Origin: a virus
Lineage: Duplodnaviria > Caudoviricetes
Direction: 5' to 3' (one strand)
Length of the DNA: 30,201 bases
IMG/VR virus record: IMGVR_UViG_3300027804_000166
Span: 1 to 30,201 of that record
Position numbers and translations under genes: made by a program. Below, one piece after another: positions 1-30,201 of the stretch; position 1 is the stretch's first letter, and every line of letters starts with the position of its first letter. The notes beneath the pieces were generated by a model. That model was not told the DNA's origin and searched no databases. It saw nothing but the letters and a program-made list of their open reading frames with translations.

Positions 1-825
1 GTGTTCGTTGCCGAACGGATCGGAACCATGATGGCTGAATGCCGTGTTATTGTCGAAGACATTGCAACCGGCCAGCTTGGTCCCGCTGTTCGGGCTTAGA
101 TACCGATTCGGTGCGGTGCGCTTGTAGCCATACTTGACCAGCAACTCTCCGATATTGTGCGCTGCATTATAGGCATCGATCACCGATGTGCCGGGATTGG
201 GCGCGCGAACCCGAACCGGGGCCTGATATTCCGGCCTGATCTTCCACGGGCACAAGTCAAGCATCTGTGGGCGGAACTTGTCCCATTCGTCCCACATAAC
301 TTGCAACTGCTTCGACAAGATCGGAATCTGATCGAAGGGCAATCCCTCCCACACATAGGGCTGCATCGTGTCTGGATGGATCGACGGAGGCAGCACATCT
401 TGCACCGGCCCACCGCGAAGCTCAAAGACGGTCGTATTGCCACGTCCATCCTTGTTCGGCCATGCAATGGAATGGCGGGAGAGGTCATCCCGATGGGCGC
501 GGAAGATCAGCTTGCCACGCCCCTCCCGCCCACGGATTCTGGCGGTTGATGCCATCAAGGCGTCAAGGTCTAGCCCCAGCCCATCGAAGATGATCCGGGT
601 CCATTCCATGTGATCGATGTCAATGGCGCAGGTGCCAGTCCATTGATGGATGAGGCCGACATTCCAAGTCGGATTTTTGAAGTAGAAGTCGATGGCACCC
701 TGGCCGGTGAGCGCCTTGTCCTTCTGGTTCCATCCGTAAGATGTCGGCCCCTTCTGCCCTGCCGGGATCGGGACAAGATACCAGCCGAGGTCAGTGTATT
801 GCTTGATGCTCGCGGTGATGGTCAT
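1..825 (-). CDS. Bifunctional DNA primase/polymerase (Prim-Pol, AEP superfamily), N-terminal part; continues beyond the left edge
   Basis: Hand translation from ATG at 825, directly after the TAA of the HTH gene: MTITASIKQYTDLGWYLVPIPAGQKGP...WNVGLIHQWTGTCAIDIDH...FELRGGPVQDVLPPSIHPDTMQPYVW. Shows the Prim-Pol W-x-x-x-P start, NVG, DxD and PPSIHP motifs. Open to base 1, so absent from the ORF track. Confidence 0.9.
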   Translation of the reverse strand, partial: MTITASIKQYTDLGWYLVPIPAGQKGPTSYGWNQKDKALTGQGAIDFYFKNPTWNVGLIHQWTGTCAIDIDHMEWTRIIFDGLGLDLDALMASTARIRGREGRGKLIFRAHRDDLSRHSIAWPNKDGRGNTTVFELRGGPVQDVLPPSIHPDTMQPYVWEGLPFDQIPILSKQLQVMWDEWDKFRPQMLDLCPWKIRPEYQAPVRVRAPNPGTSVIDAYNAAHNIGELLVKYGYKRTAPNRYLSPNSGTKLAGCNVFDNNTAFSHHGSDPFGNEH

Positions 826-996
826 TTATGTGCGGCCTTCAAAAAACTCCGTGAGCAGCTTGATCGTCTCGTATCGAGCGCCGGGAGCGCCATCCCGAAT
901 GGCCTTGATCGTGTTGTAGGAAAGGCCGGTGGCCTTGACGATTTCGGGAATATCAGCCCCGGCAAGTCGGGCACGAATCTCTTCAATGGATAGCAT
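826..996 (-). CDS. Small Cro-like HTH DNA-binding protein (56 aa)
   Basis: MLSIEEIRARLAGADIPEIVKATGLSYNTIKAIRDGAPGARYETIKLL has an XRE/Cro-type HTH pattern. AGGAG RBS (1004-1008, minus) precedes ATG 996, and the stop abuts the primase ATG. Confidence 0.8.
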   Translation of the reverse strand: MLSIEEIRARLAGADIPEIVKATGLSYNTIKAIRDGAPGARYETIKLLTEFFEGRT

Positions 997-1017
997 GGTC
1001 AGTCTCCTGCTTGGTGA

Positions 1018-1060
1018 TTGCAATTTTTTCTATTGCACGCATTTCAGAAATATGCAATAA
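1018..1060. promoter_or_regulatory. AT-rich divergent promoter/operator region with imperfect palindrome
   Basis: TATTGCA(1031-37)-cgc-ATTTC-a-GAAAT-a-TGCAATA(1053-59) lies between divergent genes and gives TTGCA -35-like boxes on both strands. Confidence 0.55.
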
Positions 1061-1090
1061 GCCATTCCGTTGAGAGAAAAGGAGGCTGAC

Positions 1091-1474
1091 ATGAGCAGCA
1101 ACGTAACGGGCCTTTGCGGGGCCTGGCTAGAGGCCAAACGCCGCGAAGACGAAGCCATTGAGGCGCGTCGCAAGATCGAGCAAGACATCACCGAAGCACT
1201 GGACGCAAAGACCGAAGGCGCGATTACGCACAAGGTCGAGCCGTATCGGGTGACGCTCACCCAGCCGATCTATCGCAAGATCGATCTGGCAATCTGGGAG
1301 ACCGTCAAGCACGACATGCCCGCCGAGGCTTGGCCGATCAAGGTCAAGATCGAAGTGGACGATGCCGGATGCAAGTGGCTGGCAAAAGAACGGCCAGATC
1401 TCTGGTCCATCGCTGCCAAGGCAATCACGGCCACGCCGGGAAAGATCGGCGTCAAGGTGGTGGCCGATGAGTAA
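1091..1474 (+). CDS. Conserved phage early hypothetical protein (N-terminal coiled coil)
   Basis: Strong RBS AAAGGAGG before ATG 1091; phage-like codon usage; first gene of the rightward block. Confidence 0.8.
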   Translation: MSSNVTGLCGAWLEAKRREDEAIEARRKIEQDITEALDAKTEGAITHKVEPYRVTLTQPIYRKIDLAIWETVKHDMPAEAWPIKVKIEVDDAGCKWLAKERPDLWSIAAKAITATPGKIGVKVVADE

Positions 1475-1640
1475 GGACATCTACGGAGCCGCAGACGCAT
1501 TGCAGTATGCGCGAGACCACCTCGTCATTGCAAAGACTGACAAGGTAAACCGCGACCATCATGTGCGGTGCGCTGTTGAGAACCTGCGCGAGGCAATGCG
1601 GATACTCGGAGTTAAGGAGGCCGAGAACGATGGCAATTGA
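1467..1640 (+). CDS. Hypothetical protein (57 aa)
   Basis: MSKDIYGAADALQYARDHL...; overlaps both neighbours as in a coupled operon. Confidence 0.65.
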   Translation: MSKDIYGAADALQYARDHLVIAKTDKVNRDHHVRCAVENLREAMRILGVKEAENDGN

Positions 1641-2385
1641 TCTAAAGAAACTGGAGCGCCCGAAAGGGCAACGGCCCATCATCGCAACAGTGTTCGGTGA
1701 GGGCGGCATGGGCAAGAGCACGCTGGCTGCGATGTTCCCGAGGCCGGTCTTTATCCGCACCGAGGACGGCACGGCTTCGCTTGCTGGCAACGATGAAGTG
1801 ATGCTTTTCCCGCTGGTCTCATCGAGCCAGGAAGTGCTTGACCAGATCGAGGCACTGGCAACGCAAGAGCATGACTTCAAGACGGTCGTGATTGATAGCA
1901 TCACGCAGCTTGCCACGCTCATCGAGCATGAGATTGTTGCAGCCGATCCCAAGGCCAAGAGCATCAACCAAGCCGGTGGCGGTTACGGCGCTGGATATAA
2001 TACCGCCGCCGAGAAGCACCGGCAGGTTCGGGAATGGGCTGGCGCACTGGCCTACGAACGCGGGATGAACGTGGTGTTCATCGGCCATGCTGACACCGAG
2101 ACGCTCGATCTGCCAGACTTCGATCCATTCGCCAGATACACCGTGCGAATGCACAAGAAGTCACTGCCACACTATACCGACAACGTAGACTTGGTGGGCC
2201 TGATCCGGCTCAAGACCTACGTTCGAGGTGATGGCGACAAGAAGCGCGCAATCAGCACAGGCGACCGGGAGATCATCTGCTTCCCGCAAGCCTCGAGCGT
2301 GACCAAGAACCGTTTCAACATCACCCAGCCGCTGCCGTTCACATTCGAGAGCGGCAACCCTTTTGAACCTTTTGTAGCCAAATAG
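1630..2385 (+). CDS. AAA_24-family ATPase, Sak4-like single-strand annealing/recombination protein
   Basis: Walker A GEGGMGKST, Walker B VVIDS, GGYGAGY, FIGH and KNRF motifs; AAGGAGG RBS; adjacent to an SSB gene. Confidence 0.85.
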   Translation: MAIDLKKLERPKGQRPIIATVFGEGGMGKSTLAAMFPRPVFIRTEDGTASLAGNDEVMLFPLVSSSQEVLDQIEALATQEHDFKTVVIDSITQLATLIEHEIVAADPKAKSINQAGGGYGAGYNTAAEKHRQVREWAGALAYERGMNVVFIGHADTETLDLPDFDPFARYTVRMHKKSLPHYTDNVDLVGLIRLKTYVRGDGDKKRAISTGDREIICFPQASSVTKNRFNITQPLPFTFESGNPFEPFVAK

Positions 2386-2394
2386 GAGAAGAGA

Positions 2395-2847
2395 ATGAGA
2401 CTGAATGGATTCGATGCGAATGTCGTGGAACCGAGTGCGCCGCGCGAAACGATCCCGGCTGGCAAGTACAAGGCCGTGATTACCAAGAGCGAGGAGCGCC
2501 CCACCAAGGCACAGACCGGCTCGATGCTGGTGCTCACCTGCCAGATCATCGAAGGGCCGCATCAAGGCGTGAGCCTGATGGACCGGCTCAACCTCAACAA
2601 CCCGAACAAGACGGCGGAAGAGATTGCCCAGCGCACGCTCTCGGCCATTTGCCGCTCGGTTGGTGTCATGATGCCGAACGAGAGTTCTGACCTCCACGAC
2701 AAGCCGCTCATGATCACGGTCAAGGTCAAGCCAGCAGAGGGCAACTATCAGGCATCGAATGAGATTGCCGGATACGAGCCGTGCGAAGGCGGCGCACCGG
2801 CTGCTGCACCTGCGGCGGCTGCAACGCCACCCTGGAAGAAGAAGTAA
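2395..2847 (+). CDS. DUF669-family phage ssDNA-binding protein
   Basis: IPAGKYKAVI...L...IIEGP..G..L.DRLNL.N pattern; Ala/Pro-rich tail ending PPWKKK; follows the Sak4-like gene. Confidence 0.8.
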   Translation: MRLNGFDANVVEPSAPRETIPAGKYKAVITKSEERPTKAQTGSMLVLTCQIIEGPHQGVSLMDRLNLNNPNKTAEEIAQRTLSAICRSVGVMMPNESSDLHDKPLMITVKVKPAEGNYQASNEIAGYEPCEGGAPAAAPAAAATPPWKKK

Positions 2848-2867
2848 TTAGATACTGGACAAAAACG

Positions 2868-2889
2868 GCGGGCGTCTACGGACGCTCGC
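2868..2889 (+). other. Stable UNCG-tetraloop hairpin (RNA stability, processing or weak terminator)
   Basis: GCGGGCGTC-TACG-GACGCTCGC: 9-bp stem with one G-U pair, cUACGg loop, no U-tract on the + strand. Confidence 0.55.
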
Positions 2890-2920
2890 AACCAATATAA
2901 AAGCATCAAAGGAGGCAATA

Positions 2921-3811
2921 ATGAGCACTATGAATGATGAATCCAAAATTCGCGCTAGGGTGTTTGATGTGATTCGGCGCGTTTTAGATGTTCCTCCACT
3001 TAAAGTTAACAATGCACGCAAAGATTTTCTTGCCCCACCCCCTATGTCGTCATTCAGAGGCGTTGATCCAGCTTTGCTTTACGAAGGAGATGACTGGTGG
3101 ATATTTAATGTTAGAGAATGCACGCCAAGCATCGTATGGCCGATTGATGTCTGTCTAATACGCGGCAGTTGTGATTTTTATGATATGTATATGATGCGGC
3201 TTAGGTCTGTGACGCCGAAAGAAGTGAGAGGCTATGCCTCGCGGGTAAGCCCATTCATGCTTAGGAAAGATGTTGCAGTTCACGACAGAGGCAAACTTAT
3301 CACGGCATCTACTCTTCTTTCTTTTGTTGGCGGTCATTGGTCAGATGCACAAAAAAGAACACTCTGGGGAGGAACGGCAGACAATCCTGTCCCTGTTCGC
3401 ACGGGCTATGTTTCTGATGGCTATCTGGATTTTGGCGGGGTGGCCATCGGCGTAGCATTGCGCCAGCGTTATGAGTGGGCGGTCAACGTCGGATTTCCGA
3501 ACACACCATCGGTTCGGATAGCGACAGATCCAACTGGCATGAAAGAACTATTTCGTCTCCGTGACGTGCAGCCAGGTAGGGATCGTCGTGACGCGTTGAT
3601 GAATTGGGTGTCAGATCATTGGCGACAGAACCGTCACGATCCAGATGTCGAGATATATGTTCGCAAGCATATGCGTGGTGGAACGCAGTTCGATTGGCGC
3701 GGCTTTAGCTGCGAAATCATTCCTGCACGTTTTGACATTGAACAAACCGAAAAGTTCATTGCGGAGCGCGCCGCGATGCGTGTTGCTGGCAGTGACCATC
3801 GTTATGTCTAA
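2921..3811 (+). CDS. Hypothetical accessory protein (296 aa)
   Basis: Long ORF with AAAGGAGG RBS; codons visibly more AT-rich than neighbours; no family recognised. Confidence 0.8.
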   Translation: MSTMNDESKIRARVFDVIRRVLDVPPLKVNNARKDFLAPPPMSSFRGVDPALLYEGDDWWIFNVRECTPSIVWPIDVCLIRGSCDFYDMYMMRLRSVTPKEVRGYASRVSPFMLRKDVAVHDRGKLITASTLLSFVGGHWSDAQKRTLWGGTADNPVPVRTGYVSDGYLDFGGVAIGVALRQRYEWAVNVGFPNTPSVRIATDPTGMKELFRLRDVQPGRDRRDALMNWVSDHWRQNRHDPDVEIYVRKHMRGGTQFDWRGFSCEIIPARFDIEQTEKFIAERAAMRVAGSDHRYV

Positions 3812-3834
3812 GTGCACCACTAAAGGGATTAAGA

Positions 3835-4305
3835 ATGACCACCGACACCTATGCAATCGAACGCCTGATGAAGCAGCAGCTAGACGGCAACTTCTGGAGT
3901 TTTGATGTCGAAGGCCGCATCGTCTGGAACGATGTGCCAGTTGACTATATCCCACAATTTAAACGCTACACGTGGACAGATGGAGAAGAGGATCGGCCTA
4001 AAGCGCAAATGGTTCGCCGCGATTGGTCGATGGATGACTTCCGGCGGATCGAGAAGCTGCGGATCAAGAGGCGATTCTGGAATCAAATTGCCAAGAACTT
4101 CGGCGCAAGCGAAACGGCTACGAGCGACTTCTACAAGCGTGTCATTGCCCAGCAAAACGAGAACATGACGAAAGAAGTCACAATCAGGCGGTTGAAGATC
4201 ATCAAGTGGATGCACGACGAAGGCATCAATGCAAAAGCAATTAGCATGTTTATGCACTATGATCGAAGGATGATCGAGAGCATTACCGGGAGCGAAAACG
4301 AATGA
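3835..4305 (+). CDS. Putative DNA-binding protein with GcrA/Myb-like HTH
   Basis: W-x3-D...L...W..IAKNFGAS pattern plus a second HTH-like segment (DEGINAKAISMFM); ATGA overlap with the next gene. Confidence 0.55.
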   Translation: MTTDTYAIERLMKQQLDGNFWSFDVEGRIVWNDVPVDYIPQFKRYTWTDGEEDRPKAQMVRRDWSMDDFRRIEKLRIKRRFWNQIAKNFGASETATSDFYKRVIAQQNENMTKEVTIRRLKIIKWMHDEGINAKAISMFMHYDRRMIESITGSENE

Positions 4306-5231
4306 AACTAGACATGACATCGCCAATCGTAAAGGCGATCTATCAGCGTTACGAAGAGAACCGCCGCAACGCACACAGGCCGCACCTTGGCGGGTCGCAG
4401 ATCGGAAACACTTGCGCCCGTGCTCTCTGGTATCAATTCCGGTGGACCTATACCGAGAAGTATGAAGGCCGCATCTTGCGCCTCTTCGAGACGGGAGAAC
4501 GCGAGGAACTGCGAGTAATCCAGAACCTGCGTGCCGCCGGTTGCACGGTCTGGGATCGCGATCCGGCAACAGGCCAGCAGTTCCGATACACGGCGGTTGG
4601 CGGGCATTTCGCCTTGAGCCTGGACGGAGTGGTCGAAGGCTTGCCGGAAAGTTCCAAGGTCCACACGCTCGAAGTGAAGACCATGAGCGAGAAGTATTTC
4701 AAGGTGCTTTGCAACCTCGGAGTCGAGAAGGCGAAGCCGATCTACTATGCACAGTGCCAGATCGGAATGCACTTGAGCGGGCTGGATCGCTGCCTGTTCA
4801 TTTCGGTCAACAAGAACACCGACGAGATTTACGCAGAGCGGCTCAAGATCGATCATGCCTTTGCAGAGTCGCTTATCGAGAAGGCCAGAAAGATCATATT
4901 GACCGAACGGCCACCGCTTGGCATCAGCAATGATCCGGCATGGTTTGAGTGCAAGTTCTGTCCGTATCATTCGATCTGCCACGGAGATGGTGCAGCGGAA
5001 CTGAACTGCCGCACATGCGCCTTCTCGACGGCAGAGACCGAAGGCTGGTCATGCGCAAGGCATAAGAAGGCACTCGATGAGATCGACCAGCGCAGCGGCT
5101 GCGGTGATCACATATACAATCCGGCGCTAGTGAAGCTTCCGGTGCATGACAGCGGCGAGGACTGGATCGACTACATCAACGAAGACGGCGAGATCGTGCG
5201 GAACAAGGGAAGGGAGTTTTTCACATGCTAG
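4302..5231 (+). CDS. Cas4-like PD-(D/E)XK exonuclease
   Basis: N-terminal Cys (GNTCAR), LDG...LEVKT catalytic motif, YYAQCQ, C-terminal CKFCPYHSIC Fe-S-type cluster plus a further Cys-rich segment. Confidence 0.85.
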   Translation: MKLDMTSPIVKAIYQRYEENRRNAHRPHLGGSQIGNTCARALWYQFRWTYTEKYEGRILRLFETGEREELRVIQNLRAAGCTVWDRDPATGQQFRYTAVGGHFALSLDGVVEGLPESSKVHTLEVKTMSEKYFKVLCNLGVEKAKPIYYAQCQIGMHLSGLDRCLFISVNKNTDEIYAERLKIDHAFAESLIEKARKIILTERPPLGISNDPAWFECKFCPYHSICHGDGAAELNCRTCAFSTAETEGWSCARHKKALDEIDQRSGCGDHIYNPALVKLPVHDSGEDWIDYINEDGEIVRNKGREFFTC

Positions 5232-6850
5232 AACTCCGCCCATATCAACGCGCCGCGATTGATGGCCTATACAATTATTGGTCAGACAAGAAGGGTGACA
5301 ACCCGATCATCGTTGCTCCGACCGGCTCTGGCAAGAGCCTCATCATCGCGCATCTTATCAAGGATGCGATGAGTTATCCCGGCACGCGCGTTTTGATCTT
5401 GACGCATGTCAAGGAGTTGCTGGAGCAGAACGCTAGCGAGTTGGTGGCGCTTTATCCCGATGCAGATGTCGGCTTCTACAGCGCCAGCCTCAAGAAGAAA
5501 GTGCTGCGGAAGCCGATCACGTTCGCTGGCATCCAGTCGATTCACAAAAAGGCTTATGACATGGTGCCAGCGCCCGATCTGGTGATCGTGGACGAGGCGC
5601 ACCTGATCCCGAAAACGGACGGCACACGCTACAACAAGTTCCTCTCTGACCTTCGCGTGTGCAATCCCGGCGTTAAGGTGGTCGGTCTTACGGCCACGCC
5701 CTACCGGCTTGATAGTGGCTGGCTGCACGAGGGCGACAATGCGATCTTTGACGGCATTGCATACGATATTCCGGTTGCCGATCTTATGGAGCAAGGCTTC
5801 CTGGCCCCGGTGATTAGCAAGAGCGGCGTCAAGACTATCGATCTCTCGAACGTCGGCAAACGCGGCGGGGAGTATATCGAGAGCGAACTAGCCAAGGCTG
5901 CATCTGATCCGGAATTGGTAACAGAAACAGTTGCAGAAATCGTGCGCTATGGTGCGGAGCGCAAGGCGTGGCTGGTCTTTGCTTGCGGTGTCAATCACGC
6001 CGAGTTGCTCCGTGCCGAGTTCGAGACGCATGGCATCGAGGCGGATGTCGTGACGGGTGCCGATGGCATGAGCGCACGCGCCGACAAGATCGAGCGGTTC
6101 CGGCATGGCGGAAGCAAGTGTTTGATCAACGTCAACGTCTTGACCACCGGCTTCAATGTCCCGCATGTCGATCTTGTAGCAATCGTGAGGGCAACCGAAA
6201 GCACCGGTCTCTACATTCAGATTGTTGGACGCGGCACACGCATTGCGCCGGGGAAAGAGAACTGCTTAGTGCTGGACTACGGCGACAACGTGATGCGCCA
6301 CGGATTCATTGATGAGGTCAAGCCAAAGATCAAAGGGCAATCACAAAATGGCGAAGCACCGAGAAAGAAATGTCCAGCGTGTTTGACTATAAACAATGCT
6401 TCCGCTAAAGCATGTACCGAGTGTTTAACTCCATTCCCGCCTCCGCAGTTCAACCACGGAACGAAGGCATATTCTGGCGCGATGATCTCCACACAGGTAC
6501 AGGCCGAATGGGTTGACGTTGACGATGTGGGCTATTCCCGCTGGCGCAAGGAAGGCAAGCCAGACAGCATCCGCATCACCTATTATTGCGGCCTGATCAA
6601 GGTCTCCGAGTGGCTATGCCCTGATCACGGAGGCTATGCTTCGGAGCGATACCAGAAGCGGATGCCATCGCTAGGAGCGTCTGCCATGACCACCGAAGAC
6701 GCCATGCAAGAGTGCGACCATTGGATCAAGCCGCGCAGGATAAAGGTGAAGCCGAATGACAAGTTCCACGACATTGTACAACTCGACTATAGCCAGCCCA
6801 AGCGCCTCACCGCCGCAGAATTGGCAGAACTCCAAGAGCCGCTGTTCTGA
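5225..6850 (+). CDS. SF2 DEAH helicase (RadD/YejH-like) with C-terminal zinc finger
   Basis: Motifs LRPYQ, APTGSGKS, DEAH, TAT, LTTGFN, QIVGRGTR; CPAC..CTEC zinc finger. Confidence 0.92.
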   Translation: MLELRPYQRAAIDGLYNYWSDKKGDNPIIVAPTGSGKSLIIAHLIKDAMSYPGTRVLILTHVKELLEQNASELVALYPDADVGFYSASLKKKVLRKPITFAGIQSIHKKAYDMVPAPDLVIVDEAHLIPKTDGTRYNKFLSDLRVCNPGVKVVGLTATPYRLDSGWLHEGDNAIFDGIAYDIPVADLMEQGFLAPVISKSGVKTIDLSNVGKRGGEYIESELAKAASDPELVTETVAEIVRYGAERKAWLVFACGVNHAELLRAEFETHGIEADVVTGADGMSARADKIERFRHGGSKCLINVNVLTTGFNVPHVDLVAIVRATESTGLYIQIVGRGTRIAPGKENCLVLDYGDNVMRHGFIDEVKPKIKGQSQNGEAPRKKCPACLTINNASAKACTECLTPFPPPQFNHGTKAYSGAMISTQVQAEWVDVDDVGYSRWRKEGKPDSIRITYYCGLIKVSEWLCPDHGGYASERYQKRMPSLGASAMTTEDAMQECDHWIKPRRIKVKPNDKFHDIVQLDYSQPKRLTAAELAELQEPLF

Positions 6851-6959
6851 TTGCGTGAGCCTGTACGATGCTCGATATTGCACTCATTGGCGTGACGTTG
6901 TACCTGACGAGGTACAGAAAGAAGGCTGCGATGCGTTCAACGGTTTCCCTCCCTTCTGA
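6756..6959 (+). CDS. Small Cys-rich hypothetical protein overlapping the helicase 3' end
   Basis: CSDC...YC..W...VP...Q..GC..F...PPF four-Cys pattern; bridges helicase and VRR-NUC genes. Start uncertain. Confidence 0.5.
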   Translation: MTSSTTLYNSTIASPSASPPQNWQNSKSRCSDCVSLYDARYCTHWRDVVPDEVQKEGCDAFNGFPPF

Positions 6960-7302
6960 ACATGATGAACAAGCCGGATTCGTTCAATGGTTCCGCGCCA
7001 AGTGGCCTCGTGTATTGATATTTGCAATACCTAATGGCGGCAAGCGCAACATCTCGACGGCAAAGAAGCTGAAGGCTGAAGGTGTCGTTCCTGGCGTGCC
7101 AGACCTGTTCATTCCGGCATGGGGAATCTGGATCGAGATGAAACGCCAGAAAGGCGGGCGCACATCATCCGATCAGGATGACATGATTTCATACTTGGAG
7201 AACGTGGGCCATCGCGTTATTGTTGGTTATGGTGCAACCGATGCCAGCGACAAGCTGCTGTCTTTGTTGAATATGAGCGGGGCGGCGACTAAAGGAGGAT
7301 AG
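6931..7302 (+). CDS. VRR-NUC domain nuclease (putative Holliday junction resolvase)
   Basis: SEHDEQ, FAIPNGG, GVVPGVPDL, IEMK and Q..M...L...G motifs. Confidence 0.88.
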   Translation: MRSTVSLPSEHDEQAGFVQWFRAKWPRVLIFAIPNGGKRNISTAKKLKAEGVVPGVPDLFIPAWGIWIEMKRQKGGRTSSDQDDMISYLENVGHRVIVGYGATDASDKLLSLLNMSGAATKGG

Positions 7303-7355
7303 CCACCGCCCCTAGCACCCGGGGGAGCAAACCGGATGCTTACATTAACGATTGA
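7275..7355 (-). ncRNA. Candidate two-hairpin sRNA with anti-Shine-Dalgarno loops (cuckoo/CcsR-like)
   Basis: Minus strand: GCATCCGG-TTTGCTCCC-CCGGGTGC-TA-GGGGCGGTGGCTA-TCCTCCTT-TAGTCGCCGCCCC. Both stems pair fully only on this strand (three G-U pairs become A-C mismatches on +). A promoter lies just upstream. Ends are approximate. Confidence 0.6.
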
Positions 7356-7385
7356 TTGAGAACTCTAGTCTAGGCTTGCCATAGT
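7356..7385 (+). promoter_or_regulatory. Possible rightward promoter for the 7402-9101 gene cluster
   Basis: TTGAGA(7356-61)-N18-CATAGT(7380-85) with TGn extension, followed by an AAGGAGGA RBS. Confidence 0.4.
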
Positions 7386-7390
7386 TTCAA
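7362..7390 (-). promoter_or_regulatory. Sigma70-like promoter for the candidate sRNA
   Basis: TTGAAA(7390-7385)-N17-TAGAGT(7367-7362) on the minus strand. Confidence 0.55.
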
Positions 7391-7401
7391 GGAGGAACAT
7401 C

Positions 7402-7614
7402 ATGGCTAAATACGAATACGATGCCACACAAGACCAGTGGCTTCATGGTGATCCGGGCGTACTGTCCGGTTCAGTGGCCGCTGCTGATCAGCGGTATGCC
7501 AAGCCTACCCAGATCAGGGAGAGCTGTGCCCCTCGGCTCTCCCTGACAGACTGGCTGATCTGCGGCCCTATAATGGTCGGACTTGGTTTCCTCATGGGAG
7601 TTTACTGGCCGTGA
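7402..7614 (+). CDS. Small membrane protein (C-terminal TM helix)
   Basis: Strong RBS AAGGAGGA; hydrophobic C-terminus WLICGPIMVGLGFLMGVYWP. Confidence 0.7.
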   Translation: MAKYEYDATQDQWLHGDPGVLSGSVAAADQRYAKPTQIRESCAPRLSLTDWLICGPIMVGLGFLMGVYWP

Positions 7615-8006
7615 TGAGGTATCTTGTTCTGATCGCCGCGATGACGGCTGGAAGTGTCTTGGCTCATGCTTCGGATGCGACTCGATTGGTTACATCGGAG
7701 GCTAGACGGCAAGGCGTGCCGGTCGGATTCGCGTTGAAGATGGCAAAGATTGAGAGCGGTGTTCGATGCCACAACCACAACAAGCGAAGCAGTGCATCAG
7801 GCCCCTTGCAAGTGCTGCGTGGCACAGCGCGGGCTATGGGCTACCGAGGCGACATCCGGCGCGCATCGTGCGCTACGCAGACGCATTACGGCATGAAACA
7901 CTTGGCTATGTGCTGGCGCGGAGCACGAGGCAATGCGGCCTTGGCGAAACGATGCCACCAAGTTGGCGTGTCTGTGTTGTACGGCAAAAAGAAGAGGAGG
8001 CGTTAA
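7611..8006 (+). CDS. Secreted SLT-like lytic transglycosylase
   Basis: Signal peptide (MMRYLVLIAAMTAGSVLAHA), catalytic motif AKIESG, SSASGPLQV...TARAMG, and YGMKHL motif. Confidence 0.75.
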   Translation: MMRYLVLIAAMTAGSVLAHASDATRLVTSEARRQGVPVGFALKMAKIESGVRCHNHNKRSSASGPLQVLRGTARAMGYRGDIRRASCATQTHYGMKHLAMCWRGARGNAALAKRCHQVGVSVLYGKKKRRR

Positions 8007-8170
8007 TGACCAGAGAACCTGATCTTGAAACCGTCAATCGCGCATTGGGCGAGACGGTGAGGAAATTGCAGCAAGACTTGGCCGATGCTGACAGAAGAAT
8101 CCGGCGGCTTCGAGAGGAGTTGGCAGAGGCGCATAGAGCAGCAGCACTAGCATCTGGGAGGGATTGGTGA
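8006..8170 (+). CDS. Small coiled-coil hypothetical protein
   Basis: TAATG coupling and GAGGAGG RBS; heptad pattern VRKLQQDLADADRRIRRLREEL. Confidence 0.7.
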   Translation: MTREPDLETVNRALGETVRKLQQDLADADRRIRRLREELAEAHRAAALASGRDW

Positions 8171-8412
8171 GTGAAGGAATGGATGATGATCAATTTGCCC
8201 ACATGCTCAAGCTCTCAATTGTTTATATCTCAGTGCTCAAGAGCCGATGTCTGTTTGATGATCTGCGAAAGATGGACAGTTCAGAAGAACACAACGCCTT
8301 GAACTGTCTGGAGATCGTGGCTGACACCTTCGTGGAGATGCAACGCAGACTGAGCGCGAAACCGAAGTTTAGGGTCAAAGCCCGCGCCGCACTCTCAGGA
8401 GACAAGCAATGA
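8167..8412 (+). CDS. Hypothetical protein
   Basis: GTGA overlap with the previous gene (alternative start ATG 8179) and ATGA overlap with the next. Confidence 0.6.
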   Translation: MSEGMDDDQFAHMLKLSIVYISVLKSRCLFDDLRKMDSSEEHNALNCLEIVADTFVEMQRRLSAKPKFRVKARAALSGDKQ

Positions 8413-8594
8413 TCAAGGCTGAGCAAATACCAGACGAGGTGGTGGAGGCTTTTGTAGATGTCTACTACACCAAAGATATGACCCGCAAAGCCGCCATCGC
8501 CGCCGCTCTCAATGCGTGGCCGGGGGCTTGGCATGTTGATGCCGCTGACTTCGAGGAGAAGCTAATCCTCCCGCTGACACAGGAGAAGCCATGA
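8409..8594 (+). CDS. Hypothetical protein (61 aa)
   Basis: AGGAG RBS and ATGA overlaps on both sides. Confidence 0.65.
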   Translation: MIKAEQIPDEVVEAFVDVYYTKDMTRKAAIAAALNAWPGAWHVDAADFEEKLILPLTQEKP

Positions 8595-8827
8595 GGCGGT
8601 TTCGCCACATGCCTATCCCGCAGCACGCGCACCCGCTGGTGCGCCGTCTGTACGCGGAGATGAACAGCCAGCGGATCGGCGTCACCGACATGGCCGAGCG
8701 GACGGGCATCGCACGGAACACGTTCAAGGGCTGGCGAACGCGGCACTGCCCGCGCGTCGCGGAACTGGAGGCATGCTATAACGTCCTTGGAATGAAACTG
8801 ACGGTAAAGGTGGTGAGAGATGACTGA
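8591..8827 (+). CDS. XRE-family HTH protein
   Basis: IGVTDMAERTGIARNTFKGWR...P....LEAC.NVLG pattern; AGGAG RBS. Confidence 0.8.
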   Translation: MRRFRHMPIPQHAHPLVRRLYAEMNSQRIGVTDMAERTGIARNTFKGWRTRHCPRVAELEACYNVLGMKLTVKVVRDD

Positions 8828-9101
8828 CATCCTAGACGAACGCGAGAAGACCCACGGCGACTATTACCGTGTCGCCATGATGGCGCAATCGATCAAAGAA
8901 GCAATGTGCGTTGGCGACAACTGGGAAGAACTCGACCATCTGCAACGCGAGTCTCTAGAGATGATCGCCAGCAAGATTGGCCGCATCCTGTCAGGCAACC
9001 CGCACGAGGTCGATCACTGGCGGGACATCGCTGGCTACGCCACGCTGATCGAGCGGTGGCTTACACCACCGGCTGACCTCGAAACCAAGCTTGACCGTTG
9101 A
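8820..9101 (+). CDS. DUF6378-like phage protein
   Basis: ILDEREKTHGD...KIGRI..G.....DHWRDIAGYA signature. Confidence 0.75.
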   Translation: MTDILDEREKTHGDYYRVAMMAQSIKEAMCVGDNWEELDHLQRESLEMIASKIGRILSGNPHEVDHWRDIAGYATLIERWLTPPADLETKLDR

Positions 9102-10017
9102 TGACGCGGCAGAACTCTGGCTCCAGCAACATGCCACTAGGTGCGAAATGCAATACAGTAAAGCCCTGTGACCAGTTCACGGGGTTATCCTCCGCATAGG
9201 CAAACTTGTCGTTATCAGGTCCGTAATCCGAAAGCGTTCCGCATTCGACGCCCCAGCGAAGGCCATTGTAATCCGCAAACATGGTAGCCTGGAGCCGATG
9301 CGTGTGGCCGGTCACAATAGACTTGCCGCTCTTCAATGTGTTGTTATAGGCCCCATGCACGCCTTGGTGAATGCGATGCTTTACAACCGTATGCTCGTTC
9401 AGCCATAGGCTTGTGCAGAACTGCCACGCAGGAAAGTGGTCTGCGATGTCGAATCCTTGCACCTGTACATATTCCGGCGCTGCTTGAGCCAGCCTCGCCA
9501 TGAAGCGATTGTCGTGATTGCCATCGGTCCACATGAGATAGCAGCCGGGAGGTGCATAAGCCTCAATCTCTGCATGACGTTCCTTGACGGCTTCTAGTTC
9601 TTCAGCCACGCTTGGCGTCTGGACACGCGCGCCTGGCGGATGACGGCTGATCTTCGCACCGTCGAAACTGTCGCCGTTCATGATGACCATCGACGGTTGC
9701 AAGTCCTTGATGATTTCAATCATGGCCGCAAACGCCTTGCTGCGCTCGCCCGGCCAGAAATGTCCGTCGCTGCCGATGATGACGGGGCCGACAACATTCT
9801 CTTTTAGCGCGCGAAAACCTTTTGTCGGCACCTCGATCTTGACCCGCTGGGCGGGCTGCGAGATCGTGTTCAGAATGATTCCATGCTTGCGCTCAAGGCT
9901 ATCCCGTCGAGCGTTAACGCCGCGCAAGTTGAGGCCCAATTCTTTGGATACGGCAGACGGTGATCCAAGACGCTTCCATGCGTCAATGAATTCTTGATCG
10001 GAGTATTTCTGGACCAT
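9061..10017 (-). CDS. Calcineurin-like metallophosphoesterase with N-terminal HTH-like segment
   Basis: All five motifs present: SDGH, GDSFD, GNHD, H, GHTH. N-terminus GSPSAVSKELGLNLRGV is HTH-like. Confidence 0.85.
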   Translation of the reverse strand: MVQKYSDQEFIDAWKRLGSPSAVSKELGLNLRGVNARRDSLERKHGIILNTISQPAQRVKIEVPTKGFRALKENVVGPVIIGSDGHFWPGERSKAFAAMIEIIKDLQPSMVIMNGDSFDGAKISRHPPGARVQTPSVAEELEAVKERHAEIEAYAPPGCYLMWTDGNHDNRFMARLAQAAPEYVQVQGFDIADHFPAWQFCTSLWLNEHTVVKHRIHQGVHGAYNNTLKSGKSIVTGHTHRLQATMFADYNGLRWGVECGTLSDYGPDNDKFAYAEDNPVNWSQGFTVLHFAPSGMLLEPEFCRVINGQAWFRGQPVV

Positions 10018-10020
10018 TTG

Positions 10021-10269
10021 CTACTCCTGCGCGCGGCGGAAGTTGAGCCGCCAGATCACATCTGCAACTTGCTTGCCGAGATTGTCGATCTGCTTTTCTT
10101 CTGCTTCTGGAAAGACAAGATGCGCCACTTCGTGAGCGGCAATCTCCAAGAGCAGCTTCGGCTTCTGGAGAAGACGCGGGTCTAGCTGGATATGATCTTC
10201 GCCAATATAGGCCCAGCCCCAAGCACGCTCACAGGTCTTCCATTCGATGGTGATCTTGCGGCGTGCCAT
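10021..10269 (-). CDS. Minimal HEXXH zinc metalloprotease-like protein (82 aa)
   Basis: MARRKITIEW...WGWA...IQLDP...AAHEVAH...E; GAGG RBS before ATG 10269. Confidence 0.7.
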   Translation of the reverse strand: MARRKITIEWKTCERAWGWAYIGEDHIQLDPRLLQKPKLLLEIAAHEVAHLVFPEAEEKQIDNLGKQVADVIWRLNFRRAQE

Positions 10270-10273
10270 AGTG

Positions 10274-10504
10274 TTACCTCTTGCATCGCTTCCGGCGGTG
10301 ATCCCATTCGCCGCCACGGCGGATGCAGTCACGCCATTCTTTTTCTTTCTCGGGCGGCATTCGTTTCATTAGGAACGGCAACGATGCCTTGAACATAACA
10401 ACGCCAAGGCCGAACCAAAAGGATGGCCTTTGAGCGACGAGAAAGCCGCCAGCGCCAATGCCGATGAACAGCACGACGATGGCGGCAATCTCGATCCAGT
10501 TCAC
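10274..10504 (-). CDS. Lysis-cassette membrane protein with C-terminal C-x3-GG-x-W-x6-C motif
   Basis: Two hydrophobic segments and a basic Cys-pair tail; GTGA overlap with the holin. Confidence 0.65.
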   Translation of the reverse strand: MNWIEIAAIVVLFIGIGAGGFLVAQRPSFWFGLGVVMFKASLPFLMKRMPPEKEKEWRDCIRRGGEWDHRRKRCKR

Positions 10505-10662
10505 TTCTTGGCCCAGATAGACCAGCCAGCGGCGAAAATGACGCCGAGCGCACCGATGATCTCGTTCATGGCGGTGGCGTCAATAACTCCGGTTCCGACA
10601 ACATAGCCGCCACCAGCCGCGAGAACGGCGCGAACAACGCCCCAGACCATTTCTTTTGTCAT
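10501..10662 (-). CDS. Putative holin (53 aa, 2 TM; Pam3-gp28-like)
   Basis: Hand translation MTKEMVWGVVRAVLAAGGGYVVGTGVIDATAMNEIIGALGVIFAAGWSIWAKK; TGATG-coupled to the endolysin; below the ORF-track length cut-off. Confidence 0.75.
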   Translation of the reverse strand: MTKEMVWGVVRAVLAAGGGYVVGTGVIDATAMNEIIGALGVIFAAGWSIWAKK

Positions 10663-11084
10663 CACTTACTTCCTTTTGTTGTGCCGGGATACTGCTTCCA
10701 CGGCAGTTGAAAATGTGGCCCGTCCTTGAACGAAACCCAGTCACCGCCCCACTCTAGCAACACGTTCTCAGCCTTTGCCGCTGCCTTCATTCGCTTGGCA
10801 AGGCTATCGTATAAAGGCCAGTCCCAGCGCACCTGGCCTTTGATCGTGCAAGCCAAATCAACAGCGTGTGAAAAACCATTTGCCGCAGGAATATGGCGAG
10901 ACCGTAACGTCTTGGATGCGCGCTTGGCCTTGAGGATTTTTTGCTCCTCAAGAGTGCGAACGCCGCAGGTGACTATGAAGCCTGTGTCGGCATCCTTCCA
11001 ATCACCAGCGCATCGATTTACCACACGCACCAGATCGGGATGAACGCCTTTCAGTTTGACAAAGGACACGCTGTTCAATTTCAT
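10662..11084 (-). CDS. Endolysin, M15-family L-Ala-D-Glu peptidase
   Basis: LKGVHPDL, RTLEEQ, SRH...AVD and WGGDW..FKDGPHFQL zinc-peptidase motifs. Confidence 0.92.
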   Translation of the reverse strand: MKLNSVSFVKLKGVHPDLVRVVNRCAGDWKDADTGFIVTCGVRTLEEQKILKAKRASKTLRSRHIPAANGFSHAVDLACTIKGQVRWDWPLYDSLAKRMKAAAKAENVLLEWGGDWVSFKDGPHFQLPWKQYPGTTKGSK

Positions 11085-11323
11085 TTCCTCAAGGCCTCCT
11101 CGATGCTGTCGAGCTTCGCCATGATGGCGCGGCTTGTCTCACGAATCTCCTTGATCTCTCGATCATGCGCTGTACGAGATGTTTCGGTCTGCGCTTGCAG
11201 AACTGCGATGGCTGTCTCGTGCGCCTGTTGCTGGCGGTAGATAACCCAGACAAACGCGGCCACTGGCGCGATGATCCATTGCATGATGGCCCCGAGCACC
11301 TTGAAGGTCTGATCGTCAATCAT
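11081..11323 (-). CDS. Lysis-associated membrane protein (N-terminal TM plus coiled coil)
   Basis: MIDDQTFKVLGAIMQWIIAPVAAFVWVIY followed by heptad repeats; ATGA-coupled to the endolysin. Confidence 0.7.
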   Translation of the reverse strand: MIDDQTFKVLGAIMQWIIAPVAAFVWVIYRQQQAHETAIAVLQAQTETSRTAHDREIKEIRETSRAIMAKLDSIEEALRK

Positions 11324-11333
11324 GGAACACCAT

Positions 11334-11543
11334 TCATATCTTGACTGCGTATTGGTTGAGCATGAAGTCAATCGCCAAGCCGCTGTCTCCAAATAAAAGC
11401 ATCTCGGTAGGAGGCAGTGGTTGCCGCGCAATGCTGACCGTTCCGCTTCCAATGATAAGCGAAAGCGATTGCGTAGGTTGCTCTTGGTTCATGTCCAGGC
11501 TGATGGTCTGAGCCGGATTGTTGACGATTAGCGAAACAGTCAT
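11334..11543 (-). CDS. Small putative virion protein (69 aa)
   Basis: ATGA-coupled to the upstream tail gene; beta-rich; ends LLFGDSGLAIDFMLNQYAVKI. Confidence 0.6.
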   Translation of the reverse strand: MTVSLIVNNPAQTISLDMNQEQPTQSLSLIIGSGTVSIARQPLPPTEMLLFGDSGLAIDFMLNQYAVKI

Positions 11544-11881
11544 GTCGTGATGTCCTCGCGCACATCAATCTTGAATGTTTCGGTGCTTTCAACGCCACCA
11601 CTTGTGAACTGTATGTCGCAATACATGATACTGTCGTTGTCTTCGTCAGACACCGGCCACAATGCGGTGTTCGCTGCCGTCTGCGAGAGCGTGAAGCTAC
11701 CAGTTGCAGGTGCGCTAATCGTCACCGTCAAGGATTGCGAAAAGCCGCCGTTCCGCACCATTGCCGCAACCGTGTAACCGATAAGGCTAAACGATGCCGG
11801 AACTGCGGTGAGACGTTGGCATGACAACGAAAGAGTATCGCCGCGCTTGAATGTGATCGTTTTGGTGATTGGCGTTGCCAT
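11540..11881 (-). CDS. Tail fibre adaptor/collar-like protein (BppU/LtfC-like Ig fold)
   Basis: KRGDT...G.F.L...T..WP...DIQ...TETF.I.V..DIT pattern typical of tail-tip adaptors. Confidence 0.6.
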   Translation of the reverse strand: MATPITKTITFKRGDTLSLSCQRLTAVPASFSLIGYTVAAMVRNGGFSQSLTVTISAPATGSFTLSQTAANTALWPVSDEDNDSIMYCDIQFTSGGVESTETFKIDVREDITT

Positions 11882-11893
11882 TGCTTTATTCCT

Positions 11894-12520
11894 TTATGGC
11901 AGTGAAGCATATTCGCGGCGGCGGAACATCCAGACTTTTCCGGCAGCTATGCTGTCGCCAGTGAACGATATGCGAGCGCGCAATATTTTCTGTGCTGGCG
12001 TGTCATACATGGCTGAATCTACGTCAATCTGACCGCTAAATGCGCCATTCCTGTAGGTCATTGTCATGACAAAATGAGAAGTACTCTCAAGTCTTGGGAA
12101 ATAAAATTCTGCATGATATCCAAAGTCTTGAGTATTGGTTCCCTGCTCTGACTGTCTGACCAATCGATATGCTGCATCTGTTTGCTTGAATGCTTCCAAC
12201 TGAAGCCGACGGTCAGTTCCGATTAAAGCAGCGTTATGCCTTAATCCCAAAGCCAAAACGCGGTATTCGTAGCCATCTACGAAATCAGGCGTCACAACAC
12301 TAGGGACTGTTCCAGTCACTGCGTGATCATAGATCAACCCAGTCTTGCCATCGCCAATCGTCACCTTGTCGTAGGGATGCCAGCCAGAAACCATGACAGG
12401 CGCACCAGAAGATGCTTCTGCAATAGCCGAAGGATTGTCGCGCAATGCTGTCACGGTAGTGCTAGACGGAATACCGCCGACAGCAACCGCTGCGTTTGAG
12501 ATGCTGGTCCATGTCGTCAT
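11894..12520 (-). CDS. Tail tip/fibre protein
   Basis: MTTWTSISN...ALRDNPSAIAE.SSGAP N-terminus; TGATG-coupled to the hub gene; AT-richer C-terminal half. Confidence 0.65.
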   Translation of the reverse strand: MTTWTSISNAAVAVGGIPSSTTVTALRDNPSAIAEASSGAPVMVSGWHPYDKVTIGDGKTGLIYDHAVTGTVPSVVTPDFVDGYEYRVLALGLRHNAALIGTDRRLQLEAFKQTDAAYRLVRQSEQGTNTQDFGYHAEFYFPRLESTSHFVMTMTYRNGAFSGQIDVDSAMYDTPAQKILRARISFTGDSIAAGKVWMFRRREYASLP

Positions 12521-14319
12521 CAAAGCCACCTATACGGTTGAGGAGTCCCGCTCAAATCATTACCACTATCATCGAGCCAACGCCACGGCTGGGCAACGCC
12601 ATTGCCGTCAAGCCCCGCATCGGTCAGCCAAGACCAAATCACGCCGCCCTTCTCGTTATCTTCCGCCGTGAAGCGATATGTCAGGCCGTTGCGGGCTACC
12701 TCTGCCGAGGTGATAAGCCATTCGCCATCGCGCGGCGCACCTGTGAAATCGACATCTAGATAATGCCGTATCTGCACAACCGATCCGGTCCAGATATTCG
12801 CGGCATCCTTGGCCGATAGATCGAAGGTGATTTCCTTGCGGACATCCGAGAAGCGGTCAAGATAGGTCTGGGCGAGGGAGTTGGCGATTGCCTGTGTGCT
12901 AATGAACCGGCAGAACAGTTCTCTAATCTGCGGCTCGCCGCCATACTGCACTTGCTTGAGAACATCGATAAAGACAGAGACGCGGGAATAGTTGCTCTTC
13001 TCTGTCACGCTGGGGATCGGCGTGCGTTGCAAATAGTAAACATGCGTCTGAGATGCGCGCTCTTCCGGCTTCTCTTCGATTGAGAAGCTGCCAGCAATGA
13101 TCGCATCGTCGTCAGACAAAATGATAGGAGACGGCTGCGGCCTCACAGGCTCCATGAGAATCTTCTGGACTCGCTCGTCCCACCACAGGTTGGAGACTGC
13201 TTGGAGGCATACCTCGGCTAGGAGTTCTTCGATCTTGTCAGGATCGGTGATCCAAGCTGTGAAATTGTAGTCTGGCCGATAGGTGGTCTTTGCAGTCGCC
13301 CAATCCGCGAAGTTGATGTATTTCGCAGGGATGCCGCCCCAGTTGACAAGAAGGTCATAGAGGATTTCATGGAATGGCGTGGCGTTGTAATAGATCACAC
13401 GCTGCACGCGGTCGTTCTGACTTTGAGCCGCTGCCGTTGTTCCTGCCAGGCCTCGTGTCAGTCCGTCGAAATAGATGTTGCCGCCGGTTGTTTCATAACG
13501 CTGGGCATATTGGATCACCTCGCTATTGATCCTGACATAACCAGTTTCAGGATAGTCGCTCAATGTTGCGCCAGCCACGGTCATGGCCGTTGCTACGTTC
13601 GTGATGTTCGAGGCCAGTTCGCCACGGCTCAGATATGGTGCCGTCAGGTTGGTGTCGGTGATCTTTCTCAGGATGTCCTTAGCCGTGATCGAAACGCCAT
13701 TGCGACCTGCGTCGATCTTCTCGATCACATACTCCCGCTGCGTCATGACCGAAAGCGGTTCGCCTATCAGCCCTTCGTAGATATTGAGCGTGTATCCGAT
13801 GTGGTACGGATTGCGGGCAAGCCACTTGCTCCAGAAGCTGCCGATCTGGTCTGGATCATAAGCCCTCGTGGAGACGTAAGGATCGGTGCCTACGTCATTC
13901 CAAGGAAAGTCCTTAATACGGACACTGCTAACGGCGCGATAGCCCAGCGGGCTTTTATTGCGCGATCCTGATGCCACGTTGAGGACGGTAGGAGCCGTCT
14001 GATAGTTCTGCATTGCCGGGATGGCGAGTGCGGGCTGGTAGATGTAATCGATCAGGAACGGATCGCCCGCTTCCGTGGTGAGCGTGTTGCCATTCTCGGT
14101 CAGCAGATTGGTGTTGTTATCTTGCCACTCGTATACATCATCGTTTACGAACCGAAGCGTCAATGACTTGCTTAGATCGAGAGCGGATAAGAACTTGCAT
14201 GTCTTGTCTGTGTTCCAACAGGCATCGCCAGTCGCATTGCAAGGCGAGACACCGAACGTGCGTGAGCAGAGCGGCTGGATGATCTCGACAATCTCGACGG
14301 GACGCGCTGCAAAAGTCAT
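12520..14319 (-). CDS. Central tail tip/baseplate hub protein (599 aa)
   Basis: Position downstream of TMP and Dit; N-terminal Cys cluster (C..TFG..PC.A....CWNT..TC); RINSEVI..Y...TRG..GT.AAA segment. Confidence 0.7.
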   Translation of the reverse strand: MTFAARPVEIVEIIQPLCSRTFGVSPCNATGDACWNTDKTCKFLSALDLSKSLTLRFVNDDVYEWQDNNTNLLTENGNTLTTEAGDPFLIDYIYQPALAIPAMQNYQTAPTVLNVASGSRNKSPLGYRAVSSVRIKDFPWNDVGTDPYVSTRAYDPDQIGSFWSKWLARNPYHIGYTLNIYEGLIGEPLSVMTQREYVIEKIDAGRNGVSITAKDILRKITDTNLTAPYLSRGELASNITNVATAMTVAGATLSDYPETGYVRINSEVIQYAQRYETTGGNIYFDGLTRGLAGTTAAAQSQNDRVQRVIYYNATPFHEILYDLLVNWGGIPAKYINFADWATAKTTYRPDYNFTAWITDPDKIEELLAEVCLQAVSNLWWDERVQKILMEPVRPQPSPIILSDDDAIIAGSFSIEEKPEERASQTHVYYLQRTPIPSVTEKSNYSRVSVFIDVLKQVQYGGEPQIRELFCRFISTQAIANSLAQTYLDRFSDVRKEITFDLSAKDAANIWTGSVVQIRHYLDVDFTGAPRDGEWLITSAEVARNGLTYRFTAEDNEKGGVIWSWLTDAGLDGNGVAQPWRWLDDSGNDLSGTPQPYRWL

Positions 14320-15101
14320 CAGTAATATCCCGTGACGCCGAGGCTGACAGAGCGATAAGCCTTGATGCCCATATTCACTGGTTCAACGTCTCGGTCGGTC
14401 CAGACGAAGCCGACATCGGTTGTGATCTTGGATGGATTGCCAGCGATGCAGAACGGCTGCAATGGCAGCGTCTTGGCGAACGGCTCGAAGTAGGTATCGT
14501 ACCAAGCCGTTGTCAGATATTCCCAATCGTAAGATGTGGTGACGGCACGCCTTTTGATGATGCGCCCAAGCCATTGGCCGGTCTCGGAGAACTGTTGCTG
14601 TGCTTCGGTGACGCGGTTGAGGTTGAGCGGCCTATGCCCTCCGTAGATCGGGATTGGCATTTGCAATGCAGCGCCCGCTCGGATGATGCCGATTGCAATG
14701 TCCGTGCCATCGTTCACGTTCACCCGCACTTCACGGACGGTGTAGAGCACCCCAGCGTTATTGAAGAACACCGCGATGGTCGAATTGTCGGTTGGCGATA
14801 TTGTTGCACGAGTGGTGTGACCACCGCCGACTGTTGCTGCCGTGGAAATCGTGACTGTCTTGCCAGATAGGTTATGCGCTGCGATAAAGACGCAATCGAT
14901 AGATACGTCTGCCGCTGCCACAAGCGTCCAGTTGTTTGAGCCTGGCGCAAGTTCCCACCGCTGCGATGTGTAGTCATTGGCAGCATAAGCCGGATTGGTT
15001 CCATCTCCAGAGACAGTGCCGGTCATCATGTCCCACAAGATGCGGGCATGGTTTAGCGGCTCATTCGTGGAGACGGTATAGTTGCTCGTGGAGATGGTCA
15101 T
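14319..15101 (-). CDS. Distal tail protein-like
   Basis: TAATG coupling; IAAHNL beta-sandwich followed by SETGQWLGR...PF; position in the tail module. Confidence 0.6.
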   Translation of the reverse strand: MTISTSNYTVSTNEPLNHARILWDMMTGTVSGDGTNPAYAANDYTSQRWELAPGSNNWTLVAAADVSIDCVFIAAHNLSGKTVTISTAATVGGGHTTRATISPTDNSTIAVFFNNAGVLYTVREVRVNVNDGTDIAIGIIRAGAALQMPIPIYGGHRPLNLNRVTEAQQQFSETGQWLGRIIKRRAVTTSYDWEYLTTAWYDTYFEPFAKTLPLQPFCIAGNPSKITTDVGFVWTDRDVEPVNMGIKAYRSVSLGVTGYY

Positions 15102-15712
15102 TATGGAATTGTTCCTGCGGCCACTATGATCCACGTTGAGCCATCACAAACAAGTTCCGCCCATGCGCCACCACCTGCAACAACCGGGAGTATAGCCGAT
15201 GTGGCACCGCCACCCTTCTGCGTCACATTTCCTGATGCAGATATTACCGCTTGATTGGTACGTGTCATCACCTTCAGAATGCGCCCTGAACTTGTAGCAA
15301 CAGCAGGAAGCGTGATTGTATTAGTAGAAGCACGATTAGAGATGATGAATGTTACACCAGCCGCGACCGTGTAGTCTGTCGTGACAGTCACTGGAGCAGT
15401 AAGGGCAAACGATCCGTTCACCTGTAGCTTCGCAGTCGGCGTTGCCGTGCCGATGCCTACGCGATCCGTGGATGCGTCCACGAAGACAAGGTTGGCGTCT
15501 GTGTCGCCCTCGATGCGTTGGTCTACGTCAGCGCCAGCATCGTTGAAGACGTTGGCCCCTGCGAATGATGCAGCCGGGACATTCTGAAACAACTCCGCGC
15601 GCGTCTGCTTCTTGGTCTCTGGGACACTTGTGTCCACCACCACATAAAGGTCATCGGTGGCCGTGTTGGCCCCGGTCAGTGATGATAGTGCGCTGATCTT
15701 GATGTCTGCCAT
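15101..15712 (-). CDS. Short tail fibre/spike with MADxKIS N-terminal adaptor
   Basis: MADIKISAL...VVD...ETKK adaptor, fibre repeat DRVGIGTATPTAKLQVNG, C-terminal ITLP...GR...DGSTW.IV domain. Confidence 0.7.
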   Translation of the reverse strand: MADIKISALSSLTGANTATDDLYVVVDTSVPETKKQTRAELFQNVPAASFAGANVFNDAGADVDQRIEGDTDANLVFVDASTDRVGIGTATPTAKLQVNGSFALTAPVTVTTDYTVAAGVTFIISNRASTNTITLPAVATSSGRILKVMTRTNQAVISASGNVTQKGGGATSAILPVVAGGGAWAELVCDGSTWIIVAAGTIP

Positions 15713-17481
15713 CAGGCTATCACTCCGCGAATTGTGCCGCCGTTGCGCTGCGTGCTGTTAAGCTGGTCGATGAACTGTCTGGCGAACTTCTCGCCAAAGC
15801 CCATCGGATCATTCATCATTGTAAACTGGAACGTGGTCGTTGGCGATGCCGCTGCCGGGGCTGCGGCTGCACCACCGCCACCGCCTCTACGTCCACCACC
15901 ACCACCACCGCCTCCACCACCGCCGCCGCCGCCTTCCGAGACGCCCTTGATAGCTGCCACGGCGCTCATGCCCTTGGCAAAGACAAGAGCATAAGCAGCA
16001 AACTTGTCGGCAGGAGTAAGACCAACCTTCATTGCGTCAACGGCTGCTACAATTGTAGAAACAATGGCCTGTGCTGCTCCCATAGCTTTGGATACTTTAA
16101 GGAACTTTTTTCCGCCCGCTTGAGCTGCCGCTTGAAGTGATGCAAAACCATCCTGAACACTTGTAAGGTCATCTTTGACCTGCATCAATCGAATGTTGTG
16201 TAGATCAGCAGAATGTTGCTCTGCACGCTGCCGCATTAGTTCTTTGAACTCTGCGTCTAGTTCATCCTTGCCTGTCAGGTGCGCTCGCAGCAATTCCATA
16301 TCTGCCGCATATTCGGCTTCAAGAATTTCCCGCTCAGACTTAAAGCCTTCGCGGATCGACTCAAGCCTAGACATATAGAATGCATCCACCTCTTGCGATG
16401 GCGAAACGCCCGGGACTACAGATGTTTTATCAGCGACTTCTTTCATCTGCTCTCCCGCACGAGAAAGCGATGGAGCTTTTTGTTTTGGAAGGCTTACTTT
16501 TTCTTCGCGGTTAACCGTTTGTGGATTGAAGGCGTCAATGCTGGCGAGTGATCCGGTCGGGTCTGGATCAAAGTTTTCTGGAAATGATCCAAAAAATCCA
16601 TTTTGTGCTGCACTAGAAAATGGACCGTATACTTTTACAAAGTCATCAATTGCCTTGTACCAATCACGCAATGTTTCAATGCCACTAGATGAAGCAGTAA
16701 CAACGCGCGCAAGGTCTTGAAATTCTGTTTTTATCCCAGCTACAGCACCAGCGATGCTGTCTCCGTTAGAAACATATTCAAGGAAAATCTCAAGAATATC
16801 ATTTAGCGGCGGGACAAGATCATTTACTAGGCTTTGAGCCAAGCCTTCTGAGATCGTTTTTAATCTTGTCAGATTGTCGTTGAAATCTTCTGCGCTTTTG
16901 GCGGCAGTGTTTGTGACAACAACTCCAAATCGCTGGGCTTCATCGCCCATTTCCGCCAAGCCATCACGCCCAGCGTTCAGCATTGGAATTAGTTGAGTGC
17001 CGGAACGGCCAAAAATATTCATGGCAATGGCAGTCTTGCCAGCACCATCTTCCATTCCAGCGAATGCCTCTGCTATTTCTGCAAAGACTTCATTTGTAGA
17101 ACGAAGATTTCCACTTGCATCGGTTGCACTAATGCCGAGCGCAAATAATCCTTCAGAGCCAGCTTCCATATTTTTTGAAAGCTGCTGAACTCCTACTTGC
17201 AATTCACCAAGTGATACATCGGAAAGTTTTGCGGCATAGGTCAACTTGGACAACTCTTCAGTTGTCATGCCGACTTTCTGAGCCATCTTTCCAATGTTGT
17301 CAGAAAAATCGATAGCTGCCTTGCCAGCCGCTATAAAAACACCAGCGGAAAGCGCCCCAGCAATAGAGGCCGCAGCCCCTCTAGCAAATCCAGAAATAGC
17401 ACCTTCAGCCTTGCCTAATGCTCGATCAAGGCCGGTTGTATTGCCGGTGATGTTGACTTCGATTCCGCTAACTTGAGCCAT
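15712..17481 (-). CDS. Tail tape measure protein (589 aa)
   Basis: Ala/Gly-rich helical protein after the chaperones; KTAIAMNIFGRSG.QLIPMLN.G motif. Confidence 0.88.
   Translation of the reverse strand: MAQVSGIEVNITGNTTGLDRALGKAEGAISGFARGAAASIAGALSAGVFIAAGKAAIDFSDNIGKMAQKVGMTTEELSKLTYAAKLSDVSLGELQVGVQQLSKNMEAGSEGLFALGISATDASGNLRSTNEVFAEIAEAFAGMEDGAGKTAIAMNIFGRSGTQLIPMLNAGRDGLAEMGDEAQRFGVVVTNTAAKSAEDFNDNLTRLKTISEGLAQSLVNDLVPPLNDILEIFLEYVSNGDSIAGAVAGIKTEFQDLARVVTASSSGIETLRDWYKAIDDFVKVYGPFSSAAQNGFFGSFPENFDPDPTGSLASIDAFNPQTVNREEKVSLPKQKAPSLSRAGEQMKEVADKTSVVPGVSPSQEVDAFYMSRLESIREGFKSEREILEAEYAADMELLRAHLTGKDELDAEFKELMRQRAEQHSADLHNIRLMQVKDDLTSVQDGFASLQAAAQAGGKKFLKVSKAMGAAQAIVSTIVAAVDAMKVGLTPADKFAAYALVFAKGMSAVAAIKGVSEGGGGGGGGGGGGGGRRGGGGGAAAAPAAASPTTTFQFTMMNDPMGFGEKFARQFIDQLNSTQRNGGTIRGVIA
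15871..15933 (-). repeat. GGN codon run encoding Gly14-Arg2-Gly5 in the TMP C-terminus
   Basis: (CCA/CCG)n run on the + strand. Confidence 0.9.
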
Positions 17482-17731
17482 GCAACAGTTCCTTCAATTC
17501 CTCTACATCGGCCCTAGTCAGTTTCCCGGCGTATGTTTCGCCTGGCTCTTTCGGCTTCTTCAACTCGTATTCCAACCACCACTCGGGAATGGTCATCTCC
17601 CAGAACTCGCTAGGCTGAATTCCCCATTCCCTCGCCCATAGATACATCCCGTTCCAGTCTAGTTCTCCATACTCTCCATGATCTTCGCCCTCGCCTTCGA
17701 CTGGCTTTCGGTCTGGGCGTCTGGATTTTTT
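17468..17731 (-). CDS. Tail assembly chaperone, frameshift (GT) extension
   Basis: -1 frame open from the slippery site to TAG at 17468: ...LDWNGMYLWAREWGIQPSEFWEMTIPEWW..., carrying the P..FW..T..E chaperone motif. Not in the ORF track. Confidence 0.8.
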   Translation of the reverse strand, partial: KKSRRPDRKPVEGEGEDHGEYGELDWNGMYLWAREWGIQPSEFWEMTIPEWWLEYELKKPKEPGETYAGKLTRADVEELKELLHGSS

Positions 17732-18036
17732 GACTTGTCTTCAGTCGGAGAGAACGATGTGAGCACAAGGCTGATCAAGGAAGTGATGCTCTCCTGATCG
17801 CCCGTTACAAGTTCCTCATAGACTTGTTCGTCCGTGACCTTGGCACCTGCCGACTGCAACATCTTGGACAGAACGAAAGCGATGTGACTGACAGGCGGGC
17901 GACCTTGGCTTGTGCGAACGGCAATGTCCGTAAAGGATATGTCGCCCATCTCGATGGATCGCATTAGTTTCATGGAAGGTACGAAGCGATACTCTTCACC
18001 CTTCCACTTGATTGTTAGCTCCCGAAAGATTGCCAT
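17659..18036 (-). CDS. Tail assembly chaperone (G-like)
   Basis: Lies between the tail tube and TMP genes and contains the slippery site. Confidence 0.8.
   Translation of the reverse strand: MAIFRELTIKWKGEEYRFVPSMKLMRSIEMGDISFTDIAVRTSQGRPPVSHIAFVLSKMLQSAGAKVTDEQVYEELVTGDQESITSLISLVLTSFSPTEDKSKNPDAQTESQSKARAKIMESMEN
17725..17731 (-). promoter_or_regulatory. Programmed -1 ribosomal frameshift heptamer A-AAA-AAT
   Basis: In-frame X-XXY-YYZ (TCA AAA AAT) near the end of the G chaperone gene, at the canonical lambda G/GT position. Confidence 0.7.
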
Positions 18037-18038
18037 GA

Positions 18039-18428
18039 TTACGATGCCGTGAACGTAATCGTGCCAGAGGACTGGATCGAGGCTGTGAAGGTCGTGGCAT
18101 CTGCCTGTTCGCCGGTGACGGCAAAGCTGGCAAGGAAGAAGTTGCCGCTGAACGATCCAAGGCCAAGCAGTTCGATGGTGTAGGCTTCGAGCAGAGCCGA
18201 GGCGCTGCCAACGGCAAGCGCCAGGAACGTGGTGTCCTCAAGGATGCCCTCAACTTCGGCATCGATGGAGCGAACACCAACATCGGCAAGATACTTGCGC
18301 CAGCCGTTGTCATCCTTTTCGGTGATGTCAATCGGCTCGTTGTTGATGGTGAAACTATCGGCACGAGCGCCAGCCACGGCAGTCGAGCCGCGCTTGATAC
18401 GGACTTTGCGTCCAGCGATTGCGGGCAT
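18039..18428 (-). CDS. Major tail tube protein (TP901-1/GTA-type)
   Basis: R..S.TINNEPIDIT.KDD.GWR..L...G.RS motif; AAGGA RBS. Confidence 0.88.
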   Translation of the reverse strand: MPAIAGRKVRIKRGSTAVAGARADSFTINNEPIDITEKDDNGWRKYLADVGVRSIDAEVEGILEDTTFLALAVGSASALLEAYTIELLGLGSFSGNFFLASFAVTGEQADATTFTASIQSSGTITFTAS

Positions 18429-18443
18429 GTTTCAGTTCCTTTC

Positions 18444-19124
18444 TTAGGTCACGGGTCCACGGATGTTGGAGAAGGCCACCGTAGACCCTACGCTATTGGT
18501 GGCGGTTACACGGCACCGGATATACTTTCCGGTGTCGGAGCCTGTGAGTGTGTATGTCGTTCCGGTCGCAGATGCGATGTTGGACCATGACGGGTCATTG
18601 GGATCAGCAGCATTGGCGCGCTGCCACTGGCGGGCGAAAGTGATCGTGGCATCGCCAGCCCATGTGCCATTCGTGGTGGTCTGGACGTTCGTTCCGGAGA
18701 GCGTTCCGGTGATCGCCGGGAGCACTGTATTGTATGGACCAATGGTGGCCGTCATGTTCTCGCCGCTTTCTAGGGTGGCGGTGAATGTGGTGACATCAGC
18801 TTGCTCCGCGCCGATCTGAAGGCCCTGGAGCATGAAATCACCGGTCAATGTGCCGATGCCGCTGATCGTGACCACGCACTCCTTGAGTAGCGCCGTGGTG
18901 GCCGTGCCGACGGAATCCGCCAAGAGGACGGTATCCTTGAGCACGCCTTCGATCTCGCAAGAGACGGACCGCAAGCCGACATCGGTCAGCATGGTGCGCC
19001 AACCAGCATCATCCTTGTCCGTGATGTCGAGCGGCTCATTATTGATCGTCACGCTGTCAGCACGAGCGCCCACGATGTTGGAGCCGTTGCGGCTTATGCG
19101 AACTGATCGGCCAGAAATAGCCAT
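18444..19124 (-). CDS. Second tail tube paralogue with C-terminal Ig-like domain
   Basis: Same tube motif over about 120 aa, then NTVLPAITGT...GTW.G...QWQR...TYTLT..D.GK.IRCRVTATN Ig-like domain. Confidence 0.85.
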   Translation of the reverse strand: MAISGRSVRISRNGSNIVGARADSVTINNEPLDITDKDDAGWRTMLTDVGLRSVSCEIEGVLKDTVLLADSVGTATTALLKECVVTISGIGTLTGDFMLQGLQIGAEQADVTTFTATLESGENMTATIGPYNTVLPAITGTLSGTNVQTTTNGTWAGDATITFARQWQRANAADPNDPSWSNIASATGTTYTLTGSDTGKYIRCRVTATNSVGSTVAFSNIRGPVT

Positions 19125-19143
19125 GCAAGAACCTCTTGTTTGG

Positions 19144-19178
19144 CCGTGATTATATCACGGAAACTATGCAATCCACAA
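19144..19178 (-). promoter_or_regulatory. Promoter for the tail tube genes with a palindromic -10
   Basis: TTGTGG-N18-TATAAT with TGn extension; the -10 sits inside the perfect inverted repeat CCGTGAT-n3-ATCACGG (19144-19160). Confidence 0.55.
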
Positions 19179-19592
19179 TACACGGTACAAGATGAGGCCG
19201 CGCTTGGTCTTGCCATCAGGATCGCGCGAGAAATTGCAACTATCCAATTCCGTGGTGATGTGCGTCACGCCCGCAATGGAAAGCGGCTGGCGGCGCATCC
19301 GGCCATCGACGGCATCGACTACGGTCTTGAGATCGAGCATGGATGCGGCACGATCCCATACGTCGATCTGCACGATTGCCGATCCGCCAAGGTCATCCTT
19401 GCTGTCGAAGGGATTGATAGTGTCAGCACCGATGGTGATGAACGGGAAGGCCGATTCCAATTCACTGTCAGCCGCCTGTGGGACATCGGTAAAGATCGCC
19501 ACGAGCGGGCTGTAGTAGGTGCTGAGAAGACTGGTGACGGCGCTATCGTTAAGCCGATTGTAGACTGCCGTCTGGAGGTCATCGGATTTCAT
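19164..19592 (-). CDS. Tail terminator/completion protein (DUF3168-like)
   Basis: LQTAVYNRL...VPQ...FPFITIG...QIDVW...RDPDG motif. Confidence 0.85.
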   Translation of the reverse strand: MKSDDLQTAVYNRLNDSAVTSLLSTYYSPLVAIFTDVPQAADSELESAFPFITIGADTINPFDSKDDLGGSAIVQIDVWDRAASMLDLKTVVDAVDGRMRRQPLSIAGVTHITTELDSCNFSRDPDGKTKRGLILYRVLWIA

Positions 19593-20059
19593 TTCGTTGT
19601 CTTCTCCGCGCGTGCTTTGGCCTTGGCGATTGCAATGTTAACCAATTCTAGCATCCGTGGGATTGCTCGCTCAACAGCAGGTATCCATGCAGGACGTTTG
19701 CCCATTTTGAAGGTACCGAACTCAAGGTGATAGGCATATGGCAACCGGCTTCCGATTGCGCGTCCATATTTGCCTCGGTTTTCAATGTAGGTTGATGTCA
19801 GCAAAGCGCCTCCATCAGTGGCCGGGGCTTCGCCTTCTTTTGACGCCTGATGCTTGATGTCTCTGTTTTTTCCCTTGTAATAAATCCGACCTGTTTTCGG
19901 CGGGTTCTCAATAGCGTTTCTAACGTCTCTAAGAGCGTTTTGTGCGGTTGCTTTGACAATCAGCTCTAGATTGTTGCCAAGGTCTTTCCCATAGGCTTGC
20001 AAGGCCGCGTTGACCTCTTTCAGCCCCTTGATCTCGACCTTGACATCAGGATACGCCAT
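19589..20059 (-). CDS. HK97 gp10-like tail completion protein
   Basis: IKGL.E...HQAS..GEAPATD.G.L...YA..LEFGT..M..RP...PA motif. Confidence 0.85.
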   Translation of the reverse strand: MAYPDVKVEIKGLKEVNAALQAYGKDLGNNLELIVKATAQNALRDVRNAIENPPKTGRIYYKGKNRDIKHQASKEGEAPATDGGALLTSTYIENRGKYGRAIGSRLPYAYHLEFGTFKMGKRPAWIPAVERAIPRMLELVNIAIAKAKARAEKTTK

Positions 20060-20406
20060 CAGGCCGCGACCCCGCCATCAACGTCGATCTGAAGCCACTT
20101 GTTGGCGAACTCCATGTTATCGAGGAACCGGATGTTGTGGATCTTGTTCCTGATCTGCACTCGGTCGGAATCCAGCAATGCGGAGGTGTAGCGCACCACA
20201 AGACGCAACCGAACGGTTGCCTCGGTGCGGTCATGGGCAAATCGCTCCGAGCCGCCAACCGGCACCACATAGGCGCGAGTTGGTGCGCCAGAAACGGTGG
20301 CCCAGGATTCCGTCTGGCCTCCTGCACCATCGCTGGTCAAGGTGCGGCGCTGGAACGTCACCGGCTCTTTCAGCTTGCCGGAATTCATGTCGCAACATTT
20401 CATCAT
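20059..20406 (-). CDS. Head closure/head-tail adaptor (SPP1 gp16-like)
   Basis: GKL...VTFQ...DGAGG..ESW...RY...DRV...NI motif; start by ATGA overlap. Confidence 0.85.
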   Translation of the reverse strand: MMKCCDMNSGKLKEPVTFQRRTLTSDGAGGQTESWATVSGAPTRAYVVPVGGSERFAHDRTEATVRLRLVVRYTSALLDSDRVQIRNKIHNIRFLDNMEFANKWLQIDVDGGVAA

Positions 20407-21173
20407 CGGGTGGTGAACTCTATAATATCCATGTTGACGGCAACATCGACGGTGCTGGCCGATACGTTGGCGAGGAAGCCAAAGTCGCACAGCGGCGGGA
20501 AGTAGAGCGGCGGGTTGAAAACAACATCGATTAGGCCGGAACTCTGTGGATATTCAGTCACCATGAGCATAGAACTATATGGTGCCGCCGTCTCAAGGAT
20601 GTTCTCGCGTTTGTACAGGACGATGTTCGCCTTCTTGTCGGCATCGCTTGAGATGGTCACGTTGCGGAGTGCCGCACTCCGGTCACGCGGAGTAGTGTAG
20701 ACAGCCATCTCTGTCTTTCCGCGTCCTAGCGTACCATCGACAATAACTGCCCAGTCTTCTCCTCCTGCGGCATTCTCAATGGTTATCGTCCCGGCGTGCG
20801 ATCTAGCGGTCTGCGTTGAATACGTTCCAGACTTGGACACATAGACATCGAACAGGCGGATAAATGACTTCGACGTTTGCGCGCTTGCGGATGCTCCTGC
20901 TGTTGCCAGCGCTTGAGTGGTATAGTCACCGAACTCATCAATGCCGATTAAAACAATTTCTCTCGCCCCGGAACCGTTGGCCGTGTCGTTGGCATTGCCA
21001 CCGGCCTTGATGCGGAGATGAACATGGGCATTTGCTTGCGGCGTGCGATAGAAGCCGGAGCGAGATACAGGCACGAAGCTGGAACCGACAGATGTGTTCC
21101 GGCCAAACTTGTTGAATGACCGACAACCCGAAGCCAGTCCGCGCGCAATGTCGAGACTGCTGGGATATGTCAT
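20403..21173 (-). CDS. Conserved phage protein of unknown function, probably structural (256 aa)
   Basis: IARG...KFGRN...D.A.GSGAR...I.G.D...FIR pattern; coupled on both sides within the neck genes. Confidence 0.7.
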   Translation of the reverse strand: MTYPSSLDIARGLASGCRSFNKFGRNTSVGSSFVPVSRSGFYRTPQANAHVHLRIKAGGNANDTANGSGAREIVLIGIDEFGDYTTQALATAGASASAQTSKSFIRLFDVYVSKSGTYSTQTARSHAGTITIENAAGGEDWAVIVDGTLGRGKTEMAVYTTPRDRSAALRNVTISSDADKKANIVLYKRENILETAAPYSSMLMVTEYPQSSGLIDVVFNPPLYFPPLCDFGFLANVSASTVDVAVNMDIIEFTTR

Positions 21174-21850
21174 ACCTTCATGGCCTTATATTGAGCCATA
21201 ATGACCGAAGCGCCGGATGCGTCATAGGCATCACTTGCATCGCAGTCATCGCCACGGTTGCTATAGAGGAAAGCCGCAAGCTGCTTGACAGCACGCTTCA
21301 TCGGAGATGGCACTGCTGCTGCATTGGCGAATCCAGATACATAGATGATCTGGATGGCGTTATTGGCACGCAGAGCAACCGGCCAAGTCTGGCCTCGCTT
21401 GAGTGTCAACCTTCCAGGCGTCTGATATGTGTCAACGTCGAAGACATTGGCAACCGTGATTGCCGTTGCATTGCTGCCTTCATCGTAGACCGTTACCGAT
21501 GTGATCGATTGAAGAGGCCATCGCGGGATAACAAGGCTTTGAATGGTGCTGGTGCGCGCCAGTTCTGTGATCGACATCTCTCGCACGCCATCCCACCAGG
21601 CCTCGCCACCAGCGGGCCAGCGATCAAGCGAGAGCCGCCATGACTGCGTGATGAACGCAAGGCCGGTCATGTTCTCGATCTCGGTTCGAGCATCCGTGAT
21701 AAGCGTATTTGCCTCCGCGTCAGGAAGTTCCGTCGAGTCAGTGCGAAGATGCGTGCGGAGTTCCGCAGCCGTCACCGGCTCGGATGCAGGGGCGGACGTA
21801 AGAACCGAACCCCGAAACTGATAAAGCGGAACGGCGGCGCGAAGGCTCAT
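21170..21850 (-). CDS. Head-tail connector (HK97 gp6/phiE125 gp8-like)
   Basis: P..EPVT..E...HLR.D...LI..AR...E..TG...ITQ.W...Y..G...VP motif. Confidence 0.88.
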   Translation of the reverse strand: MSLRAAVPLYQFRGSVLTSAPASEPVTAAELRTHLRTDSTELPDAEANTLITDARTEIENMTGLAFITQSWRLSLDRWPAGGEAWWDGVREMSITELARTSTIQSLVIPRWPLQSITSVTVYDEGSNATAITVANVFDVDTYQTPGRLTLKRGQTWPVALRANNAIQIIYVSGFANAAAVPSPMKRAVKQLAAFLYSNRGDDCDASDAYDASGASVIMAQYKAMKV

Positions 21851-21853
21851 GGA

Positions 21854-22048
21854 TTAACCTTTCCTGGCTTTCTTCTTTGGCGTCTCGATCTTGGTCTCGA
21901 GCGGCGGCATCTCTGCCACTTCAATAGCAGCACCTTCCTCCATCGCCAAGACGGCAAGGTTGCCTTCGAGGATCGAACCAGCATCGAATCGCACAACCGT
22001 GTGGCCTTCTGGCGCACAAGAGAACTGGCGAATAAGTTTAACCTTCAT
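21854..22048 (-). CDS. Small head-module hypothetical protein
   Basis: MKVKLIRQF...G...F.AG with basic tail; GGAG RBS. Confidence 0.7.
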   Translation of the reverse strand: MKVKLIRQFSCAPEGHTVVRFDAGSILEGNLAVLAMEEGAAIEVAEMPPLETKIETPKKKARKG

Positions 22049-22445
22049 TTGATTGCTCCGATGCAATTGGCGTGTAGTAATTCATTTCGCCAGCCCAGAT
22101 GCGCCGAGGATTGTTCACAGTTGCCGGATCAATCCACTCAACGCCGGGGCCACCTTGAGCCAGCACAGCCGGATCGTGGCCTTGCGGCACGTAGTCTTCT
22201 GGCAGCGGATCAGGACGCGGCCCTGCGATCTGTGTCAGGCGTACGTTCACATGATAGCGGTCATCCATGACGGCGGACGTGATGATCTCGCCATCGGGGC
22301 CAACAACAGCCGGAGTGACAACCACAGGGCCGATCTCGTCAATGTAGCAGCCGTTGGGGCGGTCATCATAGGTGAGGCTGACGATAGCCGCCCACGCATC
22401 CCATGTGGCTTTGTCGGCGGCGCGGTACATGAGATCACTGCCCAT
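22038..22445 (-). CDS. Head-fibre-associated protein (possible chaperone)
   Basis: TAATG-coupled to the fibre gene; D.IG...D.RYHVNVR...P.RIWA pattern. Confidence 0.65.
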   Translation of the reverse strand: MGSDLMYRAADKATWDAWAAIVSLTYDDRPNGCYIDEIGPVVVTPAVVGPDGEIITSAVMDDRYHVNVRLTQIAGPRPDPLPEDYVPQGHDPAVLAQGGPGVEWIDPATVNNPRRIWAGEMNYYTPIASEQSNEG

Positions 22446-24238
22446 TATGCGGTCCTTGCTTGAAGTTCGGCGTTGGTCAGGCGGCGCGGAATGTAGATTA
22501 CATTCTCAATCCACCCAGATAACAAAGCTCCTCCGCCTGTATTTCCAATTCCAAGCGTAATGACGCCAGAAGGAACCAGAACAGAAGTATCTGTTTCTAC
22601 AGCACCTCCGTTCAATGATGTTGCAAAATCGTTGTTTGCGATGGCTGCATACCGATTTGCCCTCTGACCCGTAGTTACACCGGAAGTAATATTCACGTCA
22701 AGAATACCGGAATTGAAAACGGCCACGTTTCCAAAAAGATTAACCTGAATACGGTTTGAAAATGGAGATGCGTTAAATAGGCACAAAGCAATCGCCGGAG
22801 CAGCCGTGCTCATCGAAATGAACTTTATGCCAAGTGTAAACGCAGTGCTGCTGGCTGGAAACTGACTCACGCCAACGGAAGCGACATCGGCGTTTCGGGT
22901 TGCAGAAGCGGCAGCCGTGGGAATGTAGGAGGTGGCGAAGGCTCCGGCTTCAAGCTGTGCGTTGCTCACAGTTCCTGTAACCGTAAGTGTCAGCGTTCCA
23001 GCGGTTGGTGTAAAAGTAAGTGTTACGCGGTTAGGATATACTCCCGTTCCAATTAACGGTCCGGCACTTGATGCGCCCGAAAGTGTAATCGTTCCTGTTC
23101 CATAAAACGACAGTGTATGTGCTGTTGCTGTAACAGTGACGCTTTGCGTTGAAAGTGTTGCACTGTTTAACAGCAAATTCGTCCGCTGCTCCTCCACCAG
23201 CAGCCCCTTTGCCGCCAGCGTTGACGGGTCGTAGTCAAGGCGCGGGCCATGTGCTGCTGCCGCGCTCGGAGCCGCGCCAAAGTTAGGCGTGTAAGGGTCA
23301 AGTGACGCGCTGTCGGAGAGTTGCGCGCCCCATGCGTAGACGGCATCACCAAATGTTACAATGCGGATGCCTGGTGTTCTAGTTCCCGCCGTTGGCGTCA
23401 GTGTGGTGCTAAACCTTTGCCAGTCCGCAGTTACCGCCGCAGTAACATAGGTCGTGCCGTCTACAGTAATCTCCACAGTGCCCGTGCCCGTTTTGCGGCG
23501 CAGCCAGATAGAGAATGTGTAGGGGCTGGCAAGAAGGCTTAAAGACGCCAGCAGCGTGCCGTTGCCAGCCGTGGCCGCTACATCAATGGAATTGGCAGAC
23601 CCATTCGGCGCGGCGATAGCAACTTGCGTATCGGTGGTGTTGGTGTTGGTCCAACCCGTAGTTAAGAGTTCTGTAAACCCTAACAGATTCTTCAGCGTGC
23701 TAGGGTCATAATAAGGATACGCGGAGGCGTTGGCTTGCATCCCGCCGAGGTCGGAACGATAGAGGTGTGCGCCCCATGCGTAGACTTCATCGCCGTTGGT
23801 GACGATACGGATGCCCGCGCTCTTCGTGCCAGCCGTCGGGGTCTGCGTGACAGTGTAGAGCGCCCAATCATTGGTGATCGTAACGGTCGTGTATGTGCCG
23901 TTGTCGGCAGCAATCTGAATATTGCCCGTGCCTGTTTTGCGGCGAAGCCACACGCCAAAAACATAGGGTATAGCGACAGCAGTGTAGGACTGCAAAACCG
24001 TGCCGTTTGCGCCCGAAGCAACGATAGTGTCTGCCGTAATCGCACTATCGGGGGCGGCGATTGAATTTGCTGCTATCGTCGTAGACGTTTTTGTCCAACT
24101 AGAAGTGTCTAGCTGCTCACTCGCCAGCAGCAGGTTATGCTGTGCCCACTTGATATAGCCGTCACTGTCCGTAACGGTGGCGAGGCTTCCGCGCGAGAAC
24201 GTGATGAGGTCAGTTGCGAAACCAGTTGTCGTCGGCAT
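22445..24238 (-). CDS. Head spike/fibre protein with tandem carbohydrate-binding-like domains
   Basis: ITFSR.S.AT, PRLDYDP.T...GLLVEEQRTNLL and AQLEAG.FATSYIPT...TR.AD motifs; two internal repeats; C-terminal ConA/LamG-like region. Confidence 0.75.
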   Translation of the reverse strand: MPTTTGFATDLITFSRGSLATVTDSDGYIKWAQHNLLLASEQLDTSSWTKTSTTIAANSIAAPDSAITADTIVASGANGTVLQSYTAVAIPYVFGVWLRRKTGTGNIQIAADNGTYTTVTITNDWALYTVTQTPTAGTKSAGIRIVTNGDEVYAWGAHLYRSDLGGMQANASAYPYYDPSTLKNLLGFTELLTTGWTNTNTTDTQVAIAAPNGSANSIDVAATAGNGTLLASLSLLASPYTFSIWLRRKTGTGTVEITVDGTTYVTAAVTADWQRFSTTLTPTAGTRTPGIRIVTFGDAVYAWGAQLSDSASLDPYTPNFGAAPSAAAAHGPRLDYDPSTLAAKGLLVEEQRTNLLLNSATLSTQSVTVTATAHTLSFYGTGTITLSGASSAGPLIGTGVYPNRVTLTFTPTAGTLTLTVTGTVSNAQLEAGAFATSYIPTAAASATRNADVASVGVSQFPASSTAFTLGIKFISMSTAAPAIALCLFNASPFSNRIQVNLFGNVAVFNSGILDVNITSGVTTGQRANRYAAIANNDFATSLNGGAVETDTSVLVPSGVITLGIGNTGGGALLSGWIENVIYIPRRLTNAELQARTA

Positions 24239-24303
24239 CAGCCCTGCATCCTTACGGCGCGATCATTGTGAACAAATCAATTGCAGATTTTACGATGAGA
24301 GAA

Positions 24304-24325
24304 GCGGCCCCATTGAAGGAGCCGC
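24304..24325 (-). terminator. Probable intrinsic terminator after the decoration gene
   Basis: GCGGCTCC-TTCAAT-GGGGCCGC followed by a weak pyrimidine tract TTCTCTC. Confidence 0.5.
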
Positions 24326-24338
24326 CCCTTAATCAAGT

Positions 24339-24782
24339 TTAGGTAGCAGCCACGTTGCTGCCGACGAACGTGGTGGCAGCGCGATGCGGCTTGTTAAGGA
24401 TGCCGTAGACCTTGACGGTCGCATCGGTGCCGGTGGTGCCAACGCCGTTCATGCGAACATAACGCTTGGAACCCTTGTAGCCAATGCCGCCGATGATCTT
24501 GTTGTCATCGCCATCGGCAGTGACAGACAGAGCAATCGTGCCATTGACTGAATCAGCCGCGACGATGGACGCAGCGTCACCAGCAACGGTCGTGTCGGAG
24601 TGCTGAACCGTGAAGGTGAAGCCAGCGGCAGCGCCAGCATCGGTCACGGTGTCGGTGGCAAGCATGAGCGTCACGGCGTCGAAGCCACGAGTATCAACCC
24701 AAGAAGTAGCACCGGCAGTGGTGCCAGAGAGGGTCACGGTGCCAAGCAGAACAACCTGCTTGTTAGAAAGCATATCACGCAT
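24339..24782 (-). CDS. Capsid decoration/cement-like protein
   Basis: Directly after the MCP; beta-rich VDTRGF...VQHSD...GYKGSKRYVR pattern. Confidence 0.7.
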   Translation of the reverse strand: MRDMLSNKQVVLLGTVTLSGTTAGATSWVDTRGFDAVTLMLATDTVTDAGAAAGFTFTVQHSDTTVAGDAASIVAADSVNGTIALSVTADGDDNKIIGGIGYKGSKRYVRMNGVGTTGTDATVKVYGILNKPHRAATTFVGSNVAAT

Positions 24783-24810
24783 CTCAAGAATCCTTCTTAT
24801 CGGCGTGGTT

Positions 24811-24836
24811 GCGGAGCGGCGTTATTGCCGCCCCGC
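24811..24836 (-). other. GC-rich hairpin between the MCP and decoration genes
   Basis: GCGGGGCGGC-AATAAC-GCCGCTCCGC, 10-bp stem with no U-tract; probably stabilises the MCP mRNA. Confidence 0.55.
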
Positions 24837-24845
24837 GTTAGTGCT

Positions 24846-26141
24846 TTAGGCAGTGAACTCGATCAGCTTGAGAGCCTCGAAGTTCACGACATCGCCGCCC
24901 ACACGCTTCGTGGTGTAGAACTCCACGTAGGGCTTGGCAGAGTAGGGATCGCGCAGAGTGCGGATGCCGAGGCGGTCCACGATCTGATAAGCTTCGCGCA
25001 TATCGCCAACGGCGATGGAAAGCGAATCCGTGGCCGGATCCGGCATGTCCTCGAAGGACGCGACCGGATAGCCGAGCAGCGATGCGGGCTGACCGGCAGC
25101 GATGCCGGGAGACCACAGGTAAGCGCCATCCGAGTCCTTGAGTTTACGCGTCAGCTTGAGCGTGGCGCGGTTCATGAACCAGGTTGCGTTGGCGCGGTAC
25201 TGCTGCTTGAGGCCATAGAGCGCGTTGATGAGAACATCGCCACCGTTGGGAGCGGCGGCAAATGCGCCGTTCACGCCGGTATCGAAACGCTCGATGGTGC
25301 CGGGAAGCGTGGTGCCAGACGAGAATGTCAGGAAGCCACGGGGCTTGTTGACGCCGTTGCCGACAACGAAAGCGTTGGCTTCGTCACGGGCGAACTTCTC
25401 GGCAACCTTGGAGGCAAGCCATGCTTCCATGTTGATCGAGGCGTCATCGAGCAGCTTCTGCGTAGCCTTGGGCTTCGCATAGAGTTCGTGGGCAGGAATG
25501 CGCCACTTGCCAAGCTGCGGCGTGTTTGTCTCGGGACGGCTGTCCGTTTCGCCAACCCAGCCCGAAGAGGCTTCGTTGAGATCGAACAGGCCTTCGAGGG
25601 CATCCGAGGAGATGACCTGGATCGAGGCGTATGCACGCATCGGGCTGGTCTCGAAGACCTTCATCACGATACGGCCAGAGAGGTCGGGATTGACCACATA
25701 GCCGCCATCGGGATCGGTGCCGACCGAGAGAGCCTTGCGCTCTTCCGGCCCCATGACTTCTTCGCCCTTGCGGAGGAAGGTGTCGAACGCGGCCTTGTAG
25801 CCGTCCATGTCGGCAGCGCCGAAGGAACCAGCAACAGCGCCACGGCGGCGGGCGTTCATGGAAGCCCACTCCTGGGCCTTGCGGTCGAGATCGACCACTT
25901 CGCCACGCTCGTCGGTGACGATGCGGGACTGACGCTTGGAAGCCAGAACGGCCTCGTCAGCGATCTTCTGGGCCTTCTCAAGATCGGCTTCGATCTTCTG
26001 AAGCTTGGCCTCGGTCACGACATCGGCGCTGCCCTTCTTTTCGATCTGGGCAAGGCGCTCGTCGTTGGCCTTCTTGAACTCTTCGAATCCGGCGTGCAGC
26101 GCGTCAACCGCGCCGATGGCCTTCTTGATTTCCTCTGACAT
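24846..26141 (-). CDS. HK97-fold major capsid protein
   Basis: Coiled-coil delta domain, DGGYVV.P, WVGE, LLDDA, G.G..KPRG, LLGYPV and KRVGG motifs. Confidence 0.95.
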   Translation of the reverse strand: MSEEIKKAIGAVDALHAGFEEFKKANDERLAQIEKKGSADVVTEAKLQKIEADLEKAQKIADEAVLASKRQSRIVTDERGEVVDLDRKAQEWASMNARRRGAVAGSFGAADMDGYKAAFDTFLRKGEEVMGPEERKALSVGTDPDGGYVVNPDLSGRIVMKVFETSPMRAYASIQVISSDALEGLFDLNEASSGWVGETDSRPETNTPQLGKWRIPAHELYAKPKATQKLLDDASINMEAWLASKVAEKFARDEANAFVVGNGVNKPRGFLTFSSGTTLPGTIERFDTGVNGAFAAAPNGGDVLINALYGLKQQYRANATWFMNRATLKLTRKLKDSDGAYLWSPGIAAGQPASLLGYPVASFEDMPDPATDSLSIAVGDMREAYQIVDRLGIRTLRDPYSAKPYVEFYTTKRVGGDVVNFEALKLIEFTA

Positions 26142-27246
26142 GCAGGGATTCCTTTAGCTTTGACAGTGACTGTAAAAGGGCATCGACGCCCTCGGTTACG
26201 GCCTCTTCATCGCCAGCGTCCCGCTGTCTCTGTAGGGCTTTGAATCCGTGGAGAGTGAGAGCCACGGCCTCTTTGCGGGAGTATCCTGCATCACGCAGGA
26301 AACGCTCGAAATCTCTTTCGGTGGTGATCGACTTGACGTTCGTCACCTTTGCATCCGGCAGCATCGGGAACGTCACAAGGCTGATCTCGAACAGGTCCAC
26401 TTCCATCAGCTTGCGAACACGACCATCGCCCTCTGGGATGGCTTCCATTGTGCGATAGCCGATGGACATGGAATCGATGGCCCCGGCGCGAAGGAGCGCC
26501 ATTGCCTCGCGGCCTTTTTCTACTTCTTTGAGCAGACGGCCACGGACAAACAGGCCACGCTCGTCCTCGTAGATGTCATCCCAAACGCCGATGGGCTGGC
26601 TCATATCGTGCTGCCATAGCATCTTGACTTTACGAGAGCCGAGCGATTTGCGAAATGCGCCGCGTTCGACCACATCCATTCCCTGATCGACAACGCCGAA
26701 GACGGAGGCATAGCCCTCGAAGACGCCATCTTGATCCGGTTCGCGCTTGAGCGTGAGGGATACGTTCTTATGCTGGATCGGTTCGGACATGAACTTGTCG
26801 CCCTCTTCTCTGCGAACTATTGCGTTGGCCCATGAGCGGCCAGGATCACCGCCCCACAAGGCCCAGGCTATGCGGCCAGCGGATGGATAGCCATCCTCGC
26901 CGGGGGAGAATCCTTGGCCTTGCTTGTCCACCTCATGGCGGGCGAAGTAGGACACCATCCGCTTGACGGTATCGAGCGAAAGATTGCGGCGATTCTTGAT
27001 GTCGCGTGCGCGGGCAACGCCGATCTCGGTTCCGCCACGGTTGAACTCATCACGCCATTCGAGGCCGCGTGTGGCTTCTCGTGCCATTGCCTCGTTTGGT
27101 GAATATCCATCGGCCTTGCCTTCCCACTTGGAAATGCAGACGGCATAACGCTGATCTTCATCGGGAAAATCAGACATTGCCTCCTCGTCGCTCATGCAAC
27201 GGGAGATGAACTCGTCTTCGTTTTCGGTCGGGCCGGGGCTAGGCAT
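26104..27246 (-). CDS. HK97-type prohead protease with two extra N-terminal domains
   Basis: C-terminal half has FEGYASVF, MLWQH, MSIGY and LFEISLVTFP; about 150 aa N-terminal extension. Confidence 0.9.
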   Translation of the reverse strand: MPSPGPTENEDEFISRCMSDEEAMSDFPDEDQRYAVCISKWEGKADGYSPNEAMAREATRGLEWRDEFNRGGTEIGVARARDIKNRRNLSLDTVKRMVSYFARHEVDKQGQGFSPGEDGYPSAGRIAWALWGGDPGRSWANAIVRREEGDKFMSEPIQHKNVSLTLKREPDQDGVFEGYASVFGVVDQGMDVVERGAFRKSLGSRKVKMLWQHDMSQPIGVWDDIYEDERGLFVRGRLLKEVEKGREAMALLRAGAIDSMSIGYRTMEAIPEGDGRVRKLMEVDLFEISLVTFPMLPDAKVTNVKSITTERDFERFLRDAGYSRKEAVALTLHGFKALQRQRDAGDEEAVTEGVDALLQSLSKLKESLHVRGNQEGHRRG

Positions 27247-27252
27247 GAGGGG

Positions 27253-27281
27253 AATATATCATTGCTTGATTGAAATCACAA
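27253..27281 (-). promoter_or_regulatory. Promoter for the protease-capsid genes (probably leaderless transcript)
   Basis: TTGTGA-N17-TATATT with TGn extension; only 6 nt (CCCCTC) separate the -10 from ATG 27246, and there is no SD. Confidence 0.55.
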
Positions 27282-28061
27282 CATGGCCTCAAGGGCGGCT
27301 TCGTCCACGATGTAACCAACGGCGCAACGGCAGTTGATGACCTCATCGCCGGGGCCTTCTGGATCACCGGGAAACATGAGTTCGGCATCGCCAACCTTGA
27401 ACTTCTCGTCCATTCCGACAACCTGACCGTTTGCTTCTCGATGCGTCTCTCTGGTGCGGTCATCGGCAGCGGCCAGCCACTCTCGGGACAATGGCAAGCC
27501 AGTCTGCTTTGCGGCCTCCTGGGAGCCGTAATTGGCAGCGCCGTGCGTCTCGGTGCGGGCAATCGTGTCGGCCCTGTAGGACGAAATCTGCGGCACCAGA
27601 TCGAGGATGTAGGAAGCGGTGCCGCGTTGGCCCAAGCCATCCTCGTAGCCTTTCCGAACCGCCCGGATGATTTGGTCGCGGGTTGTTTCCGTGACCTCTG
27701 TGATGCGGCGGCGGATCGCCTCTTGCTCAATAAAGCGCAACGCCCTGCGCGTCATGATCTGAGCGAAGCTTTCCTTGGTCTCCAGCTTCAAGCCTCGCGC
27801 CTTGGCTTGGTCCATAATGCGTGAGCCGAACATGGTGATCGAGGCAATTGCCATCTGGCGATAGGTCGCCTCGATGCGGTCCCGGAAATCGCGCGGCAAG
27901 GTGACGTTCCCGGTCTGCTCCCAATGCTCGACCATCTCACGCATGGCGGTTGCTATCTCGCGCTGAAGACGGCCACGGAATTGGACGGTCAGCCTATCGA
28001 GCAATGCGCCTTGACGGCGCACCTCGCGGCGCGTGTTTGAATCAACCAGCCTTCGAGCCAT
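27276..28061 (-). CDS. Head morphogenesis/minor head protein (Mu gpF/SPP1 gp7-like)
   Basis: RA.TIARTE, W....D.RTR..H and FPGDP......INCRC motifs. Confidence 0.9.
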   Translation of the reverse strand: MARRLVDSNTRREVRRQGALLDRLTVQFRGRLQREIATAMREMVEHWEQTGNVTLPRDFRDRIEATYRQMAIASITMFGSRIMDQAKARGLKLETKESFAQIMTRRALRFIEQEAIRRRITEVTETTRDQIIRAVRKGYEDGLGQRGTASYILDLVPQISSYRADTIARTETHGAANYGSQEAAKQTGLPLSREWLAAADDRTRETHREANGQVVGMDEKFKVGDAELMFPGDPEGPGDEVINCRCAVGYIVDEAALEAML

Positions 28062-29304
28062 AGGCCAGTGCTTTCACAAGATCGGGGCTGAGTGGTTCCG
28101 GCATCGGTTCGTTTGCCATGCTCAAGGGGATTTCGGCGGAAGAAACGAACAGGACATCACCGCCTTCGATTGGCCCATAGCCCTTCAAGGCGCGGCGCTC
28201 ATTGATAGTGAGGTCTTGTGACTGGTCAGCCATCTGCCACATCGAAAGTCGCTTCTCGGCAATGGCCGGGATGCTGTCGATGTCTGGCTTGATCTCGACA
28301 CCGTAGATCGAGCCGAGCCAATTGTTCCAATCGTTCACGATCATCTGGAGCAACGGCAATGCCGTGTCTTCCCAGAACGCCAGACGGGCCTCGGCATAGT
28401 TGGAATAGGTGTTATCGCCAGGAATGCCGAGAAGCTGCGGCGGCACGCCGAAGGCCAAGGCAACGTCACGGGCCGAGGAGAACTTGACCTCAATGATGCC
28501 CATGTCAGTCGGGCTTAGGCCCATCTGCTGCCAGTCAAGACCACCTTCGAGGAGCATCGGGCGACCGGCGTTCGAGGAGCCGGAATATTGCTCTTCGATC
28601 TGGGCCTTGAGGCGGTTGAAGTTCTCGTCGGAAAGCGTGCCGGAATCCTTGACGGTCAATGCACCAGACGGACGCGCCGAGTTCTGGAGCAAGGCTTGCA
28701 TCCAGTTCATGGCTTCGTTGTTCTGGTCGATGGCGTAGGAACCTGCCTCGATTGGACTCATGCCGTACCAATCGTTCAACGGGTTGAACAGCTTCAAGTG
28801 CCGCACATCGCATTCGAGCGTGCGCGGGTCCATCTCCCATCGCACCTTGTTCTGGCCGAGCGTATATTCGTATGCAGACGGGATGCCGTTGGATGATGGA
28901 ACGATCTTCATGCGGTCTGGTCGAAGCTGGTAAAGCTCCTTGACCTCGCGGCCTACCATGAACCGCTCTTCGTAGCCGTTGCCCGCGATCATCAGGAACG
29001 ACACCTTGGCGCGAACGTAATCGGAATAGGACTGAAGCGGATTCGGGCGCTCGAGCAGGGTGATCAACGGGTGGTCGACCAGTTCTGTCTCACCACGGTA
29101 GACGCCAAGATTGACGGATGCGATGGCATCCGCGATCCGGTTGATGGCCTGATATGCCACCACGTTCTTGCCATAGGCTTCCTTGGCGAAGGATTCGTAG
29201 TTGCGTGGAGACCACACGGCTTGGCCGGGATTGATCACCATAAGCTTGGCGGCAGCGGATTCCTTGCGCTCTTGCGGGCGGCGGAAACGGTCAAAAAGTC
29301 CCAT
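28042..29304 (-). CDS. HK97-family portal protein
   Basis: LRPDR, YGMSP, N.ARPSG, G..NAG...LLEGG, FGVPP.LLG...TYSN and TINE.R motifs; GAGG RBS before ATG 29304. Confidence 0.95.
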   Translation of the reverse strand: MGLFDRFRRPQERKESAAAKLMVINPGQAVWSPRNYESFAKEAYGKNVVAYQAINRIADAIASVNLGVYRGETELVDHPLITLLERPNPLQSYSDYVRAKVSFLMIAGNGYEERFMVGREVKELYQLRPDRMKIVPSSNGIPSAYEYTLGQNKVRWEMDPRTLECDVRHLKLFNPLNDWYGMSPIEAGSYAIDQNNEAMNWMQALLQNSARPSGALTVKDSGTLSDENFNRLKAQIEEQYSGSSNAGRPMLLEGGLDWQQMGLSPTDMGIIEVKFSSARDVALAFGVPPQLLGIPGDNTYSNYAEARLAFWEDTALPLLQMIVNDWNNWLGSIYGVEIKPDIDSIPAIAEKRLSMWQMADQSQDLTINERRALKGYGPIEGGDVLFVSSAEIPLSMANEPMPEPLSPDLVKALAYGSKAG

Positions 29305-29312
29305 CGATAACC

Positions 29313-30200
29313 TCACAAGGCGCGAACCGCAGGAGCAGACTGCGGCGCTGTCATATCGGAAATTGCACTCATTGCGGTGTCTATCATATCATCATGTGTG
29401 CCGTTGGGAAAGACCGAGGCCTCGGACATGAAATCGGCCAGGTGATCAATGTTGGACATGATGTAGACATTGCCGGATTGAATATAGGGCGCGGCATCGA
29501 ATGCGCGTGTCACTTTGTCGGTATTGCGCTGGATCGGGATGATCGGAATGCCTTCACGTTTCAGCTTCTGGATCAGGCCGGTGCCGCTCACCTTGTCTTC
29601 GACCTTGAAGGCTCGAAGCGGCCCATGATACGGCTGGGAATGATGCTTCTGCCAAAACGCGCGGGCCATCGTCTCAAGTTCCGGAGCCTCCCACTTGCCG
29701 CGTGCCATATCGAGCAGCACGATCTGTCCGGTTTGCGTTTGGCCCCAGCATTGGAAGACGGAATAGTCATTCTGTTCCTTTGTCTTTTGCGCCGTGTCGG
29801 CATATATCGCACGCCACTTGAGCGGCGGCATAGCATCGTAGAATCGCCACCATTCATCTTTGAAGATGCCACCGCCAAGCGGTGCGGGGCGTTGCATGTA
29901 TTGACCAGCGAAAACGTATGGGCTGGATTGCTCGAGTCGGTCGAGCATCTCGGGCGGGAATTGTTCCGGCCAGAACGATGATCCATCGGGATCACGGGCA
30001 GGGATGACGAGGCTGTCCCACTTCTCTCCAGAGCCGCCGCCTAGAAGCCAGCCGGAAAGATCATCTTCGTGGAGCCGCTGCATGATGACGATGATTGGCG
30101 TGTCTGTCTTGTTGAGGCGTGATTGTATCGTGGTCTGATACCAGTCGATCACGTTCTGGCGCATGATGGGCGAGGTTGCCTCACCTGCCTTGTGCGGGTC
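29313..30200 (-). CDS. terL: Terminase large subunit, C-terminal part (5' end outside the window)
   Basis: Open to the window edge (DPHK...); MQRLHEDD, YMQRP, ADTA, EDK.SG and FPNG.HDD..D nuclease motifs. Confidence 0.93.
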   Translation of the reverse strand, partial: DPHKAGEATSPIMRQNVIDWYQTTIQSRLNKTDTPIIVIMQRLHEDDLSGWLLGGGSGEKWDSLVIPARDPDGSSFWPEQFPPEMLDRLEQSSPYVFAGQYMQRPAPLGGGIFKDEWWRFYDAMPPLKWRAIYADTAQKTKEQNDYSVFQCWGQTQTGQIVLLDMARGKWEAPELETMARAFWQKHHSQPYHGPLRAFKVEDKVSGTGLIQKLKREGIPIIPIQRNTDKVTRAFDAAPYIQSGNVYIMSNIDHLADFMSEASVFPNGTHDDMIDTAMSAISDMTAPQSAPAVRAL

Positions 30201-30201
30201 A

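Follow-up and report, generated by a model that had tools for sequence, protein, structure and literature searches.

We identified, in the phage DNA analyzed here (the window, 30,201 nt, an uncultured virus record with 76% completeness in IMG/VR), a probable structured non-coding RNA of two adjacent hairpins that overlaps the last gene of the replication module. With moderate confidence we read it as an RNA that would act in trans to repress early translation, in a phage that is apparently lytic, and that is equipped with two seeds: one loop would pair with Shine-Dalgarno (SD) sequences and a different loop with the start-codon region. A preliminary description of this DNA had proposed a riboregulator that either shuts down early or host translation or mimics a host stress sRNA; repression of early translation stands as the best reading, the cuckoo-type mimicry does not.

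The predicted small RNA (∼78-82 nt; 7275..7356, minus strand) was delimited by fold and conservation, and its ends are predictions. Hairpin 1 (7314..7340) has 8 bp at 7339-7315, or 9 bp with the closing A-U pair 7340/7314; its loop UUUGCUCCC (7331-7323) includes the core UGCUC (7329-7325), the predicted seed for the start-codon region. Hairpin 2 (7279..7312) follows after a linker of 1-2 nt, with 13 bp, an invariant GGGGCGG/CCGCCCC base and a covarying upper stem; in its loop UCCUCCUU the anti-SD sequence CCUCCUU (7298-7292) is the predicted seed for the SD. Both hairpins, of 8 and 13 bp, lie on the minus strand where the preliminary description had put them, and its count of three G-U pairs (1 + 2) was correct, as was the antisense overlap with the 3′-end of the VRR-NUC gene (6868..7302, plus strand), which ends inside hairpin 2. 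On the minus strand the stretch 7255-7356 folds with -42.8 kcal/mol (z -5.5, 0/200 shuffles as good), compared with -33.2 kcal/mol (z -1.6, 15/200 shuffles) on the plus strand. In two metatranscriptome contig sets (shares 0.16 and 0.05) there is an uninformative gap at 7314-7367; such contigs show no strand, end or level.

Three other identities were rejected. A CsrA sponge or a terminator on the plus strand is ruled out by A-C mismatches, and loop 1 has no GGA in the GCGAGCA alleles; a small ORF inside the RNA amounts to a single, unconserved AUG-UAA; and an antitoxin of type I for the neighboring 70-aa ORF is at odds with the lack of that ORF in L035-L040.

A sigma70-type promoter-like site, TTGAAA-N17-TAGAGT (7362..7390, minus strand), precedes the hairpins, with TTGAAA at 7390-7385, a spacer of 17 nt and TAGAGT at 7367-7362; the predicted start is near 7356-7355. 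Within positions 1-12000 we counted 7 promoter-like sites versus 7.8 expected, and in the window AAGGAGG occurs 5 times versus 2.5 expected (10/100 shuffles as high). Neither is above chance in the window alone; both gain weight solely from relatives. There the pattern TTG-N17-TAnnnT was seen in 23/25 distinct upstream regions, 7-42 nt ahead of hairpin 1, with spacers that have diverged and are always 17 nt long; its frequency in shuffles was 6.6%, and on the other strand it was found in 5/25 regions. The promoter of the preliminary description is thus present and its pattern kept; the -10 box is TAGAAT in most close relatives, and leader length varies after it. The TTG and the divergent gene's SD overlap in some lineages. 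In several relatives (L043-L047, L044, L376) the TTGCA/TGCAA boxes found between cro and DUF7173 (1018-1060) recur near the RNA promoter, which suggests shared operators or overlapping divergent promoters. A clear U-tract after hairpin 2 is missing in most members; read-through is therefore possible.

We examined 80 of 291 related loci from a VRR-NUC search. The element was present in 48 of the 49 closer loci (L001-L048, L053), the one miss being a locus that ends at the gene. VRR-NUC identity among carrier loci goes down to ∼66%, L053 apart; many of these loci are near-identical, and they represent about seven lineages. In the other 31 of the 80 loci the element was not found by blastn, nor in 18 of those 31 by model R1. 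A pattern scan of metagenomes yielded 20 loci, 9 of which added distinct members.

Covariation was assessed in alignment A7 (27 sequences, fitted to the model), where the nine pattern-found members carry the hairpin-2 base and CTCCT by construction; L219, L362 and L364, with no VRR context, were left out, and alignment A5, which includes them, gave similar counts. In A7, 94.9% of cells were paired, a share reached by 0/500 shuffles, and 16/24 pairs had changed on both sides, a count reached by 6/500; slid structures gave 39-58%. All 11 of the 11 model pairs of hairpin 1 showed change on both sides, and 99.7% of cells were paired in hairpin 2. An alignment-free count for hairpin 2 in 28 sequences gave 296 Watson-Crick, 63 G-U, 0 A-C and 5 other cells, and the minus strand had the better fold in 28/28. 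With covariation beyond controls and this strand bias, the element has the marks of a structured non-coding RNA. Covariation and structural conservation had been named in the preliminary description as checks on its non-coding minus-strand element with an anti-SD loop; the former is strong against controls and carries a one-strand G-U bias, the latter extends to 48/49 VRR-NUC-linked relatives. The stop position and the frame of VRR-NUC over hairpin 2 differ among relatives; therefore, coding does not explain the sequence conservation.

Loop 2 reads CCUCCUU in 44/48 members. The loop 1 alleles in the 48 members were UGCUCCC (25, in the over-sampled clade of the window), UGCUCGC (20, most lineages), CGCUCGC (2) and UGCUCCA (1). 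Taken by itself the hairpin-2 pattern has little specificity: we estimate ∼1,100 such stretches in genome contigs, mostly of GC-rich genomes. Among at least 120 loci with this pattern, from 7 of 64 parts of these contigs, the six with alphaproteobacterial titles that were put to model R1 gave no match, and viral pattern matches outside the clade mostly scored <33 bits. On the host side, 151 genomes from the class around G001 gave no match to model R2, a weak negative, with 32 candidates scored per genome and no positive control.

The assignment to the cuckoo/CcsR family made in the preliminary description did not hold. PMC4615179 defines this family by CCUCCUCCC in each loop; we found CCUCCUCCC in neither loop of the 48 members, in a comparison made without the allowed variants of Fig. 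3C in that paper. In PMC8034643 CcsR follows a DUF1127 gene and is under an RpoH promoter; in the phage a DUF1127 neighbor is absent, the adjoining genes are VRR-NUC and the 70-aa ORF, and the promoter, TTG-N17-TAnnnT, is not RpoH-type. The geometry is that of cuckoo RNAs (2-4 hairpins next to each other, with helices of 6 bp or more and a linker of up to 10 nt), and loop 2, with 8 nt, is below the cuckoo loop range of 9-27 nt. The search with Rfam models (cuckoo, CcsR and ar14) that had been suggested as a check gave nothing over the element at gathering score, RF02791 and RF02344 included. The best Rfam match was CcsR1 (19 bits, E 0.028, versus a cut-off of 65.3); 15 loci scored 18-25 bits against CcsR1, ar14 or BjrC80 (cut-offs 59-80), with VRR-linked members at or below 18.8 bits, and sub-cut-off CcsR1 matches occurred also in 5/14 control genomes. 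Motif, score and context likewise leave the idea of mimicry of a host stress sRNA unsupported.

The phage RNA is like the cuckoo RNAs (CcsR1-4/RSs0680, RF02791; ar14, RF02344; PMC4615179, PMC8034643) in its two adjacent hairpins with covarying stems, anti-SD loop, G/C-rich terminal stem and probable alphaproteobacterial setting. Unlike them, it has two loops that differ from each other, occurs as a single phage copy, possesses its own sigma70-type promoter instead of being part of an RpoH-driven DUF1127 transcript, and has predicted targets in the phage's own genes. The family is absent from Rfam 15, and a literature search, covering mainly open-access papers and parts of their texts, returned no description of such a phage RNA. 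The motif may be, with no function assigned, among the 8,495 unnamed motifs that PMC10690425 predicted from IMG/VR. A more cuckoo-like two-hairpin element, with loops UCCUCCCUU and UUCCUCCUUC, was observed behind a small ORF of an unrelated viral contig (L219:297-372, minus strand, the same place as L695; CcsR1 24.4 bits, R2 48.7 bits), and similar hairpins with C/U loops occur in L126, L148, L150 and L160.

According to protein annotation, the minus strand of the window carries a siphovirus-type virion arm and the plus strand an early arm, in the order DUF7173 (1091), a 57-aa gene (1467), Sak4, SSB, Cas4-type exonuclease, helicase and VRR-NUC, with a Cro-like HTH gene and a primase gene divergent from it. 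We infer an alphaproteobacterial host because the helicase is closest to that of Roseobacter phages CRP-901/902 (63% identity) and the top matches of the capsid are Azospirillum and Bradyrhizobium phages (45%). A search limited to the tyrosine type found no integrase in 5/5 near-complete relatives, each of which has a single strong copy of the RNA element, and no antirepressor was seen among the scanned proteins of the window and the left arm; the phage lineage is apparently lytic. The predicted model of DUF7173 (pLDDT 65.7, pTM 0.36) resembled no PDB entry with E up to 0.001; in the Atlas DUF7173 matched DUF7173 clusters only, and it was not found in 401 host-side genomes, a weak negative. 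One relative, L519, is a mosaic with RNA and helicase of the window type and an early region of the L530 type. A small transglycosylase-like protein (7614-8006) is encoded in the early arm away from the lysis genes, and in L035-L040 its gene directly follows the RNA promoter.

The SD matches of loop 2 given in the preliminary description, AAAGGAGG at 1078-1085 and 2908-2915 and AAGGAGGA at 7389-7396, were all confirmed. What it had missed is that both genes with AAAGGAGG begin with AUGAGCA, whose GAGCA is complementary to loop 1, in an order fitting an antiparallel duplex. Loop 1 is thus predicted, from the letters of the loop and of the gene starts, to be a second and different seed, for the start region (A/G)UGAGC, which lies immediately downstream of the SD matched by loop 2. 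The predicted target 1 (1078..1098, plus strand) combines the SD at 1078-1085 with AUGAGCAG of the first early gene (gene 1, DUF7173, 1091-1474); the duplex energies are -11.9 (loop 2) and -7.5 (loop 1) kcal/mol, and opening costs 3.2 kcal/mol at this SD and almost nothing at the start region. Target 2 (1455..1475, plus strand) is predicted where the next early gene begins (gene 2, 1467-1640); it is weak in the window (-6.4/-6.5 kcal/mol only, weak SD) and stronger in relatives. Target 3 (2908..2927, plus strand) is predicted at the SD at 2908-2915 and AUGAGCA of a 296-aa gene (2921-3811; -11.7/-6.9 kcal/mol). This gene has no PHROG or Pfam match and is patchy, being present in only two (L511, L515) of loci L502-L571, yet its SD is perfect and a loop-1 site accompanies it. 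At the SD with the 70-aa ORF (7389..7614, plus strand; ORF 7402-7614), divergent from the RNA promoter, only loop 2 matches (loop 1 -3.6 kcal/mol); the ORF has no Pfam match and is missing from some RNA carriers (no match in L035-L040). The number of bipartite matches in the window, 3 versus 0.9 expected (6/100 shuffles), is weak alone.

Among relatives the DUF7173 start varies (AUGAGCAG, AUGGGCA, GUGCGAG-AUG, AUGAGCAC), yet 5-7 possible pairs are kept. Mean helix energy at positions -8 to +12 was used to rank the full set of 16,384 heptamers for 28 gene queries, dropping nine with fewer than four lineages, so that 19 gene families remained. UGCUCGC ranked 3 for gene 1 and 2 for gene 2 (5 lineages), and its ranks were 167 with the methyltransferase, 266 with Sak4 and 511-11,313 in the 15 families that were left; gene 1 had been chosen after the match was seen, gene 2 had not been chosen beforehand. 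With gene starts called heuristically (some of them spurious), clustered against redundancy and drawn from lineages that are not independent, loop-1 sites at or below -10 kcal/mol occurred at 23/104 early starts, at 5/92 starts of the other arm and at 6/106 early starts of relatives lacking the RNA. When DUF7173 was excluded the counts were 19/101 early start clusters, 5/92 in the other arm (p 0.004) and 3/101 in RNA-less relatives (p 0.0002); in the RNA-less phages themselves there was no early excess (3/101 early versus 7/93 in the other arm). GC content of the start regions was matched within carriers (0.50, 0.48) and unmatched with respect to the relatives (0.39). In the contrast between early and other arm UGCUCGC stands at place 459 among the 16,384 heptamers, inside the top 2-3% and not at the top.

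The RNA paired with its own gene-1 start outperformed permuted pairs (p 0.017, six lineages), whereas neither loop was significant by itself (p 0.061 for loop 2, 0.25 for loop 1). In L533 the loop CACUCCU occurs together with the SD AGGAGUG, and in L525 the Sak4 start GUGAGCAUUGA matches the phage's own loop 1 region; no contig was found with both a CCUCCUAC-loop RNA and gene 1, for which the predicted SD is UAGGAGG.

Several observations speak against pairing at the start region. Among 27 distinct DUF7173 starts from relatives with no R2 match, eight have a loop-1 site and 19 do not; one of the eight is CRP-902. In 50,000 of its 51,954 bases R2 gave no match, and a descriptor scan for a divergent RNA in phages of this type, which recovers only 3/5 positive controls, found none either. 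For gene 1 the window allele UGCUCCC comes only at rank 571. In 10 genomes the DUF7173 site is never first among the 110-358 bipartite sites, its ranks being 2-24, and in L580, whose contig does not include the RNA locus, the loop-1 site is broken. Met-Ser starts are common in bacteria. A small hairpin (1085-1099) lies around or next to the DUF7173 AUG, its stem changing on both sides between lineages: GCUG/CAGC, GUUGC/GCAGC, GCCCA/UGGGC, GUGC/GCAC (window; L573, L576, L580, L595, L605; CRP-902 gp13, L572). This hairpin may itself serve as a translational operator; as the gene-1 start has a covarying hairpin of its own, the gene-1 site is explicable without the RNA, and may be older than it. 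DUF7173 N-termini (n=120, P0001-P0120) were MSS/MST in 65, MH in 50, MG in 2, MI in 2 and MA in 1, a limited choice consistent with a nucleotide-level constraint at the start.

In the reading that we favor, host sigma70 polymerase, reading the minus strand where the replication operon ends, would make a stable RNA of ∼80 nt. Its loop 2 would pair with the SD of early genes and its loop 1 with the start-codon region, which follows after a few nucleotides, either both on one mRNA simultaneously or as two separate seeds, and the pairing would block entry of the 30S subunit and repress early translation. Such a stable RNA would accumulate with the rising number of genome copies, and delayed negative feedback on the early operon would therefore result, covering DUF7173, gene 2, Sak4 and several accessory early genes.

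It is unlikely that the RNA chiefly hits host mRNAs with strong SDs, as a means of host take-over, with the matches to phage genes as a by-product. Loop 2 is indeed a generic, nearly invariant anti-SD (44/48) and the terminal stem resembles, at low score, those of the host sRNA models CcsR1 and BjrC80; loop-1 sites, however, are enriched at early phage starts in carriers only, loop and target co-vary weakly, and the phage's own strong SDs would be hit too. We find it distinctly unlikely that loop 2 represses alone, loop 1 being an element for protein binding or stability and the start match a product of the ancestral mRNA hairpin and common Met-Ser starts. The presence of the same gene-1 site in RNA-less CRP-902-type phages, the covariation of the mRNA hairpin by itself and the variability of loop 1 in the clade of the window would fit this account, whereas gene 2 and the enrichment seen after DUF7173 is excluded are independent of the mRNA hairpin.

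A role in cis, as the 5′-end of a long RNA antisense to VRR-NUC and helicase or as a terminator or roadblock between convergent units, would suit the overlap with VRR-NUC and possible read-through where no clear U-tract follows hairpin 2; we consider it very unlikely, since conservation of the loop sequences is not required for such a role, folding of the plus strand is poor, and the element was not among the results of a terminator scan. Capture of a cuckoo/CcsR RNA that mimics a host stress RNA is highly improbable: the adjacent hairpins with C/U-rich loops, the CcsR1 top match and the L219 element with its R2 score speak for it, and against it stand the loops lacking CCUCCUCCC, the missing DUF1127 neighbor, the sigma70-type promoter and 18-25 bits against cut-offs of 59-80; a distant common descent may nevertheless link the two. 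Hardly any credence is due to a DNA hairpin or operator, or an unexpressed element, in spite of the TTGCA/TGCAA boxes near the promoter in several relatives; the one-strand G-U bias and the conserved promoter directly upstream argue for RNA.

By analogy, the repressor RNA that we favor would resemble in its action the C4 antisense RNA of phages P1/P7 more than CcsR, being a member of neither family. C4, as reviewed in PMC12197685, works in trans on mRNA of the phage that encodes it, in the region of a ribosome-binding site, with seeds likely placed in loops; here, in contrast, there are two simple hairpins and several predicted targets at starts in the replication operon, and no antirepressor target or integrase was found. 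With E values of up to 10 allowed, none of the C4 Rfam models matched within 7275-7345; a c4-a1b1 match with E 3.7 lies at 7477-7495. The chromosomal sRNAs OxyS (on fhlA) and RNAIII (on coa) use two loops to pair with two far-apart sites of one mRNA. They share with the phage RNA the two loops and two sites, whereas its predicted sites, on the SD and at the start codon, are separated by only a few nucleotides. Phages CRP-901 and CRP-902, characterized as strictly lytic in the accessible part of PMC10149686, where 'small RNA' is not mentioned, have the same replication module (primase-polymerase, Cro-like HTH, DUF7173, Sak4, SSB, helicase, VRR-NUC); their virion genes are different, and a search of 50,000 and 20,000 bases of them with the RNA model gave no match.

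Early-gene shut-off in lytic phages with no polymerase or sigma factor of their own is often unexplained, and separate seeds for SD and start codon in a short RNA would provide specificity beyond that of a plain anti-SD loop. Natural allele pairs (L533, L525, L540) are ready-made compensatory tests, usable without the host. One could speculate, with little probability attached, that an integrase-less phage lineage uses the two-seed RNA as a repressor of the whole early operon, that a CtrA box ties it to the host cell cycle, leading to delayed lysis or exclusion of superinfecting kin, and that early starts have been shaped toward (A/G)UGAGC. The putative CtrA-like box TTAA-N7-TTGA (7345..7359, plus strand; consensus and the idea of lytic deferment from PMC9437464) covers the predicted start site. 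It is one of four CtrA-like sites in the window, and was seen in 12/25 upstream regions, from related lineages, against 7% in shuffles. In L045, L378 and L381 a TTAA-N7-TGAA box is located on the opposite strand.
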